Below are positions 1 to 64,000 of a DNA stretch of 64,000 nucleotides, one piece after another. Source of the stretch: Nanobdellota archaeon. Its GTDB lineage: Archaea > Nanobdellota > Nanobdellia > Pacearchaeales > GW2011-AR1. The notes under the pieces are model-generated. The model had not been told where the DNA came from and did not search any database. It saw only the letters and a program-made list of their open reading frames with translations. Numbering within the stretch: the stretch's first letter is position 1; every line of letters begins with the position of its first letter. The DNA lies in assembly GCA_038045705.1 (NCBI GenBank), contig JBBSXO010000001.1:64001-128000 (forward strand), given 5' to 3'. A program made the position numbers and the translations under genes.

Positions 1-465
1 ATTATCTTTTTCAACTGTCTGAAAAATTCTACCCCTACAAAACGGATAACCATATTTATCAATAAAACCTCCAGCAGCTCCAGCATTCTCAAAATATTCT
101 TTTTTATAGTAAGACTTAATTTTTGATTGAACAGCTATACAGTTTTTATGTCTTTTAATTGTTTTTAATAATTCAAATTTCCAGCCCTTTCCTACAATTG
201 TATCATTGTTTAGAAAGATGGCATATTTTGAAGTTGATTTTTTAATTAAATAATTACAAGACTCTGCAAAACCTAATCTTTCTTTTGATTCATATATCTC
301 AACATTTGGCCAGTTCTTTTTAACTAATTTGACAGAATTGTCTGTTGTCTGATTAAATAATATTTTTATTTTTGCTTTTTTGTCATCTTTAAAAATAGAT
401 TTCAAGCAATTAGCTATTACTTCTTCTCCATTAAGGTGGATAATTAAAATATCAATAGAATCCAT
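1..465 (-). CDS. GT2 family glycosyltransferase (runs off window start)
   Basis: Not in ORF track. Manual translation from ATG at 465: MDSIDILIIHLNGEEVIANCLKSI...LGFAESCN...KYAIFLNNDTIV, typical GT2 N-terminus; TAATG overlap with upstream gene. Confidence 0.85.
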   Translation of the reverse strand, partial: MDSIDILIIHLNGEEVIANCLKSIFKDDKKAKIKILFNQTTDNSVKLVKKNWPNVEIYESKERLGFAESCNYLIKKSTSKYAIFLNNDTIVGKGWKFELLKTIKRHKNCIAVQSKIKSYYKKEYFENAGAAGGFIDKYGYPFCRGRIFQTVEKDN

Positions 466-1259
466 TATTCTATCAAAGAATGATTTAGTTTTAATATTCT
501 TGGTAGTTTATCATAAACTCTTACAATAAATCCAAATGGGGAGTAAATAAGTCTTAATCTTAAAGTTCCGGAAAACATCTTTATTGAAGCTCTTATTGTA
601 TCAACTGTTGTATTTCCATCATCAGCCCATGCAGTTGGAAATTCTAGTATTCTAAGACCATTTAGTTTACAAAGATATAATATATTTATATCAAATGCCC
701 ACTGAGTTATGAATATTTTATTTACTATTTTTTTCAACTCATTAACCTTAAACAGCTTTGCCCCACACTGGGTGTCGTTGTATTTCATAAAAAACATTAT
801 TCTTACCATAAAATTATATATTCTGCTAGCAAATCTTCTAATGATGTTTTGTTTTTTATCTATCTTAGATTCAATGGACCATCTATTCCCAATTATGCCA
901 GAGTAACCGTCAATATTGTTTACTAAATCATAAAATGCATCTGGTGAAGTCGCTAAATCTGAATCTACAAAACCAGCCATATCAAATTTTTTTGATATGA
1001 AATACTTGAATCCTTCAGTAACTGCATAACCCTTACCACCTTTCTTAAGGCTAATATAAGCTACATTATTTGGTTTTTTAATAAAATTTTTAACAATTTC
1101 TTCGGTTTTATCTTTTGTGTTATTTATTACGACTAATATTGAATATTGGTTCTTTTCTACCTTGCTTTTTTTCAAGAAATAAGGAGAATATTCTTCAAGT
1201 TTTCTTTGGATTCTCTTCTCTTCATTATAAGCTGGGATAACTATTCCTATCTTCTTCAT
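465..1259 (-). CDS. GT2 glycosyltransferase, dolichyl-phosphate hexose synthase (Alg5/DPM-like)
   Basis: IVIPAYNEE, GKGYAV, FVDSD, DTQCGAKLF, WAFD motifs. Confidence 0.85.
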   Translation of the reverse strand: MKKIGIVIPAYNEEKRIQRKLEEYSPYFLKKSKVEKNQYSILVVINNTKDKTEEIVKNFIKKPNNVAYISLKKGGKGYAVTEGFKYFISKKFDMAGFVDSDLATSPDAFYDLVNNIDGYSGIIGNRWSIESKIDKKQNIIRRFASRIYNFMVRIMFFMKYNDTQCGAKLFKVNELKKIVNKIFITQWAFDINILYLCKLNGLRILEFPTAWADDGNTTVDTIRASIKMFSGTLRLRLIYSPFGFIVRVYDKLPRILKLNHSLIE

Positions 1260-2467
1260 TTTCTAAGTAAGGCTAAAGAGCCTATAAAAAAGATTACATT
1301 TGAGATAAAAAATCCAAAAGAGTAATATATCAAGTTACCAGACAATAAATATAAGATTATTATTTCCACAAAAAGACCAATAGATAACCATTGATAACCA
1401 TTTGTCATACCCCTCGATAGTTTATAATACAGTATCGTACTTGATAATGATAACATCATAGTGCCTAATGACAATAATTTTGTAGGTATATTTGCTTCAG
1501 GGATATATCTTCCAGACAGTAAATAAATTATTAGATCAGTGAAAAAGGTTATTATTAAAATAGCTACAAAACATATTGAAATAACTATTCCAATAGCTAG
1601 TTTAAAATTACGATTTGAGGATTTATTTTGATTAAATTCAACTACTGAAATCGGAAAGAGTACTTTGTTTATAGGTTGAACTGCTATGAATATTATAAGA
1701 GCTATTGTTGAAGCTATAGCATAGATTCCTGCCTCGAAGTCTCCAAAGATATTTCCTGCAATTAAAACATCTACATTAATAAATAAAATTAGCATAGAAG
1801 TAATTAAAAAAACTGGTTTACTATAAGATCTTATGCCATCTAGTTGTGCAGTTTCTATTTTACTTGATAGAACATCTTTAAGATAAAATAATGAAAGCAC
1901 AAAAGAAAGTATGATACTTATAACGACACCCCATACAGCTCCTAGAACTCCTAAGCCAAAATAAACCAACAAAAATGATGCTCCTATCTTTAAGATAGCC
2001 TCTCCAAGCATAGAAAAACCTAGTGCAAAAAATCTCTGTTGTCCTTGTAAAATTCCCCTGGCAATCGGTACAAACATAGAAAATAGGATAAATATGGAAG
2101 TAGCAAATAAAAGTGAATATGCTATATTAAATACTGGAGAAATTATTAAAGAGATTAATAAAAAAACTATCAAAACTATAATTGAAGGAAATATAATTTC
2201 TCTGTTACTTCTTAAAAAAATGTTTTTAAGCTTTCCATCATTTTTACGAAAATTAGATGAATATTTTACAACTACTGTCTGAACAGATTCCATAAATATT
2301 GCACCTATATATAAAAAAGCAAAAACTCTTTTTAACATTCCAAAATCTTCTACAGGCATAATTCTAACCATTAGTAAATGATATACAAAATTCAAAACAT
2401 TAAATATTCCTACGAGAGACAATAAAACTAAACTCCCTCTAACAAGTTTACTTTTAAAATCGATCAT
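1256..2467 (-). CDS. oligosaccharide flippase (Wzx/MATE-like)
   Basis: Many TM segments, RGILQGQQRF and AGIYAIA motifs, lies between GTs and aglB. Confidence 0.8.
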   Translation of the reverse strand: MIDFKSKLVRGSLVLLSLVGIFNVLNFVYHLLMVRIMPVEDFGMLKRVFAFLYIGAIFMESVQTVVVKYSSNFRKNDGKLKNIFLRSNREIIFPSIIVLIVFLLISLIISPVFNIAYSLLFATSIFILFSMFVPIARGILQGQQRFFALGFSMLGEAILKIGASFLLVYFGLGVLGAVWGVVISIILSFVLSLFYLKDVLSSKIETAQLDGIRSYSKPVFLITSMLILFINVDVLIAGNIFGDFEAGIYAIASTIALIIFIAVQPINKVLFPISVVEFNQNKSSNRNFKLAIGIVISICFVAILIITFFTDLIIYLLSGRYIPEANIPTKLLSLGTMMLSLSSTILYYKLSRGMTNGYQWLSIGLFVEIIILYLLSGNLIYYSFGFFISNVIFFIGSLALLRK

Positions 2468-5166
2468 GCTAATCTTATTGAGTCTGGGTAATCTGTCTCA
2501 AGATAAGATTGATTGAATTGAATATTTGAAGGATAATTAACTTTCCATATTTTTATAGGTCCTCTAAACTCATTGAAATAAACAAAGTCTCCAACATTTA
2601 TCCCTTGGTTCTTCAGTATTTCCACTATAAAATCAGGCTCAGAATGAACTAACTCAAGGTTGCTATCTTGATGACCATACAAATAATATCTAGCAAGATT
2701 AGTTTTTGAAACTCTAGGACTCAAATAAAGAAGAGCACCTCTTGCTTCAACATCTCCCCCACCAAGAGAATTCTGAACAACTCTTGGATAAATTACAACT
2801 CCTGCTTCAATGCCTTTTTCTGTATCAACGAAACCATTTTCTAGACTCCAGTAGTATCTAATTGGTATCTGATATGTTTTATCTTGGAAGAAATATATTC
2901 CATATACCTCAGAAATATTATTATTTTTATTTACTGAAAGAACTGTGGCTGCAATATAAGCTTTTCCCTCAGGAAGAAATACTTCATTTCCATCTAGCAA
3001 GTATTTTATATCTTCATCTATTGTCGAACCTCCAGGATATACAAAAACAGTGTTATTTTTGCGTTCAGTAGTTTGTGAATTGTCTAACAATAGAGTAGGT
3101 ATCCAGCTTCTTCTATCATAAGTTGCATTAGATCCTATTGTCGAAAATGCAGAGTATTTCCCAATATCTGTAGAGTCAATTAAAAAATGAGTTATATTAT
3201 GAGCATACAAAAATTCAAGAGTATTATCTAAATTACTTTCCGTCAGAGCATATCTTCCCATTAAATGATTCCAATAAGGTATGCTGTTTCCACCATCTAG
3301 CGCTGTAGCTCTTTCTCCCATAGACTGCACCCAATAACCATAATCCCACCAGTGTCCAAATACAGCATTCGTGGGTGTTTGAGATCTAACCCACTCCATA
3401 GATTTTTGCCATTGTTGAGTATAAGGTGAAGGGGCATAACTACTTGCAAGACTTTTGCTAGAAGCATATAATTGATATATTGAAAATAATAATACTATTA
3501 TTAAAATAGATCCTAAAAATACAGTAAGTAGCTTCTCCTTATTTTTAACCTTCTTAACAATTGTGTGTATGCTCATAGCGGCGATATATCCTATAGCAAT
3601 AGATGCTGGGGGCACCAATATCATTACTAGTCTTATGAATCCTCTAGCAGAAATAAGAGCTATGAATAAAAATGAAATAAATATCAAAAGCTCAAATCTA
3701 ATTGATTTGAATTTATCCATTTCTCCTTTTTTATCCGCTACATAATAATGCCTAATAAATGCTCCAATGAATGTTAATATTCCCGCTCCATAAAATATCA
3801 AACTAATAGTATTTTGACCGTTGAAAATTGAAGATGGTGAATATCTACTATATATTATTGCAACAAGCATAAATGCAAAGAAAAGCGTGAATCTTATTCT
3901 TTCATTTCTTGAAAATTTATAGATCATATTCCAGAACATTAAAACAGCTCCAATCAAAAATATCCAGAATGAAATGAATATGCTTCCAACTTGAGGACCA
4001 AAATTGCCTATCCATTCAGTTAAATAAGGCTGTCTATTTTCAGCCACTGTTTGAATTAATCTAGATGTTGCAGGTTTAACAAAATTAGAATATATTTCGT
4101 CAAATCTGTTTATTATAAATCCTGGACCAAGTAAAATGGATGCTATTAAAACAAGTCCAAATCCAAATAATACCATTGCCAATAATCTAGAAGGCACTTT
4201 AGACAATGTTTTGTTTCTAGTTATTTTGCTTTCTATTTTATGATAAAAGAAGTGATAAAGACAAACCCCTAATAAAAGCGCTAATGCAGCACCTCTATCA
4301 AATGAAGTAAATGTTGTAAAGAAACCATATCTGTTAGAGAAAGGTATCATTAAAACTAAAGCAGACAATAACCACAAACTATAACTAATTATTTGTTTCT
4401 TTTCAAAATTACCTACAAGGAAACTGATGAAAGCTGCAGGAACAATAATGAAAAATATGTAAGAATAAGCTCCCCAAATGAGTGCCATTAAACCAGTAGA
4501 TATACCTGCAAGAGTACCGAATATAATTCTTCCTTTATTGCTTGAATTATTCCATGATTGCATAAGGAAGTAAATTGCCAAGAACATAAACAAGAAAGCT
4601 GACGATTCTTTTTCAGGAATTCCTGCTATCGTTCTAGGTATAAACACAGGGAATAAACTGAAAAGCAATGTTGAAACTATTGCACCGATGCTTGAATATC
4701 TTTCATCAAAATAAGTGCTTATTATTTTTTTAGATAATAAGAAAAAAGCAATTGCAGTCAATGCAAACATTACAACTGGAAATATAGATGCAGACTGATC
4801 TACGGAAGAACTGCCTAAAATGCTTGCAATTTTATGGAACCAAGCTATAGAGTAATAATGCAATGAAAAGTCTCCAGTTTCTAAGCCTAAGGGTACATAA
4901 CGCATATAGTCTATAGTAGCTAAACTTCCAGTCTCAACTATTTCTTTAGCATATCTGAGGAATAAGAATGGGTCTAAGTCTGGCCCTAAAGTCCAACCAC
5001 CTGTTGTAATATCTCTTAACCCGGCAAGATTTCTTGTTCTTAACCAAACCGCAATGTAAACAACAAGTGCTAAAGCAATATAAATAAACCAGTTAGCATT
5101 TTTCTTAACAAAATGTATTACTTTTTTTCTTCTTTCATCTAGGATAGGACTATTCACATCATCCAT
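2464..5166 (-). CDS. aglB: STT3-family oligosaccharyltransferase AglB
   Basis: DLDP, EKE, TVAE and WWDYGYW motifs; multi-TM N-half and soluble C-half. Confidence 0.95.
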   Translation of the reverse strand: MDDVNSPILDERRKKVIHFVKKNANWFIYIALALVVYIAVWLRTRNLAGLRDITTGGWTLGPDLDPFLFLRYAKEIVETGSLATIDYMRYVPLGLETGDFSLHYYSIAWFHKIASILGSSSVDQSASIFPVVMFALTAIAFFLLSKKIISTYFDERYSSIGAIVSTLLFSLFPVFIPRTIAGIPEKESSAFLFMFLAIYFLMQSWNNSSNKGRIIFGTLAGISTGLMALIWGAYSYIFFIIVPAAFISFLVGNFEKKQIISYSLWLLSALVLMIPFSNRYGFFTTFTSFDRGAALALLLGVCLYHFFYHKIESKITRNKTLSKVPSRLLAMVLFGFGLVLIASILLGPGFIINRFDEIYSNFVKPATSRLIQTVAENRQPYLTEWIGNFGPQVGSIFISFWIFLIGAVLMFWNMIYKFSRNERIRFTLFFAFMLVAIIYSRYSPSSIFNGQNTISLIFYGAGILTFIGAFIRHYYVADKKGEMDKFKSIRFELLIFISFLFIALISARGFIRLVMILVPPASIAIGYIAAMSIHTIVKKVKNKEKLLTVFLGSILIIVLLFSIYQLYASSKSLASSYAPSPYTQQWQKSMEWVRSQTPTNAVFGHWWDYGYWVQSMGERATALDGGNSIPYWNHLMGRYALTESNLDNTLEFLYAHNITHFLIDSTDIGKYSAFSTIGSNATYDRRSWIPTLLLDNSQTTERKNNTVFVYPGGSTIDEDIKYLLDGNEVFLPEGKAYIAATVLSVNKNNNISEVYGIYFFQDKTYQIPIRYYWSLENGFVDTEKGIEAGVVIYPRVVQNSLGGGDVEARGALLYLSPRVSKTNLARYYLYGHQDSNLELVHSEPDFIVEILKNQGINVGDFVYFNEFRGPIKIWKVNYPSNIQFNQSYLETDYPDSIRLA

Positions 5167-5204
5167 TATTTAATTGACGAAATATCTTATTTAAAGCTTC
5201 TTAA

Positions 5205-6068
5205 CTAAGCAAAAAACAACGGAGTAATAAACACTTCAATCAATGCAGAAACAAACAACAAGATTATAGCTAATATAATCAAATTAAGGGAATCTTGTAA
5301 AACTTTCCAGAACCTCTCTGTTCCTATTTCTCTCCTAATAACTGCAAAAGATATCATTCCACCTGCAAGAGCAGCTATAAAATAAGACCCTATTTCAGGT
5401 AACCCATGTACAAAATAACGTAGCATTGCAGTAGGCAAATAATTTAAGTCAGATCTAGTAAATATGGCAATGGCTGCTGCAATTACACTAGCATTCCATG
5501 CAAGAATAAAAACAACTCCTGCACCAAACAACAATGAGAAAATAAGAGTAAATATCAAAACATAAGTATTGTTGGCAAAAATCAAAAACATTCTTTCCTT
5601 GTTTGTTGCAAAAGCTGTAGGGCTTGTTTGAGCTGACCTATAAAGTATAGTTTCAGCACAATCTTCAACACCAGGTCTATTTATGTTGCAAAAGGTATCA
5701 AGTTGTTGTTCAAGCGTAGTTGTTGTAGGCAAAAGTATGTACCAAAATGAATATCCTATAACAAATCCCACAAAAAGCCACATAAATGCCCACAATGCTT
5801 TTCTATGATCTTTAATCAGTTGAAAAGCTCCGGTTCCATCTTGTGATGATTTTGTCTCTTCAATTCTAAACATGTAGAACATGAAAGGAATAGAAAACAT
5901 AACTGTAAAAGTGACTACTAATATCCCACCAGCACGACTTAAAACTGGATCATTCTTAAATATCCACTCAACAAGCAGTATTGAAATACTAGCATAAAAA
6001 ACTCCTACAAAAAACATTTCCCATGGCTTACGTTCAGCCTTAGCAGGATTAATCAACATCTCAAACAT
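5205..6068 (-). CDS. SpoIIM (DUF95) family membrane protein
   Basis: IFANN, WNASVI, HGLPEI and ALIEVFITP motifs. Confidence 0.8.
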   Translation of the reverse strand: MFEMLINPAKAERKPWEMFFVGVFYASISILLVEWIFKNDPVLSRAGGILVVTFTVMFSIPFMFYMFRIEETKSSQDGTGAFQLIKDHRKALWAFMWLFVGFVIGYSFWYILLPTTTTLEQQLDTFCNINRPGVEDCAETILYRSAQTSPTAFATNKERMFLIFANNTYVLIFTLIFSLLFGAGVVFILAWNASVIAAAIAIFTRSDLNYLPTAMLRYFVHGLPEIGSYFIAALAGGMISFAVIRREIGTERFWKVLQDSLNLIILAIILLFVSALIEVFITPLFFA

Positions 6069-6127
6069 AATTCATCACAAAACAAAAAAATCACTCACCT
6101 TTTTATATATGTTGTCTCTATAACCTC

Positions 6128-6925
6128 ATGGATAAGTTCTCGCAAATTTGTCAGGATATAAAATCAATAAAAATTCAAGGTGCTACGAACGTTGCAAAAG
6201 CAGCAGTCAAAGCTTATTGTATTCGCCCTAAAAAAAGCTCAATAAAAATTTTAACAAAATTGAGACCTACAGAGCCAATGTTAGTTAACGCCCTAAATAT
6301 AGCTAGAAAATCCTCAGCGGAGAATGTTCTAAACCATTTTGATAATACTCAAGAATTTATTAATCATTACATTCAAAAAATAATAAATCAAAACTCTGTT
6401 ATATTTACCCATTGTCATTCCAGTACATTGGTGCAAGCTCTGATTTCTGCGCATAAAAATCACAAAAAATTTTCAGTAATAAATACAGAAACTAGACCAT
6501 TATATCAAGGCTATCTAACTTCAAAACAGCTTTCAAAGGCTGGAATAAAAGTTACTATGTCTATAGATTCAGCAATTCTTCAAGACATAAAGGAATCTGA
6601 TATTATTATGTTAGGGGCAGATGCAGTTACAAAAAAAGGAGTTTTGAACAAAATAGGTAGTGGGTTAATAGCAAAAATAGCTTTAGACTTAAAGAAACCT
6701 CTTTACATAATTATAGATTCATGGAAATTTTCTGCGAAAAAAGTCATTATAGAAAAAAGATCTTGGAAAGAAATTTGGTCAAAGGCTCCTAAGCAAATCA
6801 ATATAGAAAATCCAGCCTTTGAACTAATTCCAAATAAACAAATAGCTTATGTAGTTTCTGAGTTAGGCATATTAACGCATAAAGAATTTCTTAAAGAAGC
6901 TAAAAAGTCTCTGAAGAATTATTGA
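6128..6925 (+). CDS. ribose-1,5-bisphosphate isomerase (eIF-2B family)
   Basis: IQGATNVA, RPTEP, THCHSS, ETRPLYQG, GADA, NKIGS, NPAFE motifs. Confidence 0.85.
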   Translation: MDKFSQICQDIKSIKIQGATNVAKAAVKAYCIRPKKSSIKILTKLRPTEPMLVNALNIARKSSAENVLNHFDNTQEFINHYIQKIINQNSVIFTHCHSSTLVQALISAHKNHKKFSVINTETRPLYQGYLTSKQLSKAGIKVTMSIDSAILQDIKESDIIMLGADAVTKKGVLNKIGSGLIAKIALDLKKPLYIIIDSWKFSAKKVIIEKRSWKEIWSKAPKQINIENPAFELIPNKQIAYVVSELGILTHKEFLKEAKKSLKNY

Positions 6926-7294
6926 CTAAATGATTAAGCTCTTTAATTCTTTAGTTATATTATCAATTTCAGATGCTATTTGAATCTTGAAAGACTCAAG
7001 TCTCTGTTTTTGTTCAAGAATAACTTCCTTTGTTTCATTAATTTCTTTTTTAATAAAGTATCCAGAGCCAACTTCAACAAGTAACTTTTTATTACTATCA
7101 ATTTTTACAGGCGCAAATACAGATTTGCCTATTGGTGCAAGTATCTCTTGCCCATTATTCTCTTTAATGATTTCGAGTTCTTCATTAAATAAACCAAGCT
7201 CTAAAATTTGCTGATCAACAATTTTCAACTGTTCAACAAACATTTCGTATCTTGCATTTAAACCATTCAAAACTTCTATATTTTCATTGTACAT
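6926..7294 (-). CDS. pfdA: prefoldin subunit alpha
   Basis: Coiled coils flanking ILAPIG...LLVEVGSGYFI hairpins. Confidence 0.85.
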   Translation of the reverse strand: MYNENIEVLNGLNARYEMFVEQLKIVDQQILELGLFNEELEIIKENNGQEILAPIGKSVFAPVKIDSNKKLLVEVGSGYFIKKEINETKEVILEQKQRLESFKIQIASEIDNITKELKSLII

Positions 7295-7329
7295 GTTATC
7301 AAATCTAAGAATATGTTATAAAAACCTTT

Positions 7330-9156
7330 CTAAATACCTCGAGGGTTGCTCATATTACCAGGTATACTAGTTCCATTACCTGGAATTGAGCTATTTCCTG
7401 GAAAAGGCAATGTAATTACTGGGCATGAAGATTTGAGTATAACTCCACGCCCTGAATTATCTTCAACAAGATAGCCTCTAAGTTTATGCCCCCACCATGT
7501 TCCTGCTTTAGGGGAGTAATCAAAATATTGAACTGGTATTGGATAATCTACATCACACCATCCATCTGGCTGAGAATCAACACAAGTTGGGCTGTATTCA
7601 TTCCACCAGTTATTTTGCCACAAAGTAGATTGTGGAGGAAAAGCTATAAAAGATTGAGGGTGCTGAGTATTATTTTCAAAATCATTATTCCATGCCTCTA
7701 TCTCATTAGTCTGCCCTGTTTGTTTAATGCCCAGAAGATTTGAGCCAATATAATTTGATCTTACCACAAGATAGTCTCCCATATTAGGTATTGTATTGCT
7801 CATAACATTATGGAAGAAAATTCCCTCCAAAGTATTACCTTCTATAATATTTTTATCTCTTATATATACAGTAGGATAAGAAAGCTCTTCTACTTTTATC
7901 CCTTCTAAACTGTTAGAAAGAATATCATTGCAATCAATTTCAAAATCACTCCATCCAGGTACGCCATAGTGAGTTGGATAACCAGAAATATAAATCCCTC
8001 GTTCTAAATTATAGTTAATCTTATTTTGTAGAATAAAAGAGGATAGTGCAACATTGCTGTACTGACCAAGATGGAGAGATATAGGAATTGAAGAAAACAA
8101 GATACCATTCCTATTGTTGTTTATGATATTCTTAAAAATGTTATTTATGGATACCAAATTATAGTTTAATTCTCCTGCACCCAAAGGTAAAATTACTGAG
8201 ATCCCATCAAGATTATTGAAGGTTATAGTATTATCAATAGCATAATCAAAATTTGCATTCCTTCCAGAAAAGAATGAAGCGTTAATAATCTCATTACTGT
8301 AATTTGCTAGGAGAGATATTCCTGAACCGTTATTTGAACTTATAAGATTTCTAGCAACTAGAGAGACACCTCGAATGTTAGGATTTGGATTGTAATTATA
8401 AGAGCTAAATCCTGTATTGATTATGCCGTCACCTTGATTATGTTGAATAATGTTGTCTGTAATAGAAAGGATAGAACTTATGTTTATCTGATTATTAGGA
8501 GAAGGAACTCTAAAATAATAATTGAAAGCATCCAAATGAATACCATTTTTCTGATTACTCTCAATATTGTTACTATTCAAAATAATAGATTCAGGAAATA
8601 AAAGAACAGGGATGCTATTATTAGCATCAGGAATATGGCGCGAAGTCAGTGTAACTCCATTAAGACGATTAAAATCAAAATTACTATCCTCAACAAGAAT
8701 ATTTTTTGTGTTTCCATCAAGTCTTAAACCATCATTACCATTGTTTGTAGAAAAAATGTTAATTAAGGTTATATTTGAAGCTAATCTATTTTGTTGACCA
8801 GTAATATAAGCTCCATGTCCTGCAAAGTTACTAAATGAACACCCGTTTACCACAATATTATTTTTCCCAATTATTGTAAGCCCATCTTTGGTTCTCGAAG
8901 AGGTTCCGTTAAAAAGAGTACCAACTTGACAGCTAACTTGTATATTATTCGCACCAATACCTATTCCATAATTATACACTCTAGGACAAATAGTTCCAGA
9001 TTGCATAATTAATTGAGGATATATTGGGGGAGTAATACAAGTAGGTTTTACTTGCGGAGCAAGTGAAATATCAAAAATATTCAATTCATAAATTGTAAAA
9101 ACCACTAAAAGAGATATAACAACAAAAGCAATCAACATCGACCTACCCTTATTCAT
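7330..9156 (-). CDS. secreted or membrane-anchored right-handed parallel beta-helix (NosD/CASH-like) protein, paralog 1
   Basis: N-terminal TM, repeated N-x-I-x-x-N-x-x-x-GI units, C-terminal NWW...CVDSQPDGWCD. Confidence 0.75.
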   Translation of the reverse strand: MNKGRSMLIAFVVISLLVVFTIYELNIFDISLAPQVKPTCITPPIYPQLIMQSGTICPRVYNYGIGIGANNIQVSCQVGTLFNGTSSRTKDGLTIIGKNNIVVNGCSFSNFAGHGAYITGQQNRLASNITLINIFSTNNGNDGLRLDGNTKNILVEDSNFDFNRLNGVTLTSRHIPDANNSIPVLLFPESIILNSNNIESNQKNGIHLDAFNYYFRVPSPNNQINISSILSITDNIIQHNQGDGIINTGFSSYNYNPNPNIRGVSLVARNLISSNNGSGISLLANYSNEIINASFFSGRNANFDYAIDNTITFNNLDGISVILPLGAGELNYNLVSINNIFKNIINNNRNGILFSSIPISLHLGQYSNVALSSFILQNKINYNLERGIYISGYPTHYGVPGWSDFEIDCNDILSNSLEGIKVEELSYPTVYIRDKNIIEGNTLEGIFFHNVMSNTIPNMGDYLVVRSNYIGSNLLGIKQTGQTNEIEAWNNDFENNTQHPQSFIAFPPQSTLWQNNWWNEYSPTCVDSQPDGWCDVDYPIPVQYFDYSPKAGTWWGHKLRGYLVEDNSGRGVILKSSCPVITLPFPGNSSIPGNGTSIPGNMSNPRGI

Positions 9157-9202
9157 ATAACTTTTATATCAAAAACGTTATTTATATACTTTCTTGTAAA
9201 AT

Positions 9203-9736
9203 CTAATGAACTTTCAATATCTTTCTGAAGATTATTGAGAATATAATAAAGAACACAATATACCCCCAAAGTCCAGACATGAATCCTAATATTTTCGCTG
9301 GATTTTCTTTAAAGTAATCTCCAAACCATCTAATAAGTAGGATGAAGGGTATTGCAGTATAAACAACTGGTCTCATTGTTATTGGAAATGTTTTGAAAGC
9401 AAGTTCCATAGATTTCTTTGATAGTTCCATAGTTTTCTCAGGATTACTTTTGTAAAGCTTCATTTCTTCATTCACAAGCTTTTGTTCTTCCTTTATTTGT
9501 TTTAACAAGTCCTGGTCCGTAACATGTTTATGCAATAAAGTAGTTATCAAATTAAGGATAGCAGTAATTATCAACAATCCAATAGTAACATCCCAGTTTA
9601 GCAATGCTCCTAAAGAAGGATCAAACGCAATATGGACAACCTCACCTATTATTGGAACTTTATCCCATAAAGTAGCAACTGCTAATGAAACAATCATCAC
9701 CAAAAATATCATTCCCATTCCTTTCATTTTAATCAA
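9203..9736 (-). CDS. DUF106 / EMC3-TMCO1 (Oxa1 superfamily) membrane insertase
   Basis: TM, coiled coil, then TM layout; MRP..YT.IP; directly downstream of secY. Confidence 0.8.
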   Translation of the reverse strand: MIKMKGMGMIFLVMIVSLAVATLWDKVPIIGEVVHIAFDPSLGALLNWDVTIGLLIITAILNLITTLLHKHVTDQDLLKQIKEEQKLVNEEMKLYKSNPEKTMELSKKSMELAFKTFPITMRPVVYTAIPFILLIRWFGDYFKENPAKILGFMSGLWGYIVFFIIFSIIFRKILKVH

Positions 9737-9814
9737 TAAATAGAATAAAGAATGTTTTTAAATTGAACTGTTTCATGAATAAAACATAAATTATTTCAAA
9801 CCCAAGATGATGAG

Positions 9815-11200
9815 TTAACCCATCATCTTTCTAAGAGCTGGATGCATATCAAGAGAATGTTGTTGTCCAATATTTTGGTATAGCTGATATAATATCATAA
9901 CTGCTAGTAATATAGAAACTCCAGAAGTTAGGGCTCCAAGTAAGTCTGCAAAAGCTGCTAAAAGCCCAATAGCAAAACCACCCATCACAGTTAGTGGGAA
10001 TATATATCGACCCAATATACTTTCTATTATTCTAGGATCCTTTCTGAAACCCGCAACTTGTAATCCTGAAGATGCGATGTTTTTTGCTTGACCAGCAGGA
10101 TCCATACCTGTTGTTTTTACCCAGAATATAGAAAATATGACAGAAAATATTACATAAAATAGTATGTGGAAAATAGCCTGGAATATCTGAGAGGTAAGTA
10201 AACTCCCAGTTAATAAAGATTGTAACAAGTTAGGAGCTCCAATCCAGAAAGCAAGTCCCGAAATTGGTTGTCCATTTTGGAATCCTCCTAAAAATGTAGG
10301 TCTTCCAAGCCAACTTTCAAACAAACTTCCAAATAATTGTAAGTTTGCGGAAAGTGCGGCAACTAATATAACTGGCAAGGTAGAAGCATAAAAGAATTGT
10401 AATGGCCACTTAACTCCGTAACCCCTCAATCTATCATAGCTTAAAGGAATTTCAACTTTCAAGCTTTGCGCCCAAACAACACCCAAGAAAACCAATGCAG
10501 TCACAGCGATAACAGCAGCGGCAAGCAAAGCGCCTGTGGCATCACCATTAATTATAGATTGAATAATAACTAAAACTCTACCAGAACAAGGAGTATTTCC
10601 AAAGTCAACTAAACAGTTGGAACCGTCAGACCCAATGAACTGGAATAATCCTATGAATAACTGCAATGCAACTCCTGCAACTATGAAAAGAGAGACTCCT
10701 GAGCCAAAACCCCATTTCGCAACAACTTCATCCATAAACATTATCGCAAGACCACCAAGAATTAACTGGAATATTACTATTGATTCAAATCCTGGATTTG
10801 CTTCAAGACCCTTCATCAATACAAATATACATGCCTCAAAAACTATAAAAAATAGAGTTCCAAGTTTTTGTATTCCTTGGAACATTTTTTTACCTTCTTC
10901 TGTTTTAGTATTTAAGCTCAATATTCCAGATCCAACAAGTAACTGCAAAATAATGGATGAAGTTACGATAGGTCCAATACCCAAGCTTATTATTGCACCA
11001 AAATCAGTTCCAAGTATTGTTGATAAAAAGTCAAATCTTTCAAGAGCGTTTCTACTAAGTCCATATAATTTGATATTGTACATTACGAAAAAGAATCCAA
11101 GAATAGTTAACGTCCATTTTAATTTCTCATTAAAGGATATTTTTTTCTCGACAGGTTTTTTTACTTCAGGAAGAAACTGAATAATCTCTTTAAGCACCAT
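9815..11200 (-). CDS. secY: preprotein translocase SecY
   Basis: LGIGPIVTSSIILQLL, KWGFGSGVSLFI, GFRKDPR motifs; start 11200 chosen from TATA spacing (ORF extends to 11212). Confidence 0.97.
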   Translation of the reverse strand: MVLKEIIQFLPEVKKPVEKKISFNEKLKWTLTILGFFFVMYNIKLYGLSRNALERFDFLSTILGTDFGAIISLGIGPIVTSSIILQLLVGSGILSLNTKTEEGKKMFQGIQKLGTLFFIVFEACIFVLMKGLEANPGFESIVIFQLILGGLAIMFMDEVVAKWGFGSGVSLFIVAGVALQLFIGLFQFIGSDGSNCLVDFGNTPCSGRVLVIIQSIINGDATGALLAAAVIAVTALVFLGVVWAQSLKVEIPLSYDRLRGYGVKWPLQFFYASTLPVILVAALSANLQLFGSLFESWLGRPTFLGGFQNGQPISGLAFWIGAPNLLQSLLTGSLLTSQIFQAIFHILFYVIFSVIFSIFWVKTTGMDPAGQAKNIASSGLQVAGFRKDPRIIESILGRYIFPLTVMGGFAIGLLAAFADLLGALTSGVSILLAVMILYQLYQNIGQQHSLDMHPALRKMMG

Positions 11201-11287
11201 TCCATATATCATAAATACAGGTTTTTAAATGTTAAAGTTTCTAGAAAATTTAGTAAACTAGCTTTTAATAACTATAAACTATATATA

Positions 11288-12538
11288 GTGTTCAAAATTC
11301 AGATTATTATGAGATCCAGAAAAACTAAAATCAAAAGTAGATCATCTGTTTTAATTTTCTTATGGATAATATCTATAATTGCTTTATCCAGCTATTTTAT
11401 TTTCTCTAATGTCTCAGCACGTTATCAAGAAATAACTCCTTATTGTACTACACCAATTGCTATTATCAATCATTCACAGTACTCAAGTTCAAGCAATCCT
11501 GATATTTATGGGAGAACTATGGTTTATTCATTTCAGGGTTCATTGAAATTTTATGATTCAGGCCAAGATAGTCGGTTTGGAACTGCTGATGATCTGGGAA
11601 TTAGAATGCCTGCACAGTTTCAACGTGGAAATTATTCTTACTCTGCCCCAAGAATTTTTAAAGATGACATTGTGTTTATTAGATCCAATTTCACAAGTGG
11701 GCAAAGCGATTTAATGATTTATTCATTGGGTCCAGATTTAATCATAGGAACTTCTGATGACCGTGGACCAGTTCCTATAATTAGTGCACCATCTCAAACT
11801 TTTTCAACAAATCAGATTTATATAGATCAGAATTTAGTTTCTTTTAAAATTTTCAATTCATTGTCTTTTTTAGTTGATACTTATTATTGTACTACCGACT
11901 TTCCATCAGGAACATGTTGGAATTCTATACCTCAACAAATCATACAAAACATGTTTAGGTCAAACATGGTAAGAAATTTTATTGCAACAAAATCTGTATA
12001 TGATCAAGCTCCACTTTTCTTCTTTCAAAAACAACAATCTTCATTTGAGAACCTTTATTTTTCAGAACCAGGGGTTTCTCAAGAGGGACCATTTTATAAT
12101 ATTCCAGCAAATATTTATGAAACCCTAGAAGATATTTCATTTCCATTTATTTTAACTACATTTCATACTGGCCAATTAGATAATAAAGTCAGGATAGGCT
12201 TTACTTATCAAAACTCTCCTTATTTCCAAATATCTCCCAATAATTTAGAACATTCTTCTTACTCTATTTATGATAAGTTTGCAAGTATCTCAAGAGTGAT
12301 TTCTAGTGATAGAAGGTATGGCTTAGTTTCATGGATAAGAAAAGATTCAGAAGATATGCTAGTTGATAATTATGTAATCTCAAATGTGATGATTATTAAC
12401 GGAACTCTATCTTCAAGCGGTGTTGAGGTTATAATCCCTCGTAATATTGTTATTCCAATTTCACCTCCGAAAGTTTACAAAGACACTGCAGTATTTAGTG
12501 ACGGAAATAGGATATATATTTCTGAATGCTTCTTTTAA
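11288..12538 (+). CDS. secreted beta-propeller-like surface protein
   Basis: N-terminal TM; repeats PDIYGRTMVY / PRIFKDDIVF / PKVYKDTAVF; two GxDxxxGTxDD loops. Confidence 0.5.
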   Translation: MFKIQIIMRSRKTKIKSRSSVLIFLWIISIIALSSYFIFSNVSARYQEITPYCTTPIAIINHSQYSSSSNPDIYGRTMVYSFQGSLKFYDSGQDSRFGTADDLGIRMPAQFQRGNYSYSAPRIFKDDIVFIRSNFTSGQSDLMIYSLGPDLIIGTSDDRGPVPIISAPSQTFSTNQIYIDQNLVSFKIFNSLSFLVDTYYCTTDFPSGTCWNSIPQQIIQNMFRSNMVRNFIATKSVYDQAPLFFFQKQQSSFENLYFSEPGVSQEGPFYNIPANIYETLEDISFPFILTTFHTGQLDNKVRIGFTYQNSPYFQISPNNLEHSSYSIYDKFASISRVISSDRRYGLVSWIRKDSEDMLVDNYVISNVMIINGTLSSSGVEVIIPRNIVIPISPPKVYKDTAVFSDGNRIYISECFF

Positions 12539-12583
12539 TTAGTCCATCTTAAAGTATTAATAGTCTTTTAATTAAATGCTCTA

Positions 12584-13063
12584 ATGGTAAAAAAAGAGAA
12601 TCAAAATTACAATGGTGCTGTAGTTTTAGGGCTTAATGATGCATTAGTTGAATTATCTGGAGCATTAGTCGGTTTGAGTTTTGCACTTACAGAAACAAAA
12701 ATTATTGCAACAGTTGGTCTAATTACTGGTTTTGCGGCCGCTTTATCAATGGCTGCTTCAGAATATTTATCTGCAAAAGAAGAAAAAAATAAAATGCCCA
12801 TAAAAGCTGCAACATATACAGGAATAGCATACATCTTAGCAGTTATTTTGTTAGTAGCCCCTTACTTTATTTTACAAAACATATACTTAGCGACCGCAAT
12901 AATGTTCTCGTTAGTAATCATAATAATCGCAAGTTATACAAAATATATTTCTTCAATGAATAATGTAAGTTTCAGATTAAAGTTCTTTGAAATGCTTACA
13001 ATAACTCTATCAGTATCTGTGATAAGTTTCTTGTTTGGAACTTTAGTCAAGAAGTTGGTTTAG
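12584..13063 (+). CDS. VIT1/CCC1 family transporter
   Basis: VLGLNDALVE and SMAASEYLS motifs. Confidence 0.88.
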   Translation: MVKKENQNYNGAVVLGLNDALVELSGALVGLSFALTETKIIATVGLITGFAAALSMAASEYLSAKEEKNKMPIKAATYTGIAYILAVILLVAPYFILQNIYLATAIMFSLVIIIIASYTKYISSMNNVSFRLKFFEMLTITLSVSVISFLFGTLVKKLV

Positions 13064-13074
13064 TTAATTCTATA

Positions 13075-13116
13075 CAAACACCACACTTTAGCATGTAGTT
13101 TTGCATCGATTTTTTA
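13075..13116. repeat. degenerate copy of CTTTAG-loop hairpin repeat
   Basis: CAAACACCACACTTTAGCATGTAGTTTTGCATCGATTTTTT aligns with 43134-43174. Confidence 0.65.
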
Positions 13117-13383
13117 TTTTAATATTTAACACTACAAAAAAGAAAGACTTGTAAATATGTAGTGTTAAATTAATTCAAGTAATTCGTGGAGCTAATCCAG
13201 ATTCTTATGATCAAACTCTCTATTATCTAGATCCGGCTCAATGGGGTGTTAAATATACAGAAACTATCCATGATGAATATGTTGTTCTTGGTTGTGCTGT
13301 GAAATGTTTGGATTTACAAGATGAACTTATTAAAAAATACCAACCACATTTAAGAAGAAAAATTTAATTTTTACTATCTAAAA

Positions 13384-13785
13384 TCACTTCAAAGTGATTT
13401 TTCCACCATGTTTCTCAACAGACTTGATTGCACTTTTACTTGCAGCACCAGCTGTTATATTAAGTTTAATATTTTTACTTAAACTTCCAACAATTTTATA
13501 ATCTGAATAATCGGCTCCATCTTTAATACTATCAGAAATTCTTTCTAAGTTAAGTGTCTTTAATCTTCCTTTCCCAAAACGCATTTTTGTCTGCCTCTTG
13601 CCGAAATATTCGTCCATTCCAATTTTCAGAATACTAGTTTTTTTCTGATCTCCTCTCTTTCCTGTTCCAGCCATTCCAAATCCCCCACGGTGTCCACTAC
13701 CTCTCGCTTTCTTTTTACCACCGCGACCATGAGTGTGACTGCCTCTAAATCTACTTGATTTTCTTCTTTTTTTCATTCGAACCAT
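13384..13785 (-). CDS. rpl15: 50S ribosomal protein uL15
   Basis: RGSHTHGRGGKKKARGSGHRGGFGMAG; start at MVRMKK (TAATG overlap). Confidence 0.95.
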   Translation of the reverse strand: MVRMKKRRKSSRFRGSHTHGRGGKKKARGSGHRGGFGMAGTGKRGDQKKTSILKIGMDEYFGKRQTKMRFGKGRLKTLNLERISDSIKDGADYSDYKIVGSLSKNIKLNITAGAASKSAIKSVEKHGGKITLK

Positions 13786-13973
13786 TATTCTTCCCCCCAA
13801 TCCTTAGCTCTAATCTCTTCCATTAAATTTTCATCTGCAAGTTCCACAACATCATCTTCATCAGCTTCAACATAAGTTCCTTCTTCACCGCATCGTTTAC
13901 ATTCCTCTGGGGGAAGCTTACCATAAGCAATTGATCCGCATTGACATTCCCAAGTTGTTTTTAATTTAGTCAT
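13785..13973 (-). CDS. small rubredoxin-like metal-binding protein
   Basis: WECQCG...PPEECKRCG, acidic tail; overlaps both neighbours by start/stop codons. Confidence 0.65.
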   Translation of the reverse strand: MTKLKTTWECQCGSIAYGKLPPEECKRCGEEGTYVEADEDDVVELADENLMEEIRAKDWGEE

Positions 13974-14389
13974 AACATTCTCTCCAAAAGTGAATTTATA
14001 TGCTCTTTGTTATCTCCAAGAACTCCCTTTCCAACTCCAAAGTGCTTTTTACTTTCAATACCTTTTCTAGGAGGATGCAGTCTAAAGAATGGTTTCATTC
14101 CCTGTTCACGCAATGATTTCTTTTCAATATTTTTTGCAATAGATTCAGCATCAATTTTCCCTTTTTTATCAGATTTCTCTCCTCTCAAGGATATCAACTT
14201 AACAAGATTCTCATTAGTTATTGTTCCAAATGCAACAAAACTTCTTACTTTATTTAAGAGTTTCATATTTTCAGGAGTTTCAGGCATTAAAATTGCAGCA
14301 TATTTTCTTCTCAAATTTATATTATGAAGTATGTAATTAACATTTTCAGATACATCAACCATTCCAGAAATTCTTATTACTATTATCAT
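13970..14389 (-). CDS. rpl30: 50S ribosomal protein uL30
   Basis: FRLHPPRKG motif; follows uS5. Confidence 0.95.
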   Translation of the reverse strand: MIIVIRISGMVDVSENVNYILHNINLRRKYAAILMPETPENMKLLNKVRSFVAFGTITNENLVKLISLRGEKSDKKGKIDAESIAKNIEKKSLREQGMKPFFRLHPPRKGIESKKHFGVGKGVLGDNKEHINSLLERML

Positions 14390-15117
14390 GACAAGCTCCT
14401 TGTGTTCTTAAGAGCTTCAATACATGCATTAGCTGCGTTTATTGTTGTTCTTCCTTGTCCTTTAGCATATGAATATACATCCTTTATTCCAGCAAGTCTC
14501 AAAATCTTTTTACATTCATCGCTAACTACAAGACCAGTTCCTTGAGGGGCAGGTATTAATTTGATAACTACACTTCCACATTTACCTTCAACTGCAAAAG
14601 GAATACTATGTAATTCAGAGCAAGAACAATCAAAGTGACCGCACCCTCTAGTAACTTTTATTACATTTAACTTAGCAAGTCTCACTGCTTTTTCTCTTGA
14701 AGGAAGTGTTTCTTTTGATTTTCCTAATCCTATCCCAACATGTCCATTTTTATCACCAACAACAGCCATAGATGAGAAAGTAAGAATATTCCCTTCCATT
14801 GTTTTCTTTTGAGTCTGTCTCCAAGCTCTTCTTTTACCTCCTCCAAATTTACCCTTTGATTGCCCAACAAGAAGCAAATCTTTTTCTAAAGTTATCAGGC
14901 TGTCAACAATCTCAGATTCGAGTATTTTTTTACCACTCAATAAAATCTCATCTATATTTTTTATTTTCCCATTCCTAACATCCTTCCCAATCTGAGTTTT
15001 AGGATTCCATGATTGAACAGGTGTATGTTCTTTTATATTTTCTAACATCAAAGCTTCTTCGCTTACTGGAACCTCTAAAGCAATTCCTATTTCTTCTTGT
15101 TTTATTTCAGTTTTCAT
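14386..15117 (-). CDS. rps5: 30S ribosomal protein uS5
   Basis: WNPKTQIG, VVGDKNGHVGIG, PAPQGTGLV. Confidence 0.97.
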   Translation of the reverse strand: MKTEIKQEEIGIALEVPVSEEALMLENIKEHTPVQSWNPKTQIGKDVRNGKIKNIDEILLSGKKILESEIVDSLITLEKDLLLVGQSKGKFGGGKRRAWRQTQKKTMEGNILTFSSMAVVGDKNGHVGIGLGKSKETLPSREKAVRLAKLNVIKVTRGCGHFDCSCSELHSIPFAVEGKCGSVVIKLIPAPQGTGLVVSDECKKILRLAGIKDVYSYAKGQGRTTINAANACIEALKNTRSLS

Positions 15118-15596
15118 TTTAGCTTTTCCTTGAGTTGATTAATAAGTTTTGCTGTCTCTGTTTTTCTATTAATCATTTCATCATCTGGTAAGACTTCTTC
15201 ATTTACAGGAATCTCAAAACCTGCATCTTTCATTCCTTTAACAAAAGCATAAATCCTTGATTTTGGAACATGGCTTAAGAGTCCTATGTCTAAAACTCCG
15301 CTTTTAATTTCAGTTCGTTTAGCAAGTAAATACCCCATCAAATAAGCAGCAGGTAAACTTTTCAAACTTCCAGATAATTTTTCAGGCCAACCAAATTTTA
15401 TCAAATCCTTTGTACTTACATTAACTATTACCCTGTCTTTAGCTATTTCAGAGATAACAACCTGGGCTTGTAAGAATCTATTTGTTTTTCTAAATACTAC
15501 TCTTGGTTTGCCAGATTTAAGAAGGAAAAATCTAGCCTTGTAATCTGTCCTTCCTTCATGTCTTCTTCTTCTAACTGTTTTTTGTACGCCTTGCAT
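15114..15596 (-). CDS. rpl18: 50S ribosomal protein uL18
   Basis: RRRHEGRTDYKAR, SLPAAYLMG. Confidence 0.97.
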   Translation of the reverse strand: MQGVQKTVRRRRHEGRTDYKARFFLLKSGKPRVVFRKTNRFLQAQVVISEIAKDRVIVNVSTKDLIKFGWPEKLSGSLKSLPAAYLMGYLLAKRTEIKSGVLDIGLLSHVPKSRIYAFVKGMKDAGFEIPVNEEVLPDDEMINRKTETAKLINQLKEKLK

Positions 15597-15597
15597 T

Positions 15598-16008
15598 TTA
15601 TTTAACCACCTTCATAAGTTGTATATGCTCTTTTAAATGTGTTTTATTTCTGAAAGTCTTGCTTCTTACTCCCTTCCTTAATGTCATAAATTCATCATTA
15701 TTTATTTTTCCATGTTTTCTAATCTCTGCCAAGTATGATCTCAACTTTCTTGTTAAAATGATATATTCTCCTTTTCTGTTATTTGGCCTCATGCGTATAC
15801 TTCCAGCCCTTCTTCTCTTTCTAGGTGTATTGGCTTTTCTTCCTTTAATGTCATTAACAAAAATAGCTTTTGATGTAACCAAATCTCTAATATCTTGTTT
15901 AGTAATTGCTTCTTTAATTTCATTAATATTATGCATATTGAATCTAATTCTTCCTTCTCCAACTCCAAGAGTTCTTGAAGCAAGAGCCTTTTTTTTACTT
16001 AGATCCAT
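15598..16008 (-). CDS. rpl19e: 50S ribosomal protein eL19
   Basis: LASRTLGVGEGRI, AITKQDIRDL. Confidence 0.95.
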   Translation of the reverse strand: MDLSKKKALASRTLGVGEGRIRFNMHNINEIKEAITKQDIRDLVTSKAIFVNDIKGRKANTPRKRRRAGSIRMRPNNRKGEYIILTRKLRSYLAEIRKHGKINNDEFMTLRKGVRSKTFRNKTHLKEHIQLMKVVK

Positions 16009-16357
16009 TTTCAACTCCTGATTTCACATTTAATATTTCTAAATTCATTTCATTAGCTTTTTTTATCATCTCAATTTTTTTCCTAGCTCCAATTGTTCTT
16101 GCAATGATTATTATGTTTTCTTTGCTTGTTTTTGAGAAGTCAGCCATATTTGTAATTCTAATTGGAATTTTTCCATTAATTTTTCCAGATTCGTTTCTAG
16201 GAGACTTGAATCCAATGCGAGGAGATTTAGTATAGCCAAATCTGTTTTTTCTTATTTTGCTATGTCTTCCTACTGCAGCTCTCCATCTTTGTAGTTTGCG
16301 TCTACCTAAACCCATTCTGCTGAACTTCAATGTACTTCTTCTAACTACTCTTTTCAT
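15995..16357 (-). CDS. rpl32e: 50S ribosomal protein eL32
   Basis: WRAAVGRHSKIR...PRIGFKSP; between uL6 and eL19. Confidence 0.9.
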   Translation of the reverse strand: MKRVVRRSTLKFSRMGLGRRKLQRWRAAVGRHSKIRKNRFGYTKSPRIGFKSPRNESGKINGKIPIRITNMADFSKTSKENIIIIARTIGARKKIEMIKKANEMNLEILNVKSGVENGSK

Positions 16358-16896
16358 ATTCCAGCCCCAGGTTTTTTAGTTATAAATATTCCATCTTGGA
16401 AAATTCTTCTATCTTTTTTGGTAACAGTAGACGCTTTTTCTATATTAGCTGCAGTCTGTCCAGCTTTTTCAACATCCGCGCTTGAAATAATAACCTTTGT
16501 TCCATTTACTTTAATTTCAACACCTGGTAAAATCTTAGCATTCCTTGGAACCTTTTCTCCTAAAAAATTTGTGATTATAAAATTATCTTTATCAACTTTA
16601 ACAGTCATTGGGAAATGAACATTACATATTTCCATTTCATAAACAAATCTTTCATTCAGTCCTTGAAATAAATTTTTTATATGGGCTACAATTGAATTTA
16701 CATTAGCAATTCCTTTTCTATTTGCACTCTTACAAACTATTAACATTACCATTCCATTAACAGAAATAGTCATGTTATGCACCCCAAAATTTCTGACCAA
16801 TTGAGTATTACCTTTAGAACAATGCAATTCATCTCCAGATAATTTACAGTTTATTCCTTCAGGAATTTCAATAGACATTTCGTAGTTGTTTTTCAT
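16354..16896 (-). CDS. rpl6: 50S ribosomal protein uL6
   Basis: HFPMTV, NFLGEK, DRRIFQDGIFI. Confidence 0.97.
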   Translation of the reverse strand: MKNNYEMSIEIPEGINCKLSGDELHCSKGNTQLVRNFGVHNMTISVNGMVMLIVCKSANRKGIANVNSIVAHIKNLFQGLNERFVYEMEICNVHFPMTVKVDKDNFIITNFLGEKVPRNAKILPGVEIKVNGTKVIISSADVEKAGQTAANIEKASTVTKKDRRIFQDGIFITKKPGAGI

Positions 16897-17271
16897 TTAG
16901 TAAAAGTAAGCGACAATGCTTCCCCCTATTCCTTTATCAAAAGCTGTTTGGTGAGTAACAAGACCCTTACTTGTAGAAATTATTATAGTTCCAATACCTC
17001 TAGCAGGCAAATATCTTCTTACATACTTGTCTATATCTTTCACTTTTACAACATAACGAGGTTTAACTGCCTTACATTTATGCAAATTCTTGAACTCTAC
17101 AAAAAGACCTTTAGGAGTGACTGAATATTCTGAAATGTAATCTTTCAATTTTCCTATTGCTAATATGTTTTGTAAGAATTTGGAATGGTGTTTCAAAGTT
17201 ATGCTTGCTTGCCCAGCTAGTTTAGCATTCATTATTCGATTTAAACCATCTGAAACTATATCTTGACTCAT
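16897..17271 (-). CDS. rps8: 30S ribosomal protein uS8
   Basis: YLPARGIG, ISTSKGLVTH. Confidence 0.96.
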   Translation of the reverse strand: MSQDIVSDGLNRIMNAKLAGQASITLKHHSKFLQNILAIGKLKDYISEYSVTPKGLFVEFKNLHKCKAVKPRYVVKVKDIDKYVRRYLPARGIGTIIISTSKGLVTHQTAFDKGIGGSIVAYFY

Positions 17272-17272
17272 G

Positions 17273-17503
17273 TTAACTATATTTTTTGAAACCTATTTCC
17301 TCCGCAATTTCTCTAAAGCAATGTCTACATAAATGTAAGTCATATTGGTTCAAATGAGCACCAAATCTTCCGCAACGTTTACATTTTTGAGCAGCAATTC
17401 CAGTTTTTCGATCTTTTGGCTTGTTAAATTTCAAGAACTTTTTAGCTATAGCTGGTTTGTTTTTAATCTGTTTCAATATCTTATTCCAATCACTTGCTGT
17501 CAT
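17273..17503 (-). CDS. rps14: 30S ribosomal protein uS14
   Basis: CKRCGR...LCRHCFREIA...GFKKYS zinc finger with short N-terminal extension. Confidence 0.96.
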   Translation of the reverse strand: MTASDWNKILKQIKNKPAIAKKFLKFNKPKDRKTGIAAQKCKRCGRFGAHLNQYDLHLCRHCFREIAEEIGFKKYS

Positions 17504-17504
17504 A

Positions 17505-18014
17505 TTACTCTATAATCTCCGTTTTATATGTATCCTTCATATAATCAATTATCTCTTCAGGTGTTACATGTTGTCTGCTAGGAACTTTTCCAGTTTTAAT
17601 TCTTCTTTTCTTAACTCTTAACCCTGGCCTTTCAAATACGACCGTAACATTAAATCCACGAATACCAATTTCTCTAAGATATTTCACTCCAGGTATATTG
17701 ATGTATTCAGGTATACCAAATGAGAAATTATTTTTATCTATTTGTGAGACTTTAAGTTTGTTATCAATAGCACCAAGCAATTTTCTTAATATTTCAATAG
17801 CTTCTTGATTTCTTAATGTAACATTAGTTCCCAATTCCATTTTAGGTTTAACTCCAAAAGCAGGGATTCTCATTCTAGGTCCAGACTTTGTTATTTGAGC
17901 TTTCTTTTCAGAAATTATTTCAAGCAATTTCTTTGCTTTTTCTAAATCTTTATCGATAGCACCAGCACTCAAGACAACTCTAGTTATTTTAGGGATTCTC
18001 ATTACGTTAATCAT
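17505..18014 (-). CDS. rpl5: 50S ribosomal protein uL5
   Basis: MRIPKI, FSFGIPEYINIPG. Confidence 0.96.
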   Translation of the reverse strand: MINVMRIPKITRVVLSAGAIDKDLEKAKKLLEIISEKKAQITKSGPRMRIPAFGVKPKMELGTNVTLRNQEAIEILRKLLGAIDNKLKVSQIDKNNFSFGIPEYINIPGVKYLREIGIRGFNVTVVFERPGLRVKKRRIKTGKVPSRQHVTPEEIIDYMKDTYKTEIIE

Positions 18015-18628
18015 ATTACCATAACTTGTGCTTTACTAAGCACAACGTCCTCATTGTCAAATTTAACTGTTATTTTATTTTCGGAAATGTTCTGAATGTT
18101 TCCAGACTTTCCAATATAGTTTCCAGATACCACAAAAACATCTTTTTCTTTATCAAATTTAATATATCTTATAGTTTTATTCTCATGATTCAGTATTAAT
18201 GTATCTCCAACAAAATAGTTTTTTTCAGAAGCAATATTAGTCCCATCATGCAGTGAGTATTGTAATTTCCCATTTCTTACTAGTCTCTTTCCAGTAATCT
18301 TCAATTTTCTATCTGTTTCTTCTGTTTCAACAAAAGAAAATCTTCCAGTAGGAAGCATAGTCAATAAATAAGTTTTGTCAGCATCAATAATGCAAAAAAG
18401 ACAAATTGGGTCTGTAAGATTTTTAGCAAGATTTCCATTAATCTTTATTTTTTTATTATGAATCATTCCCTTTACTTCCTTACTAGTGTTTGCAAGCTTA
18501 AGCATATCTCTTATTGCAACAACTAGTGGTACTGAATTAGAACTATTACGCATCGCGCGAGCTACATATTTAGTGCCTTTTCTTGCTAGCGGTAACGCTT
18601 TGATAACTTCACTTCGTGTTTGGTGCAT
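18011..18628 (-). CDS. rps4e: 30S ribosomal protein eS4
   Basis: PLVVAIRDMLKLA, LHDGTNI, VVSGNYIG; between uL24 and uL5. Confidence 0.92.
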   Translation of the reverse strand: MHQTRSEVIKALPLARKGTKYVARAMRNSSNSVPLVVAIRDMLKLANTSKEVKGMIHNKKIKINGNLAKNLTDPICLFCIIDADKTYLLTMLPTGRFSFVETEETDRKLKITGKRLVRNGKLQYSLHDGTNIASEKNYFVGDTLILNHENKTIRYIKFDKEKDVFVVSGNYIGKSGNIQNISENKITVKFDNEDVVLSKAQVMVI

Positions 18629-19037
18629 TGTTTTTTTCCTCAGATTTCTTCGACTCGCCATTGTTGCCTTTTAAAGCAATTCTGCGCAAATCATCGAGCT
18701 TCAACACAATTATTTGCAATTTACTTGGGTTGAAATACACATTTATTTTTGTCCCATCTGCCTTCTTCCTTGTGATGCCCTCAAGAGTTACTCTACCCTT
18801 GTTGACTTCGACATTTAGGACCTTAGCTTTTTGGGAAGTAAATGTTCCACGCAAAATCTTAACTTCATCTCCTGTTCTCACAGAAAGACTACGTCTTCCA
18901 TATTTTTTGCGTAGTTCCTTTGATAAAGGTGCGCTTAAAAACTTATGCTTTATATGAAGTGGAGCTTCATATCTGTATTTACGCTGTTTTCTAGCTTGAG
19001 AACTAGCTTTCCAAGATGTATTAAATTTAGTTTTCAT
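18609..19037 (-). CDS. rpl24: 50S ribosomal protein uL24
   Basis: SSQARKQRK, LSKELRKKYG, GDEVKILRG. Confidence 0.96.
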   Translation of the reverse strand: MKTKFNTSWKASSQARKQRKYRYEAPLHIKHKFLSAPLSKELRKKYGRRSLSVRTGDEVKILRGTFTSQKAKVLNVEVNKGRVTLEGITRKKADGTKINVYFNPSKLQIIVLKLDDLRRIALKGNNGESKKSEEKNNAPNTK

Positions 19038-19038
19038 T

Positions 19039-19341
19039 TTAATCTCGATACTCCCAAAGTTCTTCTTTACCTTTAGATTCTTTTCCCCACATAAATATTA
19101 CTCTAAGGTCGTCAATTTCTCTGTCCCTAAATCTAACTTTTTCTACCATCGCTTCAACATAATCTCCATTTTGTATATGGGGGACATATTTACCAGTTAA
19201 CAAAACTTTAACTTTTCTCTCGCCAGTTCTTATGCTAAATGAAACAAAATTTCTTGGAAGACCAGATGCATGTGATTCTTTTGAATTAGAGTAGACTAAT
19301 CTTACAACTCTTCCTTCAAGATTAGTTAATTCAGGTTTCAT
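19039..19341 (-). CDS. hypothetical protein, possible OB fold
   Basis: ATGA overlap with uL14 stop; LEGRVVRL...IQNGDYVEA beta-rich pattern. Confidence 0.55.
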   Translation of the reverse strand: MKPELTNLEGRVVRLVYSNSKESHASGLPRNFVSFSIRTGERKVKVLLTGKYVPHIQNGDYVEAMVEKVRFRDREIDDLRVIFMWGKESKGKEELWEYRD

Positions 19342-19739
19342 AATACAAATTGAGCAATCTTTGCAACTGCTTTCCACCTTTCAAAAACTTCTTTGCTTAT
19401 CGGACCTTTAATAAAGGTGCCTTTAGGATTTCCTTTTTCATCTTTTAATAAACAAACAGCATTATCTTCAAACATTACTCTTTCTCCAGTATTTCTTTTG
19501 TAAGATTTTTTTTGTCTTATAACAATAGCATCAAAAACTTGTCCCTTCATATCAGGTTTTCCAGCACGAACAGAAACTTTAACATAATCTCCAACTTTAG
19601 CATATTGTTGTGTTCCCTTAGATGATTTTCCTTTCTTTACACCAACAATTCTAACAAGTCTAGCACCACTATTATCACTTGCAACAACAACACTTCCTAA
19701 ATTCAATCCCCTCGTTACTCTTGCAGGCATAGCTTTCAT
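19338..19739 (-). CDS. rpl14: 50S ribosomal protein uL14
   Basis: DNSGAR, FEDNAV, PKGTFIKGP. Confidence 0.97.
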   Translation of the reverse strand: MKAMPARVTRGLNLGSVVVASDNSGARLVRIVGVKKGKSSKGTQQYAKVGDYVKVSVRAGKPDMKGQVFDAIVIRQKKSYKRNTGERVMFEDNAVCLLKDEKGNPKGTFIKGPISKEVFERWKAVAKIAQFVL

Positions 19740-20053
19740 TTTATTTCTCCTTCAACCTTTTTTATAATTTGTATAACTACTGAATGAATCATCTTACTCA
19801 AAGGGCGACATTCCTGAACTTTAACATAATCTCCAACGTTAACTTGCATCCCAACAGGTATTCTAGAGTGAACTCTAGTTGTCTTTCTCATAAACCTTTC
19901 GTACTTAATAACTTTAACAGTCCTAGCAAATTCAACAACTGCTCTATTGTCAAATTTCTTTACAACTGTTCCTTCAAAAGTTCTCCCTCTAGTTCCAACT
20001 AAGGGTTTGTTTTCATTAACTCGCATTTTGTTTTCTGTTTTTTTGTTTGCCAT
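19736..20053 (-). CDS. rps17: 30S ribosomal protein uS17
   Basis: RGRTFEGTV, KYERF, ECRPLSK. Confidence 0.96.
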   Translation of the reverse strand: MANKKTENKMRVNENKPLVGTRGRTFEGTVVKKFDNRAVVEFARTVKVIKYERFMRKTTRVHSRIPVGMQVNVGDYVKVQECRPLSKMIHSVVIQIIKKVEGEIK

Positions 20054-20054
20054 T

Positions 20055-20354
20055 TTATTCCTCAATCGATTCGTCAGAGAATCCAATTTTTACTAAGATT
20101 ACTCTAACTTGTCTTTTATGATCTCCTTGAAGTTCAATGATTTGGTCTTTTATTGTACCTCCGCAAGCAAGTCCTTCTTTCAAAGATTTTGCGGTAGCTT
20201 TTAAATCAATGCCTTTGTCAAAGCCTGAAACAAGGGTGATAACCTTGCCATAACGACGTTTTTCAGTCGCTATCTTTATCTTCTGTTGGCTTTTAGCCAA
20301 GTCTTCCCAAGCAATTGTAGTAACTGGTAATCCTGTTCTTGGGTCTATTTCCAT
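20055..20354 (-). CDS. sui1: translation initiation factor aIF1/SUI1
   Basis: RRYGKVIT, LACGGT, IELQGDH. Confidence 0.95.
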   Translation of the reverse strand: MEIDPRTGLPVTTIAWEDLAKSQQKIKIATEKRRYGKVITLVSGFDKGIDLKATAKSLKEGLACGGTIKDQIIELQGDHKRQVRVILVKIGFSDESIEE

Positions 20355-20357
20355 ATT

Positions 20358-20555
20358 TTACTTTCTCTTCCCTGCAGTTTGAACCGCATTGAATGTGTGT
20401 AATCTTGCAATAGCCCTTTTTATCTCTTTTGTTTTACCTGCAGACTTTTGAGCCCCTACTTGAGATTTCATTAATTCCAATTTCAATTCCTTTAATTTTT
20501 CAGCTATATCTTTTTGATTCATTTTAGCAACGTCTTTCGCTTTCAGTAATGCCAT
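20358..20555 (-). CDS. rpl29: 50S ribosomal protein uL29
   Basis: KEIKRAIARLHT; position after uS3. Confidence 0.93.
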   Translation of the reverse strand: MALLKAKDVAKMNQKDIAEKLKELKLELMKSQVGAQKSAGKTKEIKRAIARLHTFNAVQTAGKRK

Positions 20556-21256
20556 TATTCACTAACCTCTTTCTTTTTTCGAGTTTTTTTCTTTTCAACT
20601 TTTTCAGATTCAGCAATCTTATTTGATTCAGCAATCTTATTTTGTTGTATTAATTGAAGCAAAGCATCATTAACTTTAATCTGGTCATGAATATGAGCAT
20701 TAGGTGGAAGTATACTTACCTTTATTCCAATAACTCCCATCTGAGTCCTTGCTTGAGCAGTTGCTTTATGAACTACTTTAGAAGGATCTCCTGTCTTCTT
20801 CAGATATCCTTGAGAGAATCTCCATGTCTTAGCACGATCACTAGGTAACTTACCCGATAAGGCTAGTTCAACGCCTAAAGCCCCTGCTTTCATTATGCTG
20901 TCAAGAGCCTTATAAGCAATTATCTTGAATTTCAAAGAACCTTTTCTCTCAAGTTGAATAGCAATAGAGTCAGCAACTAATTGAGCATCAAGAGCTTCAT
21001 TAGAAATTTCTTTTATATCAATGTGAGGGTTATCAAGATTAAATCTCTTCCTCAAAACAACTGTTAATTCTTCAATTTTTTCCCCTTTCTTTCCAATCAC
21101 AAGACCAGGTCTGTTTGTTGCAATGATTATTTTTTCTCCAACTGGAGTATATTCAATAGAAACATCACTAATTCTTCCCTTTCCTAAAGAATGTTTAACA
21201 TATTCTTTTATTCCAAGTTCATCTTGTTTAAATTTAACAAATTTTTTCTCTTCCAT
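20555..21256 (-). CDS. rps3: 30S ribosomal protein uS3
   Basis: RPGLVIGKKG KH motif, SGKLPSDRA, GVIGIKV. Confidence 0.97.
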   Translation of the reverse strand: MEEKKFVKFKQDELGIKEYVKHSLGKGRISDVSIEYTPVGEKIIIATNRPGLVIGKKGEKIEELTVVLRKRFNLDNPHIDIKEISNEALDAQLVADSIAIQLERKGSLKFKIIAYKALDSIMKAGALGVELALSGKLPSDRAKTWRFSQGYLKKTGDPSKVVHKATAQARTQMGVIGIKVSILPPNAHIHDQIKVNDALLQLIQQNKIAESNKIAESEKVEKKKTRKKKEVSE

Positions 21257-21257
21257 T

Positions 21258-21836
21258 TTATACCTTTACCTCACGAGCTTCAATAGTAACTGAAGCTCTC
21301 TTTCCTTTTGTTCCGCCTCTCCTTTGAGGTCTAGGCGCAAAGTTAGTATAAGCAGATGATATTCTAGTCTTTGTGATGTCCATACCGTTAAACAAAACAG
21401 CTCCCTTTAAGTTCTTAAGCATAGGAATAAATATTTTTGAAGCAGCAACAGGGTATCTTCCAGACATCATATCTCCTTTTCTGTGAGGAATTTCCCCTTT
21501 GAATGGAACTGCCCTTTTCAAGATTATTACATCTTCCAAGTCAGAGATAGCCTTGTCAATATGCTTTCCTTTAATGAACGAGCAAATATAAATTCCATGT
21601 CTCTTTGAAATGTGAACACTAGCGTTCCTAACAATAGCATGATCTTTCTTAACTCTTGGTTTTTCCTTAACAACTTCTTTTTTGATTTCTATTTTCTTCC
21701 CATCATGCTTGTGCTCATGAACTTCTTTATTTTTAATTTCATGTTTATGGTCAGCATGATCATGTTTTTCTCCATCTTTATGCTCATGACTATGTTCATG
21801 TTTCTCTTCTTCCATTGTTGTTTTTTTAGTTTCCAT
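21258..21836 (-). CDS. rpl22: 50S ribosomal protein uL22 with His-rich N-terminal extension
   Basis: AVPFKGEIPHRKG..SGRYP core; N-terminal HEHSHEHKDGEKHDHADHKH. Confidence 0.93.
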   Translation of the reverse strand: METKKTTMEEEKHEHSHEHKDGEKHDHADHKHEIKNKEVHEHKHDGKKIEIKKEVVKEKPRVKKDHAIVRNASVHISKRHGIYICSFIKGKHIDKAISDLEDVIILKRAVPFKGEIPHRKGDMMSGRYPVAASKIFIPMLKNLKGAVLFNGMDITKTRISSAYTNFAPRPQRRGGTKGKRASVTIEAREVKV

Positions 21837-21837
21837 T

Positions 21838-22239
21838 CTACTTCTTAGCCGCCTTTGAACCTCTAGTTGCACCTATACCAGCAGCAGAGTGGTTTACCTT
21901 CTGTCTTGTCAATGCAAACTCTCCTAATCTGTGGCCAATCATTTCAATATCAACAGTAACATCTTCAAAACTTTTTCCATTATAAACTTGAATATTCATT
22001 CCAACCATCTTAGGAACAATTATCAAATCTCTCAAGTGAGTTCTAACTCTTTTTTTCCTAGATATTTTTTCTTCAGCAGATTTAATGAACTTATCTATCA
22101 TTTCAGGATGTCTTAAAACGGAACGTCTACTTCTTGCAGGCATATAATCTGAAATATCTTTCAAAGACAACGTTTTTAAGTGTTCCAAATTAAGACCACA
22201 GAATTTTCTTTCACGCATTTTTATTACTTCTTTAGCCAT
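21838..22239 (-). CDS. rps19: 30S ribosomal protein uS19
   Basis: RTHLRD, MIGHRLGEF, GIGATRGS. Confidence 0.97.
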   Translation of the reverse strand: MAKEVIKMRERKFCGLNLEHLKTLSLKDISDYMPARSRRSVLRHPEMIDKFIKSAEEKISRKKRVRTHLRDLIIVPKMVGMNIQVYNGKSFEDVTVDIEMIGHRLGEFALTRQKVNHSAAGIGATRGSKAAKK

Positions 22240-22940
22240 TATCGCTTAGTCCTTCCTGTTCTTCTTGGTCTTAGGTGTCCTACTCTTCTCCCTGGAGGAG
22301 CGTTTCTCTTAGCAGTCTTAGATTTAATTCTCTTTCCTCTTCCAGAACCGAATGGGTGATCAATTGCGTTAGTACTTACAGCAGATATTCTAGGCCATAA
22401 TTTATTTCTTGCCTTAGCTTTGTAATGGTGAACTCCAGCTTTCATCATTGGTTTTTGCTTCCTTCCATCTCCAGCAACGACTCCAATAGTAGCCCTACAT
22501 TCTCCATCAAGTTTTAATTCATTTCTATTAGGCATAAGAACTCCTATTTTTCCATCATCATATTTTTTATAAAGCTGAGCACTACTTCCAGAAGTTCTTA
22601 TCATTTTTCCACCATCTCCAGGGTTTAATTCGATATTGTAAATCTTAGTTGATACGGGAATATCTTTTAAAGATATAACATTCCCTTTAGAAAAATCAAC
22701 CCCTCCAAAAACAACACCTTGTCCTGTTATTACTCCGTCAAAAGCTACATTATAAAAAATAGTTTTTCCAAGCTTTAACTTTATCAATGGAGCAGAATGA
22801 GCAACTGAATGTAATATCTTAATAACTTCTGCCTTTCCTGTTGCAATAGGATACCCAACTCTATAAATAAATGCCTGTTTTCTTGCTTGATAAGATAAAC
22901 TTCCCTTACCTCTTGCCTGTGAAATTATTCTTTTACCCAT
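22239..22940 (-). CDS. rpl2: 50S ribosomal protein uL2
   Basis: MGKRIISQARG, NAIDHPFG, PPGRRVG. Confidence 0.97.
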   Translation of the reverse strand: MGKRIISQARGKGSLSYQARKQAFIYRVGYPIATGKAEVIKILHSVAHSAPLIKLKLGKTIFYNVAFDGVITGQGVVFGGVDFSKGNVISLKDIPVSTKIYNIELNPGDGGKMIRTSGSSAQLYKKYDDGKIGVLMPNRNELKLDGECRATIGVVAGDGRKQKPMMKAGVHHYKAKARNKLWPRISAVSTNAIDHPFGSGRGKRIKSKTAKRNAPPGRRVGHLRPRRTGRTKR

Positions 22941-23179
22941 TAGATCATTCCTAGTTTTGTCGCGACATCAATTGCCGGATCTTCTTTAGATAGTTTAACA
23001 TAAGCATATTTTTTATTTCCACGAGTTAATGTCCTCACCTTTGCAACCTTGACTTTGAATATACTAGACACTTCCTTTGCAATCACATCCTTAGTCTCAC
23101 GTCTGTCTGTCTCAAACAATAATGTATTCTCTAAGTCTATTAATTTTACTGCTTTTTCAGATGTAATTGGTTTTAACAT
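22940..23179 (-). CDS. rpl23: 50S ribosomal protein uL23
   Basis: PITSEKA, KYAYVKL, ATKLGMI. Confidence 0.96.
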   Translation of the reverse strand: MLKPITSEKAVKLIDLENTLLFETDRRETKDVIAKEVSSIFKVKVAKVRTLTRGNKKYAYVKLSKEDPAIDVATKLGMI

Positions 23180-23180
23180 A

Positions 23181-23945
23181 TTATTTTAACTCCTTTAGCG
23201 ATTGTTCCGTATATAAAGTAAGTCTTCCTAAGGGGTATAAATCTGAAATCTTTAACTCATGGGCAGATACAACATCAACACCACTCAATGATATTTTTTC
23301 ATCTTTCGATTTAACAATTAATAATCCTGCACTCGATTTATATTTTCTACTTCTCATTTTTCCTTTTCCTGAGCGTACATCCTTTTTCTGTAATGCAATC
23401 TCATATTTGTCTCCAAGCATCTTTTTTAATAATTCAATTAATTGTTTTGTTTTCATGTTTTCTGCATTTGAGACAACAAAAGGTATTTGACCAGAGAATT
23501 CATTTAGGCTCGAATACCTCTTTGAAACAAATTCTTTCTTAGCAGTAGAAGCAATAGCTGAATGTATTGCAACAGTCATTTCTTTTTCATTTATTTTCCT
23601 CTCCCTATAAAATATTTTTGGAGTATGGACTGCTCTTCCACCTCTTGCCATATTTATTTCAGCACCAACCCAATAAAATTGTTCTCCTCTTCTCCACATC
23701 GCTTTTCTAGGAGTACGAGAGATACCTTTACCATAATGCCCCTTCCACTCATGTCTTCTGTGGCTTATAGTCCCAGAAGCAGAATGTTTTCTTCCTGCAA
23801 GAGGAGAAGGTGCATAAGGGTGGAAAGTTTTGTCAGCCTCATAATACTTCAAAGCAATATCTTCTCTTATTTTTGTAGAAAAAATGCTTGGTAAATTTAT
23901 TTCATAATTTTTCTGATTCTTTAAATCATAAACATTTGATTTCAT
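23181..23945 (-). CDS. rpl4: 50S ribosomal protein uL4
   Basis: GKGISRTPR, ARGGRAVH, GKGKMRSRKY, GRLTLYT. Confidence 0.96.
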   Translation of the reverse strand: MKSNVYDLKNQKNYEINLPSIFSTKIREDIALKYYEADKTFHPYAPSPLAGRKHSASGTISHRRHEWKGHYGKGISRTPRKAMWRRGEQFYWVGAEINMARGGRAVHTPKIFYRERKINEKEMTVAIHSAIASTAKKEFVSKRYSSLNEFSGQIPFVVSNAENMKTKQLIELLKKMLGDKYEIALQKKDVRSGKGKMRSRKYKSSAGLLIVKSKDEKISLSGVDVVSAHELKISDLYPLGRLTLYTEQSLKELK

Positions 23946-24868
23946 ATATGCACCTCAACCATTTCTAGTTTCTTACGAGTTTGTTTTAAGCTAGGCCTCA
24001 AAGGGGTTGTTAGTAAAATCTGTCTTTTTGCAGGACCTTGAACACTCCCATGCAAAACAACATAATTTGTTTTAATATTTCCATAATTCTTAAATGGCTT
24101 CAATTTGATTTTATCTAATGCATTAGTGCTTGAAGCTAAGACTTTTAAGTTATAGTGTAAACGAGAAAACATACCTAGTTGTCCTGATAATGGGACTCTA
24201 AAAATAACTCTTGCTGGATGCCATGGACCTAAACTACCAGGTTTTCTTACTCCTTTCTCAGATTTATGCTGTTTTAAACTAATTCCAAAACGATGAACTG
24301 GACCAGAAAGACCCTTACCCTTTGTTAATCCGCGAACATCAAATAAATCTCCTTTTATGTCTGCAACAGTAATATCTTTTCCAATATAATTCTTAACAAA
24401 ATTCAACTTATCTTTTCCACCAATACCAATTTCAACCATATCAGGTGTTTTTTTTAAGTCAATTTCTTTAGGAACAGAATAAGCAATTACTCTTAGATTA
24501 TCAAAATCTTTTACTTCATCAATATTTTTAATAGGATTTTTCATAACTTTTACAATTCTTTTCAATTCTCTATCTTTAGAAACAACAATTTCAGTCATTA
24601 CTTTACCATTCTTGTAAAATCTTACGGAATATATCCTCATAGGAGGCATTTCAAGAAATGTAACTGGAACCGCCATTTTTTTCCCAGGAGTCATTGATTT
24701 AGGAGTAGAGTCTTTTACTATTGCAGTAGCCATTCCAGCTTTGTAAAAAATAAATCCTAAGAAACCTTCACCATTTATTGCATCCCAGTTAACACTAGGT
24801 AAAAATCGTTCAGCCCTTTTACGTGGCCAAAACTGCAAACTTCCATATCTCGGTCTTGATATTTTCAT
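23942..24868 (-). CDS. rpl3: 50S ribosomal protein uL3
   Basis: PRYGSLQFWPRKRA, YKAGM, GSLGPWHP. Confidence 0.97.
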   Translation of the reverse strand: MKISRPRYGSLQFWPRKRAERFLPSVNWDAINGEGFLGFIFYKAGMATAIVKDSTPKSMTPGKKMAVPVTFLEMPPMRIYSVRFYKNGKVMTEIVVSKDRELKRIVKVMKNPIKNIDEVKDFDNLRVIAYSVPKEIDLKKTPDMVEIGIGGKDKLNFVKNYIGKDITVADIKGDLFDVRGLTKGKGLSGPVHRFGISLKQHKSEKGVRKPGSLGPWHPARVIFRVPLSGQLGMFSRLHYNLKVLASSTNALDKIKLKPFKNYGNIKTNYVVLHGSVQGPAKRQILLTTPLRPSLKQTRKKLEMVEVHI

Positions 24869-24904
24869 ATTCCATATTGTTTATGGTACAACTCTCCAAA
24901 TTTA

Positions 24905-24980
24905 AATATCTTAACGTTAGCAACCGTTAGATATTCAGTTCAATTTCTACTTCTATCTCTTAGAAATTGAGTATTTAAAT
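24905..24980 (-). promoter_or_regulatory. putative promoter and leader of the ribosomal superoperon with two inverted repeats
   Basis: TTTAAATA box at 24979-24972; perfect IR TCAATTTCTA-N11-TAGAAATTGA (24940-24970); hairpin 24905-24935. Confidence 0.5.
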
Positions 24981-25234
24981 CTTACTCATATTTCTACAAG
25001 GTTTGGATTATAGTTAACGACTTTAGTTTTTCAATTTATGAATAGCCATAATTACTAAATCGTTTTATATTAAAACCATATTCAAACCTTTCTGTCTTAT
25101 TATAAAACGATAATGGAAATAGAACAAAACGAAAGTTTCTAATTAGAATTTTTACAACAAAGCAAGCTACGAGGTATTAAACCAAAAAAATTCTATAATA
25201 AAGATTTCTTACCCAATTCTTCCAAGTCAACCGC

Positions 25235-27094
25235 TCAAGTACTTCCAGTAGTCCCTGTAGTTCCAGATCCGCCAGGAGGATTGCTCACATTACCAGGAAT
25301 ACTGCTGGTGCCTCCAAAGTTAGGAACGGTTATAATTGGCAGAGGAGGTAATATAATCGTTTGGCAAGATGTTTTAGGAACTACTCCAGGATTAGCTCTT
25401 ACAAAATACCCTCTATTCTTGTGTCCCCACCAAGATCCTGCTTTAGGTTGTATATCTTGATTAGCTATGGGTATTGGTCTAGGAACATCGCACCATCCAT
25501 CAGGCTGGCTATCAACACAAGTAGGGCTGTAATCACTCCACCAATTTCGCTCAAAAACATCATTAGGGGAGTTTACATCCAAGGCCTGAAGCAAAATATT
25601 TTGATCAAAATCGTTAGATCTTACAAATGAACTTTCATTAGAATTATTAAATTCCAAACCTATTTTATTAAAACCAAAATAGTTATTAGTAGCATAAATA
25701 TCTGGAGATATAGATGTGTCTTCTACATTTTCTATAAGCAATCCAATCAAATTATTACCTATAATGTTAGCACCCCTTATTACAACAGAAACTCTATCAC
25801 TCTCTCTAATTTCTATCCCATTACTATTCCCATTAGTTTGGATTCCATTATAAATTATATCATTACAAATAATTTCTGATCCAACATGGCTAAATATATC
25901 TGGATTAGTTTTTCCATTTAGATAAACGCCTTCTCTTCCATTATAAATTATATCATTTTGTAAAAGTACATTTTCGGTTGAAAGAGAATCAATTATAGAG
26001 CTGTCAGCAAAATTAGATGAAACTCCATATCTATTGTTTTGAGAGATATAATTTGCAAAAACATCTCCAACATTAATATTCATTCCAGTACAAAGTTGCC
26101 CGGGATGAGAGATACAGGCAGGAAGAGAATTATTTCCTACAATATGAGGAATATGTAAATATATTCCATCAACTGCATTGTTAATTATATCATTTGAAAT
26201 AATGTAATTAAAGTTAGTCACAAATGAGGTATATGGTCCGCTTGTCAATATTTTGGGAGATTTTGAAGCAATAATTGCAATCCCAGATCCATTTAAATAA
26301 AAGCCGTTAGAGTTAATAAAGTTGTTTTTTATCTGGCTCTGAGCAGAATCAGTCCAGAATCCCAAATTCTGGATACCACTTTTATAATTTTCACTAATAT
26401 TATTTTCAGATATCAAAATAGAATTGTTTATTAAATACGGGCTTACAGGTAGATAAGCATCGTAATCAAAAGCATCAAAATTAATTCCATTTAGTCTATT
26501 ATTTATAATTCTATTTTTAAATAAATATATTCCTGCAGGAAACAATGTAGAATTAGAATAATTTACTAACCCAAAATGAGTTGATGTAAAAAGAACACCA
26601 TCCTTATTATTATTTCTAATGTCACTTAAGTTTACATGAATATTTACTACATTATATCCAACAAATAACCCACTCCCATTATTAAGGCTAGATTTAACAG
26701 CTAATAGATTAATTTCCGAAGTATAATTTGTAACGTTTCCTACAAATATTCCGTTACCTTTAAAATTTGCAAAGTCACACCCTTCAACAGTTACATTTCT
26801 TCTTCCAGAAATTGTTAATCCATTTGCTCCAGTCCAAGAATTACCATTAAAAAGGTTTCCAGGCTGACAAGTTATTTTAACATTATCTGATCCAATACCT
26901 ATTCCATAATTATATACTCTAGGACAAATAGTTACAGATTGCATAATCAGTTGAGGATATGCAGGAGGTGTAATGCAAGGTTGTTTTCTGGAAGGTGCAA
27001 GTGAAATATCAAAAATATTCAATTCATAAATTGTAAAAACCACTAAAAGAGATATAACAACAAAAACAATCAACAAACCTCTACTCTTATTCAT
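25235..27094 (-). CDS. secreted or membrane-anchored right-handed parallel beta-helix protein, paralog 2
   Basis: N- and C-termini nearly identical to 7330-9156; Asn-ladder beta-helix repeats; G/T-rich tail. Confidence 0.75.
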   Translation of the reverse strand: MNKSRGLLIVFVVISLLVVFTIYELNIFDISLAPSRKQPCITPPAYPQLIMQSVTICPRVYNYGIGIGSDNVKITCQPGNLFNGNSWTGANGLTISGRRNVTVEGCDFANFKGNGIFVGNVTNYTSEINLLAVKSSLNNGSGLFVGYNVVNIHVNLSDIRNNNKDGVLFTSTHFGLVNYSNSTLFPAGIYLFKNRIINNRLNGINFDAFDYDAYLPVSPYLINNSILISENNISENYKSGIQNLGFWTDSAQSQIKNNFINSNGFYLNGSGIAIIASKSPKILTSGPYTSFVTNFNYIISNDIINNAVDGIYLHIPHIVGNNSLPACISHPGQLCTGMNINVGDVFANYISQNNRYGVSSNFADSSIIDSLSTENVLLQNDIIYNGREGVYLNGKTNPDIFSHVGSEIICNDIIYNGIQTNGNSNGIEIRESDRVSVVIRGANIIGNNLIGLLIENVEDTSISPDIYATNNYFGFNKIGLEFNNSNESSFVRSNDFDQNILLQALDVNSPNDVFERNWWSDYSPTCVDSQPDGWCDVPRPIPIANQDIQPKAGSWWGHKNRGYFVRANPGVVPKTSCQTIILPPLPIITVPNFGGTSSIPGNVSNPPGGSGTTGTTGST

Positions 27095-27116
27095 ATAACT
27101 CTTAGATTGAAAATGC

Positions 27117-27133
27117 TATATATATATATATAT
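27117..27133. repeat. (TA)8 dinucleotide microsatellite at TATA-box position
   Basis: TATATATATATATATAT, 23-39 nt upstream of the ATG at 27094. Confidence 0.85.
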
Positions 27134-27176
27134 TTCGAAATTAAAAAAATAACAAAAAAATAAAATCTAATCTAAT

Positions 27177-27536
27177 TTATCTTGACTTCTTCAGTATCAA
27201 ATAGTTTGAAGCTATGACTAAGTGCATCAAGAATGTAGGCCAGTTGCCCCAAGCAACAGTAAACGCTGCGACAAGCATGATTACTATTGGTGGCCAAACA
27301 GTATATTCTAACTTCCAGCTAGCTAAAATCGCTATACCGAAAACAATCTCTGAAAGTATCAAAACCCACGCCCAGAAGCCTGGAGCCCAGGAAAATAATA
27401 CATTACTGCTAAGCATTCCAACAACCGCGTCTGAACCAATTACAAACAGTTTCAGCAATCCTGGAACAAGCATTACAAGCCCAAGAAGGATGCGGTTTGC
27501 AGTCATAATATTTTTATGATTCATAAAACCTCCCAA
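27177..27536 (-). CDS. DoxX family membrane protein
   Basis: RILLGLVMLVPGLLKL and SEIVFGIAIL pattern; likely start MNHK. Confidence 0.7.
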   Translation of the reverse strand: MGGFMNHKNIMTANRILLGLVMLVPGLLKLFVIGSDAVVGMLSSNVLFSWAPGFWAWVLILSEIVFGIAILASWKLEYTVWPPIVIMLVAAFTVAWGNWPTFLMHLVIASNYLILKKSR

Positions 27537-27575
27537 GATACTAATTTCAAAGAGCTATATAAACATTTCACTAAA

Positions 27576-28274
27576 TCAAGCAGAGAAAAGATAATCTTTT
27601 ATACTTTCAGCCTCATTGACTTTTAGCTTGCGAATAATATTTCCTTTCCGCACAGCTCTTTCGCGCATTTTTAATGGATCTTTCTCATCTTTAGGAACTT
27701 CAATATCTTTAATTTCAAAGTCATGTCTAGCTTCAGCAGTTTTAAATTCATGAATCTCAAAAAATAGTTTCTTTGCAAATTCAGGATTTTTTGTCTTTAA
27801 TTTACAAAAATCTACTTTCACATCATCTGAGTTAGTTCCTGGTTTAGCTGATTTTGGAGCTTTTGGTTTTATTTTTAGTTCACTTTTAGGAGTAGAAAAA
27901 GAAAGGGCAATAAATGCTCTAGGAACAGAATCACAAATAGAAATAATTTGGTCTCCAGTTAATTCCTGAGATATTGAATATTTTTTAACACCCATAAATT
28001 GACTTATATCTCCATATTTGATGTTTTCAGGAAGAGCTTTAGTTGAAATTATGACTCCCTCAACTTTAGTGCTTGAGTTTCCAAGTTCCTCAGCACAAGC
28101 TCTAACAAAATCGCTAGCATATTCATTAGTGGTTACAAAAGAATAATCTCCTTTAGAATATTTACCTCTAACTATTGCTTTATTTGCAAAAAGTCCACGA
28201 CTATATTTTTCAAACTGTAAGTGCACCAAATCATCTGTTTTACCAGAGCAGAGTTTATGAATAAAAAAATCCAT
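27576..28274 (-). CDS. conserved-looking hypothetical protein
   Basis: 232-aa ORF with TATA-like box upstream; no recognised motif. Confidence 0.6.
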   Translation of the reverse strand: MDFFIHKLCSGKTDDLVHLQFEKYSRGLFANKAIVRGKYSKGDYSFVTTNEYASDFVRACAEELGNSSTKVEGVIISTKALPENIKYGDISQFMGVKKYSISQELTGDQIISICDSVPRAFIALSFSTPKSELKIKPKAPKSAKPGTNSDDVKVDFCKLKTKNPEFAKKLFFEIHEFKTAEARHDFEIKDIEVPKDEKDPLKMRERAVRKGNIIRKLKVNEAESIKDYLFSA

Positions 28275-28442
28275 AGATTATTCTGCAAATCTTACTTTAT
28301 AAATATGCCACAATTTACATAAATTATAGATAATCAAAAATCCAAAATGGGAAAACAAGAATTTTTTTTAGTTCCAAACAATCTTCTCAATTTCATCTGA
28401 AGTCTTACTAAACTTTATATATAGAAAGACCGTCGGTAAAGC

Positions 28443-29477
28443 ATGCCATTATCCAATAAAGATATAAGACGTATATTTGTATCCGCTGTTCTTCTTTTTC
28501 TAGTAATTGCAGCATTTCTTATTATAAGACCAATTGTCCTATCAATTTTTGGAGGATTAATACTAGCCTATATTTTTTCACCTATATATAAAATAGTTTA
28601 TAGAACAATTCATTCTAGAAACACCGTTGCAACATTGATGTGCATTTTAGTCTTATTGATAATTATAGTCCCTTTATGGTTTACAATACCTATAATTATC
28701 CAGCAAATTTTTGATTTATTCAATTTAAGTCAAAACGTTGATTTTTCACAAGTAGTCTCAAAAGTTTTTCCTTCAGCAACACCAGAATTTAATGAAAGAT
28801 TAACAACTATAATTATTCAGTTTACTGGAAACATAGCTTCAACAATATTCAACTTTTTTATAGGTCTGCTACAGAGCTTACCCACCCTTTTACTCAATCT
28901 TGCGGTTGTTTTGTTTGTATTCTTTTTCTCATTAAGAGATCAAGAGAATTTAAGAGAATTTATCTCAGGAATATCTCCGTTTAGAAAAGATAAAGAAACT
29001 GTTCTCGTAACAAGATTCAAGGATATAACCTCTTCTATTATTTACGGTTATATAATAGTGGGAATAATACAAGGTCTTGCTCTAGGTCTTGGTTTATTAA
29101 TATTTGGAGTTCCAAAAGCCCTAACATTAACAATACTCGGGGCATTTGCATCTATGCTTCCCATGATAGGTCCATGGTTTATTTGGATCCCAGTAACATT
29201 AAGTATGCTTATAGCAGGTAATGTAGGAGTAGCTGTAGCTTTTGCAGTTTATTGTGCATTTTTCGTTTCAACAATAGACAACATCTTGAGACCTTACATA
29301 GTCTCTAGAAAAGCAGGAGTCTCTTCAGTAATAGTTTTAGTTGGGATGATCGGAGGATTATTTGTATTTAATATAATGGGCCTTATTTTAGGACCATTAA
29401 TCTTAGCTTATCTCATATTGTTCCTTAAAGCATACAAAGATGGCACTCTTTCAGACATGTTCTCCCCAGCGGAATAA
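28443..29477 (+). CDS. AI-2E (PerM) family transporter
   Basis: LAYIFSP, LPMIGP, IDNILRP, GLILGPLI. Confidence 0.9.
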   Translation: MPLSNKDIRRIFVSAVLLFLVIAAFLIIRPIVLSIFGGLILAYIFSPIYKIVYRTIHSRNTVATLMCILVLLIIIVPLWFTIPIIIQQIFDLFNLSQNVDFSQVVSKVFPSATPEFNERLTTIIIQFTGNIASTIFNFFIGLLQSLPTLLLNLAVVLFVFFFSLRDQENLREFISGISPFRKDKETVLVTRFKDITSSIIYGYIIVGIIQGLALGLGLLIFGVPKALTLTILGAFASMLPMIGPWFIWIPVTLSMLIAGNVGVAVAFAVYCAFFVSTIDNILRPYIVSRKAGVSSVIVLVGMIGGLFVFNIMGLILGPLILAYLILFLKAYKDGTLSDMFSPAE

Positions 29478-29509
29478 TTTTTAAACATCTTTTACTTGTT
29501 CAAGAAGAG

Positions 29510-30979
29510 ATGAGATTAAAATTAAAGCTTCTAAAGATTTCAGCAGGCAAACCAGTAATTTTCTTACATGAGTCATCTGCCAAAAAGATGGGGATTCATA
29601 CAGGAGATAGAGTAGCCATAAGAAAAAACGGAGATATATTTGTTGCAATCGTAGATTTAGCAAGAGGTTTAATTAAAAAAAACGAAGTAGCTATATCAGA
29701 GGAGCTGGCTTCATCAATTAAACATCATAAGGGATATGTAGAAATTCTCCCATCAGAAGTGGCCGAAAGCTCATTCATTTTGCAAAATCAAAAAGGTTGT
29801 AGAGAATATTCAGCAAAAGAATTAGAAAAAATAATGTCTGATATTGTAAATAATTTGTTAACTGAAGCAGAAATTGCCTATTTCATCTCCACGATGGTTC
29901 ATTGTGATCCTTCTCTAGAAGAAGCAATAAATCTAACAAAAGCAATAGTAAAAACTGGAAATACTATTTCTTGGCCTTATAAAATAGTTGCAGATAAACA
30001 CTCAATCGGAGGAATACCTGGGAACAGAACAACACCAATAGTTGTTTCAATATGTGCATCTGCTGGAATAATAATGCCCAAAACATCATCAAGAGCAATA
30101 ATTTCTGCAGCAGGTACAGCAGATACTATAGAATCTATTTCTCCCGTAAGCTTATCTATAAATGAACTAAAAAGAGTTGTAAAAAAGACAGGTGCCTGTC
30201 TGGTTTGGGGTGGTTCTCTAGGCCTCGCTCCAGCAGATGACAAATTAATAAGAGTGGAAAAGTTACTTAGAGTGGATCCAGAAGCTCAATTAATTGCTTC
30301 AATTTTAGCTAAGAAAATTTCTGTAGGCAGTACACATGTTCTAATAGATATACCATATGGTGATGGAGCAAAAGTATCTAAAGAAAGAGGAGAAAAACTA
30401 AGCAAGCTATTTATCTTAATAGGCAACAAATTAGGTCTTAAAATAAAAACAATTTTAACTGATGGCAAGGAACCAATAGGGCACGGAATAGGTCCAATTT
30501 TAGAAATGAAAGATGTTTTAAAAGTTTTAAAACAAGATAACCCTCCGAGAGACTTAGAAGAAAAAGCATTAATTCTTGCCGGAATTATAATCGAAATGGT
30601 GGGAAAAGCAAAGCCTGGCAAAGGTATAATTAAAGCAAAAGAGATTTTGTATTCAGGAGTGGCATATAAAAAATTCTCAGAAATAATCTCTGCTCAAGGC
30701 GGTGACGCAAAAACATGGCTTCCAGAAGCAAAATTTAATCATACTATAATTTCAAGTCACTCTGGCATAATTCAAAAAATAAACAATCAAAACATAAACT
30801 ATCTAGCAAGGATCACAGGTTGCCCCATAGACAAAGCCTCAGGTATTTACATCTATAAGCATATAGGTGAGAAAATATTCAAAGGTGATAAATTAGCAAC
30901 TTTATTTTCAGAATCAAAATTAAAATTAAATGAATCGATAAAGTTCTTTAAAAAACAAAAACCAATAATGATAGTATAA
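29510..30979 (+). CDS. deoA: AMP phosphorylase (thymidine phosphorylase family)
   Basis: N-terminal extra domain, DKHSIGGIPGNRTT, PKTSSRAI.SAAGTAD, LAPADD. Confidence 0.92.
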   Translation: MRLKLKLLKISAGKPVIFLHESSAKKMGIHTGDRVAIRKNGDIFVAIVDLARGLIKKNEVAISEELASSIKHHKGYVEILPSEVAESSFILQNQKGCREYSAKELEKIMSDIVNNLLTEAEIAYFISTMVHCDPSLEEAINLTKAIVKTGNTISWPYKIVADKHSIGGIPGNRTTPIVVSICASAGIIMPKTSSRAIISAAGTADTIESISPVSLSINELKRVVKKTGACLVWGGSLGLAPADDKLIRVEKLLRVDPEAQLIASILAKKISVGSTHVLIDIPYGDGAKVSKERGEKLSKLFILIGNKLGLKIKTILTDGKEPIGHGIGPILEMKDVLKVLKQDNPPRDLEEKALILAGIIIEMVGKAKPGKGIIKAKEILYSGVAYKKFSEIISAQGGDAKTWLPEAKFNHTIISSHSGIIQKINNQNINYLARITGCPIDKASGIYIYKHIGEKIFKGDKLATLFSESKLKLNESIKFFKKQKPIMIV

Positions 30980-31013
30980 CAATCTTTTTATACATAAGGA
31001 AACAAAAAATAAT

Positions 31014-31295
31014 ATGCAAAAAGATGAGACTTATTTGACTGGAACTGTTAATTATATAAAAAGAAATTTAAGAAAGGGATATAACAAAGAATCATTAAAG
31101 TGGATGCTCATAAAACAAGGTACAAGTAGATCAGAAGTTGAAAAAGCATTTGTTCAAGCAGAGAAAGAAATAATAAATGAGCAAATAGCTGAATCAAGAA
31201 GACTTCAGTCAATGCAACCTGCTCCAAGAATAGAACCTATTATGCCAGAAGTAGAAAAGAAGAAAGGCTTTTTCTCAAGACTATTCGGAAATTAA
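31014..31295 (+). CDS. hypothetical protein
   Basis: 93 aa ending in KKKGFFSRLFG, a likely amphipathic membrane-targeting helix. Confidence 0.65.
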   Translation: MQKDETYLTGTVNYIKRNLRKGYNKESLKWMLIKQGTSRSEVEKAFVQAEKEIINEQIAESRRLQSMQPAPRIEPIMPEVEKKKGFFSRLFGN

Positions 31296-31765
31296 TACCC
31301 AACAGGTGGTTTTAATTTCTTTCCAAGCATTTTAACTTTAAGTTTGAATAACTGTTCATTTATACTATCTACTTCTTTGTTCAATTCATCAAATGACAAA
31401 TCTCTTTCTTTTATTAATTCTCCAACATATGCCTCTGTTTTTGTATAATCATTCTTGAATTTCTGATTAACATCTTTCCACTTAATTCCTTTAAGCCATT
31501 GAGCAAAAAATGGATTGTAACTAATAATTCCATTAGTCAAAAGCAAAGCAATACAAGGATAACTTAAAGTATCTGTGTAGTAAGAAGTATTATCATTACA
31601 CATAATTGAATTAGTTTTAGAATCAAAATTTACATTGTAAAATTTATTTCTTGATGAAGAATATACCTTAGCACCATTATTCAAATCAATTTCTATTCTT
31701 TTATCACTTATACATCCAAGAGCCTCATAAACATGCTTTCTCTTTGTAGAAACAACCCATTCCAT
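31292..31765 (-). CDS. hypothetical protein
   Basis: VYEALG, AKVYSSS, CNDN, YPCIA, IKWKDVN; no function recognised. Confidence 0.65.
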   Translation of the reverse strand: MEWVVSTKRKHVYEALGCISDKRIEIDLNNGAKVYSSSRNKFYNVNFDSKTNSIMCNDNTSYYTDTLSYPCIALLLTNGIISYNPFFAQWLKGIKWKDVNQKFKNDYTKTEAYVGELIKERDLSFDELNKEVDSINEQLFKLKVKMLGKKLKPPVGY

Positions 31766-31795
31766 AAATTTCAAAGAAATCTTTTATTTTTATAA

Positions 31796-32599
31796 TTAAT
31801 CTTTATTTCCTGTTAACTTAACTTCAGCTATTGCTAGTGCTTGAACTAATTTGCTCAACGTGCTAAATCCTTTCTCTCCCCCAAGATCCTTATCTAATCT
31901 CAAATTAAGGCTTCTTCTAGTTGCTTTAGCAATCCCAACTGGGCTTTGATAATGTCCAAAAAAATCAAGTGTAGTATAAGATCTTCCTAAATCATGTAAA
32001 CATTTAGCATTTGAAACATAAACTCCGGGTTTTTCTAATCTTTTAGCAATTTGGTCTGATCTTTCATTATTCTCGACAGAATCCATTCCATTCCAAGTTT
32101 CAAGAGCATCAACACTTTCTAATAATCTATCTGCGAAAGTATATGGTCTTCCAGCAGTTATCAGAACATTTTCTCCAGAATCTCTAGCTTCCTTGATAAG
32201 ATAACTAAAATCTCCATCGAATTTTGAACCTCTTTTGCCAACAGTTCTTTCCGCAAAAAGAACTTGAATATTCCCCTCATAAGTCATTAATCCTTGTCCA
32301 TGTATGATAACTAATTTTTTTTCAGAATCAGGCGAGATATATGAGGCAGTTCCATTTCCAAAACAAGTAAACCCTTCAAGTCTTTCCATTTGCTTCAAAT
32401 ATTCATTCCATCTATTATCAGTTCCTTCAGAATGTGAGAAAGATCTTAATACAATTCCATCTAATCCTCTCTTTATTGCAGTTTCAGCTATTTCTTTTAT
32501 TGATGGTCTGGATCTGCCAAATCTAGCCAATCTTTCAGTTATCAAAGGCTTTTGATTTTCCCCTTTGATAGTAGCGCAAGCACTAAAGTCTATATTCAT
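31796..32599 (-). CDS. degenerate PHP-like domain protein
   Basis: GLDGIVL, VDALETWNG, VSNAK..DLGRSYT resemble the PHP fold but lack the canonical His/Asp ligands. Confidence 0.45.
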   Translation of the reverse strand: MNIDFSACATIKGENQKPLITERLARFGRSRPSIKEIAETAIKRGLDGIVLRSFSHSEGTDNRWNEYLKQMERLEGFTCFGNGTASYISPDSEKKLVIIHGQGLMTYEGNIQVLFAERTVGKRGSKFDGDFSYLIKEARDSGENVLITAGRPYTFADRLLESVDALETWNGMDSVENNERSDQIAKRLEKPGVYVSNAKCLHDLGRSYTTLDFFGHYQSPVGIAKATRRSLNLRLDKDLGGEKGFSTLSKLVQALAIAEVKLTGNKD

Positions 32600-32762
32600 A
32601 TTTTCCCGAAAGTTAATCTATTTTTAAACCTTTACAATTAAGAAATTTGCTGTAGTATCCCATGCAAGAATATTAGGATACTACAATGATAATAAAAATC
32701 AATAAGTGTTACTTTTTTAGAAATATCAATAACTCTATATAAACATTAATTCATTATAATTG

Positions 32763-32825
32763 ATGAGAAAATCAACAAGAATAGCTAGAAAGCGTAACGC
32801 TAAAAAACGCAGAAAAAACAAGTAA
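32763..32825 (+). CDS. 20-aa Lys/Arg-rich micro-protein
   Basis: MRKSTRIARKRNAKKRRKNK*, TATATAAA at 32736-32743. Confidence 0.5.
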   Translation: MRKSTRIARKRNAKKRRKNK

Positions 32826-32847
32826 TATAATATGCCCCTTAAGAAAA

Positions 32848-32929
32848 CGCCGCCGCCCGGAATCGAACCGGGAGATCCCGAAGGAAGGTAGTTCTCAAGA
32901 CTACTGGAGTACCATTGTCCCACAGCGGC
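32848..32929 (-). tRNA. tRNA-Ser (anticodon TGA)
   Basis: GCCGCTG/CGGCGGC acceptor stem, GTAGT-CTTGAGA-ACTAC anticodon arm, long variable arm, GTTCGATTC T-loop, G discriminator, no encoded CCA. Confidence 0.95.
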
Positions 32930-33485
32930 TTAACAATAAATTCTTCTCGACCTTATTTAAAGATAACTGATAAGACTTGTAAATTTGTCTTTGAGTGTAC
33001 TCTCTTACTGCCTTTTTCTTACCAATAAATTCTGCAATTAATTCAGATAAATCTTCTAGAAATAATTTACTTCCCAAATGAAATCTAATTGATTTATCAG
33101 TAGTATAACCATCAGTTATTAGCATTCCTTGAATAAATAATAATTTTTCTTTATCCGTTCCATTTTTTATCAGGTGCAAAACTCTCAAAACATCTCTTTT
33201 AACTCCTTCGGGAAAGCCTAGACCTCTAATCTCTTCAAATATTTTGCGAGAAATTTTTACGAAATGCCATATTTCTTGTCGATTATATCTATTTCTAGAA
33301 CTTATGTGCCCTTCTATTTCAAATATATCATAAAATAACCTATTAAATAATAAAACTAACTCTTTTTTAGTATTACAAAATTGAATTGGGTAAGTACGGT
33401 AACCATCACCATTATGTCCTTTAGATAAACAGCCATCTCCACTAAGCATCCCAAGAAATAGCGCAAGCTTCTCACCCTTATCCAT
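32901..33485 (-). CDS. free-standing two-motif LAGLIDADG homing-endonuclease-like protein
   Basis: LALFLGMLSGDG and LLFIQGMLITDG motifs, IQFCNT. Confidence 0.85.
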   Translation of the reverse strand: MDKGEKLALFLGMLSGDGCLSKGHNGDGYRTYPIQFCNTKKELVLLFNRLFYDIFEIEGHISSRNRYNRQEIWHFVKISRKIFEEIRGLGFPEGVKRDVLRVLHLIKNGTDKEKLLFIQGMLITDGYTTDKSIRFHLGSKLFLEDLSELIAEFIGKKKAVREYTQRQIYKSYQLSLNKVEKNLLLSRCGTMVLQ

Positions 33486-33540
33486 AAAAGTATTTAGCGT
33501 CGTTATTTATATAATTTTACGACTACTTTGGAGTTTAACT

Positions 33541-34071
33541 CTAGTTTTTATTAATCAATTCCCACAAATATCTATCAATAAAATTTCCCTCTATCAGCTT
33601 GTCTTTTTCCATAGTTCCTATTTTTCTAAAACCAGCTTTTTTCAGTAATTTATTAGAAGAAATATTGTTTGTTAGAGTATCAGCAAATAGCTTTTCTAAT
33701 TTCAATTTATTAAAAGAGAAATCTATTGCTTCTTTCAAAGCTTCCAAGGCATAACCATTTCCCCTATAATCTTTACCCAACCAATAACCAACCTTTGCAT
33801 TTTTGTCAGTTTTATTTATATCAAATATATCAATCACCCCTATTATGTTCCCATTATCTTTTAATTGAATCTTGAACATAATAACTGTTTTCTTCTCTTT
33901 CCATTCTTTTTCTATTTCTCGTAATATTTTATTTACTTTACTTTCAGTAAGTGGATAAGGCCAATAGTAAGTAAAGTAACTAATTTCTCTATCATTTCCT
34001 ATCTTAGCTATTTCAAGAGAATCACCTTCAGATACCTGTTTAAGAATAAGCCTCTTTGTTTCTATCTCCAT
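33541..34071 (-). CDS. RimJ/RimL-type GNAT acetyltransferase
   Basis: IETKRLIL, VGYWLGKDYRGNGYA, NISSNKLLKKAGF. Confidence 0.92.
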   Translation of the reverse strand: MEIETKRLILKQVSEGDSLEIAKIGNDREISYFTYYWPYPLTESKVNKILREIEKEWKEKKTVIMFKIQLKDNGNIIGVIDIFDINKTDKNAKVGYWLGKDYRGNGYALEALKEAIDFSFNKLKLEKLFADTLTNNISSNKLLKKAGFRKIGTMEKDKLIEGNFIDRYLWELINKN

Positions 34072-34182
34072 TAATAAGGGGATCTTCTATTGTTTATAAC
34101 TATTATCAGTAAAACTAACTCTCTAGAATGCAAGTCTTACTAACACTTTTGTTATTCGGCTAACTAAATAAAATAAAAAAAT

Positions 34183-34467
34183 TTAGCCAAATAAAGATGC
34201 TAGTCCAGCTGCTGATTCAGAAGGTCTCTCTTCTTTCTTCTCTTCTTTTGCAGGTGCAGATTGTGCAACAGCAGAAGGTGCAGCTACAGCAACATTTGCA
34301 TTCTCAAGTTCAGCGCCAATATCGACACCGTGCAAGCTAGCAATCAATGCCTTTAGCTTTGATTCATCAACCTGACTTCCAGTAGAATGAATAACTTTCT
34401 TTAAGTTTTCTTCATTAACTGGGTGACCTAGTTTATGCAATAATAAAGCTCCGTAGATGTATTCCAT
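34183..34467 (-). CDS. rpl12: ribosomal stalk protein P1 (aL12)
   Basis: MEYIYGALLLH...AAGLASLFG. Confidence 0.97.
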   Translation of the reverse strand: MEYIYGALLLHKLGHPVNEENLKKVIHSTGSQVDESKLKALIASLHGVDIGAELENANVAVAAPSAVAQSAPAKEEKKEERPSESAAGLASLFG

Positions 34468-35267
34468 TACATTCCCTCCTTTGTAATTATAAGTTTTTCA
34501 ATAGCTTTCTCTTCTCTTACAGCCTTAGTGATGAAATATCTAATGGTTTTCTGAGTAGGGTATTTGATATTAATTGCAAAACCAAGAGCTTTCCTAATAA
34601 GTTCTTTAACTTGCTCAAGAGTTCCAACTTTATCAATAACTAGATTAGAATATATTTTATCTTCTTTAGAATCATAAGCAATAATTGGTATAAAACCAAC
34701 TTTCATAGGACTTACATTTAATTTCCCTAAGACACTTGCTACATTAACCTTAATTATTTCACCACTCTTAACAACAATGGCTCCTTTAATTATTTCAAGT
34801 TTTCCTTCAGTAACTTTCACTTTCAATCCAACTCCAGATAATTCTGAAATTGCAGGACCCGCAACTAAATCAGTCGGTCCAGGTTCAATTTCAATATCAC
34901 TTGGGGCAATATCCCCAGTTTTAGCTCTTCTGGAGCTTTGGAAGTCCATAAGTATACTAGATAATTCAAAAGGTTCAGTATCTGAGAAAAGAATAACATA
35001 ATCTGCTTCAATGCTTTTCTTTAGATTTTGTATGCTTCCTTTTTCAATAGACTCAATAGCCTTAATTAATGCGCTTTTTTTAGCAACTCTTAATTCTGCT
35101 AATCCTCGCATTTTTTTCTTTATTTCATTGAATTGTTTTCCAGGAAGTCCTTTAGAAGAAGCAATCATGATAGTTCTATTTCTGTTCATCAAATGAGCTA
35201 GATCTTTTACTATCTGTTTTTTTGCTTCAGATACCACAGTTACGTGTTCAGTCTTCATTTGAGCCAT
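34467..35267 (-). CDS. rpl10: ribosomal protein uL10 (P0), short C-terminus
   Basis: AKTGDIAP.DI.IEPGPT..AGP; between L1 and L12. Confidence 0.96.
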   Translation of the reverse strand: MAQMKTEHVTVVSEAKKQIVKDLAHLMNRNRTIMIASSKGLPGKQFNEIKKKMRGLAELRVAKKSALIKAIESIEKGSIQNLKKSIEADYVILFSDTEPFELSSILMDFQSSRRAKTGDIAPSDIEIEPGPTDLVAGPAISELSGVGLKVKVTEGKLEIIKGAIVVKSGEIIKVNVASVLGKLNVSPMKVGFIPIIAYDSKEDKIYSNLVIDKVGTLEQVKELIRKALGFAINIKYPTQKTIRYFITKAVREEKAIEKLIITKEGM

Positions 35268-35884
35268 TATTTAATCTGAACCTCAACAGGCTTAGTCATC
35301 GTCAGTTTTATCAATGCTTTTTTAACATTATCAATTTTTAAAGGCAAAGCTTGAACAATTCCTTCATAAACTGATTTTGCATTTTCCATAATCTTGACAT
35401 CTTCCATACTTAATTTTCCAACCGCTATTTTGATACTTGCATCTTTGATTCTTATCTTAGCAGACTTAGCAATCTTTTCTAAAGTATTTTTTACTTCATC
35501 TGGGCTATCTTTCATCATAACTCCAAGTTGTGGAGAAGGCATCTTTCCAGTTGGACCCAGAACTTTACCGAATGAACTAGCTACAGATGGCATCAGACTT
35601 CCATGAGCAATGAAAAAATCATATTTTTTAACAAGCTTCTTTAAAGCTTTCTTTTCAGAATATTTAGCAAATTCTGGTTTTGTTATTGTAGGAACAATAT
35701 CGCTTTTTTCGTTCAAGAAAGCACATACTGTTTTATCTTTGAATTTATTTGGTACATCAACTACAAATGATAAATTAGTTTTTCTAAAATCCAGTCCTTT
35801 AAGATTTACAATTAAATCAACAGTCTGATCAAACTTACGTTCTTTCTGATTTCTAAGTTCCTTTAGTGCGTCTTTCAATTCCAT
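35267..35884 (-). CDS. rpl1: 50S ribosomal protein uL1
   Basis: RKFDQTVDLIVNLK, GKVLGPTGKMP, KLTM. Confidence 0.97.
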   Translation of the reverse strand: MELKDALKELRNQKERKFDQTVDLIVNLKGLDFRKTNLSFVVDVPNKFKDKTVCAFLNEKSDIVPTITKPEFAKYSEKKALKKLVKKYDFFIAHGSLMPSVASSFGKVLGPTGKMPSPQLGVMMKDSPDEVKNTLEKIAKSAKIRIKDASIKIAVGKLSMEDVKIMENAKSVYEGIVQALPLKIDNVKKALIKLTMTKPVEVQIK

Positions 35885-36021
35885 GTTTATTTGTCTTCTA
35901 CAGGATGCTTCAACCCATATAATTCAGGGTCAAAGATGTAGTTTAATGACTTTTAAGGTTAATTTAAACGGTTTATAAACTTGTCGTTTAGTTTGAGTTA
36001 ATTTATACCCATTCACTTATC

Positions 36022-36148
36022 AACCGCGCAAAATCAGAATTATTAATAACTTAATCGCGCAAAATAAGCCTTTTATTAAAAAATAGCTATTTTACACATA
36101 AATTTAACCGCGCAAAACAAAGATTTAAATACTTTTAACCGCGCAATA
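36022..36148 (+). repeat. four 12-bp direct repeats AAYCGCGCAAWA, putative operator array
   Basis: Copies at 36022, 36053, 36106 and 36137 (spacing 31, 53, 31 bp). Confidence 0.8.
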
Positions 36149-36152
36149 TCCT

Positions 36153-37229
36153 ATGGAATGGGCAAAACCAAGAGGATATAGCAAGTCTAAAGTAGATTGG
36201 GCGGGAGATGCCTTAATTAGCGATAAAAGTTCAGAGAGTGATTTGGATAAAGCTATTGAGATATTAGTTAATTGGAGAGCTATACACAAGTATCCAATGC
36301 ACATTTTTCATAAGAGGCTAAAAAGTGTTTCGGAGAAAATAGATAAAAACGCATTAGTCGTTGAACGTTTGAAAAGATTTCCTTCCATAATAAAAAAACT
36401 CAAGAGAAAGTACGGTGGAAATGAACCTACGATGAATCTATCTCAAATGCAAGATATTGCAGGCTGTAGAGCTGTTTTGTCCAATGTAGAATTGGTAAGA
36501 AAAATTTACATGGATGGATATGTCAAAGGAGATATCAAACATAAGAAAGTAAATGAAAAAGACTATATTACTTATCCCAAAGAAGATGGGTATAGAAGTA
36601 TCCACCTAATATATAAATACAAAAGTGACAAAGGTAAAAAAAAGGATTTTAATGATCTACTTGTTGAAATTCAGATAAGATCAAAATTACAACATTTGTG
36701 GGCAACAGCAATAGAAACAGTTGATTTTTTTACTAGACAAGCAATAAAATCTAATGAAGGTCAAAAGGAATGGAAAGACTTTTTTAAGCTAGTTAGCTCG
36801 GCATTTGCGCTGATAGAAAATTCTCCTTTAGTCCCAAATACTCCATTAAATCTTAAAGAATTATATTCTCAAATTAAGATAAAAGAAGAAGAATTGCAAG
36901 TTATTAAAATAATGAGTGGATGGACAGAAGCAATAGATGTTTTTCAAAAAGAATCTCAAGAAAAACCACATCTACAGTTATTTTTATTGGAATTAGACAT
37001 AATAGGGGAGAAACTTAACATAACTGGTTATACAAATGGAGAAGAAGAAAAAGCTATATCTGATTATTCAAGAGCTGAAAAAAGAAATCAGGGAAAAAAA
37101 GAATATGATGTAGTTTTAGTAGGAGTTAACGCAGCAAATGAACTGAAGGAAGCCTATCCAAATTATTTCGCAGATACAAGAGAGTTTTTAGAGAATTTAA
37201 AGAAAATAATAACTAAAGCTAGTTCTTGA
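36153..37229 (+). CDS. RelA/SpoT-domain small alarmone synthetase, fused CapRel-like toxin-antitoxin
   Basis: RLKRFPSIIKKL, MQDIAGCR, DYI..PKEDGYRSIH, EIQIRS..QH.WATA, C-terminal AYPNYF. Confidence 0.85.
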   Translation: MEWAKPRGYSKSKVDWAGDALISDKSSESDLDKAIEILVNWRAIHKYPMHIFHKRLKSVSEKIDKNALVVERLKRFPSIIKKLKRKYGGNEPTMNLSQMQDIAGCRAVLSNVELVRKIYMDGYVKGDIKHKKVNEKDYITYPKEDGYRSIHLIYKYKSDKGKKKDFNDLLVEIQIRSKLQHLWATAIETVDFFTRQAIKSNEGQKEWKDFFKLVSSAFALIENSPLVPNTPLNLKELYSQIKIKEEELQVIKIMSGWTEAIDVFQKESQEKPHLQLFLLELDIIGEKLNITGYTNGEEEKAISDYSRAEKRNQGKKEYDVVLVGVNAANELKEAYPNYFADTREFLENLKKIITKASS

Positions 37230-37231
37230 CT

Positions 37232-37681
37232 CTAAGACTTATTCAAAACCTGCAAATATTCTTTAATTCTGCCAACTGCTTGAGGAATAAGAAACTTTTC
37301 TATTTTTTGCTCAAACAAATCATGTAATGTTGCAAACTCAGAAACTCTGTATAGATTATTCTTTTTTTCAACAAGCATAATATCTCTTAATCTTTTTAGT
37401 TGTCTGCGTATATTACTCTCGGCAATTCCTTTAGTTTCTAATGAATTATCTTGTCTCATTTGCGTAACAATATCTCTAACTTCAAAACTTGTTAGCTCTT
37501 TCTTTTCCTTACGGGCTTCTTCAAGAGCAAGTAAAATATCTACTATAATATCTCTGCCATCTCCAGGTTGAAGCAGTCCAATGCTCAAACAAATTTTTCT
37601 TATTATCTCCCTTTTAGAACTATCATAAGGCTTCTCATATTTTCTTAGAGTTATTTCGTTTAATGGGACGTCTCTAGCCAT
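37232..37681 (-). CDS. winged-helix DNA-binding protein
   Basis: GIAESNIRRQLKRLRDIMLVEKKNNLY wHTH pattern; start at MARDVP. Confidence 0.7.
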   Translation of the reverse strand: MARDVPLNEITLRKYEKPYDSSKREIIRKICLSIGLLQPGDGRDIIVDILLALEEARKEKKELTSFEVRDIVTQMRQDNSLETKGIAESNIRRQLKRLRDIMLVEKKNNLYRVSEFATLHDLFEQKIEKFLIPQAVGRIKEYLQVLNKS

Positions 37682-37740
37682 GGTTCTACAAAAACCACAA
37701 TCGTTATAAATGTAATCTTTCAACATCATAAGATTGTAAA

Positions 37741-38094
37741 ATGGAATTAGTTGCATTTTTAGGAGATGATAAAGAAACTTGGGGTCAAGTTACAGGTTTG
37801 ATAAATAGAGGTGAGTGGGAAAAAATAATTCTTGTTAAATCGAAAACATCTGATGAATATATTTCTTCCAAAGATGCCGATATAATCACAGTAGATACTT
37901 CAAAACCTCTTGTAGATTTAAAAGATGATATGATAAAGAAACTAAGACCTAAATTTTCAGGTTTTGATGTTCATGTCTCAATAGCATCTGGAACAGGAAA
38001 AGAACATATGGCTTTAATCAGTGCATTACTTTCAGTACCAGTTGGAGTAAGACTAGTAGTATTTACAAAGAATGGAGTAGAGACAATTAATTAG
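37741..38094 (+). CDS. hypothetical Rossmann-like protein, possibly CARF-like
   Basis: Alternating beta/alpha pattern; DVHVSIASGTGKEHMAL resembles the CARF motif. Confidence 0.5.
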   Translation: MELVAFLGDDKETWGQVTGLINRGEWEKIILVKSKTSDEYISSKDADIITVDTSKPLVDLKDDMIKKLRPKFSGFDVHVSIASGTGKEHMALISALLSVPVGVRLVVFTKNGVETIN

Positions 38095-38097
38095 ATA

Positions 38098-38694
38098 TTA
38101 TCTCCATAACTGTTCAAAACTTCCAGACCAAGGACCAATAGGGTTATCAATATAATTAGTAGTACCATAATCATAGTAATTAAGTCTTATTTCCATTAGC
38201 GAGATTTTTCCCACATCATTAAAATTAGCTCTAAAATGTCCAATATCCCAAATATTATTCTGTTGATGAGGATAATAATGAGCCACCCGCGTTCGCATAG
38301 CTGAAGGATGCAAACTATTAAATTTACTAAAATCGTCTCCTATCTTTAGCCCATTTTCAGTTTCTCCATTCCATCCATTACGCAAACTAATTCTCGACAA
38401 TGTATCTCCCAGCCATACAAAATACATACTATCTCCAGGCCCACCAATAATCTCTAATGTATTCCCATATCCTCCCTGACGATTTCCCCAATATCTAAAA
38501 CCACAATTATTTACTAATGAATGGCTATCTCCCATTCCAAGTTCAAATCCCGCAAAACTTGGATTCTCTCTAGTGTATAACCTTTCATATTCAAGATCAC
38601 ATGAACTTGAACCATTAGGACCACTCTGCTGACAACATGTTAATGCAAGAGCGGGCATAAAAACCATTAAGTTTTTTAATAATTGAGACATCAA
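38098..38694 (-). CDS. hypothetical secreted or lipoprotein-like protein
   Basis: Hydrophobic N-terminus ending LALTCC; TENGLKIGD motif. Confidence 0.55.
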   Translation of the reverse strand: MMSQLLKNLMVFMPALALTCCQQSGPNGSSSCDLEYERLYTRENPSFAGFELGMGDSHSLVNNCGFRYWGNRQGGYGNTLEIIGGPGDSMYFVWLGDTLSRISLRNGWNGETENGLKIGDDFSKFNSLHPSAMRTRVAHYYPHQQNNIWDIGHFRANFNDVGKISLMEIRLNYYDYGTTNYIDNPIGPWSGSFEQLWR

Positions 38695-38745
38695 CTAGAT
38701 AATTATTCATTATTTATATAATTTTACATAATCTTAATATTAAAA

Positions 38746-40158
38746 TTAAAACAAATTAAGAAACCATCTACCCATCATTATTGTTAATAAAGCTAGTATA
38801 AACCAACCCATCCAGCTGTAAATTCTTCTAGCCCAATGAACACTTCTAGTTATTCCTAAAATAGTTATATAAAAGAATCTTCCACCATCAAGGATTGAAA
38901 CTGGCAACATATTCATCAAAGCAACTAATATGTTAATCATTACAACCCACCATAACATATCATAAATGAATTGTGCAAGGTCACCATCCCAGCTAGGAGA
39001 ATAGTAAACATTAGGATTTTTTATTTTAGCAATTCCATTTGCAATTAATCCTCTAAATCCTTCTCCTTGTAAATTATAGAATCCAACTCCAAGATAAGAG
39101 TTTCCATTTTTGTTCCCTAATTCTATTTCATAAGAATGGACTTGTTTTTCAGAATCAATTGTATTGATAATTACTTCTCGACCTGGTTCAATGTTTCCTA
39201 ATACACTAGAAAGATCTTCTTGCGTTCGGATAGCCTTACCATCAATAGAAGTAATCGCTCCAACTAAATTCTCTCTTATTGCAGGAGCATCTTCAAATAA
39301 AACGATCTGTTCATTACTCTCTAAAATCTCCTTAGTCAAAATCTCTTTAGGAGCATAATAATTTTTACCAGAAGCAGTTATTCTATTTAATCCATCTTGG
39401 GCAACAGTAGGGATCAAAGCAACAGATAAGATACTCACATTTCCAACATGAGTTATATCTGAAACATTAACAACACTTTGAGCATATGCATTAAATATCA
39501 CTCCACTAGGATTGAAGCTCAAAGCAAAAAATGCCCATAATAGCAACCCAAATATAACGAACATAACTATGTTTGCAAAAGTTCCAGCAGCTAATATAGA
39601 AAGTTGATGTTTTTTAGGAGCACGAGCCATCTTTTTTTCATCTGGCTCCACAAAAGCCCCAAAGAAAGGACCAAAGAATGCTAATCCAGTAGTCTTAACT
39701 TTGATATTCCAAAGTTTAGCAAATAATCCATGGGCAAATTCATGAGAAATAGTTACAACAGCAATTGCAACTAAGAAGTATGTAAAATATAAAGGCGGAA
39801 ATACAGATTCTAAGTTAAATAATTTAGGAAAATAAGGTATCAAAGGAGCTATTGGAGGTAAGTTCTTCAATTGATCTGGGATAGGCAATGTAACATAGGT
39901 CCAAACAGTTCTTGTAATTAACCACAAAATGCTAAACATTAAAATGTACCCGGAAGCAATTACAACATAACTCAAAGGTCTTAAAATTTTGCCAAATTTA
40001 TTAGCCCCCCATTTCATTAATTCTATCCCAACTTTAGTATGATATAGAAACATCCATCCTTGTCTTTTGAAACTCTGTCTATTTTTTTTGAAAATAAAAA
40101 GAGCAAAAATGCCAAACAGTATTAGAAATATTAAATCATACACTATAAAACTAGCCAT
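38746..40158 (-). CDS. site-2 protease (M50) with PDZ-like domain
   Basis: HEFAH, GAFVEPD, AAGTFAN, NMLPVSILDGG. Confidence 0.93.
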   Translation of the reverse strand: MASFIVYDLIFLILFGIFALFIFKKNRQSFKRQGWMFLYHTKVGIELMKWGANKFGKILRPLSYVVIASGYILMFSILWLITRTVWTYVTLPIPDQLKNLPPIAPLIPYFPKLFNLESVFPPLYFTYFLVAIAVVTISHEFAHGLFAKLWNIKVKTTGLAFFGPFFGAFVEPDEKKMARAPKKHQLSILAAGTFANIVMFVIFGLLLWAFFALSFNPSGVIFNAYAQSVVNVSDITHVGNVSILSVALIPTVAQDGLNRITASGKNYYAPKEILTKEILESNEQIVLFEDAPAIRENLVGAITSIDGKAIRTQEDLSSVLGNIEPGREVIINTIDSEKQVHSYEIELGNKNGNSYLGVGFYNLQGEGFRGLIANGIAKIKNPNVYYSPSWDGDLAQFIYDMLWWVVMINILVALMNMLPVSILDGGRFFYITILGITRSVHWARRIYSWMGWFILALLTIMMGRWFLNLF

Positions 40159-40168
40159 ACATCAATCC

Positions 40169-40342
40169 TCATTTGGTTTTTTTCATACGTAAAGTTCTGA
40201 AACTGTGTTTGCCACATTTTCTACACTTTATCGTTTTGGAAATAACTTTTAGCGCCTCAGAACGCATTTTCTGATTGCAGTTCTTACAAACAAACATATT
40301 TCTAAAAAGTCTCTGTTGAGCTGCAGGTAATTTTGTGCCCAT
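40169..40342 (-). CDS. rpl40e: 50S ribosomal protein eL40
   Basis: Not in track: MGTKLPAAQQRLFRNMFVCKNCN...KCRKCGKHSFRTLRMKKTK. Confidence 0.85.
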   Translation of the reverse strand: MGTKLPAAQQRLFRNMFVCKNCNQKMRSEALKVISKTIKCRKCGKHSFRTLRMKKTK

Positions 40343-40734
40343 TAGTTATTTACCCTCATTACAACTCTCTTGCCCTCAACATCCCAATATTCTACTTGTT
40401 GTTCAGCGACTAGTTTATCTTTTAATTCTTCATCATAAGGCAAGTTAAGAGTTTCAAAATTTTCTAAGTCCATTACACTAACCATATCGCCATCAATACT
40501 AAGAACTTGAGCTTTCTTTTTTTCAACACTAGGTACTTCTAAGTTCTCACTCCCAGGAATAACTCCAATTCTTTTCTTTTTATCAAATATTCCAACAACT
40601 TCCATTCTACATTTCATACTTCCATGTTTTCCAGTCTTACTTTGATCGTTACTTCTAACAACGCAAGGAACACCATCCCAAAGGACAGTAGTGCCTGGTT
40701 TAGCAGTTGTTGCGGATATTAATTTTAAAACCAT
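40342..40734 (-). CDS. eif5a: translation factor aIF5A
   Basis: SKTGKHGS hypusination motif. Confidence 0.96.
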   Translation of the reverse strand: MVLKLISATTAKPGTTVLWDGVPCVVRSNDQSKTGKHGSMKCRMEVVGIFDKKKRIGVIPGSENLEVPSVEKKKAQVLSIDGDMVSVMDLENFETLNLPYDEELKDKLVAEQQVEYWDVEGKRVVMRVNN

Positions 40735-40878
40735 ATTCAAGTTTTCACAAGAACGTTTATAAAACCTTCTGTTTTTGAGAACAGAATAAATTAAGATTAT
40801 ATAAATTTCTTAATTTTTCTCTTGTTATAAAATAACAAGAAATGAAAGTTTTTTAAAGCTTGTCTTTAACAAAGGAAC

Positions 40879-41553
40879 ATGAATCAATTACAAAATACTC
40901 AAGTTGTAAATAAAGGAGAATTTATTGAAATCAAATTTACAGGTTTGGTAGATGGAAAGATCTTTGACTCAAACATATCGGAAGATTTAAAAAAAATAAA
41001 TGAAAATGCAATTCCAGAAAAAACAATTGTTATTATCGGCCAAAGAATGGTTGTAATTGGTTTTGATAATTTTCTAGAAGGAAAAGAGTTGGGAAAAGAC
41101 TATGAAGTTAAAATAACTCCAAATGAAGCATTTGGAAAGAGGAAAACTGAATTAGTAAGAATAATACCTCTTAAAATATTTCATGAACAAAAATTAAATC
41201 CAAAACCTGGAACTTCTTTCGTTTTTGATAACCAATTAGCTAGAGTAATAACTATTTCAGGCGCAAGAGTTATCACAGACTTCAATAATCCTTTAGCTGG
41301 AAAAGAAATTATTTACAAATTTAGCATTTCTAGAATAGTCCAAGACTTAAAAGAGAAGGCAGAAACAGTTTGTAAATTAGTTTTTAGATACATTCCTGAA
41401 ATATCTGTCGAAAATGATCAAGTTACAATAAAAGGACCAAAAATACTAGAGAGTTTCATCAAACAATCTCAATCAAAATTCCAAGAGTTTCTGGGAAATG
41501 AAGTCAAATTTCAAGAGATAGAAATTAAAAAAGAAGAAAAGCAAGATGAGTAG
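40879..41553 (+). CDS. slyD: FKBP-type peptidyl-prolyl isomerase (long archaeal SlyD-like)
   Basis: GKIFDSN, PNEAFGKR, DFNNPLAGK. Confidence 0.9.
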   Translation: MNQLQNTQVVNKGEFIEIKFTGLVDGKIFDSNISEDLKKINENAIPEKTIVIIGQRMVVIGFDNFLEGKELGKDYEVKITPNEAFGKRKTELVRIIPLKIFHEQKLNPKPGTSFVFDNQLARVITISGARVITDFNNPLAGKEIIYKFSISRIVQDLKEKAETVCKLVFRYIPEISVENDQVTIKGPKILESFIKQSQSKFQEFLGNEVKFQEIEIKKEEKQDE

Positions 41554-41592
41554 CATAACAATCCTTATAAATTAACTATAATTTGGTAAAAT

Positions 41593-42690
41593 ATGACGGG
41601 TGATTATGAAGATTCTGAATTAAAAAGTGTATCTTCCATTGATAAAGAGTTAGAACAATTGGTAAAGAAACAAGGCGCTCGTGTAAAAGTAATTGGTTGT
41701 GGAGGAGGAGGTGGAAATTCAGTTTCTAGAATGCGCGAAATAGGAATAAAAGGTTGCGAAGTAATTGCAATAAATACAGATGCTCAAGATTTATTATATA
41801 CAAACGCTGATGTAAAAATCTTGATAGGCAGAGAATTAACAGGAGGTTTAGGAGCTGGAAGTAATCCTAAAATCGGTGAAGAGGCTGCAAAAGAATCAGA
41901 ACAAGAAATTCGTAAGCGTTTAGCAAACTCAGATCTAGTCTTCATAACATGTGGTTTAGGCGGAGGAACAGGTACAGGGTCAGCTCCTGTTGTTGCAGAT
42001 TTAGCTAAAAAAGCAGGAGCACTAGTAATAGGTGTAGTAACTTTACCATTTACAGTAGAAGGTCAGAAAAGAATTGAGAACGCACAGTATGGTCTAGAAA
42101 GATTAGAACAAATAGCAGATACATTAATTGTAGTTCCTAACGATAAGCTGTTAGAATTAGCTCCAGACCTACCTATTCAAACAGCTTTCAAAGTTGCAGA
42201 TGAAATTTTAACCAATGCAGTAAAGGGAATTGCGGAATTAATTACTTCGGCAGGTCTAGTAAATTTAGATTTTGCAGACGTAAAAGCAGTCATGTCAAAC
42301 GGAGGAGTTTCATTGATAGGAATAGGCGAATCAGATAATGCTCAAGACAGAGCAGTAGAAGCAGTTGAACGTGCCATTCATAATCCACTTTTAGATGTAA
42401 ATATAGAATCGGCAAAGGGAGCATTAGTTAACATTATTGGAGGTCCAGACATGTCTCTAGATGAATATAGAAAAGTGATGGAAAGAGTAAGTTCGAAAGT
42501 AGCACCAGATGCAAAAATAATTTCGGGAGCAAAAATATCTCCAGATATGGATAAAACCATCAAGGTATTATTAATAGTTACAGGTGTAAAAAGTCCTCAA
42601 ATAATAGGTTCAAATTCGGGTTACAAAACCAAAGGAGATAACACTTCTTTAGGAACAGAACTAGGCATAAACTTCATAGGAGAAGAATAA
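41593..42690 (+). CDS. ftsZ: cell division protein FtsZ
   Basis: GLGGGTGTG, NLDFADV. Confidence 0.98.
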   Translation: MTGDYEDSELKSVSSIDKELEQLVKKQGARVKVIGCGGGGGNSVSRMREIGIKGCEVIAINTDAQDLLYTNADVKILIGRELTGGLGAGSNPKIGEEAAKESEQEIRKRLANSDLVFITCGLGGGTGTGSAPVVADLAKKAGALVIGVVTLPFTVEGQKRIENAQYGLERLEQIADTLIVVPNDKLLELAPDLPIQTAFKVADEILTNAVKGIAELITSAGLVNLDFADVKAVMSNGGVSLIGIGESDNAQDRAVEAVERAIHNPLLDVNIESAKGALVNIIGGPDMSLDEYRKVMERVSSKVAPDAKIISGAKISPDMDKTIKVLLIVTGVKSPQIIGSNSGYKTKGDNTSLGTELGINFIGEE

Positions 42691-42744
42691 ATCTCAAAAA
42701 TTATTCGCCGAATAATTTTTAAACACCATAATCTCAAAGATGTT

Positions 42745-42912
42745 ATGGAAAAATTAAAATCATTTCTTTCTCAGTGTAAAAGAGTTTGGACAGTTTTGAA
42801 AAAACCTTCTAAGCAAGAATTTTTAATGATCTCGAAAATATCGGCATTGGGAATTTTAGCAATTGGTCTAGTTGGATTTCTTATCAGTGCAATAATGAGG
42901 ATTTTTAGTTAG
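42745..42912 (+). CDS. secE: protein translocase SecE/Sec61-gamma
   Basis: Not in track: MEKLKSFLSQCKRVWTVLKKPSKQEF...GILAIGLVGFLI; ftsZ-secE-spt5 synteny. Confidence 0.92.
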   Translation: MEKLKSFLSQCKRVWTVLKKPSKQEFLMISKISALGILAIGLVGFLISAIMRIFS

Positions 42913-42960
42913 ATAAGTAGAATATTCTGACAAAATCAGTTATACATCTTTAATACTAGT

Positions 42961-43176
42961 TGAAATCTCCAATCTTTAGATTGGAGTTAAGTTATTATGT
43001 TGGAGATTATCAACTGTACTCCCAAAACACTAGCAAACTCATCAAAGTTTTGTGATGTCGATAGTGTTTCACACAAACCACGCCCTTTAGGGTGTGTTCA
43101 ACACTTCGATCATCCAAAAATCGAGCACCAATTCAAACCACACACTTTAGTGTGTGGTGGTGCATCGATTTTTTGA
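42961..43176. repeat. cluster of three CTTTAG-loop hairpins (REP/IS200-IS605-end-like)
   Basis: CTCCAAT-CTTTAG-ATTGGAG (42967-42986), CACGCC-CTTTAG-GGTGTG (43079-43096), ACCACACA-CTTTAG-TGTGTGGT (43137-43158). Confidence 0.75.
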
Positions 43177-43274
43177 TTTAACATAAATTTTCAAGATGAG
43201 TAAAGTTTATATATCGAACAAAATCTCAATAGGTACTACTTCTCTTATCCGAGTAAGTAGCTGGAGCTCATAAA

Positions 43275-43754
43275 ATGATTTTCATATTAAAAGTAACTAC
43301 AAACAAAGAAGAAAGAGCAATGGACATGATCCATGAAAGAGCTATTTTGAAGAGTCTTCATGTCTTTGCAATAACAAGACCTCATGGTCTGAAAGGTTAT
43401 CTAATTATAGAAGCTGCTGACAGAGATACGATAGAAGAAGCAGCTTTTAATTTACCTTATGTTAAAGGAATTATTGGAAAAACAGTTACTTATGAAGAAG
43501 TCAAAAATATGATTAAACCAGAAGTTCAAGACTTTAATATTGAGATCGGAGACATAGTAGAAATGATTGCAGATCACTTCAAGAACGAAAAAGGGAAAGT
43601 AATGCGTATAGATAAGAAGAAAGGCGAGATAGTAGTTTCATTACTAGGAGCGGCAGTTCCAATCCCAGTTACAGTAAAAATGGATAACGTAAAGGTTATA
43701 AGGCGTGATTCTGAACAAGGCGAAGCAAAGGAAGAAGAAAATGGCTACAATTAA
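43275..43754 (+). CDS. spt5: transcription elongation factor Spt5/NusG
   Basis: LKGYLIIEA, KOW GDIVEM...FKNEKGKV, VPIPVTV. Confidence 0.95.
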   Translation: MIFILKVTTNKEERAMDMIHERAILKSLHVFAITRPHGLKGYLIIEAADRDTIEEAAFNLPYVKGIIGKTVTYEEVKNMIKPEVQDFNIEIGDIVEMIADHFKNEKGKVMRIDKKKGEIVVSLLGAAVPIPVTVKMDNVKVIRRDSEQGEAKEEENGYN

Positions 43755-44481
43755 GTTAATAGTTGATGGAGGGGCAATGAAACCTGGCCCAACAATAGCT
43801 CAGCAACTAGGGCCCAAAGGGATTAACATTGGTAAAGTTATTGATGACATAAACAAAGCAACCACTAATTTTAAAGGTGTAAAAGTTCCAGTTGAACTAG
43901 ATGTTAACGAAAAATCAAAAACTTATGAAATAAAAGTATTTTCCCCACCAGTAGCAGAATTACTAAAAAAAGAGTTAGGTCTAGAAAAGGGTTCAGGCGA
44001 AGCAGGAAAAATAAAAATAGCTAATGCTGGAATTGAAAACGTAATTAATATAGCTCAAACAAAGCTTCCAAACATGCTTGCTCGCGATTTAAAGAATGCT
44101 GTTAAGTTAGTTTTAGGTTCATGCGTATCTCTTGGAATTTTGGTTGAGAATAAAAGTCCTGTTGAAGTAATTGCAGAAGTTAATTCCGGAAAATATGATC
44201 AAGAAATTTCTCAAACTAAAACAGATGTAAGTCCAGTTAAGAAAGCTGAACTTGAAGCATATTTTGTTAAGGTAAAAGCACAACAAGAATCTCGTGCGAA
44301 GGCAGAAGCAGAAGCAGCTGCAGCAGCAGAGGCTGCAAAAGCAGCAGTCGCAACAGTGGCTGGAGCATCAACAACAGCTACAACTACAACCGCAGTAGCT
44401 GGAGCACCTGTGACACCCGCAACAGAAACAGCAAAGACTCCTGTAAAATCCGAAGCAAAGAAAGAAGACAAGAAGAAATAA
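43741..44481 (+). CDS. rpl11: 50S ribosomal protein uL11 with long Ala/Thr-rich C-terminal extension
   Basis: GGAMKPGP, LGPKGINI, GSCVSLGI; start MATIK at 43741. Confidence 0.95.
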   Translation: MATIKLIVDGGAMKPGPTIAQQLGPKGINIGKVIDDINKATTNFKGVKVPVELDVNEKSKTYEIKVFSPPVAELLKKELGLEKGSGEAGKIKIANAGIENVINIAQTKLPNMLARDLKNAVKLVLGSCVSLGILVENKSPVEVIAEVNSGKYDQEISQTKTDVSPVKKAELEAYFVKVKAQQESRAKAEAEAAAAAEAAKAAVATVAGASTTATTTTAVAGAPVTPATETAKTPVKSEAKKEDKKK

Positions 44482-44538
44482 TTTTTTATCTTTATTTTGA
44501 AGTCAAATTTATATACACTTATTTACAACATCTCTATA

Positions 44539-44612
44539 GGGGATATGGGGTAGTTTGGTTAGCCTTCGAGGTTTGGGACTTCGCGACCCCGGTTCAAATC
44601 CGGGTATCCCCA
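44539..44612 (+). tRNA. tRNA-Pro (anticodon TGG)
   Basis: GGGGATA/TATCCCC acceptor stem, CGAGG-TTTGGGA-CTTCG anticodon arm, GGTTCAAATCC T arm. Confidence 0.96.
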
Positions 44613-44650
44613 TTTACCACATCTGAAAAAACAAATATTCTTTTAAATGG

Positions 44651-45082
44651 ATGTTTATCTATTTGTTAATGCCAAGAAAAAAAAGAGATTTTGAAGATGA
44701 TCCATATTCCTTACAAAGATTTGTAGATCCATATTCAAGAGAGATCAATAAGATAACCTCTTTTGGTAGAATATCTGAAGATGTGGGTAGATTCAGATCA
44801 TTAACAAGATTATTAGAGTCAGGATGTTACCGTGAAATTTATATTGCCGAAAGAGAAAGTCTTCGAGAAGAGAAAGATTTGAGTTCAGGTGCAATTTATT
44901 TAATTTTCAAAGTTGGAGCTAAAATAAAAAAAGAACTTGAAGACTATAGATCAAAATTAGGCCCCGAATTAGCCCCTCGTCTAAAACAAAATCTGGATGA
45001 CATTTCTCAATTAGTAGAAGATTTTAACACACGTAATAATAATTATCTTAATAGCGCGATGATGCAAAAAGATGAGGAATAA
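44651..45082 (+). CDS. hypothetical protein
   Basis: 143-aa helical ORF after tRNA-Pro; likely start MPRKK. Confidence 0.55.
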   Translation: MFIYLLMPRKKRDFEDDPYSLQRFVDPYSREINKITSFGRISEDVGRFRSLTRLLESGCYREIYIAERESLREEKDLSSGAIYLIFKVGAKIKKELEDYRSKLGPELAPRLKQNLDDISQLVEDFNTRNNNYLNSAMMQKDEE

Positions 45083-45111
45083 TTTAAAAACCCTATACAT
45101 CAATCACATTT

Positions 45112-45330
45112 ATGGTAAGAACAAAAAAAGTAAAAGCTGCCGGTCGCTTTGGAGCAGGTTATGGGACATATTTAAGAAATAGATTAAATGCTGTTGAAAC
45201 ATTACAAAGAAAAAAACAAATATGTCCACATTGTAAAAAGTCAGGAGTAAAAAGACTAGCTGCAGGAATATGGCACTGTGAAAAATGTGGAGTTCAATTC
45301 GCAGGACATGCTTACACACTAAATAAATAA
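45112..45330 (+). CDS. rpl37ae: 50S ribosomal protein eL43 (L37Ae)
   Basis: AGRFGAGYG, CPHC...GIWHCEKC...AGHAY. Confidence 0.96.
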   Translation: MVRTKKVKAAGRFGAGYGTYLRNRLNAVETLQRKKQICPHCKKSGVKRLAAGIWHCEKCGVQFAGHAYTLNK

Positions 45331-45360
45331 TTTTAAAAACACTCAAATACCAAACTAACT

Positions 45361-45498
45361 ATGGCTCAATACAAATGTTTCAGATGCTCAAAACCTTTAA
45401 CAAGTAAAGTATTAGATAAGGTTTTCAACTGTCCTAATTGCAATTCAAAGATATTCTATAAGCCAAGAACACATGTTGTTAAGATAAAGGCAGTTTAA
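45361..45498 (+). CDS. rpoP: RNA polymerase subunit Rpo12 (RpoP)
   Basis: Not in track: MAQYKCFRC...CPNCNSKIFYKPR; follows L37Ae. Confidence 0.9.
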   Translation: MAQYKCFRCSKPLTSKVLDKVFNCPNCNSKIFYKPRTHVVKIKAV

Positions 45499-45499
45499 T

Positions 45500-45835
45500 A
45501 TGGATGAAATCGCAAGGCAGAAAATTCAAGATTTGCAGATTCTAGAACAAAATTTACAATCACTTTTAATGCAAAAACAGAACATATCTTTAGAGTTGAG
45601 TGAAGCATCTAATGCTTTGTCTGAAATAAATAAAACAAAAGATTTAGTATACAAGATGGTTGGTTCAATAATAGTTACTGTAGATAAAACAAAAACGTTA
45701 TTGGAATTAGAAGAAAAAAAGAAACTTCTTGAATTAAGAAATAGTTCCATAGAAAAGCAAGAAAAGTCTATAGAATCAAGGGCTATTGAGTTGCAGTCAG
45801 AAATAAAAAAAATATTGAACCCATCTCAAAAATAA
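45500..45835 (+). CDS. pfdB: prefoldin subunit beta
   Basis: Coiled coil with VYKMVGSIIV hairpin. Confidence 0.92.
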   Translation: MDEIARQKIQDLQILEQNLQSLLMQKQNISLELSEASNALSEINKTKDLVYKMVGSIIVTVDKTKTLLELEEKKKLLELRNSSIEKQEKSIESRAIELQSEIKKILNPSQK

Positions 45836-45923
45836 ACTAAAAAAGTCCTCGTCGAAGAATTAAATCTTATCAAGTGTTTTAAAATACGATAATATTTATA
45901 TACTGAACTATTTATCAGACATC

Positions 45924-46313
45924 ATGGTGTTTGGTTTCAAAGGAGTTTTCAATAAATCTCAGGCTTCAGATGATTATGTGGAGCTTGATTTAAATCAGTC
46001 AAAGTCTCGTAAAGAAAAAATAAAAATTCGTCAGTTTACCTTAACAAAATATGATGATATTAATGAGATTCTTGCTGCTTTACGTGAGGGGTATACAATC
46101 GCCTTTATTGATATTCGCAAATTAAAGAGTAAAGATATAATAGAGCTTAAGAGAGCGCTGACAAAGATAAAGAAAACTGTTGATGCAATGGAAGGTTCAA
46201 TCGCAGGTTTCGGAGACCAAGCAATAATAGCTTCTCCAGAATTTGCAGAGATTTATAGAGGACCATCAGGCAACTCTGTAAGTAATGCTCCAAAAGAAGA
46301 TTCATTAATGTAA
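45924..46313 (+). CDS. sepF: cell division protein SepF
   Basis: DYVEL, LREGYTIAFIDI, ELKRA, GSIAG...IIASP. Confidence 0.85.
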   Translation: MVFGFKGVFNKSQASDDYVELDLNQSKSRKEKIKIRQFTLTKYDDINEILAALREGYTIAFIDIRKLKSKDIIELKRALTKIKKTVDAMEGSIAGFGDQAIIASPEFAEIYRGPSGNSVSNAPKEDSLM

Positions 46314-46345
46314 CTCTAACAAGTCCAGTTTATCAAAAATTATTT

Positions 46346-46726
46346 TTATCTTTGAGATATTGAAAATAAACTTCTAACTGCTACAACAATTGTTGCAGGC
46401 ACAAGTAATACCAACAAAGCCCCTAAAGTTGAAGACACAATATTACCTATCTGCCAATTCAAAAATTCAATATTTCTAACACCTGCAGAGCCCGCAAAAC
46501 TAACTATTACCAAAGAAACAGAAGATGTCATGAATTTATTTATATCATTAGGGGCTACACCTATAAACCCTATAATTAATCCAAATACTAATAATAGCCC
46601 AAGAAGAAAAGGATTCAAATCACCAAATAATGCACTTAACATCCCTCCAATCAAAGCAAGAACAATTCCTATCAAGAATGCCCATGCACTTACAACATTT
46701 TCCTTAGATCTTATAGCCATCACCAA
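46346..46726 (-). CDS. small multi-pass membrane protein
   Basis: Four hydrophobic segments; WAFLIG...VPATIVVA. Confidence 0.7.
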   Translation of the reverse strand: MVMAIRSKENVVSAWAFLIGIVLALIGGMLSALFGDLNPFLLGLLLVFGLIIGFIGVAPNDINKFMTSSVSLVIVSFAGSAGVRNIEFLNWQIGNIVSSTLGALLVLLVPATIVVAVRSLFSISQR

Positions 46727-46841
46727 TTACAGTAATTCGCCCAATATAAATTTTTCCTAATCTAAATATAGTAAAAATCTATAAGTTCGTTTAACACCGA
46801 AATATTTAAATAGGCTAATTATTGAAAACTTTAATCACAAA

Positions 46842-48932
46842 ATGAAATTTGTAAAATTAACATCTTTGTTTGCAGTTATTGCATTAGCAGTTTTATCTCT
46901 TGCTTTTGCGAGCGCTTCAACACTATTCTTAGATGATTTCAATTCAGGAGTACCTTCTCAATGGACGCCTGGAACTTGGACACTTTCTTCTGGCTATTTG
47001 GAATCTGGAGCTTCAAGCGCCAACAACTCAATAAATTCGATAGCAACAAGAAGCGCATCAACCTCAAACTTTAACAATATTGTACTATCTTTTGATAGAT
47101 GGTTGTTTGACTCAGGCAACAATAATTTTGAAACAGGTAATAATTTTATAGTTTCAATTTCATATGACGGAGTGACTTTTGTGCAAGTTAGTTCTGTAAC
47201 TGGATCAACAGCTACATCATTTACATCACAATCATTCACATTAAATTCTTCAGCAAATAACAATTCAAATTTTAAAATAAGATTTGAATGCTCAACAGAC
47301 TCAGGAAATGAGTTCTGTAGAATAGACAATGTTAGAATTGATGGAAATCCAATTTCATCTTCAAATATTAATATAGTAATATCTGGTGCTGAGCCATCAG
47401 GCAACCAACCGTATTCTACAAATCAAAACATAACATTAACATTAACAAATACAGGTTCAACACCTTTATCTGTGGCAATGTCTCAAACAGGAACATTATC
47501 TGGTCTGACATTCAATCCATCAAACCCATTAACATTAAACCCTAATATTCCAGTAGATGTAAAAGCAATACTTAGAGGTCTTACTGGGTTGAGATTCGGC
47601 CCAGATAACATAGTTAATATTCGTGCAACATCAAGTTCACAAGTAGCCACAACAAGCTTTAATGTAAAGAAAACATTTTGTTCAGCAGGTCAAACATTAA
47701 ACAGTAACTTAACAATTGATAGTGTTAGCTGGGATAATAACGGCGAAGGAGAAGAAAATGATTGGGAACTTTTAGATGAAATTGAAGTTGAAATGGATAT
47801 TAAAAATAACAATCAAGATGATGAAGTTGATGTAGTTGCAGTACTTGGTTTATTTGACAGTTCTGGAAATGATGTTTCAGACGAATTAACATTCCTTGGA
47901 GATTCAAGGGAAGATGAAGAACAAATTGAAATTAGTATTGATGATGATAGTGAAGAAACAGTAAACTGGGAGTTTAAAGTTCCAGCAGACTTTGATGCAG
48001 GAGAATACAAACTTGCAGTTAAAGTTTATGATGAAGATGCAGGTCAAAATAATGACTGTAAAGACACAGCTAGTGAACTAGATGAAAATTTCTATCAGCC
48101 AATAACAATTGAGCAGACTTCAGATGAAGGTCGTTTTGTAATCGTAGATGAAATTGAATTAGACAATCAGCTTACATGTGGAGAAACAGCAACAGGACAA
48201 TTTACTGTTTTCAACGTTGGTGAAGACGACGAAGAAAGAGTAAGGATAACAATCAGAAACAGAGATCTTAACATAGATTTAGTTAGAGAAATAACTTCTG
48301 ACTTAGATCAGGGAGAAGATGAAACTCTGGACTTTTCAGTGACTATTCCTGCAACAGTACCTAGCGGGACTTACACCTTAGAGTTTCTGACAGAATATGA
48401 TTATGACGATGGAGTTTATGATCAAGAAGGAGACGAATCATTTGACTATTCATTCGAAGTAATTGGATGCACTCAGAACACAGGCAATCCTGGTTCTGGA
48501 GGGTTAACCAATATAAGAATTGATGCTGAGCTTGATTCAGAAGCAAAAGCTGGCGAAGAGCTTGTAGTTGTTGCAACAGTCAGTAATACTGGAACAGAAG
48601 ATGCCACATATAGTATAAGCGCTCGTGGATATTCCTCATGGGCAGAATTAACAGATATTTCACCCGGAACAATATCAGTTGATGCTGGAGAAAGCAAAGA
48701 AGTCATAATAAAAATGATGGTTAATAAAGACACTTCAGGGTTGCAGTCATTTGATATGCAAGTATCAGAAGGTAGCAGATCTCAAATACAAGAAATTGAA
48801 GTTGAACTAGCTTCTTCAGACTCTTTAGGACTTTTAAGTTCAGGAAGCTCACTAATCTGGATAATTGGTGCAGTAAACTTAATACTTATAATTTTGATAA
48901 TTGTAGTTGCAATTAGAGTGTCTCGTAGATAA
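46842..48932 (+). CDS. acidic Ig-like surface glycoprotein, probable archaeosortase substrate
   Basis: Signal peptide, D/E-rich CARDB-like repeats, C-terminal TM followed by SRR; directly upstream of the sortase. Confidence 0.75.
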   Translation: MKFVKLTSLFAVIALAVLSLAFASASTLFLDDFNSGVPSQWTPGTWTLSSGYLESGASSANNSINSIATRSASTSNFNNIVLSFDRWLFDSGNNNFETGNNFIVSISYDGVTFVQVSSVTGSTATSFTSQSFTLNSSANNNSNFKIRFECSTDSGNEFCRIDNVRIDGNPISSSNINIVISGAEPSGNQPYSTNQNITLTLTNTGSTPLSVAMSQTGTLSGLTFNPSNPLTLNPNIPVDVKAILRGLTGLRFGPDNIVNIRATSSSQVATTSFNVKKTFCSAGQTLNSNLTIDSVSWDNNGEGEENDWELLDEIEVEMDIKNNNQDDEVDVVAVLGLFDSSGNDVSDELTFLGDSREDEEQIEISIDDDSEETVNWEFKVPADFDAGEYKLAVKVYDEDAGQNNDCKDTASELDENFYQPITIEQTSDEGRFVIVDEIELDNQLTCGETATGQFTVFNVGEDDEERVRITIRNRDLNIDLVREITSDLDQGEDETLDFSVTIPATVPSGTYTLEFLTEYDYDDGVYDQEGDESFDYSFEVIGCTQNTGNPGSGGLTNIRIDAELDSEAKAGEELVVVATVSNTGTEDATYSISARGYSSWAELTDISPGTISVDAGESKEVIIKMMVNKDTSGLQSFDMQVSEGSRSQIQEIEVELASSDSLGLLSSGSSLIWIIGAVNLILIILIIVVAIRVSRR

Positions 48933-48969
48933 GCAAACATATTTTTAAGCAACAATTCTCTAAACAATT

Positions 48970-49560
48970 ATGGAAAGAAAGTTTTTTTCAATAATTCTAA
49001 GATATTTTTTACTTTTAATTTTAGGTCTAGGTAATTTATTTATTTTTTATTTAATCTTTACACCATTGACCGTTTATCCAGTATTCTGGTTAATAGGTTT
49101 TTCAACTGAATCAACTCTTCTTCAAGGAACATACACAAAGGCATGCGATTTAGCACAAAGTAGCTTCCTACAAGAAATAGCGTGTATGAATACAACTATA
49201 TTCTTTCAAGATTATTTTGCAAGTATTATCCCAGCATGTATTGCAGGTTCAGCATATTATCTTTTATTAATATTAAATTTAAGTACGCCCATGGAAATGA
49301 AAAAAAGAATAAAAAGCTTATTATTTTTATTAGGTTTATTTTTATTACTGAATATAACAAGAATATTTACATTCGCAATGATTTTTGCAAATAAAAATTA
49401 TGAATTATTTAATATAGCTCACACAGCATCATGGTATTTTGGAAGCACAATATTAGTCATATTATTATGGTTTAGTAATGTATTATTATTTAAGATTAAA
49501 TCCATACCAATATTAACAGATATTACATCGATAATAAACTCCATGAGGACCAAAAAATGA
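48970..49560 (+). CDS. archaeosortase/exosortase family protein (pacearchaeosortase-like)
   Basis: IIPACIAG (Cys), LNITRI (Arg), FNIAH (His) in a multi-TM protein. Confidence 0.8.
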   Translation: MERKFFSIILRYFLLLILGLGNLFIFYLIFTPLTVYPVFWLIGFSTESTLLQGTYTKACDLAQSSFLQEIACMNTTIFFQDYFASIIPACIAGSAYYLLLILNLSTPMEMKKRIKSLLFLLGLFLLLNITRIFTFAMIFANKNYELFNIAHTASWYFGSTILVILLWFSNVLLFKIKSIPILTDITSIINSMRTKK

Positions 49561-50186
49561 ATCTTATCACAAATATAATTGAATTATTGATAGCATTAGT
49601 GTCAGATTTAGGATATCTGGGCATTTTATTAGGCATGACTATCGAAAGCTCCATAATCCCTTTTCCTGCAGAGTTAATCTTGCCTCCAGCAGGAGTCTTA
49701 GTTTCAAGAGGAGATATGTCTTTTATTCTAGTGTTAGCAATGGCAATAGTAGGGAGTATCTTGGGGGCATTAGTTAATTATTTTATAGCATACTATCTTG
49801 GAAGAAAAACTGTAAATAAACTCCTTCTAAAATATGGTAAGATATTTTTCATAAAAAAAGAAGAATTGATAAAATCTGAGAATACATTTAGAAAGCATGG
49901 AGAAATAACAACTTTCTTTGGAAGATTAATCCCTGGAATAAGGTCGTTTGTTTCGCTTCCAGCTGGTTTCTATAAAATGAATTTGATGAGATTTTGTTTT
50001 TTTACAGGTTTAGGAGCAGGTATATGGTCAGCGATTTTAATTTACCTGGGGATGTTTTATGGAGAAAATCAAGATTCAATAGAGAATATGTTAGGATCTC
50101 TTACATGGATCATCATAGCAGTAGTCTTAATTATAATCCTAATTTATATTTACATTCGTAAAAAGTTAAATCTTAAAATTAAATAA
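49557..50186 (+). CDS. DedA family membrane protein
   Basis: IESSIIPFPAELIL, FFGRLIPGIRSFVSLPAG. Confidence 0.95.
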   Translation: MNLITNIIELLIALVSDLGYLGILLGMTIESSIIPFPAELILPPAGVLVSRGDMSFILVLAMAIVGSILGALVNYFIAYYLGRKTVNKLLLKYGKIFFIKKEELIKSENTFRKHGEITTFFGRLIPGIRSFVSLPAGFYKMNLMRFCFFTGLGAGIWSAILIYLGMFYGENQDSIENMLGSLTWIIIAVVLIIILIYIYIRKKLNLKIK

Positions 50187-50820
50187 AGGCTTTTCTAGCT
50201 TCAACAATTGATTGAGTTTCTAATTTTTCAACAGCCTCAAGAATCTCACAGTTAGCTACTTCAATCCTGTAACAATTTCCCTCAATAGAAACTTTAGTTT
50301 CATTGGATTTCAATATTTCGATAACTTTATTTCCAGGTCTATTTTCACAAGTAGCCCATAGATCTCTGCGACTTCCAGCCTGCCAAAAGTCAAGATTTCC
50401 TGCAACAACAGTCATTTGGTTATCAGATATGAAACTAGACAAGCTTCCAACAGCAAGCGCACCATATCTACACTGTTGCAAACCTTCACTATTTATTGAT
50501 ATATAGACTACGGAGCCAGGAACCATCAAATTAGATTTACCTGTTAAAGAAACATTATTCTCTCTAGGATCTGTTCTAATATAGAAGTTATACTGTGCAA
50601 AAGCACCAGATTGGGTTTTAATATAATAAGTATGGTGAAATAATGGTATATCTCCAATCTTTTTTTTAGAAAAAGTAAGACCCTCATATTCAAAATAATT
50701 CAGACTCTTAAAATATGCACTTGCAATCAAGAATACTATAACTAACACTGCAAGAAAACCAAGAATTCCAAGTAATTCTCTTTCCAATTTTCTTTCTTTC
50801 TTTATAATCTTTTTATCCAT
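50179..50820 (-). CDS. membrane-anchored hypothetical protein
   Basis: N-terminal TM, FEYEGLTF, RTDP, extracellular Cys. Confidence 0.65.
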   Translation of the reverse strand: MDKKIIKKERKLERELLGILGFLAVLVIVFLIASAYFKSLNYFEYEGLTFSKKKIGDIPLFHHTYYIKTQSGAFAQYNFYIRTDPRENNVSLTGKSNLMVPGSVVYISINSEGLQQCRYGALAVGSLSSFISDNQMTVVAGNLDFWQAGSRRDLWATCENRPGNKVIEILKSNETKVSIEGNCYRIEVANCEILEAVEKLETQSIVEARKAFI

Positions 50821-50849
50821 ATTAATAATTGATATTTAGTCTTTTAAAA

Positions 50850-51413
50850 TTAACTGATTCCTAATATTTTGTATAAAAATGCATCAACTGTCTTCATATT
50901 TCCCTTAATAAAAATACAATTTTGCTCTTCAGTTATGCTTTGAATATAGTCATCCCTTACGACGATTAATGGATCAGGAGACGAACAGTCTTTTTCTGGT
51001 AAATCTCTTTCACACTGTCCATAACATGCCTCTTTAATATTTCCTAAATAAAGGCCAAGGCTATTATGTATTTCTTGCAGGCTACCAATCATTTCAGTAT
51101 CAACATAAATTTGTTTGCCAGATAAATCTGCTAAATTTTTACTTATCTGATAAGATGAGGTGTTAACTTCATCAACATGATGCGTAAAATAATATTTTTG
51201 ATTTCCAGTAGTATAAATCCAGTATTGGCCATTATTACTAAATCCTTGAGTTTCGTCAGGAACATTATTTCCCCCAAAATTAACCATACTCAATGCAAAT
51301 CCAAGAGTACTTAACAAAAGTAAGGAGATTATTACTATTCCTGAAATACGTTTTCTTCTTTGTTCTCTTTGAGTTATTTCTTTCAAACTTCTTATTTGAC
51401 CCATATCATTCAA
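50850..51413 (-). CDS. membrane-anchored hypothetical protein
   Basis: N-terminal TM; AC...C...LPEKDC...NCIFIKG...DAFLYKILGI. Confidence 0.65.
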   Translation of the reverse strand: MNDMGQIRSLKEITQREQRRKRISGIVIISLLLLSTLGFALSMVNFGGNNVPDETQGFSNNGQYWIYTTGNQKYYFTHHVDEVNTSSYQISKNLADLSGKQIYVDTEMIGSLQEIHNSLGLYLGNIKEACYGQCERDLPEKDCSSPDPLIVVRDDYIQSITEEQNCIFIKGNMKTVDAFLYKILGIS

Positions 51414-51512
51414 AGAAAAAACTCATTTAAAAAACTTGGTTTTCTTAGTTGTCACACTCTAAAGAAATAAAAAAGAAAAAAAATAAAAAAAAGAAAAAAT
51501 CAGTTCACCTAT

Positions 51513-54149
51513 TTAAGCCGTAACAACAGTAGCTGCCGTAGCAGTTGTACCTGTCAATTTATGGTTTACGTTAGTCATTGGTTCTTGAGTTGTCAAGTAT
51601 GTTGCTGCGTTAGCAGTATCACCTTGTTCCCAACCACCAACAAGAGTAGCAACCTTAGAACTAGCCCATGGGTTAGCAAATGTTTGGATTATCCATTCAC
51701 CGCTTCCAGCACCACTAGCTGCAGTCCATGAAGCACCACAACCAGCACCGCTCCCTAGTAATGTTGATGCAGCAGTATTTACACAGCTACCTCCAACAAC
51801 GATTAAGTTCTTAGATGACATCGCAGTATTAGCTGACAATTCATCATCCATTATCTTAACATTTCCTAGAGTAGTTGAACTAGATCCAACAGCTAAGCTA
51901 TCAACATATACCTTTGCAGTTGTCTGAGTTTCAGGGTAGCTTATTTTAACGTGGTATTGGTCAGAATCAGATTGATCTGTTTCAACCAATGTTCCCCACT
52001 GATCCATCTTTTGATAAAGTTTATCATTGGTTTCAGTTTGGAATCCAGTATTTCCATAAGCAGTTCCTTTCATGTCGTTATCGCTGTTCCATGAGAAAGA
52101 TGATTCACTCACACTTACTCCAGTATCACTTACTCCTGCTCCTGACGTTTCAACAATCAAAGTGTTGTAGACATCAGCTTCATCTTTTTCTTCGAATAAG
52201 ATGATTGCAGGACGTGAGATAACAGCTCCGCCTTCCATTACATAAACCTTTGTCTCATTTACATTTCCAGTACTTGTAAAGTTAATTGTTAATTGACCAA
52301 CGGTTGCTGTTGCAGAAGATGCTCCATCAGATGCAGTTGTGTTAATTGCTAGTGAGCTTCCAACTGTAAAGTTGTGCAATCCACCAGCATTAGCAAGTGC
52401 AACGTTTGTATATCCATCTCCATCAGGAATCACAGCATTACTTCCCAACAAACCATTCGTACCATCCCATGAGGTTAAGTTTATGGTTATAGGTTCATAG
52501 AATGCTAAGTTAGCACCCTTTGAAGTCTCTATAGTTGGCCATAATATCATATTTGACCCAGTAGAGTCCGGTTGATTGAATCGGACAAATTGACTGCCAT
52601 CACTACTTGGATTCTTAACATAACTAAATGTATAAGAGTTTCCAGCTATATCTATTGTTCCAGATCCCTCAGATGTAGCCTCGCCCTGGGTACTTTCTTG
52701 AGTAACTAAGTTCTTTACTGTAATATAGTCATCACCAAATCCAGTAGTTCCATTTTGGATGCCTGTAACTTCAAGCAAAACTCCTTCGTCTTGGTTACCC
52801 AAAACAACAGAGCCTGACTGATTCACCCGAGCCATTTCAGCAACTTCTAACTCCCAATCATTTCCATCTCCAAGCCAAACACCAGTTCTACCTGAAGACC
52901 TGTTGTTGAGCCACTCCCAATTTTCGAGAGTTTCTCCTTCCCAGCTTGTAAATGTTATGGAAGCCATATCTGTTCCAGATGGTTTGATAAGGATGTCCTC
53001 ACGTTCATCAGTACTCTCCAAACCGGCAGACAAGCTATCAAAGACTAATCTGAAAGATCCATAAACTGGATCAACAAATTCATCTCCTGTCTTGAAAAAG
53101 TCAGCACTTCCATCGTCAGCAAATACTTGGATAGTAAGCTTTGTTATGTTTCCAGGATAAGTTCCTGCAGTTTCAAAGTCTACTTGAGTTCCATCAATTG
53201 CAGTTTCATCTGTTCCCGTTTTAACTTCGCTTCCATCTTGTAATGTTAAGCGGTTAGCTCCAACAACAATCTCTGCTTGAATTACATTCGTAGCAGTTGA
53301 TTCATCTGCAGTATTTACAGCTACTTCTACCCCCATTATTTTCTTGGAAGCAGCTTCGTTAATCTCTTTCTGATCAGATTGACCAGCAGAGTTTGTAACT
53401 TTTACAGTAGCTGCAGTATCAGACGCAGCAACAAGTTCTATAGTATATGTTTCACCCTCAACTTCAACAGCTTTAGATGGAACAGAGCTCGCGCTCCCTA
53501 CACTAAGCTGTAATGTTTCAGCAGATCTGAATAATATTAACTTAGTATCAGATGTAGCAGACGAAACAGTAAAATCTTGACCAAACAAATTTATACTTTC
53601 ACCTTCAGAATCCGCGTGTGTAAAGTTAACAGCTTCATCAAAAGTTACTGTCGTATTGTATAAATAAGTTGCCGCAGTAGTTCCATACAACATACCGACA
53701 CTAGGATCAAAACTAGATGTAGGTTCCTTTGCAAAAATAACTCTTGGGTTTGATCCAAGAACTATTTTGAATTGCGCTTCAGCTTCCACATTTCCAGAGA
53801 ATTCTGTATCTCCGAGAACAGTTGGAAGATTAGAGTCTGTAACTGAGCTTCTAACGGAACTCAATGAGTTGTTTAGTTGAATAGGTGTCGATGAAGTAAA
53901 TAGCTCATAAGCTTCATTACTTGCAGGAGCACCACTTCCACCACTACCAGCAAGAGCAGTACTCAATGCAGTAGATATATCAGTAACAGCGCCTAGATCT
54001 AAAGAATTACCATATACTATAGCTACATCAGCATTACCACTCGAAACGAATGGAGCAGGGAAGTTAGCAGCAGCAGCAAGTGCAACTGTAGATCCAAGCA
54101 TAGCTGTAGAAGCCATAGCAGAGGCAATTTTTCTAAAATTAAATTTCAT
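51513..54149 (-). CDS. S-layer protein (Methanococcales/Thermococcales S_layer_N/C type)
   Basis: FRKIASA signal peptide, FPAPFV...AIVYG N-domain, NLIVVGGSCVN and VGGWEQGDT C-domain, strong SD. Confidence 0.85.
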   Translation of the reverse strand: MKFNFRKIASAMASTAMLGSTVALAAAANFPAPFVSSGNADVAIVYGNSLDLGAVTDISTALSTALAGSGGSGAPASNEAYELFTSSTPIQLNNSLSSVRSSVTDSNLPTVLGDTEFSGNVEAEAQFKIVLGSNPRVIFAKEPTSSFDPSVGMLYGTTAATYLYNTTVTFDEAVNFTHADSEGESINLFGQDFTVSSATSDTKLILFRSAETLQLSVGSASSVPSKAVEVEGETYTIELVAASDTAATVKVTNSAGQSDQKEINEAASKKIMGVEVAVNTADESTATNVIQAEIVVGANRLTLQDGSEVKTGTDETAIDGTQVDFETAGTYPGNITKLTIQVFADDGSADFFKTGDEFVDPVYGSFRLVFDSLSAGLESTDEREDILIKPSGTDMASITFTSWEGETLENWEWLNNRSSGRTGVWLGDGNDWELEVAEMARVNQSGSVVLGNQDEGVLLEVTGIQNGTTGFGDDYITVKNLVTQESTQGEATSEGSGTIDIAGNSYTFSYVKNPSSDGSQFVRFNQPDSTGSNMILWPTIETSKGANLAFYEPITINLTSWDGTNGLLGSNAVIPDGDGYTNVALANAGGLHNFTVGSSLAINTTASDGASSATATVGQLTINFTSTGNVNETKVYVMEGGAVISRPAIILFEEKDEADVYNTLIVETSGAGVSDTGVSVSESSFSWNSDNDMKGTAYGNTGFQTETNDKLYQKMDQWGTLVETDQSDSDQYHVKISYPETQTTAKVYVDSLAVGSSSTTLGNVKIMDDELSANTAMSSKNLIVVGGSCVNTAASTLLGSGAGCGASWTAASGAGSGEWIIQTFANPWASSKVATLVGGWEQGDTANAATYLTTQEPMTNVNHKLTGTTATAATVVTA

Positions 54150-54345
54150 TATTTATTATAAACCTCCTTTCAGTTATGTCGCGTAGCAACTCCGCAGAGT
54201 CCCTCATCAAGGAAGCCACCGGTTTAATCCGTAGCCCGCCAAGTGAGCCGTGCAATATACGTTTTGTTTCGTTTTGTATCGGTCTCATCATTTAGATTTA
54301 CGCTCCGAAGAGCGTTAAGTACTCTACTGAAAAGCTCTTTAAAAA
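54150..54345 (-). promoter_or_regulatory. S-layer promoter and structured 5' leader of about 170 nt
   Basis: TTTTTAAAG box near 54345-54337, ACGCTC-TTCG-GAGCGT hairpin, further GC-rich stems, SD AAAGGAGGT. Confidence 0.65.
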
Positions 54346-54532
54346 GCTTTCTATCTCTGTTCGCTTATTTACATGACTCAATTGTCAACTTTGATATTTA
54401 TATATAAACATTTGCTTATTACTACATAATGATTAAATAATTATATCGTTGTTATTCAAATAAATATATGGTATTTTTAGAATATAGGGCATAGAAAACA
54501 TATAAATAGTTAAATGTATTAAATATAGTATT

Positions 54533-54892
54533 ATGGTCCAAAAACAAAGAATAAAAGAGATAACTATAACTGAAGAGAGAGGAACATTTTCTTCTTTCTT
54601 CAAAAAGTTTTCAAGTGACAAAAACGATTTTGATTTCAAGGGTTTAGATTCATTAAGATCTTTACTTTCAAACGAAAAAGCTAGGATTCTCCATGTTATA
54701 AAATCAAGAAATCCTAAATCAATCTATGATGTTTCTAAGTTGGTAAATAGAGACTTTAAGTCTGTATCTCAAGATATAAAACTCTTAGAAGAGTTTGGTC
54801 TCATAGATTTAATAAAAGAAAGCACCGGAAAAAGAGAAAGATTAAGACCAGTTATCATAATAGACATATTAAAAATAGATATAGTCTTATAA
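54533..54892 (+). CDS. HTH transcriptional regulator (HVO_A0114-like)
   Basis: LLSNEKARIL, PKSIYDVSKLVNRDFKSVSQDIKLLEEFGLI. Confidence 0.75.
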   Translation: MVQKQRIKEITITEERGTFSSFFKKFSSDKNDFDFKGLDSLRSLLSNEKARILHVIKSRNPKSIYDVSKLVNRDFKSVSQDIKLLEEFGLIDLIKESTGKRERLRPVIIIDILKIDIVL

Positions 54893-55399
54893 TTATGAGC
54901 ATAATTTTGCCTGAACAACTATGTTCCCAGGAAACTGAGGTATAAAATAAGAGTTACCTATGTAATTATTGCTACAATTCCCTTGATTTATGGAGAATAT
55001 TTCTTCTCCTTGCCCGCTCGAAGAATTAGAGTTATATTTACCTACAACTTCATATCCTTTGTAAGGGTATTCTGGACCAACTTTCCAAGTAGCATTGAAC
55101 ATGCTTACAATAGCACCTTCAACAGATTCACAAGAATTAGATCCACTTAAGCAAGAGTTATCGAAAGAATGGCATTCCTTTATCAATTCATTAAGTGCAA
55201 GGTTTTTACCGTTTACCCTTATAACACAATCAGTTGTCTGCTCCATAGAACTTTCAATAAACTGGTATAATATCTCGCTATTCTTTTGAACAGGTTCTGG
55301 ATTTCGTAACTTTATTCCTATAAATATAACCAATGCAATAGCTAAAATTACAACAATAAGCACAAAGCCAACTATCTCCTCTTGACCCTTTTTCTTCAT
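54893..55399 (-). CDS. pilin-like protein with class III signal peptide
   Basis: MKKKG|QEEIVGFVLIVVIL. Confidence 0.65.
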   Translation of the reverse strand: MKKKGQEEIVGFVLIVVILAIALVIFIGIKLRNPEPVQKNSEILYQFIESSMEQTTDCVIRVNGKNLALNELIKECHSFDNSCLSGSNSCESVEGAIVSMFNATWKVGPEYPYKGYEVVGKYNSNSSSGQGEEIFSINQGNCSNNYIGNSYFIPQFPGNIVVQAKLCS

Positions 55400-55401
55400 A
55401 A

Positions 55402-55920
55402 TTATGATACTCCCTCAAAACCCATCAATATTTTACCAAGTTCACATTTAGTCTGTTTAATCTCATTGTCAAATCTACAAAGAGAAACAAAAGACTCGTA
55501 AGCCTCAAAATCTCCTTTATTTACAAGAGTTATTTCATTACATCGTGGATAACTTTCAGTAGTACACTCGCTTGTTTCATACAATGGATAAACTCTACTA
55601 ATCTTAATTAATGAAACATCAGTCCAAAATCCTTTGTAGGAGTTTCTTTCCTTAAGCAAAAACAATTTATCTAAATCTACACAGGAGCTACAATCATCAG
55701 AACTAATCCAATTAAATTCAGGAGTTCCAGCCATCTTTCTGACTTGTGTTAAAACTGCCTCTTTTCGCAAATCATCTACATCTCCTCTTAAAGAACTAAA
55801 TCTTATAGAAACAAAGAAAACAGAAACTATTCCAAATAGAATAATTATTGCAACTATAATAAAAACCATTTGTTGTATTTTAAACTGACCTTTAGAATAT
55901 TTTACATGAAGCAAGTTCAT
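55402..55920 (-). CDS. pilin-like protein with class III signal peptide
   Basis: SKG|QFKIQQMVFIIVAIIIL. Confidence 0.6.
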   Translation of the reverse strand: MNLLHVKYSKGQFKIQQMVFIIVAIIILFGIVSVFFVSIRFSSLRGDVDDLRKEAVLTQVRKMAGTPEFNWISSDDCSSCVDLDKLFLLKERNSYKGFWTDVSLIKISRVYPLYETSECTTESYPRCNEITLVNKGDFEAYESFVSLCRFDNEIKQTKCELGKILMGFEGVS

Positions 55921-56839
55921 TATTCCTCCTTTCCAAATCTTTTGCAATAGGGATAACTTGTCTTACAAAATCCCTTGAATTATTTATATTTGCTACAAGG
56001 ATAAAATTTTGTAAATCTGAGACGAGATTATTAGAACAACCACTGCCTTCAACATATATAGCCTTCTTAGAATAAACAACTGCCAGTTCAGAAGCCCTTT
56101 TCATTAATCTTTTGACTTGACACTCATATATTTCATAATCTGAAAGTATTGCACCAAGCATAAGATTGTCCCCATCATAATACATATCTTTTCCAGATTT
56201 ACTTACAACCTTAGACATAGTGTTTACATTAATATCACATCCTATTCTATCAAAACATACTTTAGTTGAATTTGCAGGACAAGATAGGATATTAGTAGAA
56301 ATGTTTATTCCTATATCTTGCTTGCCATCAGCAGACAAATCTAAAATTAACTCTTCAATGTCATTTGTAGGATTAACAAAACAATATTTTTGCCCATAAA
56401 TAGAGATTATATCTCCTATTTTAAAAGGAGCAAATATAGGATTAACCATAACATTTAGTTTATCATTCTTAGTTTCTTCAATCTTTCTAGAAAATATATA
56501 TTTGTTATAAACTGACTTTCTAACGCTTTGTTCACTCCATTCATCTCTTGATTTTGATGCTGTGCTTAATCTTTGTATTCCGAAAGCTCCATCAGTAGAA
56601 CATTCATTGTAAACCTTGGTATCTGTAGCAAATTCAATTACAGAATATTTGTTATCTTCAAGATTTGTTTCAACAGGGTTAAGTAAGTTAGCAAGCTCTC
56701 CTGCAACTAAAGTATCTCTCTTAACATCGCTAGAATTGATTAATTGAGATGTTATATAAATAGCAGAAGCAAGTATCACTGCTCCCGCAATAATAGCGAA
56801 TATCCAACTAAATGTAAAATCTATTCCTTTTTTATTCAT
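55892..56839 (-). CDS. pilin-like protein with class III signal peptide
   Basis: MNKKG|IDFTFSWIFAIIAGAVIL. Confidence 0.65.
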   Translation of the reverse strand: MNKKGIDFTFSWIFAIIAGAVILASAIYITSQLINSSDVKRDTLVAGELANLLNPVETNLEDNKYSVIEFATDTKVYNECSTDGAFGIQRLSTASKSRDEWSEQSVRKSVYNKYIFSRKIEETKNDKLNVMVNPIFAPFKIGDIISIYGQKYCFVNPTNDIEELILDLSADGKQDIGINISTNILSCPANSTKVCFDRIGCDINVNTMSKVVSKSGKDMYYDGDNLMLGAILSDYEIYECQVKRLMKRASELAVVYSKKAIYVEGSGCSNNLVSDLQNFILVANINNSRDFVRQVIPIAKDLERRNNELASCKIF

Positions 56840-57335
56840 GTTGCACTTTAACAAGAGATTCAAATTCTCCTTTGGACAGCCTTATGTTTACTTTTCTATT
56901 TACAGATTCAAAACAATCAAAAGTTCCAAGAGAAGAAATGTCTATTTTATCTATTTTTTTGAAAGCAAATTCATTAGCTTTTTCAGGGGGATAAATAAAC
57001 ATGTTTGTATTTTCTTGTTGAAATCTTGAAGAGCTTTGTCTTAAAGATTTTAATTGTGAAGTATATCTTCCAGCATCAATATTGTTAGCAATAGATCCAA
57101 AGCAAACAAACTTTACAGAACTAGGAGTTGAAAAACTAACCACTTTATTTGTAGTAGCAGAACTCCAAATATCATTTACTGAATTTTGAAATTCTTCGTA
57201 AAAAAGTCCAATTTCGGCAACGCTTCCAACTTGTAAAAAGATAGTTATTCCGTAAACAGCAACTCCAATAAGTGCAATTATTATGATCACAGAGAAAATC
57301 ATTCCAAATGAGATTTCAATAGATCCCTTTACCAT
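56832..57335 (-). CDS. pilin-like protein with class III signal peptide
   Basis: MVKG|SIEISFGMIFSVIIII. Confidence 0.65.
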   Translation of the reverse strand: MVKGSIEISFGMIFSVIIIIALIGVAVYGITIFLQVGSVAEIGLFYEEFQNSVNDIWSSATTNKVVSFSTPSSVKFVCFGSIANNIDAGRYTSQLKSLRQSSSRFQQENTNMFIYPPEKANEFAFKKIDKIDISSLGTFDCFESVNRKVNIRLSKGEFESLVKVQHE

Positions 57336-57336
57336 T

Positions 57337-59409
57337 TTATCTTATATTTGTTGCACTAGCTACTAAAGAACAGCTATTAGGTCCAGGCTCATTATCAAAA
57401 GTATCTCTACATTTAATATAATATGCAATATTAGGTTTCCATTCAGCATAATGACTTTTCTTGTTTGAAGTTGAAATATAAAGCAATTCAATCCCTTCAT
57501 CAAAATTAAAGTTACAGCTATTCAAGGAATAAGCACAAGCAGCATCTTCATTAGTAACTATTTTTAAAGCATTATTAGAAGAATCTCTGTAAGCTCTAGT
57601 AATTAAAGGTGCAAATGTATCCACAATAACTGAAAAACTTACTTCAGCCTCAGCAGCATTTCCTCCATAATCAACACATCTAAATTTATAATTATAATTT
57701 CCAGTTGGCAAATTAAGTCTTTGTGAATGTTCAACAGCATCAGTTTCAAACATCAGAACATAACTATCGGGCAATCCAGTAGAGCTAAATGAGCAAATAG
57801 ACACTCCTTCATTTGCCCCATCATCTGTTGTAACTCTCAAATCCACTGGAACTGTATTTGTATTTCCAGTAGCTGTTCCATTAGGAGATACAAAGATTAT
57901 ATTCAACGGTTGCGAACCTATCAATTTATAATTATAACTTGCAACGTTAACATTTCTCTCTTCTTCTGCTTTTGAAGGCTGGTCTTTACATCTTACAAAA
58001 AAGTTGTTTTCCTGTCTATCTACAATTCCATTGAGATTAGTTGAACAGGTATACAATTCACGCGCATTTATTTGAGTGAGAGAAGTAGCACAGCTCATAG
58101 TATTTTCCATAACTGAATATTCTTTACTTTGAGCGCTCCATTTACATGTTGCAGGTTCATTAATGTAAAATTGAACTGGTACAGATTGAACTCCAAATTT
58201 AACATAACTCCCACTAGGAATAGAAGTCTCAACTATTACTGGAGCAGTTGTATCAGGACTAGGGTCAACACATAACTGAACAGCATATTCATCAACATTC
58301 TCATTCCCATTTTTATCTCTGCATCTTACAAAGAAATCATATTTCCCATCTGCTTGTAATTCTGGAAGTTCAGCATTAAGAGAATCTGGCGAAGGCAGAC
58401 TAAATTGTTGGGTATGATTATATAAATACAAATTAGTATTTCCGAAAAGGAATTGCATTTCATCGAATGAGTCTTTATGTTCTAAATCTAACTTACATTG
58501 GCTTGCCTCATTAGTTGTAATTCCAAAAGTAAGTGGTGTAAACGCTTGCAAGCAACCATCTGTAGCACCATTTCTAACTATTTTAGTTCCTAGTGAAGTT
58601 GGTCTTGTTTCATGATTTGTATATCTATGGTTTTCAGTCAATGGTTCTGTCCAAGGAGTTATCGTCGGAGAAGTAGCATCATTAGGGTTTACCCAGACAC
58701 ATTTCTCATCAGTAGTTCCAACGTTTACAAGTTCACAAGCTTGTCCTAAACTCCTGCAACGATATTCAGAGCAAGGTCTAAAGGAATCTTTGTTACACTC
58801 TTCGCAATCATTCCCACCAATTGGAGCTTCATAAGGTAAACATTGGAAATTTACAACTTTAGAAGATTCTTTTTTATACATAATCGCATAAACAACGACG
58901 GCAATTCCAATAGCCCACAATGTTGCTCCTCCAGAAGCTCCTAAAAAGTTTGGATCTGCAAAACCCAAACTATTAAACAAGTTAGTGCTACCTTGAGCCT
59001 CTAAAAACCCAAACCTTCCAATTGCAACACCAATTCCTAAAGCAGCAGATGCAGCCTTTTTTTGATTATCATCGAGCCCAAGAAAGTCTCCTGCAAAATA
59101 AACAACTCCATAAGCAATTCCTCCCCAAATTAGCCCGGATAATAAACTACCCACAAAACCTTCAATACCCAAAGGTGTTCTTCCAAGAATATCAGTGTTT
59201 GGTTCAGGAGGTGGAGGTTCAGGACTAGGACTTGCTTTGAGCCCTGCATTTCCAGATCTTGCAGCTAATAACGCTCCAGGACCTACACCTTGTGCACTAG
59301 TCAATAAACTCTCATGAATCAAAAAAGCAAAACTAAAGACCGCTAAGATTATAATTAAAATATGCGAAATTGCAATACTTTTTAGAACACCACCTCTTCG
59401 ATAAAACAT
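57337..59409 (-). CDS. large Cys-rich membrane-anchored surface protein with Ig-like repeats
   Basis: N-terminal TM, Gly/Ala-rich hydrophobic helices, CEECN...CSEYRCRSLGQAC, four TNE.A.C / VRC.D..GN-type repeats. Confidence 0.7.
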   Translation of the reverse strand: MFYRRGGVLKSIAISHILIIILAVFSFAFLIHESLLTSAQGVGPGALLAARSGNAGLKASPSPEPPPPEPNTDILGRTPLGIEGFVGSLLSGLIWGGIAYGVVYFAGDFLGLDDNQKKAASAALGIGVAIGRFGFLEAQGSTNLFNSLGFADPNFLGASGGATLWAIGIAVVVYAIMYKKESSKVVNFQCLPYEAPIGGNDCEECNKDSFRPCSEYRCRSLGQACELVNVGTTDEKCVWVNPNDATSPTITPWTEPLTENHRYTNHETRPTSLGTKIVRNGATDGCLQAFTPLTFGITTNEASQCKLDLEHKDSFDEMQFLFGNTNLYLYNHTQQFSLPSPDSLNAELPELQADGKYDFFVRCRDKNGNENVDEYAVQLCVDPSPDTTAPVIVETSIPSGSYVKFGVQSVPVQFYINEPATCKWSAQSKEYSVMENTMSCATSLTQINARELYTCSTNLNGIVDRQENNFFVRCKDQPSKAEEERNVNVASYNYKLIGSQPLNIIFVSPNGTATGNTNTVPVDLRVTTDDGANEGVSICSFSSTGLPDSYVLMFETDAVEHSQRLNLPTGNYNYKFRCVDYGGNAAEAEVSFSVIVDTFAPLITRAYRDSSNNALKIVTNEDAACAYSLNSCNFNFDEGIELLYISTSNKKSHYAEWKPNIAYYIKCRDTFDNEPGPNSCSLVASATNIR

Positions 59410-59471
59410 ACTTGCTTAATGAAATAATTCTTTATAAATATTAGTAAAACTAAAAAGCTAAAATATTCTAA

Positions 59472-59963
59472 CTATCTTTCCATAATCTCAACATTATAAC
59501 CGCCCATCGCATTTCTATCAAGGGTAAAATAAAGATAAACACTTGTAGGGCTATCAAACGAAATAGAACTATGGGGAGAAGAGTTACTTAATTGTAAGAT
59601 TCTAGTATCAATTATTCTTTCATCCCCTGTTCCATTATATTTAACATAAATTCCAAATGTTTTTCCTTGACAGTTTTGCTGAGTTGCTCCAAAGACAAAT
59701 TCTTCTCCTACATAAAATGTAGTCCTTCCTTTATTTACAATCTCAGTTCTTGGATCCAAGAAACCATCTCCATTACTATCTTTAAAATCACTCCCAATAA
59801 AAGGCATACAAGTGATGTTATTATTGCCTTGACCTCTAGCAGTCACACGTGCATGATGATCTGCAATAATAAGACCTCCAAGAAGCTGAGCACAACCCGT
59901 AAGAGGCAAAGTAGCCCCTAAGATCATCCCCGCCAAGCCTAGATCTTTAGTCCTAGATTTCAT
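59472..59963 (-). CDS. hypothetical lipoprotein-like protein
   Basis: LTGC lipobox-like motif; DSNGDGFLD Ca-binding-like loop. Confidence 0.55.
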   Translation of the reverse strand: MKSRTKDLGLAGMILGATLPLTGCAQLLGGLIIADHHARVTARGQGNNNITCMPFIGSDFKDSNGDGFLDPRTEIVNKGRTTFYVGEEFVFGATQQNCQGKTFGIYVKYNGTGDERIIDTRILQLSNSSPHSSISFDSPTSVYLYFTLDRNAMGGYNVEIMER

Positions 59964-60029
59964 TTTCAGGTACGATTCATAGATTAAACGAATATTTAAA
60001 TCTTTCTGTTACTTAATAGTTACAAAAAT

Positions 60030-61043
60030 TCAAAACAAGCTATCTCTAGAAAAGAAAATTCCAAGTAAAATTATAATTATTTGGAAAATCCATATAGCAT
60101 AAACTGCATTTTTTTCTGTAGACCTAATTCCTATTTTTTTCAAAACTAAAATAGAAAGATGATTCAAACTGTAAATTTTATTATGCTGATTTTCCAGTGT
60201 CCCATCTTTCATAGGTTTACCGAAAGAACTTTTTTTAAGTTTTCCACGAGATTTTAATATGACTTCAATAATATAAGGGATGTAAAAGAAAATAGCAATC
60301 TTCTCAAAATTGCCTACAATTGCAATAGCCGCAATCATAACACCAACAGAATATGTCATAACATCTCCAGGAAAGACTCTGGCAGGAAATTTATTGAATT
60401 TCAAAAATCCAATTAGCGCGAGAACCATACATAAACAAACTATTGAAAGCCATGCGCTTCCATTAATGTAAGAGACAAAAGCCATTCCCGATAGCAAAAT
60501 TATTCCCTGACCAGCTTCAAGACCATTGAACCCAGCAAGCATGTTAAAAGTAGTTGTAGTTGCAACAACCCCTAAAGGTATCAAAAACAAAGGATAAACT
60601 AAACCCCAATCAATGACTCCAAAAATTGGAAAATTCATTGAACTTTCTCCAGCTTTTATTGCAATAAGAGGTATCGCTCCAAAGATAGCCAGTAAAATTC
60701 TCACTCTCCCAGAGAGTCCTCCACGCCTCCACCCGAATAAATCATCTATGAAACCAATAAATCCCATAAAGATAACCATAACTAGAATTACAAATATTTC
60801 TAAAAGAAAACCATTCGAACTTTCAAGCAAAAAGACCCTATATGTAACATAACTAAGAACACTTAACAAAAATGCAAGCAAAACAATCAAACCACCAGAG
60901 CCAGAGACTTTCTCACTATCTATTTTATTCATATCCTTCCACACAAGGCCCACAAATCTTACCTTACGTATCCACCAAGGCATCAAAGCTAAAACTGTAA
61001 TCAAGCTTATTGCCAGAGGCAACAACAAAATATAAGATTTCAT
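60030..61043 (-). CDS. UDP-GlcNAc:dolichyl-phosphate GlcNAc-1-phosphate transferase (MraY/GPT/AglH-like)
   Basis: GFIDD, NMLAGFNGLEAG, PARVFPGD. Confidence 0.9.
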   Translation of the reverse strand: MKSYILLLPLAISLITVLALMPWWIRKVRFVGLVWKDMNKIDSEKVSGSGGLIVLLAFLLSVLSYVTYRVFLLESSNGFLLEIFVILVMVIFMGFIGFIDDLFGWRRGGLSGRVRILLAIFGAIPLIAIKAGESSMNFPIFGVIDWGLVYPLFLIPLGVVATTTTFNMLAGFNGLEAGQGIILLSGMAFVSYINGSAWLSIVCLCMVLALIGFLKFNKFPARVFPGDVMTYSVGVMIAAIAIVGNFEKIAIFFYIPYIIEVILKSRGKLKKSSFGKPMKDGTLENQHNKIYSLNHLSILVLKKIGIRSTEKNAVYAIWIFQIIIILLGIFFSRDSLF

Positions 61044-61081
61044 TCAAAGAACAGCTATTTATTATTTATAAGACTTATCAA

Positions 61082-62632
61082 TTATTCTTGTCCGCCTATA
61101 ACTATTTTGTAACCTTTATTGTAACCTTCTTTACCTAACCAATTTAAGCTAGGTCCGCAATCACCTAACATCTTACACAAATCTGCTTTCTCTTTTTGCC
61201 AATTCTCTTCAAGACATTCACAACCAGAAACGCATTTTTCCCCACCATCAAACAATCCTTTTTCAAATTTAACAACACAAACATTATTTCCTAAAGAACA
61301 TATGTTTGATGTTTCAGCATCACTCCAGAAGTTAAATCCTGGTTTATTTTGAGGGAAACAAGTTCCTACTCTATCTTGAGTCTGGTTTTGTAAAGCTTGC
61401 AATAATACATCTTTCCAAACACAGTCTCTAATATCTTCATTTTCACAAGATGACTTGTCAATTTGATTTACGCAATCCTGCCATCTGTTTACTTTACAGG
61501 CTGCTTGTGAAAAATCATTTATAGTATCAGAAATACATTCCTCCGCTCTGAAGTCCTCACATTGTTCTAAAACTTCTTCCCCATTTATGCAAACATGTTT
61601 ATAGAATCTGCTTCCTACAGTATTATCTGTATTTCCAAAGCCTCCTGCATCATTGTAAACACACCAACTTTCTCCATGTCTGTAATTTTTACCATCTTGA
61701 GTATTTTTACAATTTAAATCAGCACAGATATTATCTCCATAAGTTGGACTCTTTCCAGCATCATTTTCGCTTCGGCAAATGCTACCCTGTAAATAATCGC
61801 AATTTCCACATGAAGAACTCAAAGCATTTCCATTTTCAGGATTACATGAGTTATCTACAGTTATTACATTGCTCCAATATAATTGATCTTCTAGCTTAGA
61901 AGAGTCATAAATATTTGCAGGATTCCCACAAGTATCTACAAAATAAACTCCATCTTTTCCAGGAACACAAGTAGTCTTAGTACTTGGTCCGCATATAGTC
62001 CCTAGTTCTTCAGCAGAACATAATTTCCCTGCGTAGAATGTCCCACCAACAATAGAAGCATTACTAGTTTGAGTATTACATTCAGCCCTAGTTCCGAATT
62101 TGCAAGTATCTTCAAACTCGAATTCATACACACATGCACCAACTTCTTGCTGTTGAACTTTTTCTATACAAGCAAGTTCACTTCCAACACTAGTATCATA
62201 ATTTGTCTCTAAACCCAAATAAGAACTTAATCTTTTGCATCTAACAAGAGAAACATAAGCTGCTTGATCTCCAAGAATACAACATCCCAAAGAACACTGA
62301 GGTGGTTCTTCTTCACTCCATACACCACCATTAGCATTACAAACTAGTTGAGGCGTATTATCAAAGCAAGTTCCTTCAGTAGAATCATAGCAAGTTCCAG
62401 CCTTACAATAACTTGTAGATTCACAACTTGTAGGTACTTGTCTACTTCCAGGCTTACATTCAGAAGAAGGAACATTTTGACAAAAAGCTCCTGTATCTGT
62501 TTGCTCGCAACAAACAGTTGCAAGTTGATTTCCAACATTAGGATTATTAGGTGTTCCAGTCTGCTGTGCAATAACAAAACTAGCAAAGGCTAAAAGTATT
62601 ATTCCAAAAAGTAAAATTATCTTTTTATTCAT
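61082..62632 (-). CDS. secreted Cys-rich repeat surface protein
   Basis: Signal peptide; dozens of Cys (CCEQT, GCCIL, HGESWC, GDCG). Confidence 0.7.
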   Translation of the reverse strand: MNKKIILLFGIILLAFASFVIAQQTGTPNNPNVGNQLATVCCEQTDTGAFCQNVPSSECKPGSRQVPTSCESTSYCKAGTCYDSTEGTCFDNTPQLVCNANGGVWSEEEPPQCSLGCCILGDQAAYVSLVRCKRLSSYLGLETNYDTSVGSELACIEKVQQQEVGACVYEFEFEDTCKFGTRAECNTQTSNASIVGGTFYAGKLCSAEELGTICGPSTKTTCVPGKDGVYFVDTCGNPANIYDSSKLEDQLYWSNVITVDNSCNPENGNALSSSCGNCDYLQGSICRSENDAGKSPTYGDNICADLNCKNTQDGKNYRHGESWCVYNDAGGFGNTDNTVGSRFYKHVCINGEEVLEQCEDFRAEECISDTINDFSQAACKVNRWQDCVNQIDKSSCENEDIRDCVWKDVLLQALQNQTQDRVGTCFPQNKPGFNFWSDAETSNICSLGNNVCVVKFEKGLFDGGEKCVSGCECLEENWQKEKADLCKMLGDCGPSLNWLGKEGYNKGYKIVIGGQE

Positions 62633-63387
62633 GCTAATCCTTGGGGCCAAACAAGACTCCTAGTTGCAAAATCAAATTTATCTTCGCTGGTGACATCACT
62701 TAGTTGATAAATTGTTGAACCATCATCACGCCTGGTCTTTTCAATTACAAGATTAGGATAATAAGAAATATATAAACTTGTCTCGCTATCTCCAAAAGTT
62801 GATTCATACTGTATGATATTAACTGCAGTATTTATCAAAGTGTACCAGTTAGAATCAATTGCAACAGAAAATTTTTGGAAAGTTTGAGTATCTTCTTTTA
62901 TTAAAGTAAGTGGAGCAACAAAATCCACATATATATTTTCAGGCACAATGCCTACACTAATGTTACTAGTACCACTTCTAACTTCATAACCCTTTCTTTC
63001 ATATTGGTCTTTCAAATCTTCAAAACATTGTTTTGCTCTAGGTTCAATATGTTTTTTTATTTCTTCTTGAACATGCCTCAATAAAAGAGGTTGTTGAACA
63101 GAACAAGGTGTATAAAATTGAGAAGTATAACACAAATATTGCAATTTCATATCATTATACATTGCATAATTATCCGGATTAGTATATCCGCCTTGAACAC
63201 TTAAAACATCTTTAATATTTGTAATTTCAGGTTCTATACAGCTCCTCAAATAAGAGCTAGGATTTACACTTGAAGAAAAAACATTTGCTTGAGGAAAAGC
63301 AAAGATAACAATTATTACAGCAACAACAATAATTGCAAGTATGACAAAAATAGTGACTTGTCCTTTTCTATCATCTCTTTTCATCAA
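62629..63387 (-). CDS. pilin-like protein with class III signal peptide
   Basis: DRKG|QVTIFVILAIIVV. Confidence 0.7.
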   Translation of the reverse strand: MMKRDDRKGQVTIFVILAIIVVAVIIVIFAFPQANVFSSSVNPSSYLRSCIEPEITNIKDVLSVQGGYTNPDNYAMYNDMKLQYLCYTSQFYTPCSVQQPLLLRHVQEEIKKHIEPRAKQCFEDLKDQYERKGYEVRSGTSNISVGIVPENIYVDFVAPLTLIKEDTQTFQKFSVAIDSNWYTLINTAVNIIQYESTFGDSETSLYISYYPNLVIEKTRRDDGSTIYQLSDVTSEDKFDFATRSLVWPQGLA

Positions 63388-63496
63388 TCTTTAAGAGATT
63401 TTTTGTTTATAAATATAGTGAAAGACTTTGAAATTTTATGAGTCTTTCACTAATAGAAAGGAATTCTCTTTTCTATAATTGCTTGAAATCCTTTTC

Positions 63497-63994
63497 TTAC
63501 AGTAATTCTTTTGAGTCAACTAGATAATGAACTGGAAATTGCATTTTTACATCTCCTCTTTTAATAACTACATATGCTTCATTTACTCTTGCACCATGAT
63601 TTTGGATAACTTCTGCAGTTTCTCTTATACTTCCTCCAGTAGTAAACACATCATCAACTATAGCAACTAAATCATCTTTTTTAGGTATATATCCTTCTAT
63701 CCATTTTCTTAAGCCATGCTTTTGAGGACTATCTCTGACTATAGCAAGAGGAATATTTTTTACAAGCGAAACAGTTGTTGCAAGAGAAATTCCCCCGTAT
63801 CCTTTTCCAACAACACAAGTGGAATTTTTATTTATTTTTTCAGCAATTGCTTCGCCAATTTTCTTCAAGAGCTTAGGGTCACCATAAGCTTTCTTAACAT
63901 CAAAATAAGCAGTACTCTCTTCTCTCCCTCTTAATCTAACATTTCCTCTAACAACAATATCTGCTTCTCTTAATAATTTGACTAATTCAGTCAT
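63497..63994 (-). CDS. pyrE: orotate phosphoribosyltransferase
   Basis: YFDVK, KHG...IEG, IVDDVFTTGGS PRPP-binding motif. Confidence 0.88.
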   Translation of the reverse strand: MTELVKLLREADIVVRGNVRLRGREESTAYFDVKKAYGDPKLLKKIGEAIAEKINKNSTCVVGKGYGGISLATTVSLVKNIPLAIVRDSPQKHGLRKWIEGYIPKKDDLVAIVDDVFTTGGSIRETAEVIQNHGARVNEAYVVIKRGDVKMQFPVHYLVDSKELL

Positions 63995-64000
63995 TTAATA

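Follow-up and report, generated by a model that had tools for sequence, protein, structure and literature searches.

A single-chain CapRel-type toxSAS in a DPANN archaeon, with repeated operator-like sites beside its promoter

The window, by which we mean the whole 64,000-nucleotide stretch of DNA analysed here, contains a forward-strand open reading frame that encodes a CapRel-type toxSAS in one chain, that is, a fused toxin-antitoxin, in a DPANN archaeon. In several DPANN phyla, surveys have recorded RelA/SpoT in 19-69% of genomes and tied these genes to (p)ppGpp (PMC8407392). At least those of the clade described here are CapRel-type toxin-sensors, in genomes where a search for alarmone hydrolases gave none, which corrects an annotation that had been read as evidence for (p)ppGpp signalling. 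The accessible literature on CapRel with DPANN, or on archaeal toxSAS, yielded no description of an archaeal CapRel; supplements to the surveys may list members. CapRel is among the best-understood bacterial immune proteins that sense a viral protein directly, and a large, intact archaeal branch would extend its mechanism to archaea. Newly found is a repeated motif, ACCGCGCAAAA, which accompanies the archaeal gene and suggests regulation.

Family assignment and predicted structure

The coding sequence and the parts of its product are as follows (A1, A2 and A5 are alignments of homologues, A5 being the archaeal set).

36153..37229, + strand: coding sequence of the fused CapRel-type toxSAS, from the ORF listing (ATG start; 358 aa plus stop)
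36153..36752, + strand: N-terminal toxSYNTH (RelA/SpoT nucleotidyltransferase), residues ~1-200, with the Pfam core (71-185) at 36363-36707
36366..36368, + strand: codon of R72, which aligns with R79 of CapRelSJ46; invariant in A1, A2 and A5
36468..36470, + strand: codon of R106, matching R116 of CapRelSJ46 in the alignment; invariant in A5 and conserved to 90% or more in A1 and A2
36591..36593, + strand: codon of Y147, the G-loop tyrosine, which aligns with Y155 of CapRelSJ46; invariant in A1, A2 and A5
36765..36962, + strand: helical 'anchor' linker, residues ~205-270, from DSSP on the model, aligned to the matching part of 7ZTB
36963..37124, + strand: C-terminal sensor/antitoxin-like domain, residues ~271-324, of pseudo-zinc-finger topology in the AlphaFold model
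37155..37166, + strand: YPNY, residues 335-338, a putative YXXY autoinhibitory hinge, identical in alignment to AYPNYF (Y352/Y355) of 7ZTB

A preliminary description of this DNA had claimed a fused CapRel-like protein, and the analysis bears this reading out in every part open to testing; the protein is not a RelP/RelQ-type synthetase. The reading frame, its strand and its length of 358 aa are as claimed, and the synthetase motifs are all in place, with RLKR at residue 72, DIAGCR at 101, GYRSIH at 146 and EIQIR at 172. The claimed lack of a hydrolase domain also holds: RelA_SpoT (PF04607; residues 71-185, E 9.5e-20) is the sole Pfam family in the 358-aa protein, and the same search found no HD, TGS or ACT domain. 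The description had further placed a tyrosine-containing segment at the very end of the protein; the segment, ELKEAYPNYFAD, is present at residues 330-341 with YPNY at 335-338, but it is not terminal, because 17 more residues, forming a C-terminal helix, come after it.

The best matches in PDB, PADLOC and PHROG alike are CapRel-type and full-length. In the PDB sequence search residues 9-350 align with residues 15-367 of the CapRel chains 7ztb_A/9erv_A (E 5.5e-46), and PADLOC PDC-S33, a name under which we found no literature, is matched over the full length (E 2.5e-117), as PHROG 4773 is matched at E 2.5e-97. RelQ and RelP, in contrast, align to the core only, at E 1e-11 or weaker and with at most 46 bits as against 160 for CapRel. 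Housekeeping small alarmone synthetases (SAS) are single-domain proteins of ~200-250 aa, whereas this one has 358 aa and a second domain, and its match to the NCBIfam YjbM equivalog NF053588 (GTP diphosphokinase) is weak, reaching 60.7 bits against a cut-off of 320. Nor does it resemble the long RSH proteins (Rel/RelA/SpoT), since the HD + SYNTH + TGS/ACT layout is absent and TIGR00691 gives 21.8 bits where 499 are required. What it does have are sequence and structural features of fused CapRel: a toxSYNTH with the ATP arginines and the G-loop tyrosine, no HD domain, an antitoxin-homologous C-terminal domain in the same chain and, judged from sequence, the YXXY hinge and its docking interface.

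The AlphaFold model (pLDDT 92.9, pTM 0.88) leads to the same assignment. The comparison with the CapRelSJ46 structure that had been proposed as a check returned CapRel entries as the top Foldseek matches, 9ERV/7ZTB holding ranks 1-3 (TMq 0.79-0.83, TMt 0.82-0.87, 356-360 columns; for 7ZTB, TM 0.83-0.87), whereas SAS1, SAS2 and RelP align over only ~190 columns with TMq of ~0.4. The anchor comprises helices 205-221, 234-248 and 250-270 (DSSP), and the sensor domain is modelled as strands 274-282, 287-294 and 318-324 with a helix (295-311) between the second and third, the same beta-beta-alpha-beta topology as that reported for the pseudo-ZFD of CapRelSJ46 (PMC9712102). Residues R72, K74, D101, G104, G146, Y147, R148, E172, Q174 and R176 of the toxSYNTH region, which has a pI of 9.69, are invariant among 146 homologues. 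In CapRelSJ46, as described in the same source, R79 coordinates adenine, R116 both coordinates adenine and docks the YXXY helix, Y155 is catalytic, and the hinge role of YXXY was defined (PMC9712102). Across sets of 53, 146 and 57 homologues the equivalents R72, R106, Y147, Y335 and Y338 either do not vary or are conserved to 90% or more; the archaeal set shows no variation at Y335, N337 and Y338, and in it V321, L322, G324 and A334, aligning with the docking residues V338, L339, A341 and A351 of CapRelSJ46, are conserved too. Variability is higher in the sensor region than in the enzyme core (1.38 vs 0.81 bits).

Among characterized systems, the closest parallel is CapRelSJ46 of Salmonella phage SJ46 (7ZTB, 9ERV), a protein of like length (373 aa) and the same domain order, 32% identical over the structurally aligned columns (TM 0.79-0.87), and likewise the product of a single gene without a partner. 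It differs in that the present gene is chromosomal rather than prophage-borne and has an archaeal host, that the sensor-domain sequences are unrelated in detail, and that a putative archaeal TATA box in a predicted leaderless promoter with repeated ACCGCGCAAAA sites precedes the gene here. The bicistronic CapRel/PhRel pairs (Mycobacterium sp. AB308 CapRel:ATcapRel; phage Phrann gp29/gp30) belong to the same toxSYNTH subfamily, and the C-terminal part of our protein is homologous to their separate antitoxins, as these are described in the cited reports (PMC9712102; bioRxiv 575399), but toxin and antitoxin are here one polypeptide. RelQ/RelP (YjbM/YwaC; PDB 5DEC, 6FGK, 6EWZ) have in common with it a nucleotidyltransferase core of ~190 residues, and lack both the C-terminal sensor domain and YXXY. 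GRel/Pag1B of the PANGU system requires a nucleoid-protein partner as activator and carries an acidic DNA-mimic domain, whereas the present gene has no partner and its C-terminal domain is CapRel-type with YXXY.

The host genome, the locus and its upstream sites

The assignment of the DNA to a DPANN genome agrees with a size of ~0.84 Mb (844 kb; 91.5% complete), a Pacearchaeota/Nanoarchaeota-like character, and adjoining genes for archaeal-type ribosomal P1, P0 (with an RL10P insert), L1 and aIF5A. By its P0 protein, the named organisms that come nearest are 'Nanoarchaeota' and 'Candidatus Pacearchaeota' (59-85% identity), and no bacterial L19 was found. The genome has only one RelA_SpoT gene, and the alarmone hydrolase domain HD_4 was found nowhere in it.

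The gene lies within a contig of 175,668 bases and has the G+C of its surroundings and of the genome. Three congeners carry it in the identical slot; in 11 others the slot is empty or holds other cargo, four of the gaps carrying other ORFs, and tblastn at E up to 10 found no CapRel remnants between L1 and the following 174-aa ORF in these 11, with a single chance match of eight residues. That convergent ORF (37232-37756), which has no family match in Pfam or NCBIfam, was considered as a partner and rejected, being a genus core gene present in 17 of 17 genomes with or without CapRel. More generally, no conserved second gene was found among the 120 nearest neighbour ORFs at 30 archaeal-clade loci. 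These neighbours are mostly housekeeping genes (ribosomal L3 at four loci, L4 at three), and defence-type PADLOC matches among them are few, with at most four members per family, so that a consistent defence island is not supported. One archaeal-type copy is surrounded by a Schlafen-like helicase, a HEPN protein and a CARF-HTH gene.

Upstream of the gene lie two further features.

36124..36131, + strand: TTTAAATA, putative archaeal TATA box, 22 nt upstream of the ATG, identified from archaeal promoter geometry
36022..36148, + strand: putative operators, the 12-nt motif AACCGCGCAAAA repeated directly in four copies, at 36022, 36053, 36106 and 36137

The TTTA core of the TATA box is invariant across 32 aligned upstream regions in differing genomic contexts, and its distance of 22 nt from the ATG implies a leaderless mRNA. 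The probable start of transcription is the ATG or a site close to it, served by a TATA box with ACCGCGCAAAA sites around it that form part of the gene's own cassette. The 11 sequencing runs listed for the gene come from three studies and are all of DNA. Two copies of AACCGCGCAAAA are exact and two have one mismatch, with spacings of 31, 53 and 31 nt, and three of the four occurrences of CGCGCAAAA in the 844-kb genome fall within the upstream repeat region. In relatives, two to four copies of ACCGCGCAAAA accompany the gene at fixed positions beside the TATA box, and positions of about -47, -100 and -131 are kept in unrelated genomic contexts. Divergent members have altered versions of the sites (for example TATTACCGC, TTTACCCCA and TCCCGAAAT), and gene copies that passed into small-genome bacteria retain them beside hexamers resembling a bacterial -35 box (TTGACA/TTGATA). 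They are accompanied by no gene other than that for CapRel. Because the motif travels with the gene, varies in its divergent members and persists by -35 boxes, the repeated sites suggest dedicated, possibly auto-, regulation, and the conserved promoter-operator cassette points to a layer of transcriptional control undescribed for CapRel.

A type III antitoxin RNA array was considered for the upstream repeats and rejected, because they share only the 12-nt motif, unlike such an array; no Rfam family was found upstream of the gene.

In type II toxin-antitoxin operons, autoregulation is achieved by the antitoxin binding to repeated operators, and the present gene, itself a toxin-antitoxin, is similar in having operator-like sites repeated around its promoter. 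One possibility, which we advance tentatively and think somewhat doubtful, is that CapRel acts on its own promoter by binding the ACCGCGCAAAA sites around it, forming a self-regulating cassette; either the zinc-finger-like C-terminal domain or the basic N-terminal region could make the contact with DNA. The constant positions of the sites, their change of sequence in divergent members, their retention in small-genome bacteria and the lack of any companion gene speak for this possibility. Expression of the toxin-sensor would then be coupled to its own state, as with the antitoxins of classical toxin-antitoxin operons. We know of no CapRel protein for which DNA binding has been described.

Distribution, transfer and selection

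Of 400 further genomes from the phylum, each at least 90% complete, 27 (~7%) carry the gene, as do 7 of 60 relatives; within the genus it is present or absent at one slot, and in other genera it occurs in unrelated contexts. It is thus patchy and mobile among DPANN archaea, and no rarity, because its DPANN relatives number in the hundreds; the best 120 clusters, which come from several DPANN lineages, are at least 67% identical. Its clade is mostly DPANN with some small-genome bacteria, within a CapRel family that at large is mainly bacterial and phage-borne, and some close relatives bear bacterial labels. Of 43 loci on viral contigs, only one is of the archaeal type (L115; 62% identity), the other 42 being 34-45% identical, and no virus hallmark gene was found among the 10 ORFs tested around L115.

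The preliminary description had viewed the gene as horizontally acquired. For the clade, cross-domain transfer is supported, and its mixture of DPANN archaea and small-genome bacteria records gene exchange between two groups of ultra-small cells. The gene is no recent gain of this host genome, as it has genome-like G+C and lies in the same slot in three congeners. Among close relatives dN/dS is 0.05-0.08 for the gene, so that it is functional and under strong purifying selection; the sensor domain is likewise under purifying selection (0.03-0.08, with dS near saturation), and no signature of diversifying selection or an arms race was seen in this domain among close relatives.

Proposed function and competing explanations

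By analogy with CapRelSJ46, the likeliest function is that of an autoinhibited tRNA pyrophosphokinase freed by a viral or cellular protein, and we think it probable that this is a virus-triggered, tRNA-modifying sensor-toxin that acts by abortive infection. At rest, the C-terminal domain would fold back and place YPNY between R72 and R106, where it would keep ATP from binding. The likeliest trigger would be a structural protein from an archaeal virus; by binding the sensor domain, the trigger protein would keep the enzyme open, whereupon the 3' CCA ends of tRNAs would receive pyrophosphate from ATP, which would halt aminoacylation and translation and so abort the infection. CapRel enzymes are reported to modify tRNA and RelQ/RelP to make (p)ppGpp, and the same report gives no clear sequence signature that distinguishes tRNA- from nucleotide-directed toxSAS (bioRxiv 2021.04.30.441581); the assignment of tRNA as substrate therefore follows from subfamily membership alone. 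GRel/Pag1B, another antiviral toxSAS, is described as making pppGpp (bioRxiv 10.64898/2026.04.06.716658). As the protein that activates the sensor is a candidate virus protein, the sensor may give a handle on the little-known viruses of DPANN archaea.

The architectural evidence would fit equally well a CapRel-type enzyme whose main role is other than virus sensing, either a self-regulated toxin-antitoxin (addiction) module or a brake on translation that responds to a cellular cue, such as host contact, starvation signals or a cellular protein. Strong purifying selection on the sensor domain, the high conservation of the best 120 clusters across several DPANN lineages, largely housekeeping neighbourhoods and a dedicated operator-like repeat reminiscent of autoregulated toxin-antitoxin modules are all consistent with such a role, and host FtsZ is reportedly required to activate a bacterial CapRel (PMC13423816). 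We nevertheless consider it unlikely, given that the fused CapRel proteins studied experimentally are, in the records cited, all antiphage sensors (PMC9712102; 9ERV entry), and that a patchy distribution of 7% and a variable slot are more in keeping with an accessory defence gene than with a regulator of physiology.

A virus-triggered sensor-toxin is also to be preferred to a housekeeping small alarmone synthetase that would supply (p)ppGpp in a stringent-like response. The RelA_SpoT domain with its catalytic motifs intact, the weak match to YjbM and the link between RelA/SpoT and (p)ppGpp made in DPANN surveys (PMC8407392) could be cited for an alarmone synthetase, but the equivalog score falls far below its cut-off, RelQ/RelP match only the core by sequence and structure, a conserved additional domain of 160 residues, CapRel antitoxin-like and with YXXY, is left over, the 91.5%-complete genome yielded no (p)ppGpp hydrolase, and few of the phylum's other genomes (27/400) carry the gene; together these make it very improbable. 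That bacterial DNA was misbinned or misassembled into an archaeal genome might be suspected of a family that is chiefly bacterial or phage-borne and has bacterial labels on some close relatives. The probability is negligible for a gene that is interior to its contig between archaeal L1/P0/P1 and aIF5A, has the same G+C as its surroundings, has counterparts at that slot in three congeners and is preceded by a putative archaeal TATA-type promoter.

An archaeal fused CapRel and its predicted structure

Sequence and predicted structure identify the gene below as an intact toxSAS of the fused CapRel type, from a DPANN archaeon; this membership is about as firm as such methods allow, and the gene adds to a family already known, fused CapRel.

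36153..37229, + strand: CapRel-type toxSAS CDS, 358 residues, ATG start

Every motif named in the preliminary description was located in the product (RLKR at 72, DIAGCR at 101, GYRSIH at 146, EIQIR at 172 and ELKEAYPNYFAD at 330-341), and a Pfam search returned RelA_SpoT as the sole family (residues 71-185, E 9.5e-20), in keeping with the reported lack of a hydrolase domain. Two short opposite-strand ORFs inside the gene (36125-36304 and 36438-36605) were unsupported. Among solved structures the top matches were 7ztb_A and 9erv_A (E 5.5e-46, 160 bits), with query residues 9-350 aligned to chain residues 15-367 of 373; the Foldseek entries describe these as Salmonella tRNA pyrophosphokinase CapRel, alone and with phage protein Bas11 Gp54, respectively. 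The protein also matched, over its full length, the PADLOC candidate defence family PDC-S33 (E 2.5e-117), of which we found no mention in the literature, and PHROGs phrog_4773 (E 2.5e-97). RelQ/RelP-type enzymes aligned with the core only (E 3e-11 or weaker), and the NCBIfam YjbM equivalog scored 60.7 bits against a cut-off of 320. Sequence searches uphold the earlier assignment to fused CapRel-like toxSAS.

Comparison with CapRelSJ46, the fused toxSAS of Salmonella phage SJ46, had also been proposed, and agreement extended over nearly the full length: an AlphaFold model built on 146 homologues (mean pLDDT 92.9, pTM 0.88) found its best Foldseek matches in 9ERV and 7ZTB (TM 0.79-0.87, 356-360 columns, 32% identity), and SAS1, SAS2 and RelP gave a TMq of ~0.4 over ~190 columns. 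The modelled C-terminal domain runs through strands 274-282 and 287-294, a helix (295-311) and a third strand (318-324) to two final helices separated by the YPNY segment, a predicted topology which is that described for the pseudo-zinc-finger domain and hinge of CapRelSJ46 (PMC9712102). Residue equivalences were read from the 7ztb_A alignment, whose numbering was taken as native because R116 coincides with the aligned arginine; the roles below are those reported for CapRelSJ46 (PMC9712102).

R72: equivalent to R79, adenine coordination
R106: equivalent to R116, adenine coordination and docking of the YXXY helix
Y147: equivalent to Y155, catalytic G-loop tyrosine
V321, L322, G324, A334: equivalent to V338, L339, A341, A351, docking positions
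Y335, Y338: equivalent to Y352, Y355, YXXY hinge

In alignments of 53, 146 and 57 homologues, R72, Y147, Y335 and Y338 show either invariance or conservation of at least 90%, and the same holds for V321, L322, G324 and A334 in the 57-row archaeal alignment. Substitutions at the YXXY or docking positions of CapRelSJ46 cause constitutive toxicity (PMC9712102). By analogy with that protein, the YPNY hinge would autoinhibit the enzyme, a trigger protein would release it, and pyrophosphorylation of tRNA 3' ends could then bring about abortive infection.

Host, genus slot and exchange between domains

The source genome comprises 844,273 bases in 10 contigs, and the contig holding the window measures 175,668 bases. 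Upstream of CapRel, on the opposite strand, lie genes for ribosomal proteins L1, P0 (with the archaeal/eukaryotic RL10P insert) and P1 (34183-35884), and downstream those for an M50 peptidase, aIF5A, an FKBP-type isomerase and FtsZ. Among named proteins, P0 is closest to those labelled Nanoarchaeota (85%, 76% and 62% identity) and Candidatus Pacearchaeota (59-82% identity), and bacterial ribosomal protein L19 was not found in the source genome; together with the archaeal-type ribosomal neighbours, these observations support the DPANN host first proposed. In G+C content the surroundings of the gene (0.31) do not differ from the rest of the window. The source genome, 91.5% complete, holds one RelA_SpoT gene, and a search of it for an HD_4 hydrolase found none.

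The FtsZ gene (41593-42690) lies 4.4 kb downstream of CapRel, and FtsZ is reported as a route of activation for a bacterial CapRel (PMC13423816); since FtsZ is a core gene, this proximity is probably coincidence. On the upstream side, ARAGORN calls a tRNA-Ser(tga) at 32848-32929 (- strand), unreported by Rfam at gathering score, whose 5' part is overlapped by a LAGLIDADG endonuclease ORF (32901-33485, - strand); the loci of congeners contain a counterpart of neither this ORF nor the GNAT gene next to it (33541-34071).

CapRel homologues occur in 7 of 60 related genomes, at 55-87% identity. Three congeners (G003, G012 and G001) carry CapRel in the same slot, flanked by L1 and a 174-aa ORF that is present in 17/17 genus genomes, and in 11 genus genomes L1 is followed by the 174-aa ORF with no CapRel in between. 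Seven of these CapRel-less gaps measure 99-227 bp, the other four (474-884 bp) contain other ORFs, and no CapRel remnants were detectable in any of the 11. The slot (window 35885-37231, and loci L019-L033) is accordingly variable, holding CapRel in four genomes, nothing in seven, and ORFs of 265, 194, 152 and 114 aa in a further four. Two genus genomes have a contig end at the slot, and one of them, G008, has CapRel elsewhere. In other genera the genes flanking CapRel are unrelated.

Across the phylum (genomes at least 90% complete, E <= 1e-20), CapRel matches were found in 27/400 other genomes and, counting the window's own genome, in 27/281 genera. A genome of the same class, G249, has only a 144-aa open frame (C1:683963-684334) matching residues 233-356 at 68% identity, which may be either a stand-alone, antitoxin-like C-terminal piece or a remnant. 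At E <= 0.001, public protein collections yield 3070 matching proteins, and 1376 representatives of a library clustered at 50% identity match at E <= 1e-30. The best 120 clusters of public proteins are 67-100% identical to the window protein; a source organism is named for 19 of them, in each case an archaeal lineage (Nanoarchaeota/Nanoarchaeia, Pacearchaeota, Woesearchaeota, Aenigmatarchaeota or 'archaeon').

At least 593 loci encoding relatives were recovered at one genome per species, and the best 80 (46 labelled Archaea, 34 Bacteria) were combined with seven relatives, one viral contig and the window in unrooted trees of 89 rows. The LG+C20 PMSF tree places every archaeal row in a single 64-row group, set against 25 bacterial or viral rows (SH-aLRT 99); the corresponding group under LG+G4 has 63 rows (SH-aLRT 94). 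Inside the archaeal group are a five-row bacterial clade, three rows of which bear Patescibacteria-type labels, and one long bacterial branch (L114); the bacterial-labelled rows nested among archaeal ones are L044, L052, L053 and L056. The trees imply 5-6 changes of domain label, at least 2-3 of them forced by starred branches. Several record labels are doubtful, such as that of a 1.3-Mb 'Methanosarcinales' genome (locus G+C 0.30) which holds archaeal L21e. The host of L056 (G061:C1:80512-81564, an archaeal-clade CapRel at 62% identity in a ~1.0-Mb genome, locus G+C 0.29) is truly bacterial, since a single 288-kb contig bears both CapRel and bacterial ribosomal L19, and archaeal L21e was not found in that genome. 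The presence of L056 in a small bacterial genome is evidence that DPANN archaea and small-genome bacteria have exchanged genes. In genome G065, L19 is on another contig than CapRel, and in G062 neither domain marker was found. Because the bacterial and phage family is large and diverse, we infer that the root lies among bacteria.

These results extend CapRel to archaea. The available portion of the 2011 RSH survey places capRel in bacteria only and counts very few archaeal RSHs (PMC3153485), that of the 2019/2020 toxSAS paper assigns CapRel to bacteria and phages (bioRxiv 575399), and the main text on CapRelSJ46 never uses the word 'archaea' (PMC9712102). RelA/SpoT prevalence in DPANN has been given as 69.0% in Diapherotrites, 41.7% in Woesearchaeota, 21.3% in Pacearchaeota and 19.0% in Nanoarchaeota (PMC8407392); in the sections available, that work predicts a bacterial origin for these genes and treats them as (p)ppGpp enzymes, a reading of '(p)ppGpp in DPANN' which the present findings correct, at least for this clade. 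A defence-system preprint covering 8,973 archaeal genomes mentions both CapRel and DPANN, though not jointly in its available portion. We found no description of the archaeal CapRel clade in the literature; the RSH distribution tables or Fig. S34 of PMC8407392 may show some members.

A putative promoter-operator cassette

Between L1 and the CapRel ATG lie four direct copies of AACCGCGCAAAA and a further box.

36022: AACCGCGCAAAA
36053: AACCGCGCAAAA, 1 mismatch
36106: AACCGCGCAAAA
36124-36131: TTTAAATA box, 22 nt upstream of the ATG
36137: AACCGCGCAAAA, 1 mismatch

The copies are spaced by 31, 53 and 31 nt, close to whole helical turns, and the geometry of TTTAAATA would fit an archaeal TATA box and a leaderless mRNA. 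In the whole genome CGCGCAAAA occurs four times on both strands, three of them upstream of CapRel. Most CapRel genes of the archaeal clade are preceded by the same arrangement although their contexts are unrelated (L003-L008, L035-L088), and across 32 aligned upstream regions of varied context and lineage the -47 copy has an invariant GCGCA core and the putative TATA box an invariant TTTA, with the -100 copy nearly invariant.

A composite pattern (GC[GC]CA, 6-18 nt, TTTAWAWA, at most 80 nt from the start) was found in 39/51 archaeal-clade rows (the 51 wrongly include L077, a negative just outside the inner clade), in 2/4 nested bacterial-labelled rows and in 0/33 rows outside the clade; in the window's own genome, where the regions before 775 ORFs of 120 aa or more were scanned, it occurs in four, CapRel being one. 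An exact repeated G+C-containing 9-mer was present in 32/52 clade CapRel upstreams (the four nested bacterial-labelled rows included) versus 29/380 control upstreams from the same loci, and in 3/25 CapRel upstreams of other bacterial homologues versus 34/310 controls. Repeat positions are constant, at about -47, -100 and -131, and the word differs in divergent members (TATTACCGC in L071, TTTACCCCA in L083, TCCCGAAAT in L088, TTGCATGCG in L009). The bacterial-labelled L056 and L053 keep the motif in two or three copies (C[CT]GCGCAA; one L056 copy also TCGCGCAA), followed directly by a -35-like hexamer, TTGACA or TTGATA.

Together these patterns point to a dedicated DNA-binding factor, the sites of which would travel and evolve with the CapRel gene. 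As alternatives, the sites may be bound by a host factor that is itself conserved, or may have been transferred too recently to decay. If a dedicated factor acts here, CapRel itself is, purely as a hypothesis, a candidate binder, because no other gene travels with the cassette. The interest of this arrangement is that the putative promoter-operator cassette would be self-contained.

Constraint and gene neighbourhoods

Compared pairwise with close relatives, the window gene gave dN/dS of 0.05-0.08 overall, 0.03-0.08 in the C-terminal sensor domain and, in two pairs, 0.18-0.32 in the less constrained N-terminal 50 residues, values which are rough because dS was ~1 or above in most comparisons; no arms-race signal was seen at this short range. 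Column entropy over 173 archaeal-clade sequences rose from 0.65 bits around the YPNY hinge through 0.81 in the enzyme core to 1.38 in residues 263-318, which makes the sensor region the more variable one, as it likewise is in CapRel.

Among the two nearest ORFs on each side of 30 archaeal-clade loci (120 ORFs), neither a partner gene nor a consistent defence island emerged. The commonest Pfam neighbours were ribosomal L3 (4 ORFs), ABC_tran, ribosomal L4, AAA_21 and DDE transposase (3 each), and the commonest PADLOC neighbours mad3 (4), AbiLi (4) and AriA (3). CapRel adjoins ribosomal-protein operons unusually often, L1/P0/P1 in this genus and L3 (4) and L4 (3) neighbour ORFs in 30 other loci, which may merely reflect gene-dense small genomes. 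An archaeal-type CapRel at 62% identity also occurs on a 17.7-kb contig of a viral collection (L115:4508-5575), where no virus hallmark gene was found among the 10 ORFs tested; with a Schlafen-group-3 helicase/STAND-like ATPase, a HEPN protein, a CARF-HTH regulator and a UDG-like gene as neighbours, this region resembles a defence island more than a virus.
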